Origin: a virus
Lineage: Duplodnaviria; Caudoviricetes
Virus record (IMG/VR): IMGVR_UViG_3300025585_000055
Span: 1 to 52,904 of that record
Strand: one strand, 5' to 3'
Length of the DNA stretch: 52,904 bases
Made by a program: the position numbers and the translations under genes. The notes beneath the pieces were generated by a model. That model did no database searches, was not told the origin of the DNA, and saw only the letters and a program-made list of their open reading frames with translations. Shown one piece after another: positions 1-52,904 of the stretch (the stretch's first letter is position 1; every line of letters begins with the position of its first letter).

Positions 1-187
1 CGTAGCCGTCGCCGTCGCCTCTGTCGTCGCCGTAGCCGTCGCCGTCGCCGTCGCCGTTGCCGTGGCCGTAGCTGTAGCCGTAGCCGTTGCCTCTGCCGTA
101 GCCGTTGCCGTTGCCGTTGCCGTAGCCGTTGCCGTTGCCGTCGCCGTAGCCGTCGCCGTAGCCTCTGCCGTTGCCGTCGAACTTCAT
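1..187 (-). CDS. Gly-X dipeptide repeat protein (MKFDGNGRGYGDGYGDGNGNGYG...), truncated by the window edge
   Basis: ATG at 187 with an AAGGA RBS. Open frame of GGC-NAC codons runs off the left end. Not in the ORF track; translated by hand. Confidence 0.8.
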   Translation of the reverse strand, partial: MKFDGNGRGYGDGYGDGNGNGYGNGNGNGYGRGNGYGYSYGHGNGDGDGDGYGDDRGDGDGY

Positions 188-197
188 GTGGGCGTCC

Positions 198-215
198 TTA
201 CTCAGATTTGAGTAA
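198..215. repeat. Early-region palindrome copy 1, TTACTCAGATTTGAGTAA
   Basis: Read directly; abuts the RBS of the 1..187 gene. Confidence 0.9.
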
Positions 216-238
216 ATTATACATAACTTTACTTGTTT

Positions 239-562
239 TTACAAGTTACTCCGCGCTGAGTTGAGCAGTCGTTCCAGCTCGTTGGTCGGCAGTGGGGCAC
301 AGTTCTTGCCGTGGGGCCAGCATTGCCCCTGATGTTTGCTCGTGGTGCGGCTGTACTTGTCCGAGTTGACGAACCATGTGTCGGTGCGTGTGTCGCACAC
401 GAACATCGGCCAGTAGCCGTAGCTGTAAACGACGTAGAAGTGTTTCACCCGGCGTCCGATGACGCTGTGCCCGCCTGTGGCGTAGGTGTTACGTGAGCCT
501 TTGAACTCTTGGCAGGTGAGCACGTACTGCCGGGCGCTGGTGTTGGGTACTTGTCGTGTCAT
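239..562 (-). CDS. Hypothetical early phage protein (107 aa)
   Basis: AGGAG RBS; start overlaps the upstream stop (ATGA). Confidence 0.8.
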   Translation of the reverse strand: MTRQVPNTSARQYVLTCQEFKGSRNTYATGGHSVIGRRVKHFYVVYSYGYWPMFVCDTRTDTWFVNSDKYSRTTSKHQGQCWPHGKNCAPLPTNELERLLNSARSNL

Positions 563-1020
563 GGTTGCTGCTCCTGTGGTTGGTCGTCGAATGCAAGGGG
601 TTTCCCACTCATGGGGTAATCGGCTCGCACGGTCAGATAAAAGTTTTCGTAAAGAACGTCCATGAGCGCACTCAACTCGCCGATCTCCATCTCCGAGCTG
701 TTAATTGGTTCCAGTATGTCCCGTTCGGTGTCGTTAAGTTCTTCGCCAACGCGCACGAACGCTGTGGCTGCACCGTGTTCTCTGGCAAGAATTTGCAGGG
801 TCTCATGGCCTTGCACTATGTCGTAACTCGGATACCACTTCACATCCTCGAATGACGCAATGATTAATCCTTCGGTTATGTGTGATAACGGTCGGCAGTA
901 TTCTTCCAAAGCCAACCGCACGGTCTCCGGCTGGAAAGCCACTACCTTTCGGCAAAATTCTTTGAGCTTGTTTTCATCGGGGAAGATAATCCCTAACCCC
1001 ACGTCGCTGCGGTAACCCAT
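559..1020 (-). CDS. Hypothetical phage protein (MGYRSDV..., 153 aa)
   Basis: Start moved to ATG 1020, which has a GGAGG RBS and follows the upstream stop at 1022-1024. Confidence 0.8.
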   Translation of the reverse strand: MGYRSDVGLGIIFPDENKLKEFCRKVVAFQPETVRLALEEYCRPLSHITEGLIIASFEDVKWYPSYDIVQGHETLQILAREHGAATAFVRVGEELNDTERDILEPINSSEMEIGELSALMDVLYENFYLTVRADYPMSGKPLAFDDQPQEQQP

Positions 1021-1021
1021 C

Positions 1022-1216
1022 TCAGTCCTCCTTCGGGCAGCTGCCCGCTGTGTTGTTGTAGTCCGGCCAGCCGTACTCGCCGCCCGTCTCATTCCATATC
1101 TGCACCATTTCGCAGTGCAGTTGTTGCTCGGATGTGTCTGGCTTGTTGTCGCCAAACTTCCACGCCAGCACTAGGGTTACTAGCGCAAAGGTTATAAGTA
1201 GTGCGTTGTTCTTCAT
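1022..1216 (-). CDS. Small membrane-anchored or exported protein (64 aa)
   Basis: ATG 1216 overlaps the upstream TGA. Hydrophobic N-terminus LLITFALVTLVLAW; two Cys in the remainder. Confidence 0.75.
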   Translation of the reverse strand: MKNNALLITFALVTLVLAWKFGDNKPDTSEQQLHCEMVQIWNETGGEYGWPDYNNTAGSCPKED

Positions 1217-1476
1217 TCTTCGTCCTCCGGTACTTCTGCTTCGTCCTCGCCCAGCTCCAAGCCCATCTCTTGACACATTGCCCGCACTTCTTCCTCTGAC
1301 CACTCGGCCCGCTCGGGCTGCACCCACTCCGGTGACTGAAGCGCCGTAATCCACCACTCTTGGTCTTGTTGCTCATGTGTCGCCCACTCAACCGCTTCGT
1401 CTTGGGACTCGAACGGCCCAGTAATGAAAAGCCCGTCGATTGGATTGCCGGTTACTACACAGAATTGTCTACTCAT
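1213..1476 (-). CDS. Acidic hypothetical protein (87 aa)
   Basis: AAAGGAG RBS directly after palindrome copy 2. Confidence 0.8.
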   Translation of the reverse strand: MSRQFCVVTGNPIDGLFITGPFESQDEAVEWATHEQQDQEWWITALQSPEWVQPERAEWSEEEVRAMCQEMGLELGEDEAEVPEDEE

Positions 1477-1487
1477 GTCGTGCTCCT

Positions 1488-1504
1488 TTACTCAAATCTG
1501 AGTA
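1488..1504. repeat. Early-region palindrome copy 2, TTACTCAAATCTGAGTA
   Basis: Read directly; contains the stop of 1492..1731 and abuts the next RBS. Confidence 0.9.
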
Positions 1505-1731
1505 TTTACTGGTTGTTGTGGTACTTCTACTTCTGCTTCTGTTTCGATCCACACGCGAGCGCCGCAGGACAGCGGCTTGTCCGGGCTGTACACCACTCGG
1601 CTGGGGCCGTGGATGATCACCTCGTTGCACGTGGTGTTGTCCTTGTATGTCTTGACGGTCAGCACCGGCAGGTTCGCGCCCTTGGTGTTCGCACGGATGT
1701 TGTGCTGGTTCACATGGATTCTGGTTCTCAT
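1492..1731 (-). CDS. Hypothetical phage protein (IHVNQHNI...KPLSCGARVWIET, 79 aa)
   Basis: GAGGT RBS; tightly packed in the operon; motif type I recall from phage genomes. Confidence 0.8.
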   Translation of the reverse strand: MRTRIHVNQHNIRANTKGANLPVLTVKTYKDNTTCNEVIIHGPSRVVYSPDKPLSCGARVWIETEAEVEVPQQPVNTQI

Positions 1732-1735
1732 GGCG

Positions 1736-1915
1736 TCACCTCGGCGTTGTCTTCCTCATCAGTGCAGTGGTTTCGGTTTCGCGTTTGTCGAGCACGCACT
1801 GGGCGTGCTCCGTGAACAGCTTGGTGTAGTCGGATGGCTTGCCGCCGTACTTGTCGGCTCTCTCCTTGGCACTAGGCACAAGGGTGATCTTCTTGCCGCA
1901 TATCGTGCAGTTCAT
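1736..1915 (-). CDS. Small putative zinc-binding protein (MNCTICGKKITLVPSAKERA...EHAQC, 59 aa)
   Basis: Below the ORF-track cutoff; translated by hand. AAGGAG RBS and ATGA overlap; fills the gap exactly. Confidence 0.75.
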   Translation of the reverse strand: MNCTICGKKITLVPSAKERADKYGGKPSDYTKLFTEHAQCVLDKRETETTALMRKTTPR

Positions 1916-2109
1916 GTCGTTCTCCTTGGATTGATCTGCTTAACCGCATCCAGCGCGTCGTCGCCGCTGAAGGCCATATAACCCTGCTTGTGCAGGGGAA
2001 TTACTGTGTGCTTGCGCTGCCGGGCTTGCTGTTCGCCGCAGGTGAGGCACGTTGTGTAGCCCAGCGCCGCACGGCGCGGGTGGATCGGTGCGTTGCAGGC
2101 GCAGTTCAT
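1912..2109 (-). CDS. DksA/TraR-like C4 zinc-finger protein (65 aa)
   Basis: CAC-NAPIHPRRAALGYTT-CLTC resembles the TraR/DksA finger (CxxC..IP..R..ALP....CxxC). AAAGGAG RBS. Confidence 0.6.
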   Translation of the reverse strand: MNCACNAPIHPRRAALGYTTCLTCGEQQARQRKHTVIPLHKQGYMAFSGDDALDAVKQINPRRTT

Positions 2110-2120
2110 GCGGTTCTCCT

Positions 2121-2137
2121 TTACTCAGATTTGAGTA
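2121..2137. repeat. Early-region palindrome copy 3, TTACTCAGATTTGAGTA
   Basis: Read directly; lies between the stop at 2139 and the RBS of 1912..2109. Confidence 0.9.
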
Positions 2138-2138
2138 T

Positions 2139-2543
2139 TTACTGGTGCAGGTCGCGCAGGACGAAGTACGCATACACGCTGTAGTCGTGGTCGTCGCACG
2201 GGTCGTCCAAATCATTGAAGAATGTGCGCTGGCCCTTCTTGGCGGGCTTGATTCTGTTCACGGCAGCGTATGCGGCACGGGTCAGGGCATCGGCCAGCTT
2301 TTCTTCATGCGGCTGCACAAGGTCTGCGGACAGCAGACGGGCAGCGTCACAGTTACCGCCGATGTAGCCGTTGCGAAGCTCGTAGCGCAGTGCGTCCTTG
2401 ATCTGTTTGAGCGTCATGCCCTTGAAGGCGAGTATCTGCACGTGGGGCAGGTGATGGCCGCTCCAGTAATCGGGAAGGCACGTGTCAGCGTGAACGAACT
2501 CCAGCACGGGGCGTGGTGTGAGGGTCAGGGTGGTCTGGATCAT
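2139..2543 (-). CDS. Hypothetical early protein (134 aa)
   Basis: AAAGGAG RBS; first gene downstream of the 2670-2698 promoter. Confidence 0.8.
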   Translation of the reverse strand: MIQTTLTLTPRPVLEFVHADTCLPDYWSGHHLPHVQILAFKGMTLKQIKDALRYELRNGYIGGNCDAARLLSADLVQPHEEKLADALTRAAYAAVNRIKPAKKGQRTFFNDLDDPCDDHDYSVYAYFVLRDLHQ

Positions 2544-2564
2544 GTCGTGCTCCTTTGCTTATTT

Positions 2565-2582
2565 TTACTCAAATCTGAGTAA
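2565..2582. repeat. Early-region palindrome copy 4, TTACTCAAATCTGAGTAA
   Basis: Read directly; about 10 bp upstream of the RBS of 2139..2543. Confidence 0.9.
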
Positions 2583-2669
2583 GGGGTTTATCGGTTTGGG
2601 TTGATGGTTAGGTATTCGGTTTGTCGTGGTGGTTTGATGCTTGCGTAGCTCTCTCATCTGTACGTGTAC

Positions 2670-2698
2670 AGTATAACAGTTTATAGGATAAATGTCAA
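2670..2698 (-). promoter_or_regulatory. Sigma70 early promoter TTGACA-N17-TATACT
   Basis: Perfect -35, 17 bp spacer and 5/6 -10, pointing into the early genes. Confidence 0.85.
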
Positions 2699-2712
2699 GT
2701 TTGAACGGCACG

Positions 2713-3266
2713 GCCCAGCAAAATCAAGGGAGGTAGCGAAGTATAAAGGTATGCGAGTGCGTTTTCTGAAAAAACTAGAATAAATCGTTTTACAGTGTTT
2801 GTGGGGCGTTTTTCGGCATCCCGTCAAATCAGAGGGGGAAAGTAGGCAAGGTATTTTTGAGGTATTTCCTGAAACCCAGTAACGGCGCGGGAAGTAGGTA
2901 TAGTATGTAAGTATGGATTTTTAACTTTTATTAGGGTTCGTAGGGTCTAATTTAGCATTTTTGCTGCTTCTTAACCGCAAACTGCAAAAATCCTGCTCCC
3001 TTTGGCTCTAAGTAATGTTTTTCGACCTACTTACCTACTTCCCTACCTCCCTTGATTTTACTGGGCTGCAGCGAAGTGCGAAAAATACCTCCACATACTT
3101 TGCATACCTTTGAACGAATTATTACTGTAAAACGATTTATCCTAGTTGTTTAGACCTAAGTTGTTTACATACTTCCTACTTCCCTACTTTTCATTTTTAA
3201 GCTATGAGAAGTTTAGCTCGCGTTTTGAAAACACCGAGGTCACATACTTCCTACTTCCCTACTTTT
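2713..3266. other. Candidate replication origin: oppositely oriented A(A/G)GTA(G/T) hexamer clusters around an AT-rich centre, with long inverted repeats
   Basis: About 9 forward hexamers (2731-2914) and 12 reverse hexamers (3027-3264). Inverted repeats at 2713-2743/3036-3066 and 2773-2796/3124-3147; direct repeat at 3167-3191/3242-3266. Confidence 0.55.
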
Positions 3267-3283
3267 ACTCAAATTTGAGTAAA
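3264..3283. repeat. Early-region palindrome copy 5, TTTACTCAAATTTGAGTAAA (perfect, 20 bp)
   Basis: Read directly. Confidence 0.9.
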
Positions 3284-3325
3284 CAGGCCGCTTTCTTGTT
3301 TTTACTTGTTTTAAACGAGCCGACC

Positions 3326-3351
3326 GCTGCCTGCTGCCTGCTGCCTGCTGC
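3326..3351. repeat. Short tandem repeat (GCTGCCT) x about 3.7
   Basis: Read directly. Confidence 0.8.
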
Positions 3352-3391
3352 TCACTACTGGTATCTACTACTAACTTCAACTACTGGTGTC

Positions 3392-3414
3392 AAAAAGCCC
3401 GGCGAACCGGGCTT
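3392..3414 (-). terminator. Rho-independent terminator AAGCCCGG-TTCG-CCGGGCTTTTT
   Basis: GC stem, UUCG loop and U tract right after the stop of 3421..3723. Confidence 0.85.
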
Positions 3415-3420
3415 GGCGGG

Positions 3421-3723
3421 TTAGACTTCAAGCCTGATATTATTCTTGACAGCCTCAACAAGCCTGCCAAGGTCGGCTCCCCAATACTCGGGAATCAGTG
3501 GGTAAATGGCGTCACCTTTCGGTGTCTCCAAAATGCCGAACAGATTAAGATCATCATCCCAAAACACTTCGGAAATACTCAAGTTCGAGTAATCGAAAAC
3601 CAATCCAAAGGCATCAGCGTATTCGCCAAGCATTGCGAGCCGGTAAGAATTCGCTGGGACATCCACCGTAATAAGTGGCCTTTCCGGCATTTTGAATATG
3701 TGTCCAGTTGGGGAAACTACCAT
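3421..3723 (-). CDS. Hypothetical early protein (100 aa)
   Basis: TAGGAG RBS; followed by a terminator. Confidence 0.75.
   Translation of the reverse strand: MVVSPTGHIFKMPERPLITVDVPANSYRLAMLGEYADAFGLVFDYSNLSISEVFWDDDLNLFGILETPKGDAIYPLIPEYWGADLGRLVEAVKNNIRLEV
3576..3591. repeat. Degenerate palindrome copy TACTCAAGTTCGAGTA (intragenic)
   Basis: Two mismatches to the perfect 16-bp core; inside 3421..3723. Confidence 0.55.
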
Positions 3724-3779
3724 TCTTTTTTGCTCCTAAGTGTGCCGCCCGGCCAATCCGGGCGGCTTGGTGGATTGGT

Positions 3780-4349
3780 TTACCAAGTCATTGCCGCTTC
3801 GGCGGCATTCAAGTGTTCCAGTATCTTGTCGCGATTCGCGACATCCATGCCAGCCACTTCCAAAATCAGGGCTCGCAATACCTTGCGAACATCGCCCATT
3901 TTGACCGGTTCTCCCTTTTCTTCCTTGTCGGATTGTTCCTTGTCCGCCTCGCTTTCCGCTTTTGCCGCTTCCGGATTCAGTTTGCGCCATGCCGTTTCGA
4001 TCATGGCTCGGAAACTTGCAAGGTACTTGTTGACCTCTGAGGTCAACGCATTGCGGGCGTCTTGCAAATTGTTTGCCTTTGCCGCTTTGCTATCCATTGA
4101 CCACAGGGCAAATTCCGCCTTGTCCAGCAAGCCGGACGCAATAAGTCCTTGGACACCTTGTAGAGTGTCCTTGCTGATATGTCCGGCATCAACGCCAGCC
4201 TTTGAGAACCAGTCGCCCCGTGCGCCTTGCGCTGCCAATTCTTCCGCCGCTTTTTTCTTGAGCGCTGTCGCGCTCTTAGCTTTGCTTGCTCCCTCTCTGA
4301 TAAGGGTCGCGACTTCTTTGTTGATTGTAAAACCGATTGATTTTTGCAT
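3780..4349 (-). CDS. Hypothetical helical early protein (189 aa), first gene of the early transcript
   Basis: AAAGGT RBS; downstream of the 4420-4447 promoter. Confidence 0.8.
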   Translation of the reverse strand: MQKSIGFTINKEVATLIREGASKAKSATALKKKAAEELAAQGARGDWFSKAGVDAGHISKDTLQGVQGLIASGLLDKAEFALWSMDSKAAKANNLQDARNALTSEVNKYLASFRAMIETAWRKLNPEAAKAESEADKEQSDKEEKGEPVKMGDVRKVLRALILEVAGMDVANRDKILEHLNAAEAAMTW

Positions 4350-4419
4350 ACGTCACCTTTAGTTGATCCCGGCGGGATTGCCGGGGGAATGTCGGGCAGG
4401 AATTGCCCGACTTGTGAAC

Positions 4420-4447
4420 ATAATAGCACATCTTTTCATTGTGTCAA
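4420..4447 (-). promoter_or_regulatory. Sigma70 early promoter TTGACA-N16-TATTAT with extended -10 TG
   Basis: Perfect -35 and TGc-TATTAT, pointing to 3780..4349. Confidence 0.75.
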
Positions 4448-4462
4448 CTTGTTTTACATTGA

Positions 4463-4482
4463 TTTACTCAAATTTGAGTAAA
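4463..4482. repeat. Early-region palindrome copy 6, TTTACTCAAATTTGAGTAAA (perfect, 20 bp)
   Basis: Read directly; 15 bp upstream of the -35 element. Confidence 0.9.
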
Positions 4483-4486
4483 GCCG

Positions 4487-4545
4487 GCCCCGGTCAATCC
4501 AGCGAATCCGGCAGCGCCAGCCCCGGTCAATCCAGCGAATCCGGC
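4487..4545. repeat. 26-bp direct repeat x2, GCCCCGGTCAATCCAGCGAATCCGGC
   Basis: Exact copies at 4487-4512 and 4520-4545. Confidence 0.9.
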
Positions 4546-4842
4546 GCATGGCGACCCCACCCACCCGGCACCCCCCGCTTTTGCAGCGAAGTTACGGCTC
4601 GCGTACATCAAACTAATCCAGTCAAACGATTTCCGGTTCCACGGAATTCCCGCTTTTCAGCGTTTCCATTTCTACGAAATTGCAAAACAAGCCCGTCAAG
4701 TTAGCGGTCCAATACTCCGCAAAATTCCCGTCATAAAGAAAGACACTTGACACCTTATACCCCCTCCCCCTTTCCGTACAAATCGGCCGGCGCAGACCCC
4801 ACCCCTCTCGGCATAGCAACCCACCCCGTCAAGGGGACCCGA

Positions 4843-4935
4843 AAACATGAATTACCACCCAGTGCATACCACAACCGCGAAGCGGCCCGAAACATGAATT
4901 ACCACCCAGTGCATACCACAACCGCGAAGCGGCCC
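4843..4935. repeat. 46-bp tandem direct repeat x2 upstream of terS
   Basis: AAACATGAATTACCACCCAGTGCATACCACAACCGCGAAGCGGCCC at 4843-4888 and 4890-4935. Confidence 0.9.
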
Positions 4936-5002
4936 AACGCATTGACAGGCCGGGTATATCCAGCGCAGACTAGAGGAATCGGCCATTTACAGGCTTGCAA
5001 CC

Positions 5003-5653
5003 ATGACGGTGATGATTTTGAACGCAGACCGTGCGGTCCCTATGACAGACGAAGCGCAGAACATTGACCTGCGCGAAAGAATCAGTGCTGCAGCAGCTAC
5101 GCTCGATCTACTGGCCGAAGTTGGCTACGATTTCGACATAAACGACGATGACATTGCTGAAGCCAACGATCTGGCAAAGTCCTTTGCCAAAGACCCCGCA
5201 GCGACCTCCAAAGCAACAACCCACAAACGTGCGTCCAGCCTCGCTCCTGCCACAGTGGCTCTTGTTAAAACAATTTTAGACGAGTTTGGACACGAGATCG
5301 CCGAGAGCTCAAAATCCATACGCAACCTTGTCGTCAACAAATTGATCATTGAATCGGAAAACCCCGATGCCCGGATACGCATAAAAGCCATTGAGATGTT
5401 GGGCAAGATGTCGGATGTCGCGCTGTTCACAGAACGCAGTGAGGTGCTGATAACCCACCAGAGCAGCGATGATCTGAAGAGCAAGCTCAAAGAGAAGTTG
5501 CAGAAGCTGCGAGAAAGCACCACGACGATGGTGCAGAACCACGAAGGCGTGTTTGAAGCAGTCGAGTTCAATGATGTCCCGAAGGTAGAGGCGGAAAGTT
5601 TCCAGTTGGATGAAGCGATGCAGGAGCTGGGGATTGAAGACTACATCAAGTAA
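5003..5653 (+). CDS. terS: Putative terminase small subunit
   Basis: Directly upstream of terL; RIKAIEMLGK resembles the TerS ALELLGK oligomerisation motif. Start uncertain (5003-5042). Confidence 0.65.
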   Translation: MTVMILNADRAVPMTDEAQNIDLRERISAAAATLDLLAEVGYDFDINDDDIAEANDLAKSFAKDPAATSKATTHKRASSLAPATVALVKTILDEFGHEIAESSKSIRNLVVNKLIIESENPDARIRIKAIEMLGKMSDVALFTERSEVLITHQSSDDLKSKLKEKLQKLRESTTTMVQNHEGVFEAVEFNDVPKVEAESFQLDEAMQELGIEDYIK

Positions 5654-7226
5654 CGTGCGCAGCCTCGACGGCTTGATCGTGGCAAAAGAGCCCGTGCAGT
5701 TCAGCGAAGAAGAGCTGGACTTCCTGCTGGAGAACATTGAGCACTTGGATAACGAAGAGGCCGAGGAGCTGCTGCAGATTACGCAGGTGCTGGAAGAGCG
5801 TGAGTTTGCCCGCAAGTGCCGAGACGATCTGATCGAGTTTTGCAAAGCGATGCAGGAAGGGTACAAGGTCGGTGCACACCACCGGCGTCTCGCCTCTCTT
5901 CTTATGGACTGCGAGAGTGGAGAAAAAGACCGTGTGACGGTGTCGATTGCACCAAGACACGGGAAGAGTCAGATGACGTCCATCTTCTTTGCGGCGTGGT
6001 TCTTGGGCCGTAACCCCAACAAGCAGGTGATGCTGGTGTCTCACACAGCCGATTTGGCTGTGGATTTCGGTCGAAAGGTGCGTAACCTGTTTGATACCCC
6101 CGAGTACCAGAAAATCTTCCCCGGAGTGAGTCTTGCAGTGGACTCAAAGAGCGCCGGCCGCTGGAACACTAATAAAGGAGGCGTGTTCTACGCCACCGGT
6201 GTGGGCTCATCACTGGCCGGGCGAGGTGCTGATCTGCTGATTGTCGACGACCCGCACTCAGAACAAGACATGCTGGCGGGCAACTTCGACTCGCTGGAGA
6301 CGGCGTACAAGTGGTTCTTGATCGGTGCCCGCACTCGTCTGATGCCCGGTGGACGCGTGGTGGTGGTCGCCACCCGCTGGCACAAGTCGGACCTGATAGG
6401 AAAGCTGATCACCGACATGTCAAAGGATGAGGGGGTAGACCAGTACGAAGTTGTGGAGTTTCCCGCCATCCTCAACGAGAACACCGACAAGGAGAAGGCG
6501 CTGTGGCCTGAGTTCTTCGACCTTGAGGCGCTGCGCCGCACCCGCTCGACAATGCCGGCGTACCAGTGGAACGCCCAGTACCAGCAGAACCCGACCGGGG
6601 ACACAAGCTCTATCTGTAAGCGGGAGTGGTGGCGCACATGGCCTGAAGAAGAACCCCCACAGTGCGAGTACCTGATCCAGTGCATCGACGCCGCGGCAGA
6701 ACTCAACAACCGCTCAGACTACACCTCGATCACTACGTGGGGCGTGTTCCTGAACGAAGAGACCGGGCTGCACAACATCATCCTGCTCAACTCAGTGCGT
6801 GCCCGCATGGAGTTCCACCAGCTGAAAGAGCGGGTGCTTGAAGAGTATACTTACTGGGAGCCTGACAGCTGCCTCGTCGAGAAGAAGTCCAGCGGAACGG
6901 CGCTGTATCAAGAACTTCGCCGCATGGGCGTGCCGGTGGGAGAGTACACCCCCCACCGCGGGACTATAAACAACCCGAACAACAAGTACATGCGCCTGAA
7001 CGCAGTGACTGACATGATCAGAGAAGGGCTGGTCTGGGTGCCTCAGACGCGCTGGGCGGAGCAGTTGGTTGAAGAAGTGGCAGAGTTCCCGTATGGTGAC
7101 CACGACGACACCGTGGACACCACGATCATGGCGTTGACAAGATTCAGGCAGGGCGGGTTTGTGCAGCTGTCCACCGACCATAAAGACGAGCCGAGAATGT
7201 TCCGGCGCAGAAACGGATATTATTGA
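5610..7226 (+). CDS. terL: Terminase large subunit
   Basis: Walker A APRHGKS, Walker B LLIVDD, ATRWH coupling motif, nuclease DHDDTVD. True start probably GTG 5655 or 5679. Confidence 0.95.
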   Translation: MKRCRSWGLKTTSSNVRSLDGLIVAKEPVQFSEEELDFLLENIEHLDNEEAEELLQITQVLEEREFARKCRDDLIEFCKAMQEGYKVGAHHRRLASLLMDCESGEKDRVTVSIAPRHGKSQMTSIFFAAWFLGRNPNKQVMLVSHTADLAVDFGRKVRNLFDTPEYQKIFPGVSLAVDSKSAGRWNTNKGGVFYATGVGSSLAGRGADLLIVDDPHSEQDMLAGNFDSLETAYKWFLIGARTRLMPGGRVVVVATRWHKSDLIGKLITDMSKDEGVDQYEVVEFPAILNENTDKEKALWPEFFDLEALRRTRSTMPAYQWNAQYQQNPTGDTSSICKREWWRTWPEEEPPQCEYLIQCIDAAAELNNRSDYTSITTWGVFLNEETGLHNIILLNSVRARMEFHQLKERVLEEYTYWEPDSCLVEKKSSGTALYQELRRMGVPVGEYTPHRGTINNPNNKYMRLNAVTDMIREGLVWVPQTRWAEQLVEEVAEFPYGDHDDTVDTTIMALTRFRQGGFVQLSTDHKDEPRMFRRRNGYY

Positions 7227-7237
7227 GGGCCAAGAAA

Positions 7238-9652
7238 ATGGCGATTGAACGCAGCTTGTATGAAATGCCGCAGGGCTTGCCGGAGCAAGAGCTTGAGATT
7301 GAGCTTGAGCTTGATTCGCCAGCGGTGGGCCTCGTTGAGCTGGACGACGGTGGAGTCGAGATTACGTTTGGCGAAGTTGAAGAAGACGTTGAGATGGCTC
7401 CGTTTGACGCAAACCTCGCCGAATACCTCGACGACAGCACACTGCTGACCCTCGCCAACGACTTGGTTGGTTATGTGCAGGCAGACATCAACAGCCGAAA
7501 GGACTGGGCGGATACATTCGTCAAGGGTCTTGAGGTGCTGGGCTTCAAGTACGACGAGCGCACTGATCCGTGGGAAGGCGCGTGTGGTGTGTACTCAACC
7601 GTGCTGGCAGAAGCGGCGATACGATTCCAAGCCGAAGCCATGAGTGAGACATTCCCGGCCGCAGGCCCGGTCAGAACCAAGATCATCGGGGAAGTTACGC
7701 GGGAGAAAGAAGACGCCGCACTGCGTGTCCAAGTGGACATGAACTACGAGCTGACCGATGTGATGATCGAGTACCGCCCAGAGCATGAAAGGATGCTCTA
7801 CACCCTCGGTTTGGCGGGCTCTGCGTTCAAGAAAGTGTATTTTGACCCCAACATCGGACGGCAGGTAGCGATTTTCATACCGCCGGAAGACGTCATCGTG
7901 CCGTACGGTGCCTCAAATATCGAGAGCGCCGAGCGAGTAACGCACGTAATGCGTAAAACCAAGAACGAAATGGTGAAGCTGCAGGCCGCGGGCTTCTACG
8001 CAAACGTCTCACTGGGCGATCCAGTGCCGTACCACACCGACATCGAGGAGAAAAAAGCCGAAGAAGGTGGATATTCTCTGACAGATGACGACAGATATAC
8101 CATTTATGAGATACACGCAGAGCTCGTTATCGACGGAATTGACGCCGAAGACGACGATTCTCCTCAAATTGCCAAGCCTTACGTCGTCACTATCGAGCGC
8201 GGCAACAATAAAGTGCTCTCGATCCGTCGAAATTGGAACCCAGACGACCCTCTGATGCTGAAAAGGCAGCATTTTGTGCACTACGTGTACGTCCCGGGCT
8301 TCGGATTCTATGGTTTGGGCCTGATTCACATCATTGGTGGCTATGCCAAGGCCGGAACTTCGCTGATTCGTCAGCTGGTGGACGCCGGCACGCTGTCAAA
8401 CCTGCCGGGTGGCCTGAAAACTCGTGGTTTGCGCATAAAAGGGGACGATACGCCGATTCCTCCGGGCGAATTCCGCGATGTAGACGTCCCGAGCGGGTCA
8501 ATCCGCGACAATATCATGCCTCTGCCCTACAAAGAGCCGAGCCAGACACTGCTCGCGCTGCTGAACCGGATCACCGAGGAAGGTCGACGTCTGGGGGCGA
8601 TCTCCGACATGAACATCTCCGACATGAGCGCTAATGCGCCAGTCGGAACGACGCTTGCGCTGCTTGAACGCACGTTGAAACCCATGGCTGCAGTGCAGTC
8701 ACGCGTGCACTACGCGATGAAGCAGGAGTTCAAGCTGCTCAAGGCGATCATTGCCGAGTACGCTCCGGACGAATACACATACCTGCCGGACCGAGGGGAG
8801 CCCCGGGCAAAGCGCACCGACTACGAAGTGGTCGACGTCATCCCGGTGAGCGACCCGAACTCCAGCACAATGGCCCAGCGCGTGGTGCAGTACCAAGCGG
8901 TACTGCAGATGTCCCAGACAGCGCCCCAGATTTACGACCTGCCGCAGCTGCATCGCCAGATGATCGAGGTGTTGGGGATCAAGAACGCGGACAAGCTCAT
9001 ACCGACAAAGGACGACATCAAGCCTACGGACCCCGTGAGCGAGAACATGAACGCGCTGGTGGGCAAGCCGATCAAGGCGTTTATCCACCAAGACCACGAC
9101 GCGCACATCGCCACGCACCAGTCATTCATGCAAGACCCGCAGATTGCCGCGTTTATCGGGCAGAACCCCGCCGCCCAGCAGATCATGGGCGCACTGATGG
9201 CGCACATTGCGGAACACATCGCGTTTGCGTACCGACAGCAGGTGGAGAACGCACTGGGAGCGCCGCTGCCGGCACCCAACGCCGAGCTGCCTGAAGAGCT
9301 GGAAGTGAAGTTGGCGAGCATGATTGCGGAAGCTGCGCAGCAGAACACACAGCAGAAACAGGCGCAGGCTGCTCAGCAGGCCGCCGCCCAACAGGCCCAA
9401 GACCCGATCATGCAGATGCAGATGCAAGAACTGCAGATCAAAGTTGCAGAACAGCAGCGCAAAGCCCAGAAAGACCAAGCGGATACTCAGCTTGCCGCGG
9501 CAAGACTGACGCTGGATGCCCAGAAAGCACAGGCCACCTCGACTCTGGAAGCCGCTCGTATCGCAGCAATGACAGACCAAGCTAACGCCAGTCAGGACTT
9601 GGCCGAGGCAAAGGCAATCATGGACCTTACGAAACAAGATAAGAGGGAGTGA
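7238..9652 (+). CDS. Portal protein with Q/A-rich C-terminal coiled-coil extension
   Basis: Follows terL, about 800 aa; GSAFKKVYFD and FYGLGL motifs typical of P22-like portals. Confidence 0.85.
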   Translation: MAIERSLYEMPQGLPEQELEIELELDSPAVGLVELDDGGVEITFGEVEEDVEMAPFDANLAEYLDDSTLLTLANDLVGYVQADINSRKDWADTFVKGLEVLGFKYDERTDPWEGACGVYSTVLAEAAIRFQAEAMSETFPAAGPVRTKIIGEVTREKEDAALRVQVDMNYELTDVMIEYRPEHERMLYTLGLAGSAFKKVYFDPNIGRQVAIFIPPEDVIVPYGASNIESAERVTHVMRKTKNEMVKLQAAGFYANVSLGDPVPYHTDIEEKKAEEGGYSLTDDDRYTIYEIHAELVIDGIDAEDDDSPQIAKPYVVTIERGNNKVLSIRRNWNPDDPLMLKRQHFVHYVYVPGFGFYGLGLIHIIGGYAKAGTSLIRQLVDAGTLSNLPGGLKTRGLRIKGDDTPIPPGEFRDVDVPSGSIRDNIMPLPYKEPSQTLLALLNRITEEGRRLGAISDMNISDMSANAPVGTTLALLERTLKPMAAVQSRVHYAMKQEFKLLKAIIAEYAPDEYTYLPDRGEPRAKRTDYEVVDVIPVSDPNSSTMAQRVVQYQAVLQMSQTAPQIYDLPQLHRQMIEVLGIKNADKLIPTKDDIKPTDPVSENMNALVGKPIKAFIHQDHDAHIATHQSFMQDPQIAAFIGQNPAAQQIMGALMAHIAEHIAFAYRQQVENALGAPLPAPNAELPEELEVKLASMIAEAAQQNTQQKQAQAAQQAAAQQAQDPIMQMQMQELQIKVAEQQRKAQKDQADTQLAAARLTLDAQKAQATSTLEAARIAAMTDQANASQDLAEAKAIMDLTKQDKRE

Positions 9653-9852
9653 TCGTGGCAAAAACCGTCTTTGACGTGCTGGAAGAAAAACTTCTCTTGG
9701 CTCAGCGAGACCAAGAAGCGTTTGTAATGTCTGGAGGGGCAAAAACCTTCGAGGCATACAGAGAAGCGTGCGGGATGATTCGAGGTCTAACCCGTGCCAG
9801 ACAGGAAGTACAAGACCTTGCGAAAAACTTTATGGACCAAGAAGATGACTGA
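9649..9852 (+). CDS. Small hypothetical protein (67 aa)
   Basis: Translationally coupled between the portal and the GroES-like gene. Confidence 0.7.
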   Translation: MIVAKTVFDVLEEKLLLAQRDQEAFVMSGGAKTFEAYREACGMIRGLTRARQEVQDLAKNFMDQEDD

Positions 9853-10267
9853 AAAAACCGCAGCGATGAAAGAGTTGGAACTGCAGCGACGCAAGAAGAT
9901 AGAGCAAGAGGAGAAAGAAAAAGCCGCCCTTGAGGCAGCGATCCCCAAACCCACCGGGTACCACGTTCTCATTGCACTACCGAACGTCGAAGAGACTTTC
10001 GGCGAGTCGATGCTGTTGAAAGCGGAAAAGACGGTGCGCGAGGAGTACATCCTTTCTACCATCGGGCTGGTTCTCGACATGGGGGATCAAGCCTACAAAG
10101 ACAAAGAGCGGTTCTCTGAAGGCCCGTGGTGTAAGCCGGGGGACTACGTGATGTTCCGAGCCAATACGGGGACGAGATTCAAGATTGGTACGCAGGAGTA
10201 CCGGTTGATGAACGACGACTCCATCCAAGCAATTGTGCCAAACCCGAGAGCCATCTCTCGTGCATGA
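9845..10267 (+). CDS. groES: GroES/Cpn10-like co-chaperonin
   Basis: PKPTGYHVLI, GLVLDMG, KPGDYVMF and EYRLMNDDSIQAIV follow the GroES pattern. Start set to ATG 9845. Confidence 0.8.
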   Translation: MTEKTAAMKELELQRRKKIEQEEKEKAALEAAIPKPTGYHVLIALPNVEETFGESMLLKAEKTVREEYILSTIGLVLDMGDQAYKDKERFSEGPWCKPGDYVMFRANTGTRFKIGTQEYRLMNDDSIQAIVPNPRAISRA

Positions 10268-10277
10268 GGAATAAACC

Positions 10278-11327
10278 ATGGCGATGCAACAAGTTGAGTT
10301 TGAGTTTCCGGACCCCGATAAGAAAGCCGCGGCGGTTGTGGAGATAGAACAAGAGGAAGAAGACCTGCGGATCGAGGTAGAAGATGCCGTCGGTAGAGAA
10401 ACCATTGGTAAGAAGAAAAAGACACTGAAGGTGGATGATGTCGAGATCGAGGTTGTTGACGACACGCCGCCGGCTGATCGAAACAAAAAACCCTCCGCTC
10501 CGCCGGATGAAGTAACCGACGAAGAGCTGGAAAACTACTCCGACAAGGTCAAGAAGCGCCTGCAGCACTTCAGCAAGGGCTACCACGACGAGCGCCGTGC
10601 CAAAGAACAGGCTCTGCGTGAGCGCGAAGAACTTGAGCGGTACGCCAAAACTCTTATTGAAGAGAACCAGAAGCTCAAAGGTTCAGTGGATAAGGGCCAC
10701 AACGCGCTGTTGGAGTCCGCCAAAAAGCAGGTTCAGATCGAGCTGCAGGCCGCCAAGCAGAAGTACAAGGAAGCGTACGAGGCGGGTGATACGGACGCCA
10801 TCATCGCGGCACAAGAGGGCTTGAACAACGCGCAGATTCGCTTGGACAAGGTGAATAACCTGAAACCACGAGCGGATCAACAGGATACGGAGACTTTACA
10901 ATCTCAACCTGTTAATGTACAACAGCAAAAAGCACCTACTCAGCCCGCCCAACCTCCGCGGGATTTGAAGGCAGAGGCTTGGAGAAACGACAATCCGTGG
11001 TTTGGCAGTGACGACGAGATGACTGCGGCGGCACTTGGCTACCATAGCAAACTGGTTAAAGAGGGTGTAAACCCTCAGTCAGACGAATACTACGAGAAAG
11101 TAAATTCTCGTATGCGACAGTTGTTCCCAGAGAACTTCGATGAAGATGTTGATGATGCACCGGAGCCCAAGAAAGTAAAGAAAGCGTCAACTGTGGTGGC
11201 ACCCGCTACGCGGAGCACTGGCCCTATCAAGGTCAAATTAAGCGAAACACAGATTGCGCTTGCTAAACGAATGGGAGTATCCCTTGCAGACTACGCCAAA
11301 CAGGTTGCGCTATTGAGGAGATCATAA
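10278..11327 (+). CDS. Putative capsid scaffolding protein
   Basis: Acidic N-terminus, long coiled coil, NPWFG motif; located upstream of the capsid genes. Confidence 0.7.
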   Translation: MAMQQVEFEFPDPDKKAAAVVEIEQEEEDLRIEVEDAVGRETIGKKKKTLKVDDVEIEVVDDTPPADRNKKPSAPPDEVTDEELENYSDKVKKRLQHFSKGYHDERRAKEQALREREELERYAKTLIEENQKLKGSVDKGHNALLESAKKQVQIELQAAKQKYKEAYEAGDTDAIIAAQEGLNNAQIRLDKVNNLKPRADQQDTETLQSQPVNVQQQKAPTQPAQPPRDLKAEAWRNDNPWFGSDDEMTAAALGYHSKLVKEGVNPQSDEYYEKVNSRMRQLFPENFDEDVDDAPEPKKVKKASTVVAPATRSTGPIKVKLSETQIALAKRMGVSLADYAKQVALLRRS

Positions 11328-11773
11328 TGGCCGATAACAGACTAGACCGAGAACTGGAAAAACGCGAGCGCACCCCGCGCAAGCAAGCATGGCGCCGCCC
11401 AGAAGTGCTGCCCACTCCGAATCCGGAGCCCGGGTATTCGTTTCATTGGGTCCGCGTAAGTACCAGAGGCCAAGCTGATGCGATCAATGTATCTTCTAAG
11501 CTACGTGAAGGTTGGGAACCCGTGCGCGCAGTAGACCACCCTGAGATTTTCCTGAGCAGCATCGAAAACGAGCGGTTCAAGGACAATATCGTGATTGGTG
11601 GCTTGCTGCTGTGTAAAGCGCCAACTGAGCTGGTCAAGGAACGTAATGACTATTACGCCCACCAGAACCGCTCACAGATGGTCGCTGTGGACAACAACCT
11701 TATGCGAGAAAACGACCCGAGGATGCCTCTCTTCAACGAGAGAAAGACCACGGTTACTTTTGGTAAAGGTTAA
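11327..11773 (+). CDS. Conserved head-module hypothetical protein (148 aa)
   Basis: GAGGAG RBS; coupled to the scaffold gene. Confidence 0.75.
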   Translation: MADNRLDRELEKRERTPRKQAWRRPEVLPTPNPEPGYSFHWVRVSTRGQADAINVSSKLREGWEPVRAVDHPEIFLSSIENERFKDNIVIGGLLLCKAPTELVKERNDYYAHQNRSQMVAVDNNLMRENDPRMPLFNERKTTVTFGKG

Positions 11774-11787
11774 TTTAGGAGTTAATC

Positions 11788-12399
11788 ATGGCTACAACTG
11801 CCGCACCGTACGGGCTTCGTCCCGTTAAGCGCGTAGATGGGATGCCCTACGCAGGGGCCTACTCTACGTTCCTGATTGACCCGGCTGGCTACAACACCAA
11901 CATCTTCTACGGAAGCGTGGTGTACATCAATGCCAACGGGTACGTCAACATTGTCACCGGTACCGGTGCTGATGCAACTACCAACGACTGGCCGACTGGT
12001 TCCACTAGCGCGACAGGTGCTCTCGGCGTATTCGTCGGCTGCAGCTACATCAACGCTCAGGGCCAGCTGATTTTCAGCCAGTACTACCCCTCCGGCACCA
12101 CCGGTGTGGTACAAGCGTTTGTCGTGGATGACCCCATGGTTCTGTTCGCAGCCCAGCTCGATGGTACTGCTACACAGGCCGCCATTGGCGCCAACACGTT
12201 CTTCGCTGCAGCACAAAGCACTTCTACCGGCAGCACTCGTACAGGCAATTCAACCAGTGCGCTTGACGCAACGGTTGTCACTGTGCCCGCTGCGCTGCGT
12301 ATTGTGGCCTTCGTGTCCCCCGTGTCAGATGCGTTCCCGGACGTTCTGGTTAAAATCAACCCCGGTTTCCACAGCATGTCTGTGAACACTGGCATTTAA
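11788..12399 (+). CDS. Putative head decoration/cement protein
   Basis: APYGLRPV start, beta-rich, immediately before the major capsid gene; strong RBS. Confidence 0.6.
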   Translation: MATTAAPYGLRPVKRVDGMPYAGAYSTFLIDPAGYNTNIFYGSVVYINANGYVNIVTGTGADATTNDWPTGSTSATGALGVFVGCSYINAQGQLIFSQYYPSGTTGVVQAFVVDDPMVLFAAQLDGTATQAAIGANTFFAAAQSTSTGSTRTGNSTSALDATVVTVPAALRIVAFVSPVSDAFPDVLVKINPGFHSMSVNTGI

Positions 12400-12412
12400 G
12401 GAGTAGGCGAAC

Positions 12413-13327
12413 ATGGCTATTTCACGCGCCCAGCTACTGAAAGAACTCCTGCCGGGGCTTAACGCTCTGTTTGGCATGGAATACGCTCGCTACGGCGAGG
12501 AGCACGCGGAGATTTTCGAGACCGAAAGCTCTGAGCGTTCCTTCGAAGAAGAAACCAAGCTGTCTGGCTTTGGTGCCGCCCCGGTTAAAAACGAAGGCGC
12601 TGCCATTGCGTACGACAACGCACAAGAAGCGTTCACCGCACGCTACACTCACGAAACCATTGCAATGGGCTTCTCCATCACTGAAGAAGCTGTGGAAGAC
12701 AACCTGTATGACAGTCTGTCTACCCGCTACACCAAAGCACTGGCTCGTGCCATGGCGTACACCAAGCAGGTCAAGGCCGCTGCCGTTTTGAACAATGCGT
12801 TCGCCGGCTCTGGTGTGACTTACGGTGACGGTAAAACTCTGTGCGCCACTGACCACCCGCTGGTCTCCGGTGGCACCAACAGCAACACTCCGGCAACTCC
12901 TGCTGACCTGAACGAGACTTCTCTTGAAGCCGCCATCATTCAGATCGCCGCATGGACTGACGAACGTGGCCTGCTGATTGCCGCTAAGGCCCGTAAGCTG
13001 GTTGTGCCTCCGTCGCTGCAGTTCGTAGCAACTCGTTTGCTCGAAACTGAACTGCGCCCGGCAACCGCGGACAACGACATCAACGCTATGCGCTCCATGG
13101 GTAGTATCCCCGGCGGTCACACCGTCAACAACTACCTGACGGACAACAACGCATGGTTCCTGATGACTGACGTTCCGAACGGCCTGAAGCACTTCGTCCG
13201 CACCCCGATGCAGACATCCATGGACGCCGATTTTGACACTGGCAACGCCCGTTACAAGGCACGCGAGCGTTACAGCTTTGGTGTTTCTGACCCGCTTGGT
13301 ATCTTCGGCTCGCCCGGCGCTGCCTAA
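12413..13327 (+). CDS. Major capsid protein (HK97 fold, Mu gpT-like)
   Basis: 304 aa, MAISRAQLLKELLPGLNALFG start, LVVPPSL motif, TAAGGAG RBS, biased codons, followed by a terminator. Confidence 0.9.
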   Translation: MAISRAQLLKELLPGLNALFGMEYARYGEEHAEIFETESSERSFEEETKLSGFGAAPVKNEGAAIAYDNAQEAFTARYTHETIAMGFSITEEAVEDNLYDSLSTRYTKALARAMAYTKQVKAAAVLNNAFAGSGVTYGDGKTLCATDHPLVSGGTNSNTPATPADLNETSLEAAIIQIAAWTDERGLLIAAKARKLVVPPSLQFVATRLLETELRPATADNDINAMRSMGSIPGGHTVNNYLTDNNAWFLMTDVPNGLKHFVRTPMQTSMDADFDTGNARYKARERYSFGVSDPLGIFGSPGAA

Positions 13328-13330
13328 GCA

Positions 13331-13343
13331 AATCAACGACTTA
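13331..13343 (+). promoter_or_regulatory. IHF-consensus site AATCAACGACTTA
   Basis: Exact match to WATCAANNNNTTR, about 45 bp upstream of a -35 element. Confidence 0.45.
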
Positions 13344-13353
13344 CGTCGTTACG

Positions 13354-13383
13354 AAAGGGCCCTTCGGGGCCCTTTTTGTTTTT
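13354..13383 (+). terminator. Rho-independent terminator AAAGGGCCC-TTCG-GGGCCCTTTTTGTTTTT
   Basis: GC stem, UUCG loop and U tract after the capsid stop. Confidence 0.9.
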
Positions 13384-13386
13384 GCG

Positions 13387-13415
13387 TTGACACCATACTG
13401 CGCACCTGCTACAAA
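13387..13415 (+). promoter_or_regulatory. Putative sigma70 promoter TTGACA-N17-TACAAA (extended -10 TG)
   Basis: Perfect -35 immediately after the terminator, with a 17 bp spacer. Confidence 0.55.
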
Positions 13416-13421
13416 GAGGCA

Positions 13422-13500
13422 TCCCCGGACACATTACGCGCTGCAGACCGACCGGGCGGACGACATGCAGACTGAAGCGCACTACTCGCATGTGAGGATT
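13422..13500 (+). ncRNA. Candidate structured cis-regulatory RNA leader
   Basis: Four complementary segment pairs, two in pseudoknot topology; the last abuts the GAGGA RBS of 13506. Confidence 0.5.
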
Positions 13501-13505
13501 TTAAA

Positions 13506-14225
13506 ATGGCTGGCACTCATTATTCAGGCCCGTTACTCTATTCTGGCGCAAACACAAACCCCTACTTTGCCGGTATGGGCGAGATGCCCATCGGCATCAA
13601 CCTCGCCGTTTTTACTGTGGCTGACGACTTTACCAGCGTAGCTATCGACAGCACCAATGACTGGACTGTCGTGAAAGACTCCGGTGCTTCTGTTGCTATC
13701 GTGGCTGACACTGTTGGTGGCGAGGTTGCTCTGACATCTGCCGCAACAACTGACGATGACGGCGCCTCAATCCAAGGCAATGAAGTGTTCTCTGTTGACG
13801 CAAACAGCAGCGTTTTCTTCTCCACCCGCATCAAGTGCAACGACGCTGACCAGACCGACATCTGTGTGGGCCTGACTGTAAACTTCGCTACCAACCCGGA
13901 AGCCATGCTGACTGCAGCTGACCGCATCGTGTTTCAGGTAGACGATGGCAACGCCTCTATCCTGTGCAAAACAGAGAAGGATGGCACTGAGACTTCCACA
14001 GACTCCGGCGTTGATCTGGCCGATAACACCTACGTGGTTCTGTCTTTCCGTGTCGATGGTACTGGCAGTGTGACTTTCTACGTCAACGGCAAAGTGGTTG
14101 CTCAGCACACCACCAACATCCCTGACGATGAGAACCTGACCGTAGCAGCCATGAGCCTTTCAGGCTCCGCTTCTGGCACCCGCGCTACAACCCTCGACTA
14201 CATCATGGCGGCGCAAACTCGCTAA
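13506..14225 (+). CDS. Putative virion protein, beta-sandwich/lectin-like (239 aa)
   Basis: Beta-rich; VTFYVNG resembles ConA/LamG strands; located after the capsid gene. Confidence 0.6.
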   Translation: MAGTHYSGPLLYSGANTNPYFAGMGEMPIGINLAVFTVADDFTSVAIDSTNDWTVVKDSGASVAIVADTVGGEVALTSAATTDDDGASIQGNEVFSVDANSSVFFSTRIKCNDADQTDICVGLTVNFATNPEAMLTAADRIVFQVDDGNASILCKTEKDGTETSTDSGVDLADNTYVVLSFRVDGTGSVTFYVNGKVVAQHTTNIPDDENLTVAAMSLSGSASGTRATTLDYIMAAQTR

Positions 14226-14235
14226 GGGGTGACCT

Positions 14236-14376
14236 ATGACTGAGGTCAAAACTGAAAAACCCAAGAAGTCGACCAAAAAGGTCACGCAAGAGCAGCAAGC
14301 TGCACCGGTGGAGCTCCCGCCGGTTGGCTCTGCAGCTCGAAAAGCAATGGTTATGCAAGGTCTGATTAAGGAGTAA
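14236..14376 (+). CDS. Small basic hypothetical protein (46 aa)
   Basis: Translated by hand; AAGGGGT RBS; fills the gap. Confidence 0.6.
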   Translation: MTEVKTEKPKKSTKKVTQEQQAAPVELPPVGSAARKAMVMQGLIKE

Positions 14377-14379
14377 GTC

Positions 14380-14973
14380 ATGCAATATGATATTTGGGCT
14401 ATAAACCCGGCTCCGGATGACGACATTCTGCGCGCAAACGCTTCGATTGCTGGGGCTGGTGCGCTGACGTTGCTTACTACGAGCGTGTCTCCTTACGGCA
14501 CCGGCTACAAGCTGGCGATTACGTCTGCTGGGAATGACAGCGGCATTACGTTTACCGTCGTCGGGATCAAAGTGGGCGATTTGACTGGGGCCAATACCAC
14601 GGAAGTGGTGACAGGCGCCAACGCCGGGGCGGCCACAACAACCAATTACTACACCTCGGTGTCCAGCATTACCGCAAGTGGTGCTTCAGCGGGCAACGTA
14701 AAGATTGGTTCAAGTGGTTCGCTCGCGCTTCCGCGTACGCGCATCAAGAGTTTCTACTTTGTGGGCGCTGCTAACGCTGGCTCTGTGAGTTTCAACCTTA
14801 ACAGCCCCACTGGTGCGACACTGCTTAAGATCGACACCCCAGCTGGCTCCGGGGCTTTCTCGGACAGCGTTACTATTCCGGGAGAGGGTATCCTGACAAC
14901 TCGCAACAATCGAACTGATTTTGCGGTGGTGACACTAACTGAAGTGACTAATGTGACGGTGTTCTGTGGCTAA
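14380..14973 (+). CDS. Putative virion structural protein (197 aa)
   Basis: TAAGGAG RBS; T/G/A/S-rich beta composition. Confidence 0.7.
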   Translation: MQYDIWAINPAPDDDILRANASIAGAGALTLLTTSVSPYGTGYKLAITSAGNDSGITFTVVGIKVGDLTGANTTEVVTGANAGAATTTNYYTSVSSITASGASAGNVKIGSSGSLALPRTRIKSFYFVGAANAGSVSFNLNSPTGATLLKIDTPAGSGAFSDSVTIPGEGILTTRNNRTDFAVVTLTEVTNVTVFCG

Positions 14974-15226
14974 ATCACCAGCTTGGACTCGCAAAGAAGG
15001 TAAAGACCCAAAAGGCGGACTCAACGCAAAGGGGCGGGCGTCTGCAAAGGCGCAAGGCATGAACCTGAAGCCACCCGCGCCCAACCCGAAGAATGACAAG
15101 GACGCGGCCCGCCGCAAATCGTTCTGCGCACGCATGAAGGGTATGAAAGCCAAGAACACCAGCTCTAAAACGGCCAACGACCCGAACAGCCGCATAAACA
15201 AGAGCCTGCGGGCTTGGAACTGCTGA
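14966..15226 (+). CDS. Small highly basic protein (RRKSFCARM...SLRAWNC, 86 aa)
   Basis: GTG start overlapping the upstream gene; K/R-rich. Confidence 0.75.
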   Translation: MAKSPAWTRKEGKDPKGGLNAKGRASAKAQGMNLKPPAPNPKNDKDAARRKSFCARMKGMKAKNTSSKTANDPNSRINKSLRAWNC

Positions 15227-15233
15227 GGTAGTC

Positions 15234-15380
15234 ATGCCGTCGACATCAAAGCGTCAGCGCAAGTTCATGGCAGCAGCTGCCCATAACCCGAAGTTTGCAG
15301 CCAAGGCCGGTATACCGGTGGAGGTTGCCAAAGAGTACAACCGCGCCGATACGCGCAAATCCAAGAGGGCTAAGAAATGA
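15234..15380 (+). CDS. Small basic protein (MPSTSKRQRKFMAAAAHNPKFA..., 48 aa)
   Basis: Translated by hand; GAGGT RBS; ATGA overlap with the next gene. Confidence 0.75.
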   Translation: MPSTSKRQRKFMAAAAHNPKFAAKAGIPVEVAKEYNRADTRKSKRAKK

Positions 15381-15580
15381 AGATGGATATGAAGATGATG
15401 TCCCCCCGTAAGCGCATGGATATGGAAGGCTCCGGCCCCATGAAGAAAATGGCGATGGGCGGCTCCTGTGGCACCAAGAAAATGATGGGTGGCGGCATGA
15501 CCAAAGGCTACGCCAAAGGCGGCGTTACTCGCGCTGACGGCTGCTGCATGAAGGGCCACACCAAAGGCAAGATGGTCTAA
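15377..15580 (+). CDS. Small K/M/G-rich protein with three xxxGG motifs (67 aa)
   Basis: Contains MAMGG, MMGGG and YAKGG; coupled start. Confidence 0.75.
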   Translation: MKMDMKMMSPRKRMDMEGSGPMKKMAMGGSCGTKKMMGGGMTKGYAKGGVTRADGCCMKGHTKGKMV

Positions 15581-15582
15581 TC

Positions 15583-15756
15583 ATGATGCCCTGTCGCGGG
15601 ATGGGGGCTGTGGCCCCCAGCAAAATACCGGGGTTCAAAGAAGGTGGCACCGTCAAAGACGCTTGCTACCGTAAAGTGAAGGCCCAGTACCGCGTGTTCC
15701 CGTCAGCTTACGCGTCGGGCGCCATCGCCAAGTGCAGAAAAAACCGAGGAGGCTGA
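15583..15756 (+). CDS. Small basic protein (MMPCRGMGA...FKEGG...PSAYASGAIAKCRK, 57 aa)
   Basis: Translated by hand; fills the gap exactly. Confidence 0.7.
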   Translation: MMPCRGMGAVAPSKIPGFKEGGTVKDACYRKVKAQYRVFPSAYASGAIAKCRKNRGG

Positions 15757-15757
15757 T

Positions 15758-16030
15758 ATGGCCGTTCGGAAGACTGAGAAAGGCGCGGCGCTGAAGCGTT
15801 GGTTCAAAGAAGAGTGGAAGGACGTTCGCACAGGAAAAGCGTGTGGTCGGCAAGAAGGCGAAAAACGCGGTACTCCGTACTGCAGACCGACCAAACGCGT
15901 TTCCGAAAAAACGCCAAAGACCGCTTCCGAAATGACGGCGGCCGAGAAGAAATCGCGGATCGCCCAGAAGAAGAATTTGGGCCAGCCCGCAGGCGCACCT
16001 AAACGCGTGCAGCCGCTGAAGAGGAAATAG
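15758..16030 (+). CDS. Small basic protein (LKRWFKEEWKDV...PYCRP, 90 aa)
   Basis: GGAGG RBS; K/R-rich. Confidence 0.75.
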   Translation: MAVRKTEKGAALKRWFKEEWKDVRTGKACGRQEGEKRGTPYCRPTKRVSEKTPKTASEMTAAEKKSRIAQKKNLGQPAGAPKRVQPLKRK

Positions 16031-16032
16031 GC

Positions 16033-16737
16033 ATGGCAACGTCCGGCACCACAGCGTTCAATCTAGACTTCACCGAGATTGCGGAAGAAGCGTGGGAGCG
16101 TGCCGGCCGAGAAATGCGCTCCGGTTACGACCTGCGCACTGCGCGTCGCTCTATGAACCTGCTGACCATCGAGTGGCAAAACCGCGGCATCAACATGTGG
16201 ACCATCGAGGAAGGCACGCTGAATCTCGGGCAGGGCGTAGCAACATATACCTTACCTGCTGACACCATCGACCTTCTTGAGCACGTCATTCGTACCGGGG
16301 CTGGCAACGTCAGCACGCAGTCTGACCTCAACATTTCAAGAATCAGCGTCTCCACGTACTCCACTATCCCGAACAAACTCACTCAGGGGCGGCCGATTCA
16401 GCTGTATATTGACCGTGCCCGTGACAACCCGACGGTAACTGTGTGGCCGGTTCCAGATCAGGGAACCATCCTTGCGCCCTACTACATCATGAAGTATTGG
16501 CGCATGAGAAGAATCCAAGACGCAGGTAGTGGGGTTCAGACGCCGGATGTAAACTTCCGCTTCTTGCCGTGTTTGGTGGCAGGGCTGGCGTACTACATCG
16601 CCCAGAAAACCCCAGAGCTCATGCAGCGGGTTCCAATGCTGCAGGCGGAGTACGAGCGCCAGTTTGAGCTGGCTGCGGGCGAAGACCGTGAGAAGGCCCC
16701 TGTTCGCTTCGTACCGCGCATGTTCTACACGAGGTAA
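16033..16737 (+). CDS. Putative head-tail adaptor protein
   Basis: Size, position and a helical C-terminus (LVAGLAYYIA) typical of podovirus adaptors. Confidence 0.6.
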   Translation: MATSGTTAFNLDFTEIAEEAWERAGREMRSGYDLRTARRSMNLLTIEWQNRGINMWTIEEGTLNLGQGVATYTLPADTIDLLEHVIRTGAGNVSTQSDLNISRISVSTYSTIPNKLTQGRPIQLYIDRARDNPTVTVWPVPDQGTILAPYYIMKYWRMRRIQDAGSGVQTPDVNFRFLPCLVAGLAYYIAQKTPELMQRVPMLQAEYERQFELAAGEDREKAPVRFVPRMFYTR

Positions 16738-16739
16738 CC

Positions 16740-17051
16740 ATGAGCAATCGGTTTGCTTCTGGTCAAAAAGCGCTTGCCCTGTGCGATGTGTGTGGGTTCC
16801 CTTACAAGCTGCGAGACCTTCGTAATTTGATCGTAAAGAACAGGGACACGCACGTAAAAGCCTGCCCTGAGTGCTGGAACCCAGACCAACCGCAGCTGCA
16901 TCTGGGAGAGTTTCCTGTAGACGACCCACAAGCGTTGCGCGACCCAAGACCGGATTTTAATGAGTTTCCCCAAGAACGAGCTCGGCTGCAGCCTAGTGGT
17001 TCAGTTCACGCTGGGGGTACAATAGGTTACGTGAAGATCGTTATCTCCTAA
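16740..17051 (+). CDS. Hypothetical zinc-ribbon protein (CDVCG...CPEC)
   Basis: GAGGT RBS; two CxxC motifs. Confidence 0.75.
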   Translation: MSNRFASGQKALALCDVCGFPYKLRDLRNLIVKNRDTHVKACPECWNPDQPQLHLGEFPVDDPQALRDPRPDFNEFPQERARLQPSGSVHAGGTIGYVKIVIS

Positions 17052-17062
17052 GAGGCACGGAT

Positions 17063-17230
17063 ATGAAAACCAATGCGAAGGCTCCGAAAGTTGTGGTAAT
17101 GCCGGCGGTACCTACGGCGTACAAGGTAGATACCGTGAACCAGTCAGTCGACGTGAAAACCAGTGGGGTGAAAACCCGCGGTAATGGCGCAGCGACAAAA
17201 GGCACAATGGCCCGCGGGCCGATGGCGTAA
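17063..17230 (+). CDS. Small basic protein ending RGNGAATKGTMARGPMA (55 aa)
   Basis: Translated by hand; AGAGG RBS. Confidence 0.7.
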   Translation: MKTNAKAPKVVVMPAVPTAYKVDTVNQSVDVKTSGVKTRGNGAATKGTMARGPMA

Positions 17231-17241
17231 AGGGGTAACCC

Positions 17242-17877
17242 GTGAACTACAGCGAACTGACAGCGAACATACAAGACATCTGCGAACAGACGTTCACAGC
17301 AGATCAGCTCGCAATGTTTACGCAACAAGCAGAGCAGAAAATCTACACGACCGTGGATTTGCCGGCGTTTAGAAAGAACCAGACCGGCTCGCTGACCTCT
17401 GGAAATAAGTATTTGGCGATGCCCACAGGCATGTTGTATGTCTACTCTTTGGCGGTAATAGACGCAGAAGGCGACTACGAGTACTTGCTCAACAAGGACG
17501 TAAACTTCATTCGAGAGGCTTATCCGGGGCCCAGTGACACCGGTAAACCAAAACACTACGCGGTGTTTGACCAGAATACGTTCATCCTTGGCCCGACGCC
17601 AAACTCGAACTACAACGCTGAGATTCACTTTTCGTACTACCCGGAGTCCATTGTTACAGCGGGCACGACATGGCTGGGTGATGAGTTTGATTCTGCCCTT
17701 CTCAACGGGGCCTTGGTTGAAGCAATCCGATTCCAGCAAGGTGAGCAAGCCTTGGTGGCGCTGTATGAAAAGCTCTACGTGCAAGCCCTTACGCTGCTTA
17801 TTCAGGTTGGTGATGGTAAGCTGCGAGGCGACGCGTACCGAGACGGACAAGTAAAGAGGAAGATTGGTAATGCTTAG
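17242..17877 (+). CDS. Putative second adaptor / tail tubular A-like protein
   Basis: GTG start with AGGGG RBS; GKPKHYA, ILGPTP and LLNGALVEA motifs. Confidence 0.6.
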   Translation: MNYSELTANIQDICEQTFTADQLAMFTQQAEQKIYTTVDLPAFRKNQTGSLTSGNKYLAMPTGMLYVYSLAVIDAEGDYEYLLNKDVNFIREAYPGPSDTGKPKHYAVFDQNTFILGPTPNSNYNAEIHFSYYPESIVTAGTTWLGDEFDSALLNGALVEAIRFQQGEQALVALYEKLYVQALTLLIQVGDGKLRGDAYRDGQVKRKIGNA

Positions 17878-18157
17878 CGCACTTGGCGGGGCCGAAATAG
17901 GCGAGATCAAAGCAACTTTGGTGTCTGGTAGGGGGTTTACCCCAGAAGAAGTGGCGGAACAGGCACTGAACAAGATTATTTCGGTTGGGGGCAACTGCCA
18001 CCCGGTGATCCGAGATCAGGCAGAGGCGTTCAAGAACGACATCCGTGGAGTGCTGGTGCATTACATGAAACAGGCGGTGCGGTCCAACCACACCACATTG
18101 GCAAATAGATTCCGCGCCGCTGGGCACCCGGAACTTGTAAAACTACTGGAGAGCTGA
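17870..18157 (+). CDS. Hypothetical protein (about 95 aa)
   Basis: Coupled ORF in the structural operon. Confidence 0.7.
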   Translation: MLSALGGAEIGEIKATLVSGRGFTPEEVAEQALNKIISVGGNCHPVIRDQAEAFKNDIRGVLVHYMKQAVRSNHTTLANRFRAAGHPELVKLLES

Positions 18158-18158
18158 A

Positions 18159-18617
18159 ATGGCTATCACTGTTACTACCGCAATGCCCACGAGCTTCAAA
18201 GTTGAACTGCTCAAAGGTCTGCACGATTTCACTGCGTCAACTGGCGATACATTCAAAATCGCCTTGCTGAAGTCCGCTTCTGCGGGCAGCGGCACGTACG
18301 GCGCAGCCAGCACCAACTACTCAAACATCACCGGTAATAGCGACGAAGCAAGCGGCACTGGGTATACCGCGGGGGGTAACACACTCACCAACGTCACCCC
18401 GACAGCTGATGGCACAACCGCTATTACCGACTTCGCAGATACTACGTGGTCAAGCGCGTCTTTCACCACTTGCGGGGCGATGATTTACAACACCAACAAC
18501 TCCAACTCCGCTTGCGCGGTTCTGAGTTTTGGCGGCGACCAGACGGTAAGCTCCGGCGACTTCCAGATTCAGTTCCCTGCAGCAGCTGCATCAACGGCGA
18601 TCATTCGTATCGCGTGA
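18159..18617 (+). CDS. Putative virion/tail structural protein (152 aa)
   Basis: GGAG RBS; GYTAGG motif; S/T/A/G-rich. Confidence 0.7.
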   Translation: MAITVTTAMPTSFKVELLKGLHDFTASTGDTFKIALLKSASAGSGTYGAASTNYSNITGNSDEASGTGYTAGGNTLTNVTPTADGTTAITDFADTTWSSASFTTCGAMIYNTNNSNSACAVLSFGGDQTVSSGDFQIQFPAAAASTAIIRIA

Positions 18618-18625
18618 GGTAGGTT

Positions 18626-19294
18626 ATGGCGTTGGTGTTGAAAGACAGGGTCAAAGAAACCTCGACTACGGCTGGAACTGGCACGCTGACGCTGGCTGGG
18701 GCCGTAGCCGGGTATCAATCTTTTTCTGTGATCGGAAACAGTAACACCACCTACTACGCGATTGTCGATGGCACCGCCAACACGTGGGAGATAGGTATTG
18801 GAACCTACACTTCCAGCGGCACGACGCTTTCTAGGGACACAATCTTAGAGTCCAGCAGCGGGGGGTCCGCGGTATCTTTCGCCTCGAACTCCAAAGACGT
18901 CTTCGTGACCTACCCTGCGGAGCGAGCTGTAGCTACAGACGCCACTCAAACCTTGTCTGGTAAAACCATCACCGACCTAGTGTTTGACGGCAACTATACG
19001 GAAGAGGTTTTTACCATTTCTGACGGTGCGTCTGTTGATCTAAACCCCGCTAACGGAACCATTCAGCTTTGGACGTTGGGCGCCAGTCGGTCTCCCACAG
19101 CCTCGTCTTTTGCTTCCGGGCAGTCTATGACGCTTATGATCGACGACGGTAGCGCGTACACCATTACATGGCCTAGCGTTACATGGAAAACCAACGCCGG
19201 CTTGGCCCCCACGCTTCAGACTAGCGGCTACACCGTGGTCCAGCTTTGGAAAGTAAGTACTACGTTATACGGGGCAAGAGTGGGGGATGCGTAG
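18626..19294 (+). CDS. Tail fibre anchor/adaptor protein, module 1
   Basis: DRVKETSTT N-terminus; C-terminal GQSMTL...ITWPSVTW...APTL domain. Confidence 0.6.
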   Translation: MALVLKDRVKETSTTAGTGTLTLAGAVAGYQSFSVIGNSNTTYYAIVDGTANTWEIGIGTYTSSGTTLSRDTILESSSGGSAVSFASNSKDVFVTYPAERAVATDATQTLSGKTITDLVFDGNYTEEVFTISDGASVDLNPANGTIQLWTLGASRSPTASSFASGQSMTLMIDDGSAYTITWPSVTWKTNAGLAPTLQTSGYTVVQLWKVSTTLYGARVGDA

Positions 19295-20865
19295 TGTTGA
19301 CAGGGAAACTTCTTACCGCAGCTGACCAAAATATGGCGTGGAATTTGAACGCTTACGCTGATGTTTATGTGCAGCAGTTTTCCGTCACGTCCCAAGAATC
19401 TATCCCCGAGGGTTTATTTTTTAAACCCGACGGAACGCGGATGTACATAGTTGGTTCGGGGGGCGATGAGGTAAACGAATTCAGCCTTTCAACGCCTTGG
19501 GACATAACAACTGCCAGTTACGTACGAGTATTCTCTGTCGCAAGTCAAGACACAAGCCCGGAAGGACTGTTTTTCAAACCAGACGGGACAGCGATGTACA
19601 TAGCGGGCAACATAAACGATAGCATATATCAGTACGCTTTGTCTTCCGCATGGGACATAAGTTCTGCGAGCTACGTTAGAAGTTTTTCTGTTGCCGCGCA
19701 AGAAACCGCCCCCTCGGATGTCTTCTTTAAGCCAGACGGAACAAAAATGTACGTTCTAGGGGACACCGGCAATGATGTTAACGAGTACGCATTGTCTTCT
19801 GCGTGGGATATAAGCACAGCAAGTTACGTTCAAGTGTTTTCTGTTGGTTCCCAAGACACCACCCCAAGGGGGTTGTTTTTTACATCTGACGGGTTGGGTA
19901 TGTATGTTGTGGGGGGGCTTAACAGCAGCGTGTATCAATATACGTTGTCATCCGCGTGGAACATAAGCACAACAAGTTACGTGAGAACACTTTCTATCGC
20001 TACGGCTGAAACATCTCCAACCGGCCTTTATTTTTCCCCTGATGGTTTGCAACTGTATGTCGTGGGGGCAGAGGCTGATTCCGTTTCTCGTTTTCTCCTT
20101 TCCAGTCCTTGGGACATAAGTACTGCCAAATTACCAACATCGTTTACAACATCGTCACAATCCAGCGGGGGAAGAGCAGTTTTTTTCAAACCCGATGGGA
20201 CAGTCATGTACAGGGTGGCTACAGGCAATGACGCTGTTTACGAGTACAGTCTTTCATCAGCTTGGGACATAACAACATCATCTTTTGTTAGAAGCGTTTC
20301 TGTTGCTTTACAAGACACAACCCCGACAGGGCTGTTTTTCAAACCCGACGGGACTAAGATGTACATGGTGGGGTCGGGCAGTGACCTAGTAAGAGAGTAC
20401 ACTTTATCCACTGCGTGGAACGTCAGCACTGCTACGTATACTCAAGGATTTTCCGTAGCAACACAAGAATCAGCCGCAACTGCACTTCAGTTTAGTTCCG
20501 ATGGCACGAAGATGTATGTTATTGGCACAAGTGGGGACGACGTAAATGAGTATTCTTTGTCTTCGGCGTGGGACATAAGCACCGCTTCGTATGTCCAAAT
20601 ATTCTCTGTAGCATCGCAGGAAACTGTGCCCAATGCCTTGTTTTTTAAGCCGGATGGTACAGCGTTTTATATTGGCGGAGATTCTTTAAAGCTGCATCAG
20701 TACTCGCTTACAACCGCGTGGAACGTGAGCACTTCGAGTTATTCAGGGCAATCTTTTTCATATGAGCCATCAGGCCCCGCTGGAAGTACAGCTGTTTTTT
20801 TCAGGGACACTGGTAGAAGATTGTTTATAGGTTCGACCACTATCTTGTACCAATTTTCGTTGTAA
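19294..20865 (+). CDS. Beta-propeller repeat protein, putative receptor-binding protein
   Basis: Ten ~51-aa repeats of P-x-GLFFKPDGTKMY...YxLSSAWDISTASY. Start set to GTG 19294. Confidence 0.75.
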   Translation: MLTGKLLTAADQNMAWNLNAYADVYVQQFSVTSQESIPEGLFFKPDGTRMYIVGSGGDEVNEFSLSTPWDITTASYVRVFSVASQDTSPEGLFFKPDGTAMYIAGNINDSIYQYALSSAWDISSASYVRSFSVAAQETAPSDVFFKPDGTKMYVLGDTGNDVNEYALSSAWDISTASYVQVFSVGSQDTTPRGLFFTSDGLGMYVVGGLNSSVYQYTLSSAWNISTTSYVRTLSIATAETSPTGLYFSPDGLQLYVVGAEADSVSRFLLSSPWDISTAKLPTSFTTSSQSSGGRAVFFKPDGTVMYRVATGNDAVYEYSLSSAWDITTSSFVRSVSVALQDTTPTGLFFKPDGTKMYMVGSGSDLVREYTLSTAWNVSTATYTQGFSVATQESAATALQFSSDGTKMYVIGTSGDDVNEYSLSSAWDISTASYVQIFSVASQETVPNALFFKPDGTAFYIGGDSLKLHQYSLTTAWNVSTSSYSGQSFSYEPSGPAGSTAVFFRDTGRRLFIGSTTILYQFSL

Positions 20866-20876
20866 AGGTTTTCACT

Positions 20877-21314
20877 ATGTATGCAAAATTGATGGCAGAT
20901 GGGTCAATCAAAGCCCCGTACTACTTGAACGATCTGCAGCGGGATAACCCCCACACGTCGTTCCCGGACACCTTGAGCCCATTGGTGCTTGAAGGTTTTG
21001 GCGTTGCTATTGTTTCGCAAACGCCCCCTCCAGAAGTGGACACGTCGGTTAACCAGCTGGCCTACTCGGTAGTACGCCAAGAAGGGCAATACAAACAGGT
21101 TTGGTCAGCTACGCCGATTTCAGAAGAGATTGCTTCGCAGCGTGTTAGAGATCGTCGTTCTGATAAACTAAGAGCTACAGATTGGACACAAACACCGGAT
21201 GCAACTGTTGATCGTGCAGCGTGGGCTACTTACAGACAAGCGCTCAGAGATGTTCCGCAACAGCCCGGTTTTCCGTACTCCGTAGTTTGGCCTAACGAGC
21301 CAACAGGGACCTAA
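20877..21314 (+). CDS. Tail fibre assembly chaperone-like protein 1
   Basis: C-terminal R..L..TDWTQ...WATYRQALRDVPQQPGFP...WP motif. Confidence 0.75.
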   Translation: MYAKLMADGSIKAPYYLNDLQRDNPHTSFPDTLSPLVLEGFGVAIVSQTPPPEVDTSVNQLAYSVVRQEGQYKQVWSATPISEEIASQRVRDRRSDKLRATDWTQTPDATVDRAAWATYRQALRDVPQQPGFPYSVVWPNEPTGT

Positions 21315-22301
21315 ATGTTTGGGTTTAGCAGTTTCTCAGAAGTACCCTTTGCTTCCCTGCCTGCCGCGGGGGGAGCTGTCACGGTCGCTGTTACTGGCGT
21401 CTCTGGTACGGGGGCTGTTGGAGCTGTTTCAACTCAAGTGATAAGCGGCGGTATTGTGCTGCCCTTGGGTGGTTGGGGTCGCGCCGGATGGGGAGAACTG
21501 CCCTTTGGTACTGGGTCTATCTCAGTATCTGGTCAGGGGCAGGTTGGTACAGTTTTCACTGCGGTAAACCGCAACGTCCTTGCCACTGGGGTTGAAGGGG
21601 CAGGTGCCGTTGGTAGTGTTGGTTTGGCCCTATCGTTAATTGTGCAGGGGGTCTTAGGGACAGGGGCAACCACCGCCCCAGTTACAGCTGTATCTGTAGT
21701 ACCCCCCGGTGTCCAAGGGAATGGTGCTGTCGGCACGCCCGCTATAGCAGAGATAATTACCCCCACCGGAGTTGCCGCGCAAGGTGCTGTTGGTGCTGTC
21801 ACCATTCGTTCAGGCATCCTGATTGAAGTCACGGGGGTTTCTGGAGCAGGTGCTGTAGGGGATGTTTCGCTTTCCTTCAGCAAGGTGATTGTGCCGGTAG
21901 GCGTATCAGGAACAGGAGAAGTTGGTAGCCCTGCACTAGCCATTAATTCTACGGTTATTCCGGTCGGTGTGAGCGGCAGCGGTGCGGTAGGCAGTGTTAC
22001 GGTAGCGTACAGCGGTGCGGTTGTAGCCACTGGCGTAGAAGGCACCGGGAGCGTTGGTAGTGTTACCACGGGCGTAGGCCAGACAGTCATTCCCGTCGGG
22101 GTTTCTGCCACTGGAGGCGTCGGCACGGTGTCCTTCAAAATAAGCGACATTGTTGTGCCGGTCGGAGTATCTGGTACTGGTGCAGTAGGTACAGTTAGGA
22201 TCGCCGGGTGGACCAACGTCAACGATACACAGAACCCGAATTGGGTTACTATAAATGACGCTCAGACCCCTACATGGGTCGACATAAACAAAGCGGCCTA
22301 G
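21315..22301 (+). CDS. Gly/Val-rich repeat virion protein
   Basis: About 12 repeats of (T/V)GVSGTGAVGxV at ~20 aa spacing. Confidence 0.7.
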   Translation: MFGFSSFSEVPFASLPAAGGAVTVAVTGVSGTGAVGAVSTQVISGGIVLPLGGWGRAGWGELPFGTGSISVSGQGQVGTVFTAVNRNVLATGVEGAGAVGSVGLALSLIVQGVLGTGATTAPVTAVSVVPPGVQGNGAVGTPAIAEIITPTGVAAQGAVGAVTIRSGILIEVTGVSGAGAVGDVSLSFSKVIVPVGVSGTGEVGSPALAINSTVIPVGVSGSGAVGSVTVAYSGAVVATGVEGTGSVGSVTTGVGQTVIPVGVSATGGVGTVSFKISDIVVPVGVSGTGAVGTVRIAGWTNVNDTQNPNWVTINDAQTPTWVDINKAA

Positions 22302-22311
22302 GAGCTGAAAG

Positions 22312-23451
22312 ATGGCAACATACGCGAATGACCTCCGACTGAAAGAGATCGCCACGGGCGATGAGGATGGGCAGTGGGGCACAAGTACCAACACCAACCT
22401 GTCCCTGATTGCTGACGCGTTCAGCCTTGGCACTAAGCAGATGGCCGCGAATGCGGACGAGACCTTCACGATGCCGAATGCTACGGCGGACGGCACTCGC
22501 TCGCTGTACTTGAAGATCACCTCTGCTGTGTCCTTGACCGCCACGCGCACCGTGACGCTGGCACCGAACACGGTGTCCAAGGTCTGGATCATCGAGAACG
22601 CCACCACCGGCAGTCAGTCGATTACGATTGCGCAGGGTTCTGGCAGCTCGGTGACGATTGCCAACGGCGGCAAAGTGATGGTCGTGACCGACGGTGCAGG
22701 GGCAGGGGCTGCGGTTACCAATGCCAACCCAACTACAACGTCTGGTACAGTGACCTCAGTAAGCGGCACTGGTACGGTCAACGGGATTACCCTGACGGGC
22801 ACTGTTACAAGTTCCGGCAACCTGACGCTGGGCGGCACTTTGAGCGGGGTAGACCTTACCTCTCAGGTTACTGGCACTCTTCCCGTAGCCAATGGCGGCA
22901 CCGGAGCCACAACGCTCACGGGCGTTTTGAAAGGGAACGGAACGAGCGCATTTACTGCTGCGACAGCCGGAACAGATTTTGTGGCACCAGGGACGGCAAC
23001 GACTTTTACAGCAACGCAGACATTCAGCGGGTCAACCAGCGCACTCGGAATCGTGCTTTCTGACGCGGCTGAAACTGCCACTGTATCGGCTACTGCTGCA
23101 ACAGGCACGATCAACTACGACATCACGACTCAATCTGTTCTGTACTACACTTCAAACGCTTCTGCCAACTGGACGGTAAACTTCAGGGCTTCCAGCGGCA
23201 CGAGCCTGAACACCGCATTGTCCACTGGTCAGTCCACAACCGTTGCTTTCCTTGTCACCCAAGGCTCCACGGCCTACTACAACAACGTGGTGCAAGTGGA
23301 TGGCACTACCTCTGGTGTCACTACGCGCTGGATCGGTGGCGCTCCTACTGCTGGAAATGCAAGTGGCATCGACAGCTATAGATACCTGATAATCAAGACC
23401 GGCAGTGCCACGTTCACCGTGTTGGCCTCAGTCACCCAATTCAAGGCGTAA
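22312..23451 (+). CDS. Tail fibre protein, module 2 anchor
   Basis: GTLPVANGGTG fibre motif; T/S/G-rich; C-terminal adaptor-like domain. Confidence 0.7.
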   Translation: MATYANDLRLKEIATGDEDGQWGTSTNTNLSLIADAFSLGTKQMAANADETFTMPNATADGTRSLYLKITSAVSLTATRTVTLAPNTVSKVWIIENATTGSQSITIAQGSGSSVTIANGGKVMVVTDGAGAGAAVTNANPTTTSGTVTSVSGTGTVNGITLTGTVTSSGNLTLGGTLSGVDLTSQVTGTLPVANGGTGATTLTGVLKGNGTSAFTAATAGTDFVAPGTATTFTATQTFSGSTSALGIVLSDAAETATVSATAATGTINYDITTQSVLYYTSNASANWTVNFRASSGTSLNTALSTGQSTTVAFLVTQGSTAYYNNVVQVDGTTSGVTTRWIGGAPTAGNASGIDSYRYLIIKTGSATFTVLASVTQFKA

Positions 23452-23454
23452 ATC

Positions 23455-25389
23455 ATGCCATTACAAGAAACCAGCGGGTCTGCAAGTTACGATGCTTTCG
23501 GTGGCGGTGCTGCTGAGCGGGTATTTATAGAGGCAGTTTTCTCAACATGGCTCTACACTGGCAACGGCTCTACGCAGACCATTACCAACGGGATTGATCT
23601 GTCCACGAAGGGTGGGCTGGTGTGGATGAAAGGCCGATCAGGTGCAACAGACCATGCGCTATATGATACTACGCGGGGAGCCACAAAAGATTTAGTCAGC
23701 AACAGCACTGCTGCGGAGACAACGCAAAGCACTGGCCTGACAGCGTTTAACACTACGGGCTTTGCTATTGGCACGCTAGCTAAAATAAACACCAATGCAG
23801 CCACATACGTCTCATGGTCATTCCGCAAGCAGCCGAAGTTCTTTGATATTGTGACGTTCACAGCTCCGGGGGTTGGTACTGAGTTAACTGTAAACCACAA
23901 TTTAGGCTCTACACCGGGTTGTGTGATTATGAAATCAACAACCAACACCGGAAACTGGGTGGTGCTGCACAGGTACGATCAAACAAAATTTGGGGCACTA
24001 AACACTACTGCTGCCTTTGATGACGCATCATTTAATGCCAGCTTTACAAGCACTTCTTTCAAAGTAAAGGGTGGTTTTAACATTACCGCCAATTCTGGCA
24101 CCTACGTTGCCTACCTATTCGCCCACGACGCAGGCGGCTTTGGCCTATCTGGGACGGACAATGTGATTTCGTGTGGAAGCTACACTGGAAATGGTAGCGC
24201 GGCTGGGCCGACGGTAACGCTTGGGTATGAGCCTCAGTGGTTACTTGTTAAATGTTCTAGCTCTACAGGAGATTGGAACCTTATAGATAACATGAGGGGT
24301 TTTGTTGTAGGCGGAACTGACGCAGAACTGAATCCTAATTTGTCCAGTGCGGAAAGCACAGGCACGTTTGTAACGCCTACATCTACAGGGTTTCAAATAA
24401 ACACAACTGATGCGGGCTACAACACAAACAGCGCCATCTACATCTACATCGCCATTCGCCGTGGCCCGATGAAAGTGCCGACGAGTGGGACGAGTGTGTT
24501 TAAGCCTTTCACCTACGACAACAGCGCTGGCGGATTTACTCAAACTCAAAATGCCGGATTCCCAACCGATCTTGCTTTTGAAACAGACAGGGCACTATCC
24601 AGCCAGCACTATCTTGTGTCGAGATTGCAAGGCCCGAGAGCGCAGATGTCCACGGCCAATACGTTCGACGAATCAACGTTTAATACTGGAGGAGATCAAC
24701 AAAAGTTTGATTTGCAAAATCTGTTCGCTCAGCAGAATAGCGTTTCTTCAAGCGTTCTTTTGTATTGCCTACGCCGCGCCCCCGGCTTCATGGATGTGGT
24801 TTGCGATACTGGCACAGGTTCGGCACATACGATCACGCACAATTTGGGCGCTGTGCCTGAGTTAATGATCCGCAAAAAACGCAGCGCGGCAGATAACTGG
24901 ATTGTCTATGCCAACAATGATCCGACTGATTATCTGATCTTGAACAGCACTGCTGCAACGGCTGATCTGGATACGATGTGGAACGATACGGCACCGACAT
25001 CCACTGTATTTACGGTTGGAACAAATGACGATGTGAATCAGAACACAGGCACTTTCGTCACTTACCTTTTCGCCACCGTTGCGGGTGTGTCAAAAGTAGG
25101 CAGCTACACAGGAAACGGCAGTAGCCAGACGATAAACTGCGGCTTCACCGGAGGCGCTAAATTCGTTCTCATAAAGCGCATAAACTCCACCGGAGATTGG
25201 TACGTCTGGGACTCTGCCCGTGGTATCGTAGCGGGTAACGATCCGCACCTGAGCCTTAATGATACTGCCGCTGAAGTGACTACCGATGACAGCGTAGACA
25301 CAAACAGCACTGGTTTTATCGTCAATCAGCTTGCGGCAACTAACATTAACGTCAGTTCTGCCAACTATATCTTTTTGGCAATAGCTTAG
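23455..25389 (+). CDS. Repeat-containing tail fibre / receptor-binding protein (644 aa)
   Basis: Repeated YTGNGS...HNLG..P.....K......W...YVAYLF modules. Confidence 0.7.
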   Translation: MPLQETSGSASYDAFGGGAAERVFIEAVFSTWLYTGNGSTQTITNGIDLSTKGGLVWMKGRSGATDHALYDTTRGATKDLVSNSTAAETTQSTGLTAFNTTGFAIGTLAKINTNAATYVSWSFRKQPKFFDIVTFTAPGVGTELTVNHNLGSTPGCVIMKSTTNTGNWVVLHRYDQTKFGALNTTAAFDDASFNASFTSTSFKVKGGFNITANSGTYVAYLFAHDAGGFGLSGTDNVISCGSYTGNGSAAGPTVTLGYEPQWLLVKCSSSTGDWNLIDNMRGFVVGGTDAELNPNLSSAESTGTFVTPTSTGFQINTTDAGYNTNSAIYIYIAIRRGPMKVPTSGTSVFKPFTYDNSAGGFTQTQNAGFPTDLAFETDRALSSQHYLVSRLQGPRAQMSTANTFDESTFNTGGDQQKFDLQNLFAQQNSVSSSVLLYCLRRAPGFMDVVCDTGTGSAHTITHNLGAVPELMIRKKRSAADNWIVYANNDPTDYLILNSTAATADLDTMWNDTAPTSTVFTVGTNDDVNQNTGTFVTYLFATVAGVSKVGSYTGNGSSQTINCGFTGGAKFVLIKRINSTGDWYVWDSARGIVAGNDPHLSLNDTAAEVTTDDSVDTNSTGFIVNQLAATNINVSSANYIFLAIA

Positions 25390-25397
25390 AGGTAACC

Positions 25398-25889
25398 ATG
25401 GAAATCCGAATCAGATCAACAGGCCAAGTCATGCTTGAACAGGAGTTTCGTGCTTACCAGCAGGCCAATGGCGGCCCTACATGGGGGCAGACGACAGACG
25501 AGATTCTGGACAACCTTGGTGCTGATCCTGTCTTTGAAGGCCCGCAGGATTCAGGCGGGACGGTCTACCAATACTCGCAGCGTGACGGCGTGGAGCAAGT
25601 TCAGGGCAAGTGGTACACCAAGTACATACTTGGCCCAGTCTTTGTTGACGGCGAGACCACAGCCGTTGAACAGGAAGCAGCCTACAAAGCACAGAAGGAT
25701 GCCGAGTTTGCAGCCAACGCCAGAACCCAGCGAGACAGGCTTTTGTCGGAGTGTGATTGGGTCGTCATCAAGTCTCTGGAATCTGGTCAGGCAATTCCGA
25801 GTGAGTGGGCGGCCTACCGTCAAGCCCTGCGAGACCTTCCGCAGCAAGCGGGCTTTCCAGTTTCAATCACTTGGCCCGTCAAGCCGTAA
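25398..25889 (+). CDS. Tail fibre assembly chaperone-like protein 2
   Basis: RDRLLSECDW...WAAYRQALRDLPQQAGFP...WP; paralogous to 20877..21314. Confidence 0.75.
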   Translation: MEIRIRSTGQVMLEQEFRAYQQANGGPTWGQTTDEILDNLGADPVFEGPQDSGGTVYQYSQRDGVEQVQGKWYTKYILGPVFVDGETTAVEQEAAYKAQKDAEFAANARTQRDRLLSECDWVVIKSLESGQAIPSEWAAYRQALRDLPQQAGFPVSITWPVKP

Positions 25890-25898
25890 GGAGTCGCC

Positions 25899-26141
25899 AT
25901 GAACATCGACGAAATCGCGTTACGTCAGATCGTCCGTGAGGAAATGAAATCGGCTTTGAAAGAAGTCGGGCTTCATGACGATGACGCCGGTACCGATGTT
26001 CGTGACCTTCGCTCTTTGATTACCGACTGGCGCGGCATCAAGAAAACAATCTGGCAGACTATCGCTAGGGCTGGGACTGTTTTTGTTCTCGGCCTGCTTG
26101 TAGTTGGCGGATGGAGCAAGATTAACGGCAATGGTGAATAA
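25899..26141 (+). CDS. Small membrane protein (one C-terminal TM segment), lysis region
   Basis: TAAGGAG RBS; hydrophobic AGTVFVLGLLVVGGW. Confidence 0.7.
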   Translation: MNIDEIALRQIVREEMKSALKEVGLHDDDAGTDVRDLRSLITDWRGIKKTIWQTIARAGTVFVLGLLVVGGWSKINGNGE

Positions 26142-26143
26142 CC

Positions 26144-26617
26144 ATGCTCGATCCCGTCTCGGCTATGGCTATAGCTACATCGGCCTACAATATGCTCAAG
26201 AAGGGCATCGAGGTAGGCCGAGAGCTGGAGGACATGGGCGGGCAACTAGGAACCTGGTTCGGGGCCATCGCTGATGTAAAAGCAGCCGACGAGGAAGCCT
26301 CTGATCCGCCGCTATTTAAAAAGGTTTTTGCTAAGTCCTCTGTCGAGCAAGAAGCCATCGAAAACCTGATGCGCCGCAAAAAGATTGAGCAGCAGGAACG
26401 AGAACTTAGAGAAATGATCGTGTACCGTTTCGGCGTAGATGCCTATCGGGACATGATAAAAGATCGAAACAAAATTCGAGACTCGCGTCAAAAAGCAATC
26501 GACGCTCGCGCCAGAAAGATCAAGAAACTAATATTAAACGCTGTCGCCATTGCCTTGATCGCTCTGATCGTGGCAATACCGATAGCTGCCGCAGTCTACA
26601 TAATGCAGAGGATGTAA
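26144..26617 (+). CDS. Coiled-coil protein with a C-terminal TM helix
   Basis: Hydrophobic stretch LILNAVAIALIALIVAIPIAAAVYI. Confidence 0.7.
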   Translation: MLDPVSAMAIATSAYNMLKKGIEVGRELEDMGGQLGTWFGAIADVKAADEEASDPPLFKKVFAKSSVEQEAIENLMRRKKIEQQERELREMIVYRFGVDAYRDMIKDRNKIRDSRQKAIDARARKIKKLILNAVAIALIALIVAIPIAAAVYIMQRM

Positions 26618-26619
26618 CC

Positions 26620-27102
26620 ATGATGACTCTCTTATCTACCCTGCTGGGATTCGCCTCCGGGGGATTGCCGAAGGTTTTGGACTACTTCCAAAGTCGCGGC
26701 GAAATGAAGCACGAGCTGGCTTTGATGGCCGCACAGCGCGAACGTGAAATTGCGCTGGCGAAAGAGGGTTACATCGCTCAGGCACGAGTCGAGGAAATCA
26801 AAACAGATCAGATCGCCATGCAAACACAGGCGCAGGAAAAGATTGCGATGTGGAAGCACGACATGAAAATCGGGGAGGGCGCGTCAATCTGGGTTATTAA
26901 CCTTCGGGCTTCAGTGCGACCGATTGTCACCTACCTCTTTGTTGGCTTACTTATCACCGTTGATATTGCTGGCATCTGGTACGCCTATTCAACTGGTGTC
27001 GCATTTGCTGATGCCATGAATATGGTTTTCAGTGACGATGAAATGTCTATTTTGGCCGCAATCATCGCTTTCCATTTTGGCGGAAGGGCGTTTGGCAAAT
27101 GA
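26620..27102 (+). CDS. Putative holin (GTA-type 3TM holin-like)
   Basis: LRASVRPIVTY and terminal IIAFHFGGR motifs; hydrophobic segments; upstream of the endolysin. Confidence 0.7.
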   Translation: MMTLLSTLLGFASGGLPKVLDYFQSRGEMKHELALMAAQREREIALAKEGYIAQARVEEIKTDQIAMQTQAQEKIAMWKHDMKIGEGASIWVINLRASVRPIVTYLFVGLLITVDIAGIWYAYSTGVAFADAMNMVFSDDEMSILAAIIAFHFGGRAFGK

Positions 27103-27590
27103 TAGGCGTTTACGCGGTCATAAACATATTCAACCGTAAAGCCTATGTTGGAAGCAGTATAAACATTGGCAGGCGTTTGGCGCAGCACCGATGGTCAATA
27201 AAGCACAAGCGTTTTCTTAATCGGCAGCCTTATCAAGACGACGCTACGATTTACGGTATTGATGGCTTTGAGTTTGTTGTTTTAGCTAAGACAGACACAA
27301 TAGAGCAGGCGCGTGAACTTGAAACTGCTTGTCTTGAGTGTTTTTTTGGCGATGACCTTTACAACAAAAGTCCAAACGCTGACGGCGCTACTGGCACTAA
27401 AAGGGATAGTGCGGCTTATGTTGTTGGTTCTGCAAAACGCATAAGCAACCCTAACTTCTCAGCAAAGTTGTCAGAGGCGTGTAAGGGTAAAAGGCAGATT
27501 GTTACCTGCCCATCATGTGGGCTTTCTGGTGGTGGGGGTAATATGCGTAGATATCACTTTGAGAAGTGTAAATCATATGCAAACATCTGA
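27099..27590 (+). CDS. Free-standing GIY-YIG homing endonuclease
   Basis: GVY-x10-YVG, RRLAQH (catalytic Arg), conserved Glu and YN; C-terminal CPSCG...MRRYHFEKC module. Confidence 0.85.
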   Translation: MIGVYAVINIFNRKAYVGSSINIGRRLAQHRWSIKHKRFLNRQPYQDDATIYGIDGFEFVVLAKTDTIEQARELETACLECFFGDDLYNKSPNADGATGTKRDSAAYVVGSAKRISNPNFSAKLSEACKGKRQIVTCPSCGLSGGGGNMRRYHFEKCKSYANI

Positions 27591-28062
27591 GGAAGGCATT
27601 AATCTGATTAAAGCCTTTGAGGGTTGCCATAGCAGCCCCTATAGGTGTCCTGCTACGCTTTGGACAATTGGGTACGGCCATGTGCTATACCCTGAGCAAG
27701 CAAGGCTTAAAACAGACGATAGAGCCTCCTATCCACTAAAGCCACAGCATAATCGAGTCTGGGATGCTGACGAAATTAATTCGCTTCTTGAGGCGGACTT
27801 ACAACGCTTTTCGGATGGGGTATTACGATTATGTCCTGCTGCTGCTGATAATGATCGCCACCTATCGACACTGGTTAGCTTTGCGTTCAATGTGGGGCTA
27901 GGGAATTTGCAATCCTCGACATTGCGAATGAAATACAATCGAGGCGACTACGCTGGCGCGGCAGATGAATTCCTCAAATGGCGTAAGTCGAACGGCGTCG
28001 TTCTTGCCGGGCTGGTCAGGCGTAGAGAAGCAGAGCGGGCGCTGTTTTTATCCGGGGGCTAA
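27577..28062 (+). CDS. Endolysin, GH24 lysozyme
   Basis: LIKAFEG...YRCPATLWTIGYGH (E-C-T triad), SFAFNVG and GLVRRREAE. Start set to ATG 27577. Confidence 0.92.
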   Translation: MQTSEEGINLIKAFEGCHSSPYRCPATLWTIGYGHVLYPEQARLKTDDRASYPLKPQHNRVWDADEINSLLEADLQRFSDGVLRLCPAAADNDRHLSTLVSFAFNVGLGNLQSSTLRMKYNRGDYAGAADEFLKWRKSNGVVLAGLVRRREAERALFLSGG

Positions 28063-28067
28063 TCCCA

Positions 28068-29936
28068 ATGCTGAAAAAAATCACGTTCAAGTCCGGGGTT
28101 AACCGAGAAAACACGCGGTATGCTGCCGAAGGGACATGGTACGAAACCAACAAAGTTCGGTTTCGCGTCGGCTTGCCTCAAAAAATTGGTGGGTGGCAGC
28201 GCTTGTCTTCCAACACCTACCTCGGCGTGTGCCGTTCCATGACCAACTGGGCCACACTGGCCGGCCAAAACCTCGTATCTGTCGGCACAAACCTCAAGTA
28301 CTACATCGAGCGCGGGGGCGATTACTTTGACGTGACGCCGATTCGGCTGACAACCTCTGCCGGAGATGTGACTTTTGCGGCTACTAACGGCTCTGCTGTT
28401 CTCACCGTCACCGATGTTGACCATGGTGCCCAGCAGGGGGACTACGTGACTTTCTCCGGCGCCGTAAGTTTGGGTGGCAACATCACTGCAGCGGTGCTCA
28501 ACCAAGAATACAGCATCGCCTCCATCATCGACGACGACAACTACACGATTGTAGCTACAGCCACGGCCAATTCGTCTGACAGCGGAGACGGCGGCGCCGC
28601 CGTTGTAGCGGCCTACCAAATTCCAGTAGGTAACGAGATAGAAGTGCCGTTTACTGGATGGGGCGCAGGTCGTTGGGGGTTTGGTACGTGGGGGATTGGT
28701 GGCACCACTATCGCGCCTATGCGTATATGGAGCCAAAACAACTTCGGGGAAGACCTGTTCTTCACCTACCGCGGCGGGAAGCCGTTTTATTGGGACGCTA
28801 GTACCGGGGTGACAACCCGGGCTGTTTATGTGTCCTCTCTTGGTGGCGCATCAGATGTCCCGACGATTACCAACATCGCCTTCGTGTCTGACATTTTTCG
28901 GTTTGCGTTCTGTTTCGGGGCGAATGAGATTGGCAGCAGCGCGCTTGACCCTATGCTGATCCGTTGGTCCGACCAAGAGGACGTAGCAAACTGGACCCCC
29001 GAGGCAACCAACCAAGCCGGCAGCCTACGTGTCTCAAAAGGCACCCAAATAGTCGCAGCTAAGCAAGCGCGTCAGGAAGTGTTGGTATTTACTGATGCGG
29101 CCGTATATGGCCTGCAGTACCTCGGAGCTCCGGAAGTGTGGGGTGCGCAACTACTCGGGGACAACATTACAATCATCAGCCCCAACGCCGTCGTGTATTC
29201 CAACAACATTGCGTACTGGATGGGCAAAGACAAGTTCTACTACTACGACGGTACCGTAAAAACGTTGCCCTGTTCAGTGCGCAGCTACGTGTTCGACGAC
29301 ATCAATAAGCAGCAATTTGACCAAGTTGTTTGCGGCACGAACGAGCAGTTCGACGAAATCTGGTGGTTCTACCCGGCAGCTGGCTCTGATGAAAACGACC
29401 GCTACGTGATCTATAACTACGTTGAGCAGGCGTGGTACTACGGCACGTTGCGCCGTTCTGCGTGGCTTGACTCCGACCTTCGGGACTACCCGATTGCCGC
29501 CACGTACAGCAACAACTTGGTTTACCACGAGTACGGCGTCGATTGTAACGAGCTGGGTACAGCCAACCCGATAACGGCAACAATCGTTTCGGCCGAGTTT
29601 GACGTGGACGACGGTGATCGCTTCATGCTTATCAACCGCGTGCTGCCTGACATGACGTTCCAAGGCTCTACAGCGGATACGCCATCAGCCACAATGACCC
29701 TGCTGCCTTTGGAAAACTCGGGCTCCGGGTACTACAACCCTGCCTCTGTGGGGGGCAACAGCACAAACACCATCTCCCGTACGGCTACGGTGCCGATTGA
29801 AGAGTTTACCGGGCAAGTGTATGTGCGGATCAGAGGCAGGCAGATGGCGTTCAAAGTGGAGTCCACGGGCTTGGGGGTTACGTGGAAGCTGGGTGCACCG
29901 CGGTTTGACATGATTCCGGCGGGGCGCAGAGGCTGA
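28068..29936 (+). CDS. Putative tail nozzle / DNA stabilisation protein (P22 gp10-like)
   Basis: 622 aa, beta-rich, IRWSDQED motif; precedes the ejection proteins. Confidence 0.65.
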   Translation: MLKKITFKSGVNRENTRYAAEGTWYETNKVRFRVGLPQKIGGWQRLSSNTYLGVCRSMTNWATLAGQNLVSVGTNLKYYIERGGDYFDVTPIRLTTSAGDVTFAATNGSAVLTVTDVDHGAQQGDYVTFSGAVSLGGNITAAVLNQEYSIASIIDDDNYTIVATATANSSDSGDGGAAVVAAYQIPVGNEIEVPFTGWGAGRWGFGTWGIGGTTIAPMRIWSQNNFGEDLFFTYRGGKPFYWDASTGVTTRAVYVSSLGGASDVPTITNIAFVSDIFRFAFCFGANEIGSSALDPMLIRWSDQEDVANWTPEATNQAGSLRVSKGTQIVAAKQARQEVLVFTDAAVYGLQYLGAPEVWGAQLLGDNITIISPNAVVYSNNIAYWMGKDKFYYYDGTVKTLPCSVRSYVFDDINKQQFDQVVCGTNEQFDEIWWFYPAAGSDENDRYVIYNYVEQAWYYGTLRRSAWLDSDLRDYPIAATYSNNLVYHEYGVDCNELGTANPITATIVSAEFDVDDGDRFMLINRVLPDMTFQGSTADTPSATMTLLPLENSGSGYYNPASVGGNSTNTISRTATVPIEEFTGQVYVRIRGRQMAFKVESTGLGVTWKLGAPRFDMIPAGRRG

Positions 29937-30592
29937 TGTCCATTGAAAAATATCTCATAAATAAGATACAGCCCCCGGCGCTTCCCGTGTCGCCGCCCAA
30001 CCCCCTGCGCGGGTATTTGGATGATCTGAACAACATACTGCGCTTGTTCTTCGCCAGAGCGGCTAACAACATCAACCTGCTCACCGGCAGTAACGGCGGT
30101 CGGTTTATTGATAGCCCCAACGGGCTTTTCTGGGATGACGACGACCAGCCTCTGGATACGATCAACGTCGAACAGCCGGTGCGGTTTAACCAGACGTACC
30201 TGAACAACGGTATGACCATTAACGGCCCAACAACGTCGCAGATCACAATGACGTATTCGGGGATATACAACTTCCAGTTCAACGCCATGCTGCGCAGCTC
30301 TTCGGCCAACAGTAAAATTGCGTACATCTGGATTGCTAGAAACGGCACTAACATTGGGTATACCGCTCGGGAGTACTTGATCTCTGGTTCCGGCGGGGTT
30401 TTGGAGATTAACTGGAACTTCAACATAGACATGCAGGCGGGGCAGTACATTGAGATCATGTGGACAGGTGATAATATTGACCTCTCGCTCGATGCGGTTG
30501 CACCCACGTCCCCTCACCCGGGTATTCCGTCCGCGGTAATTGCCGTAACTTTCGTATCCGTGTTGCCCGACACGTTACCGACACCACCTTGA
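29936..30592 (+). CDS. Putative tail protein (218 aa)
   Basis: Coupled to the nozzle gene; beta-sandwich-like C-terminus (GIYNFQF). Confidence 0.65.
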   Translation: MSIEKYLINKIQPPALPVSPPNPLRGYLDDLNNILRLFFARAANNINLLTGSNGGRFIDSPNGLFWDDDDQPLDTINVEQPVRFNQTYLNNGMTINGPTTSQITMTYSGIYNFQFNAMLRSSSANSKIAYIWIARNGTNIGYTAREYLISGSGGVLEINWNFNIDMQAGQYIEIMWTGDNIDLSLDAVAPTSPHPGIPSAVIAVTFVSVLPDTLPTPP

Positions 30593-30600
30593 GGTGAAGC

Positions 30601-32061
30601 ATGGCCGATTACATTGACACCCTTCTCAGTCGACGCGACCCGACTTACGGTGGAGCAGTAAACGAAACGGGCTTGGTAAGTCTCCAAAATATGTTTCCGA
30701 GTGAAAACCCTGCTCCTGTTTTCCTCAGTGGGCTCCCCCCTTCGATTTACCCCGGGCCGCAGGATCGTCTTGGCGAAGACGTTGAAGGTGCGGGCACCGC
30801 GGGAATTCTGCCGAATGTGCAGGAAATGGAGATTCAAAGTTGGTTCGCGGCTAACCCCGATGCCACAGCACAAGACATTTTTGATGTCATGCAGGCCAAC
30901 GACATATCTCCGGAAGCGGTCATCAGCGCAATGGGGTTCGACCCCGTAAGCGCAATGGCGACGTACAATACCTTTCTACAAGCGCCGGCTGCGCCGACTG
31001 CGCCTACACAACAGGCAGACACAGGCGTGCTTGATACCCTTCTTGGAGGGGCGAAAGACGCGGTGACCGCCGTTAGCGGCGTGATTGATACCGGACTGCA
31101 ACAGCTGGGCGATCTTATTGGGATGGGCGATCCTAGCCTTGTGGTGCTTAACCCAGTGAACCCCACAGCGTCTGTGGTGTACGGCACTCCTACAGGCAAC
31201 GCGACGCCTACAATTATCGGCAGCATGCCAAACAGCGGCGCGCCAGTAGGGGTAATCACCGGTATTCCTGCGCTTGATAACATTCTTGCTGGGGTATTTT
31301 CTCAAAGAGCTTCGCAGGGTAGTCGTGACATCAAAGAGATCATCCGCGAAGCGGTGCTTGGCACCATTAGTTCCGAGACAGGTTACCCGGTTGCAGGTGT
31401 TGCAGGGGCAGTGGAAGGTGGCCTTAGTGGTGACCTCAACAAAGTTGTGGACAGTGTTAGTAAAGTTGTTCTGCAGATAGATAAGAAGCTCGAAGACGAC
31501 GTTAATGTAGACCCGTTGTCCATCATAAAAGGGCCGGCGCAAGTAGGCGAAATGGGCCCTACATTGGAAGAGTTGAATACTAAAACAACCACTACAACCG
31601 ACACCACTGGTGGCGACAAGACCGATACAACTACAACCGACACCACTGGTGGCAACAAGACCGATACAACTACAACCGACACCACTGGTGGGGATTCGAC
31701 GGTTATCACTGGTGGAGGCAAAGATGTAGCGGATTTGGGCACGCCTGTGACGTTAACCCCCGCCGATTTGGATGAAGGCGAAGAAGTCACATCAGACGCG
31801 GTCGAAAGCGTGCTAAAAACCCCAGTGCCGCAAACGCCGGCTACACCCCTCTATGGACAAGGAATCCGCGGCATGAAAACGGAGAAGGCAGGGATAGCAC
31901 CGTTGGAAGATACGTTTGACATCAGCGACTTGTCGCTTGCTGAGATACTGCGTTTATTGACTGCCGCAGATGACAATACACAGCGCTCCCCGTATTATGG
32001 TGGCGGCAGCGTAAACAGCGCAAATAGCCTAGACGAGATAATCCGTCTACTGAGAGGGTGA
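30601..32061 (+). CDS. Putative internal virion protein (486 aa, acidic)
   Basis: GAGGT RBS; low complexity; C-terminal YYGGG. Confidence 0.6.
   Translation: MADYIDTLLSRRDPTYGGAVNETGLVSLQNMFPSENPAPVFLSGLPPSIYPGPQDRLGEDVEGAGTAGILPNVQEMEIQSWFAANPDATAQDIFDVMQANDISPEAVISAMGFDPVSAMATYNTFLQAPAAPTAPTQQADTGVLDTLLGGAKDAVTAVSGVIDTGLQQLGDLIGMGDPSLVVLNPVNPTASVVYGTPTGNATPTIIGSMPNSGAPVGVITGIPALDNILAGVFSQRASQGSRDIKEIIREAVLGTISSETGYPVAGVAGAVEGGLSGDLNKVVDSVSKVVLQIDKKLEDDVNVDPLSIIKGPAQVGEMGPTLEELNTKTTTTTDTTGGDKTDTTTTDTTGGNKTDTTTTDTTGGDSTVITGGGKDVADLGTPVTLTPADLDEGEEVTSDAVESVLKTPVPQTPATPLYGQGIRGMKTEKAGIAPLEDTFDISDLSLAEILRLLTAADDNTQRSPYYGGGSVNSANSLDEIIRLLRG
31591..31691 (+). repeat. 39-bp in-frame tandem repeat x about 2.6 (TTTDTTGGDKTDT)
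   Basis: Near-identical units at 31591, 31630 and 31669. Confidence 0.9.
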
Positions 32062-32065
32062 CTAT

Positions 32066-32689
32066 ATGGCAGGTATCACTGACCTTTTGAAAGGTTTGAT
32101 ATTCAAACCCGATGGCAGCATTGACTATGCAAAAGCCGCCGCTACTGCCGCAGGCTTGGCCGGGCTGTACGGACTTACAAACAAAGACAGTGGTATAGCA
32201 CAGTTTCTAGGCATGGGCAGTCGCCAGCAGCCAGTGGGCTACACCGGCGGTATCCCGGGGTACAAAGCAGAGCGCGCTGTTGTGCCCAACGCTTTTGCTA
32301 CAACTACCCCAACAGGAGAGCCGCGTCGCCCGGGTAGCACAGGCCGACGGTATTTTACAGATACTACGTATACTCCTACTGGCGCGCTGCTCTCCGCTTT
32401 TGCACAAGGCGGCCTTGCGTCACTCGCGCAGTCCCGCGGCTACTACTTGGGTGGCCCCACTGACGGTATGGCGGACGAAATCCCTGCCACTATTGACGGC
32501 GAACAGCCCGCTGCTCTGAGCGATGGGGAGTTCGTGATCCCCGCTGATGTCGTCAGCCACCTCGGCAACGGCAATTCTGACGCTGGTGCGAGAGCACTGT
32601 ACGAAATGATGGATCGTGTACGGCAGGCCCGTACAGGCCGTAAAGAACAGGGGCGCAAGATCAACCCCAACAAATTTATACCCGTGTGA
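32066..32689 (+). CDS. Virion protein with FAQGG/YYLGG and a DEIPA...LSDGEFVIPA domain
   Basis: C-terminal domain resembles the FAxGG...SDSIPAxLSNGEFV segment of tape-measure proteins. Confidence 0.7.
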   Translation: MAGITDLLKGLIFKPDGSIDYAKAAATAAGLAGLYGLTNKDSGIAQFLGMGSRQQPVGYTGGIPGYKAERAVVPNAFATTTPTGEPRRPGSTGRRYFTDTTYTPTGALLSAFAQGGLASLAQSRGYYLGGPTDGMADEIPATIDGEQPAALSDGEFVIPADVVSHLGNGNSDAGARALYEMMDRVRQARTGRKEQGRKINPNKFIPV

Positions 32690-32699
32690 GGTAAGCACC

Positions 32700-33488
32700 A
32701 TGGCCGTATCAGACGTTCCTCAAGGAAACGTGCTCGGGGAAGAGTCATCCCTTTCCAGTTGGGCCGGTCCCTATGTGACCAATATGCTTGGTCGCGGTGC
32801 GGCGTTGTCAAATATGCCGTACACCGCTTACGAAGGTCCGCTGACTGCGGGCCCCTCTACACTTCAGACGCAGGCGTTTCAGGGGCTTGGGGCATTGAAT
32901 ATCCCCACATCCGGGTCGTTCACAGCACCCGGCACCGCGGCAACTTACATGAGTCCGTTTCTGGAGGGTGCCCTTGCTCCGCAAGTAGCTGCTGCACGTC
33001 GACAAGCTGATATCAGTGCGCAAAATCTGCAAACCCAGTACGGCAAAGCCGGAGCTTACGGCGGGTCACGCCAAGCTGTCGCTGAGGCAGAACTCAATAG
33101 AGGCTTGCTCGACAGACTGGATAGCATCTACGGCACCGGCTACGAAAACGCATTCCAGCGGGCGCAAGATCAGTTCAACACCGAACAACGATATGGGCTG
33201 GAGGCGCTGCGTGAGCAGCTTGCCGGTGGTAGAGAAGAGCGCGGGATTGAACAGCAGGGCGTCCTCGCCGACATCGCGCAGTTTGAGCAGGAGCGAGATT
33301 ACCCGATGCAGCAGCTCAAGTTCATGCAGTCGTTGCTCGGTTCCGGCGTGCCGCTGGAAACACAGACGTATTCGTACTACGAGCCGACCGGGCTGCAGTC
33401 TTTAACAGGAACACTGACGGGGCTTGGTGGTATTCCCGACTTACTAGAAAAACTTTTCGGTAGTTCGACTGGGGGTACAAAAGGATGA
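32700..33488 (+). CDS. Putative DNA ejection/pilot protein
   Basis: GAGGT RBS at ATG 32700; Q/A/G-rich helical sequence with GAYGGSRQA. Confidence 0.6.
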   Translation: MAVSDVPQGNVLGEESSLSSWAGPYVTNMLGRGAALSNMPYTAYEGPLTAGPSTLQTQAFQGLGALNIPTSGSFTAPGTAATYMSPFLEGALAPQVAAARRQADISAQNLQTQYGKAGAYGGSRQAVAEAELNRGLLDRLDSIYGTGYENAFQRAQDQFNTEQRYGLEALREQLAGGREERGIEQQGVLADIAQFEQERDYPMQQLKFMQSLLGSGVPLETQTYSYYEPTGLQSLTGTLTGLGGIPDLLEKLFGSSTGGTKG

Positions 33489-35149
33489 TGCAACCACAAG
33501 GTTTGGCAGCGCTGATGCCGCAAGGGCAACCGGCACCGCAAATGAACAACCCTCGGCTTGCCGCCGCAATGGACGTTGTGACCAGTGACGCCGAGGAGAA
33601 CATCCTCGACCCGCGCACGTTGGCGATGCTGAAGTACAAAGACGCCGTGCAGGCGATGCAAGCGGCTGACCAGATGATGGCAGCAGCACAGCCTCAACCC
33701 ATGCCCCCTACCGTTGCTGAGCGCACTCGGCTCGCCGCCGAGCAGGGTATTGCCGGCCTTGCCGCACGTTTGTCTCCCGGGGTTCAACAGCGCGGCGCAC
33801 AGATTGCTGCGCAGCAGGGCGCAGGTGGTTTGCCTCAAATCGCAGCGCCGAATATGGCGCGTATGGCGGGTGGCGGGATTGTTGCGTTTGCGCAGGGTGG
33901 TGGGCCGATTGGCAGTGCCTACGTGGACCCTGTGACAGGAGAGCCGCTTTCAGCCGCCGAACGCGTCGCTTTGTTGCGCGACAAACTGGTGGAGTCGCTG
34001 TTTGGTAAACCTAAAGAAGGGTTTACCGGGCCTCTCACAAAAGAACAATTTGAAGAGCGAAACCTAAGGAACGCGCCGGGGGCTCCTTTGCTTGAGGATT
34101 TGCCAGTACCGTTTGCAACATCAGGTGCGTCGGAGGAGCCCACATTGCCCCGTGGTCTCGGCGTTACCAGCATTATGCCCGGTGGCGTAGCTCGTTCTGT
34201 TGAAACACCGCAAACTGCCGCAGCTCCGACGCCAAGCGAGATCGAATCGGTACTAACCCGTATGCAAGCCCCAGAGGCACAACAAGTACGCAGGGCTACT
34301 ACGGGCGAAGCGTCAGGACTTGAAGCACTACTGCGCAAGCAGTTGGAAGCACAGCTGCAGCCGGGGTTTGCTGACGAAAGGGGCAAAGCTATTGAAGATC
34401 GCGCCGCCACTGCCTACGCAGTGCCGCAAGAGATGCGGGAACTTATCGAAGCGCGAATCGCGCAAACCGGAAAACCAGAGTTTTCCCCGGAAGAGCTGCG
34501 TGACCGACGTATTCAGGCGTGGCTGCAGGGGTTGGCGAGTTCACCATTCATTGCCCAAAGCGGTGTTGCTGCGGCGCAAGGCCGCGAAGCTGTGATGGAG
34601 CGTAGCCGTCAGGACGCAAGGGAGCGAGCAGACCAACAATTTGAACTTGCGTATAACCTTATGAACACTGATCGTGAAGCGTCAATCAACGCATTCAAAG
34701 ACGGATTGGCAGCTTCTGACCGGGCAATGGCACAAGTGACAGGGGCCGTACAATCGGCTGCGGGAATGATCAGCTCAGAGCTGACCCGAGAGCAGGCTGC
34801 GCTGATCCAAGAGTCTCAGAACAACATGGAGGCACTGAAAGCGCAAGCTGCTGCGGTTGAAGCCGACTTGGCTCGTGGTCAGAAAAACACAGAACGTCTG
34901 ACCGCTTTCTACTCCAGCCTTGTAGATGAGTCTGATAACCTTGCCCGGGCAATTGCCAACATCAGCGCAGATACGACGCTTATTGCATCTCCGGAGGTTC
35001 AGACATTGATCACAGAACTCACCGCGCAGAAAGCACTGGTCGATGAAATGAAAAACGCTGCCCGTCTGCAAAGCGGGGACGTGGTGGGCGTTGATGTTCT
35101 TAGCCCAGAAGGCAGAGCCGCACTTGCGAGATACGGCCGGCAACAGTGA
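33485..35149 (+). CDS. Putative DNA ejection protein (554 aa)
   Basis: A/Q-rich helical sequence; MAGGGIVAFAQGG motif. Confidence 0.6.
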   Translation: MMQPQGLAALMPQGQPAPQMNNPRLAAAMDVVTSDAEENILDPRTLAMLKYKDAVQAMQAADQMMAAAQPQPMPPTVAERTRLAAEQGIAGLAARLSPGVQQRGAQIAAQQGAGGLPQIAAPNMARMAGGGIVAFAQGGGPIGSAYVDPVTGEPLSAAERVALLRDKLVESLFGKPKEGFTGPLTKEQFEERNLRNAPGAPLLEDLPVPFATSGASEEPTLPRGLGVTSIMPGGVARSVETPQTAAAPTPSEIESVLTRMQAPEAQQVRRATTGEASGLEALLRKQLEAQLQPGFADERGKAIEDRAATAYAVPQEMRELIEARIAQTGKPEFSPEELRDRRIQAWLQGLASSPFIAQSGVAAAQGREAVMERSRQDARERADQQFELAYNLMNTDREASINAFKDGLAASDRAMAQVTGAVQSAAGMISSELTREQAALIQESQNNMEALKAQAAAVEADLARGQKNTERLTAFYSSLVDESDNLARAIANISADTTLIASPEVQTLITELTAQKALVDEMKNAARLQSGDVVGVDVLSPEGRAALARYGRQQ

Positions 35150-35160
35150 GAGCCCAATAA

Positions 35161-38100
35161 ATGGCAACGATTCGAGAGCTTGAAGCGGCGCTGATCAACG
35201 CAGACAGAGCTGGAGACACGCAGGCAGCCACTGCGCTGGCCGCAGAGATCGACAGACTGCTCGGTAGAGTTGTGCCAGCAGCTGCGCCGGAACCAGCCCC
35301 GGTCGAGCGCACGTTCATGGGCCAAGCGGGTGAATTGCTCAAAGGCATCCCTCGCGGTGCGATCAGCCTCGGGGAAACCGCAGCTATCGGTGCCAGCGCA
35401 CTGCTGCCTGACGAAGAAGAATCCTACCTGCGCGAAATTATCTCTGGCGCTGCGGAACGCGCTGCGTCCCCGTTCCAACGCAAACCCGGTTATGAAGACA
35501 GCATGGCGGGCACGTTTGGTGAGGTCGCCGGTAGCTTCCTCCCGCTTATGGCGACAGGGGCGCTGGGGTTGGCCGGGAGAGCCGCCGCCACAGGTTTGGC
35601 CGGCGCAGCCGGCGCAGGTACCGCAAGAACACGAGCGGAGCAGGGTGGAGCCACGCCTGAAGAACGTGCAAAAGCAACTGCGCTCGGTACTGCTGTTGGT
35701 CTGAGTGAAGTTCTCGTGCCATTCAGGATACTTGATAACGCACTCGACGCCACGGCGGCCACCACCATATTCAACCGAATCAAGCGGGCGGGGATCACCG
35801 GCGGCGCGGAAGGTGCGCAGGAAGCCGCTGCTGAAGTGGCGCAGAACCTCATCGAGAAGGGCCTTTATGACCCAGAGCAGGGTGTGTTTGTTGGAACCGG
35901 CGAGTCTTTCGGTTACGGCGCTGGGGTAGGCGGACTTGTGCAAGGTCTGTTCGACCTGTTTGTAAAGGACCGTTCGGCTGCTGGGGCACCACCTCCTGCG
36001 GAAGAACCGACAACTCTGACCGAGGAGCAGCAGCAAGCTGGCGATCTCTTCCCGGAAGAACTTGAAGCAGCGACCAGCGATGAGCAAATGGTTGCGGCCG
36101 CAATGGCTCGCCGGCAGGCACAAGAAGAAAACGATCTCGCACTACGTGAGGAGGACGCTGAGGCAGCGGAACTGCAAGGTCAGGAGCAGCTGGACATGTT
36201 CACGCCGCTCACCGACGCCGATCTGGACAAAGCAGGCGTGCCCAAAGCTGCCCCAGTGCGAAAGCGCGTAAAAGGAAACCCCGACGCAGCGAAGGTGAAA
36301 GCCGAGCTGACGACGTTTGCCAAGAACACCAACGTGACGCCAGAGGTTGCTGCGGCGGTCACTGCTGTAGCGGATAGTATTCCTGTGGCTGCGCCAGTTG
36401 TTGAAGAGGCGGCCCCCGCGGCAGAAGCCCCACCCATTGCTCCAGAGAACACTGTGGAAGCGGTATGGGCAAACAAAGATTTTGATCAACCGATGTTTGT
36501 GTACAACGAACCTCCCGCTATACGGGAGGGTGTTCAGTATTCTCGCGCTCGTGGCCCGGTAGAAACTGCGCCTGTCGTTGTTGAGGAAGCCGCCCAAGCC
36601 CCTGCGGCCCCGGTAGAAACCGTCACGCCCGCAGAAGAAGCCGCCGCAGCGGAAGTTGCGCCTATGACGCCAGCTAAGCGGCTAGATTTGGCTAGGCTTT
36701 ATTCAGCGTTATCAGAAACACCTCAACAAGATGTGTTTTTCGCCCTTAAGGAGATTGAAGCCGCTGGGCTTAACATCGAGGCCATGCCAACTACCACTGC
36801 GGTGTCGGCTATTCGGTACGTTGCACGAGGTGGGGACCCAAAAACTATAGGTGCCGGGGCAACCGCGCCCGCTCCCGCTGTGGAAACTACCACACCCCCC
36901 GAAGCCCCGGTAGAAACTGCGCCTATCGCCACGGCGGAGCCGGCACAAGCGACGTACCCGGACCAAGACATCCGAAGCGCTGCGAAAGAGCTGCAGCTGG
37001 ACGACATGCCGGCCAAGGGAAAAGCCACGCAGTGGCTGGGCAATCTCAGAACGTCTGACCCTGAAACGTACAACCGGGTTGTTGCGCAGATCGAAGGTCC
37101 CGCCCTCAACGCCGTACAGCCAAAACGCGAAGAGGCCGCCAGCATCCCAGCTAACCAGCGAATCATGCAGCTGGTCGAGCAGGGCGCGACTCCGGCGCAA
37201 ATACTGCGTGCGATCACACAGGACAAAGACCTCCCGCAAGCGCTGCGAGACATGGCCGCTCAGATGCTGCGCGTCGCGCCGAACATCAATGTGCCTGTGA
37301 TTTCCAAGCGCTACGATGACCCGAGCGTCGTCGGCGAGTACGTGCACCCGTCCAAGGGTGACGAGGCGATCTATCTCGACCCACGAGCCGAATCGGTTGC
37401 GCAGACGTTTGTGCACGAGTTCATTCACGCTGCGACTGTAAATGGTATTGCCCGGGGGGTACCGGCCGGCAGACGCCTGAAAGAGATGTTCGACGCGTAC
37501 AAGGCCGCCACACCGGAGGCCGACACTTACGGGCTGACAAATGTGTACGAGTTCGTCGCCGAGGCACTGACAAACCCTAAGTTCCAAGTCGAGCTCAAGA
37601 GCCGCAACCTCAAGGGCGCCAAGAAGTCCTACTGGGACTCATTCGTCGACTTCGTGAAGAACATCCTCGGCATCCAGCAACGTGGACCGCTGGAAGAAAT
37701 CCTCGACCTGACAAAAGACTTGGCAGTGCAGCAAGACAAAGTGTGGCAAGCAGCCGAGCAGGCTCTTACTGACCAGACCCCCGCAGCCAACGTGCGCTTC
37801 CTGAATGTGCAGGGCGCACAGCTTAACTCCACCTCCAAGCCAATGAAGTCGAAGCCGGTGCGCGAAACCATTGCCAAAGTGATGGGGACCACTGCTGGGG
37901 CAGCCACCTCAAATGCTGCAAGAAAAGTTCTGACATGGGGTCTCCCTTTGCCGGCGCTTAATGATTATGTGCAGTCGTATATGCGAAAAAAAGGCGCGGC
38001 GTACGTGCCATTTGCCGACGCCATGAAGCGTTACACCGAGACTGCTGTCAAGTTCGAGGGGGCAATGCGTGAGTTTGTCGACTCCATCACAGCCCAAATT

Positions 38101-40629
38101 TCTCGGATGGGGGACTGGAAAGTAAAGAACCCTGATAAGTACGCGGCGATGACCGAGCTGTACTTTGGCGGGTCTCATGCACGAGTTGACCTGACTAAGC
38201 AGGAAAGTGACTACGCCGGTAACGCCGAGAAACTCGCTGCATACCGCAAGCTGAAGAAGCACTTTGACGCCCTTGGGCCGAGTGGGCAGGCAATCTATCG
38301 GCAGATGCGGGCTATCCATAACCGTCAGTTCAAGCAAATTTCTCAACAGGTGTTTGATCGGGTATACGCCGAAACAAAAGACAAAGATATGGCTACCCGC
38401 GTCAGGAACGCGTTCACCGAACAGATGCGCGAAAAGGGTCCGCTGGAAGGCTATGCACCGATGCTTCGCCCAAGCGGCAAGCACATGCTCAAGTACACCG
38501 ATAAAAACGGTGAGCCCGCGTTTGAGATATTCACGAACCCCAACGATCTGGCAGCTCGTCAACAGCAGCTCATCGAAGACGGGGTTAGCGAGAAAGACAT
38601 CAAGCCGTTCTTGGGTGCAAATCTGCAGACATTCGACGGCGTGGTTCCGTCCAGCTTCCTTGGGAAGCTCGTCACTACACTTAAAGAAGGTAAAGCCGAC
38701 GAAGCTCTTATCGAATCCGTGATGACCCTTGGCGTGGCGATGTCACCGACAAACGCGGTCATGGAGCGGTTGGCGTCAAGAAAAGAGATCGCAGGTTATG
38801 TGCGCGATCCGTTCTGGGCCTTCCAAGAGGGTACCGTCGGTCTCGGCCGCAAGCTAATCAATTTGGAGTACGGTGCCAAATTGAATAAAGAGCTGCGTGA
38901 TATGCAGGCTGCTAGAGAGAACGTTATCAACGACCCGACGGCACTGTCCATCGTCGAAGATGTCGAGAAACGCGCGCAGTACGCAGCAAACCCCAGTCAA
39001 AGCTGGTGGTCGAATCTGTTCACAACCGGCACATACGGCTGGACGCTGGGCTTCAACGTGTCTTCTGCGATAGTTGATATGTCGTCACTTGTGCTGGTCA
39101 CTGGCCCTTACCTGACGAAGACGTACGGGTTCAGAAAGACTCACCGTGCCATGATGGCAGCGGCGAAAGACATACTCGGCATGGGCACAACCGCTGACGT
39201 GGAAACACTGGTGACGCAAGGGTTGGAAGGCGACGCACTCAAGGAAGCGCTGGACACGCTTGGCGTGAAAAACCGCGACATGGTGCGAAGGAAGACCATA
39301 CCGTCGATGCTGAACATCGACTTCAACGATCCAGCGCAGCAGAAGAAGTACGGCTACCTTAAGCCGCTGGTGGACAAACTGCGAGAGGCCGGGCACTCCG
39401 AGCGGTACTCCGAACTGTCTGAATCGGCCGAGTTTGGTGAGAGTAATCGTCTGTCCAAATGGTCAGCGCGTATGGGTTTCATGATGAACGCCAGTGAGCG
39501 GTTCAAGCGAGAGACGGGCCTGAAAACGGCATACGACTTGGCGCTGTCCGAGTTCGGCGCGAATCCCACCGCGGAGCAAATGGTAGAGGCAGCACAGAAA
39601 GCCATGGACATGAGCCTGCTGCTCAACGGCGGGTCAACGGCAGTGACCGGTGCCCGGTTCCAGCAGAATGATATTGCCCGGATTGCGTTCATGTATCGCC
39701 GGTTTGCCGCGCTGCAGATGTACCTGCAAACAAAGACCGCATACGACGCCACCCTGAATGACGACCCCGATGTACGCAAGGCCGCCAGAAAGTTTGCAGC
39801 GTGGACCATGTTGACTTCAGCTGCGCTGGTCGGTGTCAAAGGGATGCCGATGATGGGGGCAGTTGCCGGCTTGTGGGCCATCTATGGTGCGATGTTCGGG
39901 GAAGAGGATGAGGACAACTCCTTGGACAACTTCCTGCGCACAAACTTGGACCCGATCGTCGTGGAAGGTATCCCGAACCTCCTGTTCAACGCCAACGTGG
40001 CCGGCCGAATGGAGATGACAAATCTGCTGATCCGGGACTCCAACCTGCCGAATGACGCGACGCTGGCGGATATTGTAATGGCGCACTTTGGTGGTCCGGC
40101 GTACGGTTCCATCAGCAGGGCTTATCGAGGCGCACAGTTGTTGGCAGACGGCGAAGTTCAGCGAGGGGTTGAAAGTATGCTCCCGGCGTCGTTCTCCAAC
40201 ATATTCAAGTCCGTGCGCTTCTTGTCTGAAGGTGCCATAGAGACGCTGCGCGGTGACGCTGTTACAGAGGTCAACCCGTTCGGCGCACTGGCGCAGGCGC
40301 TGGGTTTCGCCCCTGCCGATTACGCACGAGCCATGGACTTCAACGTCGCCGATTCCAATGCAGAGCGTCGGATCAAGAGCCGCAGAACGAGCCTGTACGA
40401 AGCGGTCTATACCGCATACCGAGTGGGGGATTCCTCCGGTGTTGCGCAAGCGATGCAGAAGATCATTGAGTTCAACCAGCGGTACCCCGAGTGGGCTATA
40501 ACGTCTGAAGGGTTGCGGCAGTCAGTCCGCGGTCGAGACAGAAACACTAGAGACATGGTCATGGGCAGGTTGCCCGATGCCAGAGTCCGTGACGCTACGC
40601 TGGAAAGAGCAGAGGATTGGGGCTTCTAA
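35161..40629 (+). CDS. Large ejection/polyvalent protein (1822 aa) with a zincin-like metallopeptidase motif
   Basis: Last and largest structural gene; FVHEFIHAAT plus downstream YEFVAEA; A/P/E-rich linker. Confidence 0.7.
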   Translation: MATIRELEAALINADRAGDTQAATALAAEIDRLLGRVVPAAAPEPAPVERTFMGQAGELLKGIPRGAISLGETAAIGASALLPDEEESYLREIISGAAERAASPFQRKPGYEDSMAGTFGEVAGSFLPLMATGALGLAGRAAATGLAGAAGAGTARTRAEQGGATPEERAKATALGTAVGLSEVLVPFRILDNALDATAATTIFNRIKRAGITGGAEGAQEAAAEVAQNLIEKGLYDPEQGVFVGTGESFGYGAGVGGLVQGLFDLFVKDRSAAGAPPPAEEPTTLTEEQQQAGDLFPEELEAATSDEQMVAAAMARRQAQEENDLALREEDAEAAELQGQEQLDMFTPLTDADLDKAGVPKAAPVRKRVKGNPDAAKVKAELTTFAKNTNVTPEVAAAVTAVADSIPVAAPVVEEAAPAAEAPPIAPENTVEAVWANKDFDQPMFVYNEPPAIREGVQYSRARGPVETAPVVVEEAAQAPAAPVETVTPAEEAAAAEVAPMTPAKRLDLARLYSALSETPQQDVFFALKEIEAAGLNIEAMPTTTAVSAIRYVARGGDPKTIGAGATAPAPAVETTTPPEAPVETAPIATAEPAQATYPDQDIRSAAKELQLDDMPAKGKATQWLGNLRTSDPETYNRVVAQIEGPALNAVQPKREEAASIPANQRIMQLVEQGATPAQILRAITQDKDLPQALRDMAAQMLRVAPNINVPVISKRYDDPSVVGEYVHPSKGDEAIYLDPRAESVAQTFVHEFIHAATVNGIARGVPAGRRLKEMFDAYKAATPEADTYGLTNVYEFVAEALTNPKFQVELKSRNLKGAKKSYWDSFVDFVKNILGIQQRGPLEEILDLTKDLAVQQDKVWQAAEQALTDQTPAANVRFLNVQGAQLNSTSKPMKSKPVRETIAKVMGTTAGAATSNAARKVLTWGLPLPALNDYVQSYMRKKGAAYVPFADAMKRYTETAVKFEGAMREFVDSITAQISRMGDWKVKNPDKYAAMTELYFGGSHARVDLTKQESDYAGNAEKLAAYRKLKKHFDALGPSGQAIYRQMRAIHNRQFKQISQQVFDRVYAETKDKDMATRVRNAFTEQMREKGPLEGYAPMLRPSGKHMLKYTDKNGEPAFEIFTNPNDLAARQQQLIEDGVSEKDIKPFLGANLQTFDGVVPSSFLGKLVTTLKEGKADEALIESVMTLGVAMSPTNAVMERLASRKEIAGYVRDPFWAFQEGTVGLGRKLINLEYGAKLNKELRDMQAARENVINDPTALSIVEDVEKRAQYAANPSQSWWSNLFTTGTYGWTLGFNVSSAIVDMSSLVLVTGPYLTKTYGFRKTHRAMMAAAKDILGMGTTADVETLVTQGLEGDALKEALDTLGVKNRDMVRRKTIPSMLNIDFNDPAQQKKYGYLKPLVDKLREAGHSERYSELSESAEFGESNRLSKWSARMGFMMNASERFKRETGLKTAYDLALSEFGANPTAEQMVEAAQKAMDMSLLLNGGSTAVTGARFQQNDIARIAFMYRRFAALQMYLQTKTAYDATLNDDPDVRKAARKFAAWTMLTSAALVGVKGMPMMGAVAGLWAIYGAMFGEEDEDNSLDNFLRTNLDPIVVEGIPNLLFNANVAGRMEMTNLLIRDSNLPNDATLADIVMAHFGGPAYGSISRAYRGAQLLADGEVQRGVESMLPASFSNIFKSVRFLSEGAIETLRGDAVTEVNPFGALAQALGFAPADYARAMDFNVADSNAERRIKSRRTSLYEAVYTAYRVGDSSGVAQAMQKIIEFNQRYPEWAITSEGLRQSVRGRDRNTRDMVMGRLPDARVRDATLERAEDWGF

Positions 40630-40669
40630 AAATACCCCGGCAGCATTAAGGGAGTTTGTCTGCCGGGGT
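40628..40669 (-). terminator. Hairpin between convergent operons, ACCCCGGCAG-N16-CTGCCGGGGT
   Basis: 10-bp stem followed by ATTTTT on the minus strand. Confidence 0.6.
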
Positions 40670-40697
40670 TCCGTAAGTAACAACCGTGGCAAGTCTA

Positions 40698-40901
40698 TCA
40701 GGCCAGTCGCCAGAATCGAACCCCTTGCAGTTTATTCTCCACCCGGCAGCGGTGATCGCAGACCCAGCCTTTGCTTTGTGCAATCTCGTAAAACTGCGCC
40801 ACGGCTTCCACCATGTCAATGCAAGGGACGAACACGGAGCATCCGGGGTCAAAGGTTTTCCAGTTCACCACCATGCGTAAACCGTCGGGGGCCAAGTCCA
40901 T
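40698..40901 (-). CDS. Small putative DNA-binding protein (SVFVP...GVRFWRLA)
   Basis: Follows the primase-helicase; start uncertain (40901 or further upstream). Confidence 0.65.
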   Translation of the reverse strand: MDLAPDGLRMVVNWKTFDPGCSVFVPCIDMVEAVAQFYEIAQSKGWVCDHRCRVENKLQGVRFWRLA

Positions 40902-40917
40902 GGCAACCCCGCGGTGC

Positions 40918-43800
40918 TCATTCTTCCTCGGTTTTCTGGGCGTTATTGACGACTTCATCTTCAGTCCCTGCGTCGCTAAGCCACGACGCTCCCTGCAGCA
41001 TAAGCACGCTCACCGGCGGCAGATTCAACTTTGTGCCTTTACCCATGCGCTTGGAAACCACCTTCGCGCCGCACGGCATGGTGCGCAGCTCTCGAATCAC
41101 CCCGTTATAGTCGATCTGTCTGTCTGCACACCATGCCCTGAAAGGCTTTGGCATCAAGTACAGCGTGTTGCTGTCGGTCTCCAACCGGCCGAGCAGCGCG
41201 ACGCGAGGCATTGCTTCCGGCACAACCAGATGGTCCAGCACATCTGCCCGACTACTATTATCGGCACGGCCGTCGCTTGAATCCCGGATTCGCAGGAAGT
41301 CGTTCACGTTGGCATAGAAATAGTCGCTGACCACTTGCGTGGCGTCGTGGTTGTACATATTGACGTCTTCTTCCTTGTACTCGCGCAGGTAGTTCACCAC
41401 CCAGTCAATCAGCGCTTTGACATCGTATTTTATGTACTTGAGGCGCTTGGCAATCAGTAGCCCTGTAATCACGCACGCAGCTTGCGCTGACCAGAATCGG
41501 TTTTGCGCAGTGAGCCCGGCACGGGCATCGATGCTCATCTGAACGCTGACCAGCAGCTTCTGGATTTCGTCGACGTTGTTCATGATGTACTGCAGGTACG
41601 GTATCGCCGCGTGCCCGAAGTGCAGCTCGATGGATTTTGCCAGCGCATCGGTGTCGTGCTTGGCAAGGTTCTTTTTCTGCGGAGAGAACTCCAGCACACG
41701 TTGCATCTCTGCCTTCGGTGCGTCCTTGTAGGAGTTCACCTTGGAGATGAGGCTGGCGTTGCCGGTTGTGACGCAGATGAAGCTCCATGGGTCCCCGCGC
41801 CAGCGGGATGAGTTAGCACCTTGGGCCAATCGGCCGCGCTGCTTACCGCTGGGAATCTGGTAGATAAAATCGCTGGTGTCCTTCGGGTGCATATTGGTCA
41901 ACTCGTCGCAATAAAGCGGCAAGTCCTTGATGACCTCTGCGTAGTTCATCTTGTCGTTGTAAGTATCACGCTCGAACTTCACGAACTTCGCCGGGTCGGC
42001 CCACAGACTGGCGGCTGCCAGCAGCGCCGTGGTCTTACCGTAACCTGAGTCCTTGGTGTGAAAGTGGAAGATTGACCCCTTGATAGCTGTCATCTTGGTC
42101 AACACAGAGCCGAATGCTGTGCCAATAATGTATTGGTACGACTCAAACCCCGGCTTGTTGAAGAACTCCAAATTATTCTTCCATTCGTCCATAGCCCCCT
42201 GCGGTTCAAACATTGGGAAGAAGTGGGACGTCTTGCTCGATGGTGCGTTAAGCTCCACACGGTCCGGCAGCACGCGGGCGCGACCCAGCGTAAAGCTGGA
42301 AAACTCATCGTCAGTCCAGCCGAATTGTCTGCGGCTCAAGTCCGCAGCGGAAGTGTGCTCCAGATTGGAGACCCATTTTATAACGTAACTCATTAATGCC
42401 TCCCAGTGTGCGGTTGTGGCAACCGCCACGCTGTTTCTCGACAGGTACTTTCGCAGCTCGTCCCGAGCCGTCGCCGCGTACATAGGCACCGTAAACTCTT
42501 TCACTCCGTCATACGGCAGGTGCACCCGTATCACAATTGACGCGCCTTCCTCGGGGTCTTCCACGCGTCGCAGAACATACAGATCGTGCTCATACACCAG
42601 CATTTCAACTGCATCCCCTTCCCGGTTCTCGGTCTCGATGTACACGCCGCCGTTCTTTCCGCGGAAGTAAGGGGCAGGGTATTTAGGTATTGTGTACGCC
42701 TGCAGTTCAACAGTCTTCATCTGCTCAGGGCGGTCAAACACAACGTTATCTTCGTCCTGCGCCCGAATAATCTCCTTGCCCAGCTGAATCGGCGACGTCA
42801 GTTTGCCGTTGTTGGGGCACTTATCACAAAGCCCGGGGTTCATGCTGTCAAATGTCGCGCAGTGATAGGGGCCTGCGGTCAGCTTGGCTTTCTTCTGAGT
42901 CTCCTCCGGGTCGTACTTCGGGTGCTTGCGAGAGATAATGTGAATAGCTTTGTCGCCGTCCACGCAGTTCACCGCAATAGACAGCCCGCCACGCCACAGC
43001 GGCTCTTCGACGTCTGCTTGGTTTGTTGTGATGTTGACCAGTTGCAGGCAGCCGCGCCCCTTGGCGCTCTTCTCAAGAATGGTTTTGAATCGGCTGGTGG
43101 CATTTCCCATCAGGGACGCCATCATGGGGTCAGCTGCGTTTGTACGCGCCTTCTTCGGCGGCACCTCGCCTTCTGGCACGTAGTGATCCAGAATCGCTTT
43201 GAACTTATCCAGCGACATCGCCGGCTCTAAATCCGCAAGCACCGCTACGTTCTTCGGCGGGCTGTCCTTATGGTTACGTGTCCCCGGGCAGCGCAGCACC
43301 CGTGCGCAGTCAGCCGGTACAACCGGGTCAATGTTAAGCCCGTGGTTCATGCACATTTGCTTGAAGCGAAGCGCGAGCGGGTGCCACTCCCTCTTCGGCA
43401 TGTCCTCGTCCATTGCCCAGTACACGTGCAGCCCGCGACCGGAGTTCACCATCGTGGGTTTCGGAAGCTGGTGTGTTTGGCAGAACACGCGCACGGCCTT
43501 TACCGCCGCTTGCTGTGTCGGAAAACCTTTGTCGCCTTTGTCCTTGCCACAGTCCAGATCAAGAAAAAACGAGCGCAGCTTCTCTGCGTTATCCGCGGTA
43601 CGTTTACCCTCGGAAAGAAAAGACGCCAACGCGAAGTACACGTCGTGGTCGGTTTCATCAAGCTCCTGTGCGTATTCCCCCATGTCTGCAAGAGACGAAA
43701 AGAACTTTTGCGTGAGCTGCTTTTGACCGGCCTTGACGGCAAATATGCAGTAGTGCTGCCCCTCGGCGAGCACATGTTCTAAGAATTTTAGTGCGCCCAT
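40918..43800 (-). CDS. Primase-helicase: AEP/RepB-like primase, Cys-rich linker, DUF927-type helicase
   Basis: FFLDLD, VNSGRGLHVYW and RVLRCPGT primase motifs; Walker A SGYGKTT and Walker B LYCDE. Start set to ATG 43800. Confidence 0.85.
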   Translation of the reverse strand: MGALKFLEHVLAEGQHYCIFAVKAGQKQLTQKFFSSLADMGEYAQELDETDHDVYFALASFLSEGKRTADNAEKLRSFFLDLDCGKDKGDKGFPTQQAAVKAVRVFCQTHQLPKPTMVNSGRGLHVYWAMDEDMPKREWHPLALRFKQMCMNHGLNIDPVVPADCARVLRCPGTRNHKDSPPKNVAVLADLEPAMSLDKFKAILDHYVPEGEVPPKKARTNAADPMMASLMGNATSRFKTILEKSAKGRGCLQLVNITTNQADVEEPLWRGGLSIAVNCVDGDKAIHIISRKHPKYDPEETQKKAKLTAGPYHCATFDSMNPGLCDKCPNNGKLTSPIQLGKEIIRAQDEDNVVFDRPEQMKTVELQAYTIPKYPAPYFRGKNGGVYIETENREGDAVEMLVYEHDLYVLRRVEDPEEGASIVIRVHLPYDGVKEFTVPMYAATARDELRKYLSRNSVAVATTAHWEALMSYVIKWVSNLEHTSAADLSRRQFGWTDDEFSSFTLGRARVLPDRVELNAPSSKTSHFFPMFEPQGAMDEWKNNLEFFNKPGFESYQYIIGTAFGSVLTKMTAIKGSIFHFHTKDSGYGKTTALLAAASLWADPAKFVKFERDTYNDKMNYAEVIKDLPLYCDELTNMHPKDTSDFIYQIPSGKQRGRLAQGANSSRWRGDPWSFICVTTGNASLISKVNSYKDAPKAEMQRVLEFSPQKKNLAKHDTDALAKSIELHFGHAAIPYLQYIMNNVDEIQKLLVSVQMSIDARAGLTAQNRFWSAQAACVITGLLIAKRLKYIKYDVKALIDWVVNYLREYKEEDVNMYNHDATQVVSDYFYANVNDFLRIRDSSDGRADNSSRADVLDHLVVPEAMPRVALLGRLETDSNTLYLMPKPFRAWCADRQIDYNGVIRELRTMPCGAKVVSKRMGKGTKLNLPPVSVLMLQGASWLSDAGTEDEVVNNAQKTEEE

Positions 43801-43828
43801 ATCCCACCAGCGATCTCTAGAGACGACA

Positions 43829-43848
43829 AGGGGCGCCGGAGCGCCCCC
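43829..43848 (-). terminator. GC hairpin GGGGCGC-TCCG-GCGCCCC after the SSB-like gene
   Basis: 7-bp stem; weak U tract. Confidence 0.4.
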
Positions 43849-43876
43849 GCCTAAAGTATGCACAGTCTATTTGGGA

Positions 43877-44884
43877 TTAGTCGTCCCACTCACCCAGCAA
43901 GTCGTCGAGCTCACCCGCGGGTTCGTCTTTTGGCACGGGCTTCTTGGAGCTGCGCACCACCGGCTCGTCGTCTTCCTCAACCACCGGAGCAGCTTTCTTC
44001 TTCGGTGCTGGCGCTTCGTCTTCATCTTCCTCGACTACCGGGGCAGGTTTCTTCTTGGCTTTCGGCGCAGGCGCTTCTTCATCGTCTTCAACTACCGGGG
44101 CAGCCTTTTTGGCCGCAGGCTTTGCGGAAGACCCGGAGGTTTTGTCGCCGTCAAACGCACCGACAGTCATCGTGATAGCGTCCTTGGCTTCCTTGGAGTC
44201 ACGCATCTCCAGCGCGATTTCGAGCTCTTCTTGATCCAACGGGCGCACCGCGCTGAAGGACAGCTTAGGCTGTTCGCTGGAAACATCGAACTTCATGCGG
44301 GTGACCACGGAAATAGCGTGCACAGAGTTTGCGGCCAAGAACTTGCCGTATGCCTGCAGGCCCATCTTGCCGTCCTTGCCGTCGCCGAACACGCTGGTGG
44401 CAGGGAGCTGCAGCTGGTACACCTCTTTCTTCTCAACTTCACCATCAAGCAGCACTGCAACGCGCTGGGAGAATCGGCACGCACGGGACTCGCCCTGACC
44501 GGAACCCTTGATATTGTTTGGGCAGGTCATGCACTTGTCGCTCTGGCGCTGGTCTTCCGGCACAGCTGCGTCTGGCTTCTGAGTATCAGAGGACCAGCAG
44601 GTGGGGGGAACAGCTTGTGCTTTGGGGTCGTACGCCCCTTCGTAGTATTGACGGGACACCGGCGCAGCGTTCACCAGAATTACATCCAGTGCGCGATCTT
44701 CACTGACGTAGACTTCTTCGCCGTTCACCACCTGACGAAACGCCTTACCCTTGATAGAGATTCGACGGTTACCCGCGCCGCCGCTGCCACCGCCTGCGAT
44801 GGTCTTAGTGATGCTGTCTTCAAAGCCTGCCGGCATGGCTGGCAGCTTGAATTTCTTGCCTTCAAACAATGTTACGTTGCTCAT
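43877..44884 (-). CDS. Putative ssDNA-binding/annealing protein
   Basis: Cys cluster (CWS...CMTCP...C), repetitive K/E/P/A linker and acidic-aromatic tail (LDDLLGEWDD); adjacent to the primase. Confidence 0.55.
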   Translation of the reverse strand: MSNVTLFEGKKFKLPAMPAGFEDSITKTIAGGGSGGAGNRRISIKGKAFRQVVNGEEVYVSEDRALDVILVNAAPVSRQYYEGAYDPKAQAVPPTCWSSDTQKPDAAVPEDQRQSDKCMTCPNNIKGSGQGESRACRFSQRVAVLLDGEVEKKEVYQLQLPATSVFGDGKDGKMGLQAYGKFLAANSVHAISVVTRMKFDVSSEQPKLSFSAVRPLDQEELEIALEMRDSKEAKDAITMTVGAFDGDKTSGSSAKPAAKKAAPVVEDDEEAPAPKAKKKPAPVVEEDEDEAPAPKKKAAPVVEEDDEPVVRSSKKPVPKDEPAGELDDLLGEWDD

Positions 44885-44911
44885 ACTATCCTCTGCGTTT
44901 TGGTTTGGTTG

Positions 44912-45139
44912 TTACAAGTCGAGTTCAAGTTGTTTGCGCCCTTCGGCATTGTCGGCGCTAAGGTGGTCGCGTACCTTATCATAGTCAAACCGGTATGTGG
45001 TTCGATTGTCGCCGGGAACAGCAATGTACGAACTCTTTGGTATGACACCGCTTTCCATCCAGTTTCTTATGGTAACCGTGGAAACTTGCAGGCGTTCCGC
45101 CAGCTCGCCGATCCTGATAAGGTTGTTGCTATTCATCAC
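44912..45139 (-). CDS. MerR/Xis-like helix-turn-helix protein
   Basis: IGELAERLQVSTVTIRNWMESGVIP...YRF pattern. Confidence 0.8.
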   Translation of the reverse strand: MMNSNNLIRIGELAERLQVSTVTIRNWMESGVIPKSSYIAVPGDNRTTYRFDYDKVRDHLSADNAEGRKQLELDL

Positions 45140-45552
45140 TTTCTCCGAATGCTAATCTGGTATTTCGTTTCGGTGTTGAGGCCGGGCGGCAACACGTCGG
45201 GGTTCTCTTCCAAGAACTGTTTCATGTTGCCTTGGTGCAGGCGCTTCTCAAGCAAGTCTGGAACTTGGTGCTCAAGCACGAAAGCGTGCATCGACGCCCA
45301 GTCATTCGTCCAGTAGTTTGTTGAGGTGGTGCGGTAGAACAGGCCAGACTTGGTGCGTGCGCCTTCCACACCGTGCTCCTTGCAGTACTCCAGCAACGCG
45401 TTTTTTACCAGCGCCATTTGATCTGCAAGTTCTTTGGTTTGGTCTTTATACGCGGCGGTCAGCTCGTCGTTCTTCTCTTTCATTTTGAGATAGACCCGAA
45501 CCAGTTTGGTCAGCTTTGGGTCTTCAGTCTCAACGGTTTTTTCGGCAGACAT
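45136..45552 (-). CDS. Conserved replication-module hypothetical protein (138 aa)
   Basis: GGAGG RBS; coiled-coil N-terminus; LPPGL C-terminal motif. Confidence 0.75.
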   Translation of the reverse strand: MSAEKTVETEDPKLTKLVRVYLKMKEKNDELTAAYKDQTKELADQMALVKNALLEYCKEHGVEGARTKSGLFYRTTSTNYWTNDWASMHAFVLEHQVPDLLEKRLHQGNMKQFLEENPDVLPPGLNTETKYQISIRRK

Positions 45553-45582
45553 CTCGGCCTCCAGTGGTTGTTTGTGCTACCC

Positions 45583-45611
45583 ACTGTACTACCCTTATTT
45601 TTACTACGCAA
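45583..45611 (-). promoter_or_regulatory. Putative sigma70 promoter TTGCGT-N17-TACAGT
   Basis: AT-rich intergenic gap with a 17 bp spacer, upstream of 45136..45552. Confidence 0.45.
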
Positions 45612-47142
45612 GCACTTTTTTATATAAATTGATCATTTCTGAGTGGACGCTGACTTTGTTTTCCAGCATAGAAAACACATGAACTTCCGCCCCCGACCCT
45701 TGCAGATGCACCACGGTGCACTTGTTCTTTTGTCCTGAGCGATGCACCCGAGCGTTGGCCTGTTCGTATATTTCCACGGATGAAGTGGGGCCCCACCATA
45801 CAACTGTGTCCGCCGCCGTGAGCGTCACCCCGTGCGCCGCAGCTTGCGGCTGTATCACGAGAACTCGGGGGCTGTCCGTGGTCTGAAAGCGTTGAAAGAT
45901 GTCCGTGCGTTTGGCAGGGCTTACGCCCCCATTGATGATCTCGGTGCTGATACCGTCGCTGTTCAGCTGATTGGCGAGCACCTCGATGACGCTACGGAAA
46001 GGGGCAAAGATCAGCACCTTGTTCTCTGTCTCGGCAATCACCTCCATCAGCACGTTGTATCGACTGGTGATGTCGAACTCCACCGTCTCACCGTCTTCGC
46101 TGTACACCGCTCCGGCCGAAATCTGGAGGAGTTTTCCCAGCTTTACCGCTGCGTTAGCGGCTGTCACCTGCTCACCCGCTGCCTCGATAATCATCTTCTT
46201 TTTCATGATCTCGTAGTACTTGGTTTGCTGCGGTGTCAGTTCGACGCGCCGTTTGATTGTCACCATGTCGGGCAAGTCCATGCACTCCGCTTTGGTAAAG
46301 CGTATTGCCGGCTGCAGTGCTTCATGCACAATCGTTTTGGCGTCCGGTCTGGGAACGTACTTAAACTGTGTCAGCTTGTACATCACGAGGTCGCGGAATC
46401 CGGTGAAATACTTCGGCACTCCGAGTGGGTTCACGAGTTTTGCCAGCCCGTAGGCATCCTCTGGAGACTGTGCTGCCGGGGTGCCTGTCATTAACCACAG
46501 CCATGTGTCCGGCCCGACCAACTGTCGCAGAGCTTTCCAGCGTTTTGTTTGCACGTTCTTGAGGTACGTGGCCTCGTCACAGATGATAAGGTCGAATCGG
46601 CCGTACTTGAGGTCGTCAAGTGAGTTCACCACGGTGTCGTAATTTGTGATAACAAACTCAGCATCGCTCTCTATCACGGCTTTACGCTTTGCTGCGCTGC
46701 CATGGGCAATATCCACCTTACGGTGCATGATGGTCTTGAAGAAGTCTGATCGCCACGCAACGTCCATAATGGACAGCGGGCACACCACCAGCACGCGCTG
46801 GATGATCCCTGCGGTAATCAGATAGTCGGCCGCCCACGCAGCAGCTGCGGTCTTCCCGCTGCCTTGCTGGTTGAAGCAGAAGGCTCGGCGGTGCAGGGTC
46901 AGAAACTCAGCCGTAGTGCGCTGGTGAGCAAACGGGGTGTAAAGCCCGGGCCAGTTGTAAGAGCGGTTGATGGGCGAGGGGACTTTCTTGACGCCGATGT
47001 TCTTCAACACCTGCATCTCTTCGAGCCCCCAGTTTACTGCGACGCGCCCGTCTGGCAGCTGCTTGCTCTTGGGGATAGTGTTGAGTATCTGCTGCGGGTT
47101 GCGCACGCGCAGCAGCACGGCCTTGTTGTCGTAAATCTGCAT
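45604..47142 (-). CDS. SNF2-family helicase
   Basis: QGSGKT, VLVVCP, IICDEAT, MTGTP, HGVTLTAA and QANARVHRSGQ motifs. Confidence 0.9.
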   Translation of the reverse strand: MQIYDNKAVLLRVRNPQQILNTIPKSKQLPDGRVAVNWGLEEMQVLKNIGVKKVPSPINRSYNWPGLYTPFAHQRTTAEFLTLHRRAFCFNQQGSGKTAAAAWAADYLITAGIIQRVLVVCPLSIMDVAWRSDFFKTIMHRKVDIAHGSAAKRKAVIESDAEFVITNYDTVVNSLDDLKYGRFDLIICDEATYLKNVQTKRWKALRQLVGPDTWLWLMTGTPAAQSPEDAYGLAKLVNPLGVPKYFTGFRDLVMYKLTQFKYVPRPDAKTIVHEALQPAIRFTKAECMDLPDMVTIKRRVELTPQQTKYYEIMKKKMIIEAAGEQVTAANAAVKLGKLLQISAGAVYSEDGETVEFDITSRYNVLMEVIAETENKVLIFAPFRSVIEVLANQLNSDGISTEIINGGVSPAKRTDIFQRFQTTDSPRVLVIQPQAAAHGVTLTAADTVVWWGPTSSVEIYEQANARVHRSGQKNKCTVVHLQGSGAEVHVFSMLENKVSVHSEMINLYKKVLA

Positions 47143-47150
47143 TGTGACCC

Positions 47151-47432
47151 TTACTTCTTTTTCGGTTTGTGGCCGTTTCGGCTGCGGTTCTTGCTGGGGG
47201 ACTCCAGCTTGTACCCGTCGGCGTTAGTGCCGCCGTTCTTCATCATCTTGTTGTGGGACACATCCTTGCCCTCACGCCGGTCGGCGATGCCGTTGTCATT
47301 TCGATCAACACCGGTCTTGTCAATCGCACGTCGAGCCCGCTGGCGCTCCATGCGGTCTTCGTGTTCACCACGGGCCTTGGCGGTCTTGGCTTCTTGCTTG
47401 TAGTCACGCACGTAGTTCTTTGAACTTGGCAT
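47151..47432 (-). CDS. Small basic protein, HNH-like (GKDVSH...GGTN...NRSRN)
   Basis: GGAGG RBS at ATG 47432; minimal HNH-like pattern. Confidence 0.55.
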   Translation of the reverse strand: MPSSKNYVRDYKQEAKTAKARGEHEDRMERQRARRAIDKTGVDRNDNGIADRREGKDVSHNKMMKNGGTNADGYKLESPSKNRSRNGHKPKKK

Positions 47433-48100
47433 TACATGTTCCTCCCGTTGTGCGGGCAGCTCAGTACTACGCAGTACTTTTTGCATAGCCCTGATGTCTT
47501 GGGGTTCCACACCCCGGTGTCAATCGCGGTCAGTATCCGGCCGTACCGCTTGAGCCACTTGGCCCAAAGTCCCGGTGCTTCGTCACGCTTGTACTCACGG
47601 CGTATAAACGCTTTCGCTATCACAAAGAACAGCGCCGCATCGACTTCCTGCACCTGCGGGAAGTGCTTGAACGTCGCCAGTGCCATCAGCTCCAGCTGGT
47701 CTGTGTCTGCGTACTTGGCGCTCTTGCCGGCCTTGTAGTCGAGCACTTTTGCCTTTGTCCCATCGATGATACTGAGGTCGGCGATGCCACGCCACCACAC
47801 TTTCGGGTCGTCGATTGCGCACGCTTCGAGGTCTTCGGTCAGGCCCATCTCGTACTCGCAGTACTTCTTCCCGGGGAGTGCCTTGAGTTTGTCTAGTGCC
47901 TTTTTGGCGAATCCGAACTGTTTGGGCAGCTCTGCCTTCTCCGACACATAGAACTCGGCGGCCTCATGGAACTGCTCACCGTACAGCGCAGCGTCGTTCT
48001 GCTCGTCCTTGAAGTCCTTCTTGATCTTGAGGTGGTAGTACTTCCTCGGGCACTGTTCAAACAGCTTGATGGCACTGAACGACCACGTTGGTTTCTTCAT
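47432..48100 (-). CDS. PD-(D/E)xK (RecB/Cas4-like) exonuclease
   Basis: SFS...CPRKYY, G..FH, RGIADL, LDYKAGK, QLELM and terminal C..C..CP. Confidence 0.88.
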   Translation of the reverse strand: MKKPTWSFSAIKLFEQCPRKYYHLKIKKDFKDEQNDAALYGEQFHEAAEFYVSEKAELPKQFGFAKKALDKLKALPGKKYCEYEMGLTEDLEACAIDDPKVWWRGIADLSIIDGTKAKVLDYKAGKSAKYADTDQLELMALATFKHFPQVQEVDAALFFVIAKAFIRREYKRDEAPGLWAKWLKRYGRILTAIDTGVWNPKTSGLCKKYCVVLSCPHNGRNM

Positions 48101-49989
48101 ACCCACACCCATTTACCTTCGTCGTTTTCTTCGATTTTTCCGGTCACCACCAGCTCGTTCCACGCTTTGGAATTCTTGCGCGGAATCTTGGGCAACTCAG
48201 GTCTCGGCACAGCGCCGATGTCCATCAGAATCTCTACACACTCTTTGGCGTACCACTTGTAATCAATGTCTGTTGGGAAGTCATCCAACAAGTCCATCAG
48301 CGGCTTGGCCCCGCGAGAGCGTGGCACTTTGTTCCCGTTGGTGCGGTAGGTGATCACCCCGTCCTCGCCCTTGGCGTAGTACCAGCGCACGACTTTACCC
48401 AACTGATAGCCGGGCTTCTCGGCACCGCCGTTCACGGTACGCAGGGTCAAAAATTTACGGATGTCACGGCACCCGAGAAGGGTCTCTTTGATAGACTTCC
48501 CAGAGGTCAACCGCTCAATCACTGCGAACGAACATATCTCATTCTGAGGGTTCTTGGCTATACCCGGTCGGCTGTGGTGGCTCTCGACGTATACGCCCTT
48601 TGCCTTCACTTTGCCGTCCTCCTTGATGGCGATGTAGTTGTTCACATCGCGGGAGTAGAGCGCCTTGTATCGGGTTTCCTCCGTGGTGAGGTTGGTGACC
48701 TTCTCCCACTTGGCAATGATCTTTTCCAGCAACCCCAGCTTGTCACGCGGGCACTTCATCACCACGCCGTCGGTGTTCGCCGACACCACTGGGATCGCGC
48801 ACAGCTCCAACATCTCAATCAGCATCAGAAGCGACAACTGGCCCGTCAGAGTTGTGCGTATCATCATCCTTGGGTTGTACAACAAGCTGTACTTGTTCGA
48901 GGTTTTGCCGAACGTGCCGTTGAGAACGATCTTGAGGGCGTCGGCAGTGACGGAATCCTTGTTCGCTTTTGCCTCCACGCGGCGCTCCAGAATACCCCGG
49001 TACACTGGTTCAAAGTACTTACCAAAAGACGGCGGGGACATCCCCATGTTGAGCATGAGGTTGGGGTAGTAAGAGGTCACGTCACGGTCTATCAGCACCA
49101 CATCATCGTCGCTGAAGTGTGCAACACTGGACTCTTGTGAGTGCAGCCCGCCGATACCTATCTTGTACTGATTGCCACCGATAGTGATCACCATCTTCTC
49201 GATCTGAGCCGGCATTTTGACGTGGCCTGTTTTCTGGATGACCATATCGGCAGAGCAGATAGTGTCGAAGCAATCCTTCAACTGCTGCGTCTGGAAGCGC
49301 ACGTACTCCGGCGGCTCGTACTTGAACGTGGTGTAGCGAATCTCGGTCTTGGGAGGGTCTTCTCCAACGAGGCGCGTGTACTCAGCCTTGAGCACGGCTT
49401 CTGCAATCTGCGCATCTGACTTGGATCGCAAGTCAACCCCGTACTGCTTACTCATAGCGCGGCGCAGGTCGATCTGCGGGGCCAGATATTCAGCCAATTC
49501 GGCCGTGACCTGTGTGTCGTTCTTGCAGTATTCCCGCACCTCGATCATCTGCTCTCGGGTCAGCTTCATGTCAGGGTTGTACGGCAGGTCTTGTAGCCGC
49601 TTCGTGCTCAGCCTGCCGCCGTAAATCTTCAAGCCAACCTGCCCAACTGCCACTTCAATGAGGTCGACGTGGTTGTACACGATCTCCTTCACCTCATACT
49701 TGCGGTAGAACTGCCACGGGCGCAGCTCGTTCAGGATGATGTCGTCTGACGCGTCCTTCAGTTCGTCGTTAGGTGCCCCTGCGAGGGCCAATCGGCACAT
49801 CAGAATGTCGTAGTTGTTGCCGTTGAATGACACCAGCTCCACACCTTCCGTCAGCATCAGGGCGAGCATTGCCTTCCTATCAAGAGGGTGCCCATCATAT
49901 TTCTCGAATGCCCGAAACTTTCCATCATCCCTGCGGAACATGGCAAGGAAGTAGTTTGGATAGCATTCAACGTCGACCACGATCTGCAT
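48097..49989 (-). CDS. Family B DNA polymerase with 3'-5' exonuclease
   Basis: Exo motifs DVE, FNGNNYD, YCKND; polymerase motifs DVTSYYP, KIVLNGTFGK, NTDG. Start set to ATG 49989. Confidence 0.88.
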   Translation of the reverse strand: MQIVVDVECYPNYFLAMFRRDDGKFRAFEKYDGHPLDRKAMLALMLTEGVELVSFNGNNYDILMCRLALAGAPNDELKDASDDIILNELRPWQFYRKYEVKEIVYNHVDLIEVAVGQVGLKIYGGRLSTKRLQDLPYNPDMKLTREQMIEVREYCKNDTQVTAELAEYLAPQIDLRRAMSKQYGVDLRSKSDAQIAEAVLKAEYTRLVGEDPPKTEIRYTTFKYEPPEYVRFQTQQLKDCFDTICSADMVIQKTGHVKMPAQIEKMVITIGGNQYKIGIGGLHSQESSVAHFSDDDVVLIDRDVTSYYPNLMLNMGMSPPSFGKYFEPVYRGILERRVEAKANKDSVTADALKIVLNGTFGKTSNKYSLLYNPRMMIRTTLTGQLSLLMLIEMLELCAIPVVSANTDGVVMKCPRDKLGLLEKIIAKWEKVTNLTTEETRYKALYSRDVNNYIAIKEDGKVKAKGVYVESHHSRPGIAKNPQNEICSFAVIERLTSGKSIKETLLGCRDIRKFLTLRTVNGGAEKPGYQLGKVVRWYYAKGEDGVITYRTNGNKVPRSRGAKPLMDLLDDFPTDIDYKWYAKECVEILMDIGAVPRPELPKIPRKNSKAWNELVVTGKIEENDEGKWVWV

Positions 49990-50525
49990 CACCACACCGC
50001 CCGCGCCTTGAACAGTTGCACCAGATGATTGGCCTGTGACTTGGCGTCGTCCAGCGCGTTGTGCGGGACGCCTTCCTGCGGTCGGATGCGGTCGTTGAGA
50101 AGATCGCACGTTGTGCGGTAGCAGCGGTTGTTCCAGAACTGCCAAGGTACCGGGAGCTTCAGCTTGTTGTAGGCGTGGGCCAGCATGGCGTTGTCAAAAT
50201 CGGAGCCGTTGCCCCACACGCACAGTTCCTTTGGCTCCGAGTAGGTGTTGAGAAATTCCGAGAAGTCCTGCAGCGCATCTTCCAGCGGGATATTGTTCAT
50301 GAACAACGCCTTGCGGGCCTCCTTGCTCTGCTTCATCCACCACATAAAGGTGCCGCCTGATACGGTCAGCCCGGCGTCGATGGCCGACTGCGCGTCGATT
50401 GTGCGGTAGAACTCTGGGCCTGTCCCACGCGGCGTAAACATCACTGCCCCAATGGACAGGATGACCCCTGTGCTCTTAGTGTCCAGCGTCTCCAAGTCGA
50501 GCATTACGTTAAATTTTTCGTTCAT
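49989..50525 (-). CDS. DEDDh 3'-5' exonuclease
   Basis: VMLDLETL, WGNGSDFDN and HNALDDA motifs. Confidence 0.88.
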   Translation of the reverse strand: MNEKFNVMLDLETLDTKSTGVILSIGAVMFTPRGTGPEFYRTIDAQSAIDAGLTVSGGTFMWWMKQSKEARKALFMNNIPLEDALQDFSEFLNTYSEPKELCVWGNGSDFDNAMLAHAYNKLKLPVPWQFWNNRCYRTTCDLLNDRIRPQEGVPHNALDDAKSQANHLVQLFKARAVW

Positions 50526-50722
50526 CCCTTATCTCCAAAGTTCTTTATTCTTTCCAATTTGCGCCGAGCCTCGTGGTCAGCGATAGCGCCGAGGGTGGTG
50601 ACCCCGGCAGGTACTTGCGTGATCTTCCCGCCTTTGGCGAGAAACTTCTTGATGGCTTCGTCCAACGCATTGCGATCAATGGTCTGTTTATCAACCAACT
50701 GTTCTTCAATGTCGTCGTTCAT
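50522..50722 (-). CDS. SutA-like RNA-polymerase-binding protein (66 aa)
   Basis: DRNALDEAIKKFLAKGGKITQV resembles the Pseudomonas SutA core, recalled as ERDAL...EEFL.RGGKVQEI. Confidence 0.6.
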   Translation of the reverse strand: MNDDIEEQLVDKQTIDRNALDEAIKKFLAKGGKITQVPAGVTTLGAIADHEARRKLERIKNFGDKG

Positions 50723-51141
50723 CTTCCAGTGCTCCCGAAACCGCCGGTGCCTCGTGTTGTCTCAGACAGCTCGTCCACTTCCTGCAGATCAAACAGCGGA
50801 GCCGGCACGACGACCAGCTGGCCGATGCGACTCCCACGGTGCACGTAGTGCCCGCCGACACTGGCAGAGTAGATCAGCGCCAGCATGATCTCTCCCCGGT
50901 AGTCGGAGTCGATGACGCCGACGGCATTGACCAACGACACCCCGGCTTTGCCGAGACTGGAGCGCACCGTCACCAGCCCCACGTAGCCCTCGGGAATCTC
51001 TACAGCAACCCCTGTGCCGACCATCGTCGTGGCGTAATTCACCAGCAGACACTCGGTGTCTGAGTACAGATCAAGCCCGGCCGCGCCGGGTGTCCCGCGT
51101 GTCGGCGTGGTCGCCGTGGGGGTGAGTTTCTTGAATCTCAT
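50719..51141 (-). CDS. dut: Trimeric dUTPase
   Basis: AGLDL, RSS, GVIDSDYRGEI, RIGQL and RGTGGFGSTG motifs. Confidence 0.95.
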   Translation of the reverse strand: MRFKKLTPTATTPTRGTPGAAGLDLYSDTECLLVNYATTMVGTGVAVEIPEGYVGLVTVRSSLGKAGVSLVNAVGVIDSDYRGEIMLALIYSASVGGHYVHRGSRIGQLVVVPAPLFDLQEVDELSETTRGTGGFGSTGR

Positions 51142-51551
51142 ACCCGCTCCTGTGCTGCGCTCTCTCCGGCCAAGGCAAAATATGCCGCGCCATCTTCGTA
51201 GGAATCGGCACGGTATCTGCCCGCCTGTGCGCGTACCATTTTCAGGCAGGCCATGAACAGCCAGCCTTGTTCTTCCGTCAGCCCATGCTCGGTCAACGTG
51301 TTGAACATGGCTACCGTCTTGCCCATGCTGCGCTCACCCTGCGGCTGGTCGTAGGTGACCGCACGATCTTTCAGATGCCCGGCAGCGGTCGTTAGTATTT
51401 CGTCAGCGGTGGGGGTTGTTATTTTCACCGTCGGAGCATCTCCCATGCAACCAACAGCCTGATACTCCGGCCAGTTACGGTTAGTGTTGTGCTCTTGGCA
51501 AAAGCCGCCGAATGGCGCGTCATTCAAGCAACCAAAAAGAATACATTTCAT
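51138..51551 (-). CDS. DUF6378-like all-alpha phage protein
   Basis: DRAVTYD...M..LKMVR...DSYEDGAAYFAL pattern. Confidence 0.6.
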   Translation of the reverse strand: MKCILFGCLNDAPFGGFCQEHNTNRNWPEYQAVGCMGDAPTVKITTPTADEILTTAAGHLKDRAVTYDQPQGERSMGKTVAMFNTLTEHGLTEEQGWLFMACLKMVRAQAGRYRADSYEDGAAYFALAGESAAQERV

Positions 51552-52027
51552 TTGCTTTTCTCCATCGCTGCTATCAGCGCGTCGGCGTGCTCAACGGCAC
51601 AGGTGTTGATCTTGGTCACCAGATCAAGGGGGCGGTTGGCGCCGTAGAATTCCGGGTTGCCTACCATCGCACAAGCAAGCCTTGCAATCAGTTCTTCGCG
51701 GATTGTCATCGTGGATGCCGGGCGATCCGGCACGGGGAAAGTATCCTCTGCCTCGGGTATCTCCACGCATCGGTAGATGTGGGCCTCGCCGCGCCCGCCT
51801 GCTGGACGGGTAATTTCCACGCGCTTGAAGTTTCGCATCTCGATTATGGCGTCGTCCACTGCAGCACGGCGGGACTTGGTTTGCAGCTTGGACAGCACCC
51901 CTCCCTGCTCCAGTGCGAGACGCACCACATCCGCGCGAGTGAAATCGTCGGTGCCGATGATGTTGTAGATAATTCGTTCCACTTCGCCGCGTCGTGACCA
52001 CTTGGCGAACAAGTAATGCGCTGTCAT
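51548..52027 (-). CDS. Hypothetical protein (159 aa)
   Basis: AAGGAG RBS; ATGA overlaps on both sides. Confidence 0.7.
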   Translation of the reverse strand: MTAHYLFAKWSRRGEVERIIYNIIGTDDFTRADVVRLALEQGGVLSKLQTKSRRAAVDDAIIEMRNFKRVEITRPAGGRGEAHIYRCVEIPEAEDTFPVPDRPASTMTIREELIARLACAMVGNPEFYGANRPLDLVTKINTCAVEHADALIAAMEKSK

Positions 52028-52167
52028 GTGTTCTTCTCCTTGAGGGCCATTTCAATGTCCACCGCTACGCCGAAGACCCCTTCGTACAGCCTCGGGTCGG
52101 TGATCTTGATATTGTTCTTGATGATCTCTTCGACCTCTTCAAAGGTCAGTCCTATGAATTCGCTCAT
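52024..52167 (-). CDS. Small hypothetical protein (MSEFIGLTFEE...ALKEKNT, 47 aa)
   Basis: ATGA-coupled start at 52167. Confidence 0.7.
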   Translation of the reverse strand: MSEFIGLTFEEVEEIIKNNIKITDPRLYEGVFGVAVDIEMALKEKNT

Positions 52168-52412
52168 GTCGGCACCTTGTCGATGATGGCTTGTAGTTCG
52201 TGGTAGCACTGCACTGCTGAAGCGTGTTCTGGGTATGCAAGCTCTGTCCCTTCCATTGATTGAAACTCTCGTGAACAGCGCTCCAGCAACTCCACCGGCA
52301 CTATCCTGTGGGTGGCGGGGATGGCGTAGAGTTTTGTTCCGTCAGGAAGATGAATCGGTGCGACCCCGAATTCGTGCTTTATCACTGCCACCGGCTTGAT
52401 TTCTTCGCTCAT
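52164..52412 (-). CDS. Hypothetical protein (82 aa)
   Basis: AAGGAG RBS; coupled start. Confidence 0.7.
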   Translation of the reverse strand: MSEEIKPVAVIKHEFGVAPIHLPDGTKLYAIPATHRIVPVELLERCSREFQSMEGTELAYPEHASAVQCYHELQAIIDKVPT

Positions 52413-52750
52413 GTTGGCTCCTTTTCTGCGTGAACTCTATCCGGCCTCCCGCCGCACCACGGGCAGTAGTTGGTTATCAGCCCATAGTCTCGGGCTTCGT
52501 TTGGCGTCCCGTTCCAACGTGCTGAATCATCCTCGAATCTCAGGTTTGCAACATCCATCAGCTCATACAGCAAACCATACATCTGCATGTCTCTGGCGCG
52601 ACTTACTCTAGGGTGGCTGTCTCTTGGAATATATCGCCCTATTGCATCCAGCATCCACGCAACTTGGTCGCAGCTGATCGGCCTTGCATTATGTCTCTTT
52701 GCTCGTGATTGATCGCATTCTTGCGTGGAACATTTTCCGCCCATTTTCAA
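52409..52750 (-). CDS. Hypothetical protein with C-terminal NYCPWCG (about 111 aa)
   Basis: GGAGG RBS; start is TTG 52750 or ATG 52744. Confidence 0.6.
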   Translation of the reverse strand: MKMGGKCSTQECDQSRAKRHNARPISCDQVAWMLDAIGRYIPRDSHPRVSRARDMQMYGLLYELMDVANLRFEDDSARWNGTPNEARDYGLITNYCPWCGGRPDRVHAEKEPT

Positions 52751-52904
52751 CCCTCCCGCGCCGTGGCGCTCAGTGCTTCGCGAGCTATTTCTTCAATTCT
52801 GACTATCGGTATTTCTCCCGCGCCAGATCGCAGCTCCCTCCAGCCCAGTATCGACCGCAACGCCTCCTCCAGCGCCATCACCCTCGCCTGCTGTGCGGAG
52901 GTGG
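52747..52904 (-). CDS. 3' end of a hypothetical gene truncated by the window edge (...LEEALRSI...IAREAL...)
   Basis: Open frame from the right edge to TGA at 52747-52749; translated by hand. Confidence 0.6.
   Translation of the reverse strand, partial: TSAQQARVMALEEALRSILGWRELRSGAGEIPIVRIEEIAREALSATAREG

Follow-up and report, generated by a model that had tools for sequence, protein, structure and literature searches.

In the alpha-operon pseudoknot at the ribosome-binding site (RBS) (the S4 operator, Alpha_RBS) and in the rpsO/S15 operator, the encoded protein locks the mRNA leader and restrains initiation. The SAM-II, preQ1-II/III, guanidine-III and NAD+-II riboswitches are compact pseudoknots that place their 3' strand at or in the Shine-Dalgarno (SD) sequence and have no separate expression platform. 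In the leader of T4 gene 32, a simple H-type pseudoknot lies far upstream of the RBS and nucleates cooperative protein binding in autogenous control. HDV-like ribozymes, with the strand order P1-P2-P3-P3'-P1'-P4-P4'-P2', and xrRNAs, whose fold takes in their own 5' end, are small RNAs with two nested or interleaved pseudoknots. Structured leaders that combine much covariation with an invariant core have often turned out to be sensors or catalysts.

The leader analysed here occupies positions 13421-13505 on the + strand of a 52,904-nucleotide phage sequence from IMG/VR (IMGVR_UViG_3300025585_000055; this whole stretch is referred to as the window), between the major capsid gene and the gene downstream of it. 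Like the alpha-operon and rpsO operators, it is a multi-helix pseudoknotted leader at an RBS and is specific to one operon; unlike them, it has no Rfam match, its helices follow another order and its gene encodes a phage virion protein rather than a ribosomal protein. With the SAM-II, preQ1-II/III, guanidine-III and NAD+-II riboswitches it shares its compactness, a final helix strand (D') at or in the SD and invariant unpaired bases beside covarying helices, but the models of these riboswitches do not match it, it comprises four helices and two interleaved pseudoknots, and its gene has no metabolic link. The T4 gene 32 leader is likewise a phage mRNA leader with a pseudoknot near the 5' end that serves a single gene, whereas here a four-helix knot adjoins the SD of a structural gene. 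Helix A would draw the 5' end into the knot, as happens in an xrRNA. In contrast to the HDV-like fold, the 5' strand pairs into the loop of a 3-bp hairpin, and it is the 3' tail, not a hairpin, that completes the last helix; the SD-linked frame of this leader is absent from both HDV-like ribozymes and xrRNAs.

Fremin et al. 2023 (PMC10690425) reported 10,006 candidate structured RNAs of IMG/VR viruses, with which this leader shares its IMG/VR source and the placement of a covarying motif within 25 nt upstream of a phage gene. The text available for that study mentions the T4 gene 32 leader pseudoknot and names motifs upstream of GP20, GP32, terminase, resolvase, Podovirus_gp16, RusA, major capsid protein and methyltransferase; in that text none is named upstream of a decoration or cement gene, and an unnamed entry among the candidates could still correspond to the present leader. 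A full-text search of the literature returned no description of the motif, and the supplementary tables of PMC10690425, which lay outside that search, could list it. On xrRNAs, the text available for PMC12397905 mentions no phage or bacterial example.

The upstream neighbour of the leader is the gene of the major capsid protein (304 aa; 12413-13327, +), which matches the PHROG major head protein family and, by blastn, the annotated capsid genes of cultured phages; 600 relatives of this protein were found in IMG/VR. An antisense open frame of 300 aa (12434-13336, -) covers nearly the whole capsid gene and is probably a by-product of the codon usage of that gene. An intrinsic terminator, consisting of a 10-bp GC-rich hairpin and a T run, was located 3' of the capsid gene by a terminator scan (13353-13384, +), and equivalent hairpins followed by T runs were seen 5' of most of the 85 leaders that were aligned. 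The sequence then reads as a sigma-70-type promoter (13387-13415, +), with TTGACA at 13387-13392, a 17-nt spacer and TACAAA at 13410-13415, which was overlooked by the promoter scan because its -10 element ends in A. Across the 85 leaders, a TAtAaa box occurs at -15 to -10 relative to helix A, TTG at -38 to -36 (in 44-66 leaders) and A at position -3 (in 64 leaders), 6-7 nt after the -10 box. From this conserved layout, the transcript is predicted to start 2-3 nt before helix A, probably at about 13421-13422 (+), and the -10 spacing and the A at -3 are consistent with the start at about 13422 that an earlier note on this DNA had proposed. The public RNA libraries covering the region (19 runs) consist of contigs; the four that were examined show neither transcript ends nor levels, and for this reason a gap at 13362-13509 in one metatranscriptome was not counted as evidence.

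All four helices (A, B, C and D) drawn in the earlier note were found in place when the sequence was re-read; all positions that follow are on the + strand. Helix A joins CCCGG at 13424-13428 to a segment of the hairpin C loop, 13452-13456, and so makes pseudoknot 1. Helix B pairs GCGCTGCAG (13438-13446) with CTGAAGCGC (13472-13480) and has eight of its nine pairs in the window, the single exception being a G.A at 13443/13475. Both helices, as well as helix D, are supported by covariation. A single invariant A at 13447 (A in 84 of 85 rows) separates helix B from hairpin C (13448-13459), in which CCG pairs with CGG (13448-13450/13457-13459); the outer pairs of this hairpin are invariant (85/85), and its loop consists of an A followed by CCGGG (13451-13456), the latter being the 3' strand of helix A. 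The next junction, ACG at 13460-13462, has an invariant AC (A in 84/85 rows, C in 85/85) and leads into the 5' strand of helix D, ACATGC (13463-13468), whose pairing with 13488-13493 forms pseudoknot 2. Helix D is separated from the 3' strand of helix B by AGA at 13469-13471, with an invariant GA (G in 85/85 rows, A in 84/85), and the B strand is followed by a variable linker (13481-13487; 5-18 nt, median 7, in the 85 leaders). The 3' strand of helix D, GCATGT (13488-13493), immediately adjoins the SD, which reads GAGGA at 13494-13498, and the ATG of the downstream gene (13506-14225) stands at 13506, 7 nt past GAGGA.

Relatives were gathered through the capsid protein and through the downstream protein, with 80 IMG/VR loci each, and in the leaders ahead of the downstream-gene homologues compensatory changes were seen by eye in all four helices. 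When 34 leaders were aligned with MAFFT, which takes no account of structure, 87.9% of the cells paired, compared with 77.8% in shuffles, and 16 of the 22 pairs changed on both sides. Two further alignments were used so that each set of helices was judged on an alignment that had not been fitted to it. The first of these (A2; 86 rows, one of which was a spurious weak match) was produced with a covariance model built from helices B and C only; on it the unmodelled helices A and D were paired in 78% and approximately 91% of cells, respectively, and all 11 of their pairs (5/5 in A and 6/6 in D) showed changes on both sides. The second (A3, 85 rows) came from a covariance model built from A and D only, and there the unmodelled helices B and C were paired in 95.9% and 100% of cells, respectively, with both-side changes in all eight counted pairs of helix B. 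On the same alignment, helix A was paired in 95.0% and helix D in 96.1% of cells. Over the whole structure on A3, 96.3% of pair cells were standard and compensatory changes were present in 20 of the 22 pairs, with 390 cells changed on both sides compared with 93 in shuffles. When the partners were slid by 1-3 columns as a control, pairing was 20-34%.

Structure-blind mutual information placed 14 of the proposed pairs within the top 25, the remaining ones being nine neighbouring-codon pairs in the gene and two clade-tied pairs in the leader. The middle pair of hairpin C takes four types (AU 32, CG 28, UA 18 and GC 7), and the G.A at 13443/13475 is a clade feature found in 21 of the 85 rows, a standard pair standing there in 57. 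The RNA was assigned to the + strand because G.U cells outnumber A.C cells (38 and 16, respectively) and because the promoter and the SD frame lie on that strand. Judged by this covariation, the leader fold is a real, widely conserved structured RNA, and the earlier note's picture of a compact, double-pseudoknotted leader running from the predicted transcript start to the RBS is upheld by the leaders of relatives far beyond chance.

Read from 5' to 3', the consensus begins with helix A (5 bp), a linker of 6-11 nt, helix B (9 bp) and the invariant A. Hairpin C follows as C-N-G/C-N-G, with a loop made of one base and the helix A partner, which runs straight into the 3' strand of C. After it come the invariant AC with one further base, helix D (6 bp), N-GA with an invariant GA and the 3' strand of B, and the 3' end is made up of the linker of 5-18 nt, the 3' strand of D and purine-AGG. 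The strand order is A-B-C-A'-C'-D-B'-D', i.e. two interleaved H-type pseudoknots (A with C, and B with D), in which stem B encloses the 3-bp hairpin C and a 12-nt strand with D in its middle. The five invariant unpaired junction bases (A / AC / GA), together with the two invariant pairs of hairpin C, suggest a specific tertiary site.

In the model alignment, at least 81 of the 85 rows read purine-A-G-G immediately after the final column of D', the distance from D' to the ATG is held at 9-14 nt, and the order of terminator, -10 box, A at -3, knot, SD and ATG is conserved across the 85 leaders. The SD is adjacent to the knot but unpaired in most leaders of this type (hereafter type 1), including that of the window. 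In L057, L055, L053 and L080, as read by eye, and also in phage HTVC027P, D' is the SD itself (CCUCA/UGAGG).

Several other arrangements of the region were considered and rejected. A leader peptide starting at the ATG in helix D (13465) would be out of frame with the gene, and this ATG is lost in variants in which D is UUGCAC, UAGUAG, GUAUAG or CCUCA. A type-1 fold that extends into the coding region was dismissed, as the top 45 mutual-information pairs contain no leader-coding column pair and codons 4, 8 and 9 vary freely at their third position while their first two positions are fixed; because of this codon pattern, the N-terminal arm of the protein is taken to be conserved at the protein level. 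A competing hairpin between helix A and a downstream CCGG, considered as a general switch, reaches at least 5 bp in 31 of the 85 rows, all of them with CCGGG or UCGGG as helix A; it is confined to clades whose helix A is palindromic, and the clade of the window lacks it. The C/U-G/A correlation behind a small hairpin, CUC[D']GAG, over the SD follows a clade in which helix D is changed as well. The 85 aligned leaders revealed no competing structure that is conserved, and with the A/CCGG hairpin limited to certain clades and the CTC/GAG pairing confounded with clade, a classic two-state switch is not supported.

In nested MFE folding, the window leader gave -15.5 kcal/mol compared with a shuffle mean of -20.8 (z = +1.71), and 197 of 200 shuffles folded at least as well. 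The MFE program does not model pseudoknots and its nested fold is not the proposed structure; single-sequence energy was therefore rejected as a test. When the proposed helices were scored as two nested halves, B plus C gave -11.6 kcal/mol and A plus D gave -12.6 kcal/mol.

The 1.4 kb around the leader was then compared with Rfam 15 (4227 models), a set that includes hammerhead, twister, twister-sister, pistol, hatchet, HDV-like, glmS, the curated riboswitches and Alpha_RBS. At E up to 10, no match fell on 13421-13505, and the only matches in that 1.4 kb were three at chance level, with 16.6 and 11.1 bits at 13334-13390 (the capsid terminator) and 14.9 bits inside the downstream gene. In seven diverse relatives searched at E up to 1, two sub-threshold matches were returned, both 5' of the motif and none on it. 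This covariance-model search of the window and seven relatives agrees with the earlier reading by eye, which had matched the leader to no hammerhead, pistol, twister or known riboswitch consensus. By blastn, the 100-nt leader matched nothing in the phage collection; the copies in HTVC023P and DSL-LC04 were found by the covariance model and missed by blastn. By these searches the leader matches no RNA family described so far and is a new architecture of a known kind, the structured cis-acting mRNA leader.

The element is common. One copy was found in the window by the covariance model, and in a search of 100 sources it was present in all 85 type-1 relatives and in none of the 15 sources with the sister (type-2) leader. 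Among the capsid-relative loci, 54 of 80 carry it 3' of the capsid gene, and exactly one copy was found in each of five whole phage genomes (four complete IMG/VR genomes and HTVC023P). The exact pattern for one subtype occurs in at least 120 IMG/VR contigs and in 10 MAG contigs; among the matches listed, 121 of the 129 pattern-selected loci have a capsid homologue 5' on the same strand, and seven of the other eight have no room for one upstream. Of the cultured phages, Pelagibacter phage HTVC023P carries the motif ahead of gp41 (52.9 bits), the freshwater phage DSL-LC04 carries it ahead of an annotated cement protein (27.5 bits) and HTVC027P has a divergent copy ahead of gp62, a weak match (8.5 bits) with all helices readable by eye. 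The type-1 motif was not found in Pag-Yong1 by the model search of cultured phages, and Roseobacter phage CRP-902 has the sister leader. Presence of the element in a cultured Pelagibacter (SAR11) phage, HTVC023P, makes bench testing possible. The 10 MAG matches lie on short contigs in bins of unrelated phyla and were rejected as host evidence. The contigs concerned (L162-L171) were binned under Nitrosomonadales, Crocinitomicaceae, Chloroflexota, Armatimonadetes, Polaromonas, Rhodoferax and others, and are probably phage contigs swept into MAG bins.

Twenty-six capsid relatives are without type 1, and in 23 of them the type-2 leader stands ahead of homologous genes; of the other three, L059 was assigned to type 2 by eye, L002 is without downstream sequence and L060 has neither type. 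Examples are found at L012:3467-3533 and L294:3754-3820 (Roseobacter phage CRP-902) and at 29 other loci, and it is present, too, among relatives of the gene that lies downstream in the window. The type-2 core agrees with that of type 1 in order and in invariant junction bases (B, A, C...C', AC-N, D, NGA, B'). The type-2 leader is shorter and has no helix A, and thus no 5' pseudoknot, carrying instead a long hairpin C in which 6 of 7 pairs are compensated. The 3' strand of type-2 helix B is the SD (CCUG/CAGG), which is 100% paired, and CUUG and CAAGG occur together, in the same five rows and in no others. The 3' strand of type-2 helix D consists of the AUG and codon 2 (UAGCCA/UGGCUA) and is 94% paired, three rows switching from G-C to C-G together with an Ala-to-Gly codon. 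Helices B and D of type 2 are nearly invariant, with few and possibly clade-linked changes, so that their support is thinner than in type 1. Set side by side, the two alignments give a coherent picture in which one core would be placed against the RBS (type 1) or over it (type 2, as well as L057, L055, L053, L080 and HTVC027P).

The putatively regulated gene (13506-14225, +) encodes a protein of 239 aa. Its Pfam matches to SO2946-like_C (31.3 bits) and Laminin_G_3 (27.7 bits) are just over threshold and are accompanied by a weak PhiKZ capsid-decoration match; searches for a PHROG family and for a sequence relative of solved structure returned none. In the AF2 model (mean pLDDT 63.6), residues 1-51 are unstructured and are followed by a beta-sandwich, i.e. 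a concanavalin-like (lectin-like) body behind an arm of approximately 50 residues, for which the Foldseek matches are lectins and glucanases. The positional counterpart of the protein is annotated as 'cement protein' in DSL-LC04 and as 'minor capsid protein' in Pag-Yong1. The downstream proteins were listed for all 85 aligned leaders and for the 129 pattern-selected loci, and no metabolic or transport gene theme was found among them; the characterised ones are few, and those are virion-surface or cement-type proteins. Proteins after the motif are 57-248 aa long and mostly do not match each other, and all begin M-A-x-T-x-F-S-G-P-V, an N-terminal arm with no obvious RNA-binding character. The product of 13506-14225 is a capsid-surface decoration or cement-type protein whose anchoring arm is conserved and whose bodies are exchangeable. 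It had been placed on the tail side in the earlier note, an assignment that the Pfam matches and the annotations of the positional counterparts replace with the capsid surface.

Across the window and loci L001-L290, the decoration-type proteins share only their first 10-16 residues and their bodies are unrelated, some of them being built of short G-x-V-T-G-like repeats. One RNA-library contig tracks the window leader to 13498 and then enters a different gene start. A recombination joint seems to lie just inside the gene. Downstream, an ORF of 46 aa with its own start (14236-14376) occupies the space from the decoration gene to the following ORF (14380). The decoration gene is not followed by a terminator, so that the leader stands at the head of a longer operon.

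With slightly better than even confidence, we favour the reading that the leader represents a new RNA class and serves as a translational operator specific to its gene, acting on the decoration/cement-type mRNA. This mRNA would be transcribed from its own sigma-70-type promoter just 3' of the capsid terminator. The 5' end of the transcript (helix A) would pair into the loop of hairpin C, and D, within the 12-nt strand, would pair with the 3' tail right up to the SD. The knot, once formed and probably locked by a trans-acting factor, would hold the RBS against or inside the structure and restrict 30S loading, so that we infer folded to mean off; in addition, the helix close to the 5' end probably protects the mRNA against 5'-end-dependent decay. 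The preferred trigger would be a phage protein in an assembly-coupled feedback of the autogenous type, exerted by unassembled decoration or capsid protein, and the alternative trigger would be a small ligand.

The operator reading is favoured by the fixed frame from promoter to ATG, by the overlap with the RBS in natural variants and by the SD and AUG pairing of type 2. Its gene specificity is indicated by the single copy per genome, always ahead of a protein that has the same N-terminal arm while the bodies differ. Control by a protein is favoured because a single copy sits on a structural gene without a metabolic theme, because the leader and the N-terminal arm, the one part of the protein that is conserved, go together, which is suggestive, and because the logic is like that of the alpha and rpsO pseudoknotted operators. 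Of the translational switch gating a tail-side operon that the earlier note had envisaged, the gate survives in its anatomy, i.e. a single-copy element whose helix D adjoins or is the SD and whose type-2 form pairs both SD and AUG, and the tail-side operon does not. Against the operator reading, the SD adjoins the knot unpaired in most type-1 leaders, the window included, and if the product is a stoichiometric capsid component, a structure that limits translation seems counter-intuitive.

Since no competing fold was found, the main rival to the operator is a constitutive leader, with a small-molecule riboswitch next. In the constitutive case, the buried 5' end would stabilise the mRNA and the structure would set or boost the translation of a highly expressed virion gene, with no sensor and no trans factor. 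We regard this as unlikely, though worth keeping in view: both leader types begin their structure approximately 3 nt from the predicted start of transcription, most type-1 leaders leave the SD unpaired, a conserved alternative fold was not found, and the element works across phages of different hosts (Pelagibacter phage HTVC023P and freshwater phage DSL-LC04). However, a plain 5' hairpin would suffice for stability, a need that the five invariant junction bases and the four-helix knot exceed, and the burial of the SD and/or the AUG in type 2 and in some type-1 variants is a misfit with an enhancer. The same junction bases are what a riboswitch of a new small-molecule or ion class would use, with A/AC/GA as the ligand pocket and with binding that locks B and D and occludes the RBS. 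The aptamer-like anatomy (compact, pseudoknotted, with invariant unpaired junction bases and with helices that only covary) speaks for such a riboswitch, as does an output helix that overlaps or adjoins the RBS in the manner of pseudoknot-type translational riboswitches, and a universal ligand would fit the wide host range. We nevertheless consider it improbable, since the gene it would regulate encodes a capsid-surface protein with no metabolic link to suggest a ligand, each genome has a single copy, confined to one structural gene, and the known riboswitch models are unmatched.

A self-cleaving ribozyme that processes the 5' leader appears very improbable. It would be in keeping with a small double-pseudoknotted RNA that has a highly conserved core, as in several ribozyme classes, but the ribozyme families of Rfam 15 left the window leader unmatched at E up to 10, and the strand order A-B-C-A'-C'-D-B'-D' differs from the HDV-like order. 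Self-cleaving ribozymes are typically scattered and multi-copy, whereas this element occurs once per genome in a fixed promoter-to-SD frame and, having its own promoter, does not need to be excised from a longer RNA. The location immediately after a promoter that heads approximately 27 kb of same-strand genes would also suit a put-type transcription element, in which the nascent RNA modifies RNA polymerase at the head of a long structural operon. To this we assign a slimmer chance still, as the terminator scan of 13.4-33 kb found no + strand terminator as strong as that of the capsid gene, the total of 25 sites lies close to the shuffle mean of 19.5, and the tight SD/AUG register and the RBS pairing of type 2 point to translation.

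Beyond the translational operator itself, a broader proposal is that the leader is a sensor RNA of a new class, an aptamer for a ligand or protein that has the knotted A/AC/GA junction as its scaffold and would couple capsid-surface protein synthesis to a cell signal or to capsid assembly in abundant aquatic podophages. We put this forward tentatively and as a possibility that is rather doubtful at present. If the sensor reading is true, a virion structural gene would for the first time have riboswitch-like control of its own, and nature would have built the core of this control in two architectures. The two natural versions of the core, one adjoining the SD and the other burying SD and AUG, offer a ready comparison for work on the mechanism, and a swappable capsid-surface protein under such a leader belongs to a part of phage biology with little known gene regulation. 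The motif and the N-terminal arm mark the start of a hypervariable decoration-gene cassette and can therefore serve as an annotation aid for this phage group.

Two observations concern the surroundings of the leader. Upstream of the capsid gene, the cultured relatives L291-L295 keep a gene order of a GroES-like co-chaperonin, a protein of approximately 300-350 aa and two proteins of approximately 150-200 aa, and the window counterparts of these pre-capsid genes (approximately 9794-12399) match PHROGs of unknown function. Between terminator and promoter, several relatives have a gap of 680-1280 nt compared with the usual approximately 100-220 nt, with an insertion point that corresponds to approximately 13385 in the window. 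The insert L007:3457-3984 has no Pfam match, L082:1632-2405 is a free-standing homing endonuclease gene of the HNH type and L100:407-1363 is a free-standing homing endonuclease gene with GIY-YIG and NUMOD3 domains.
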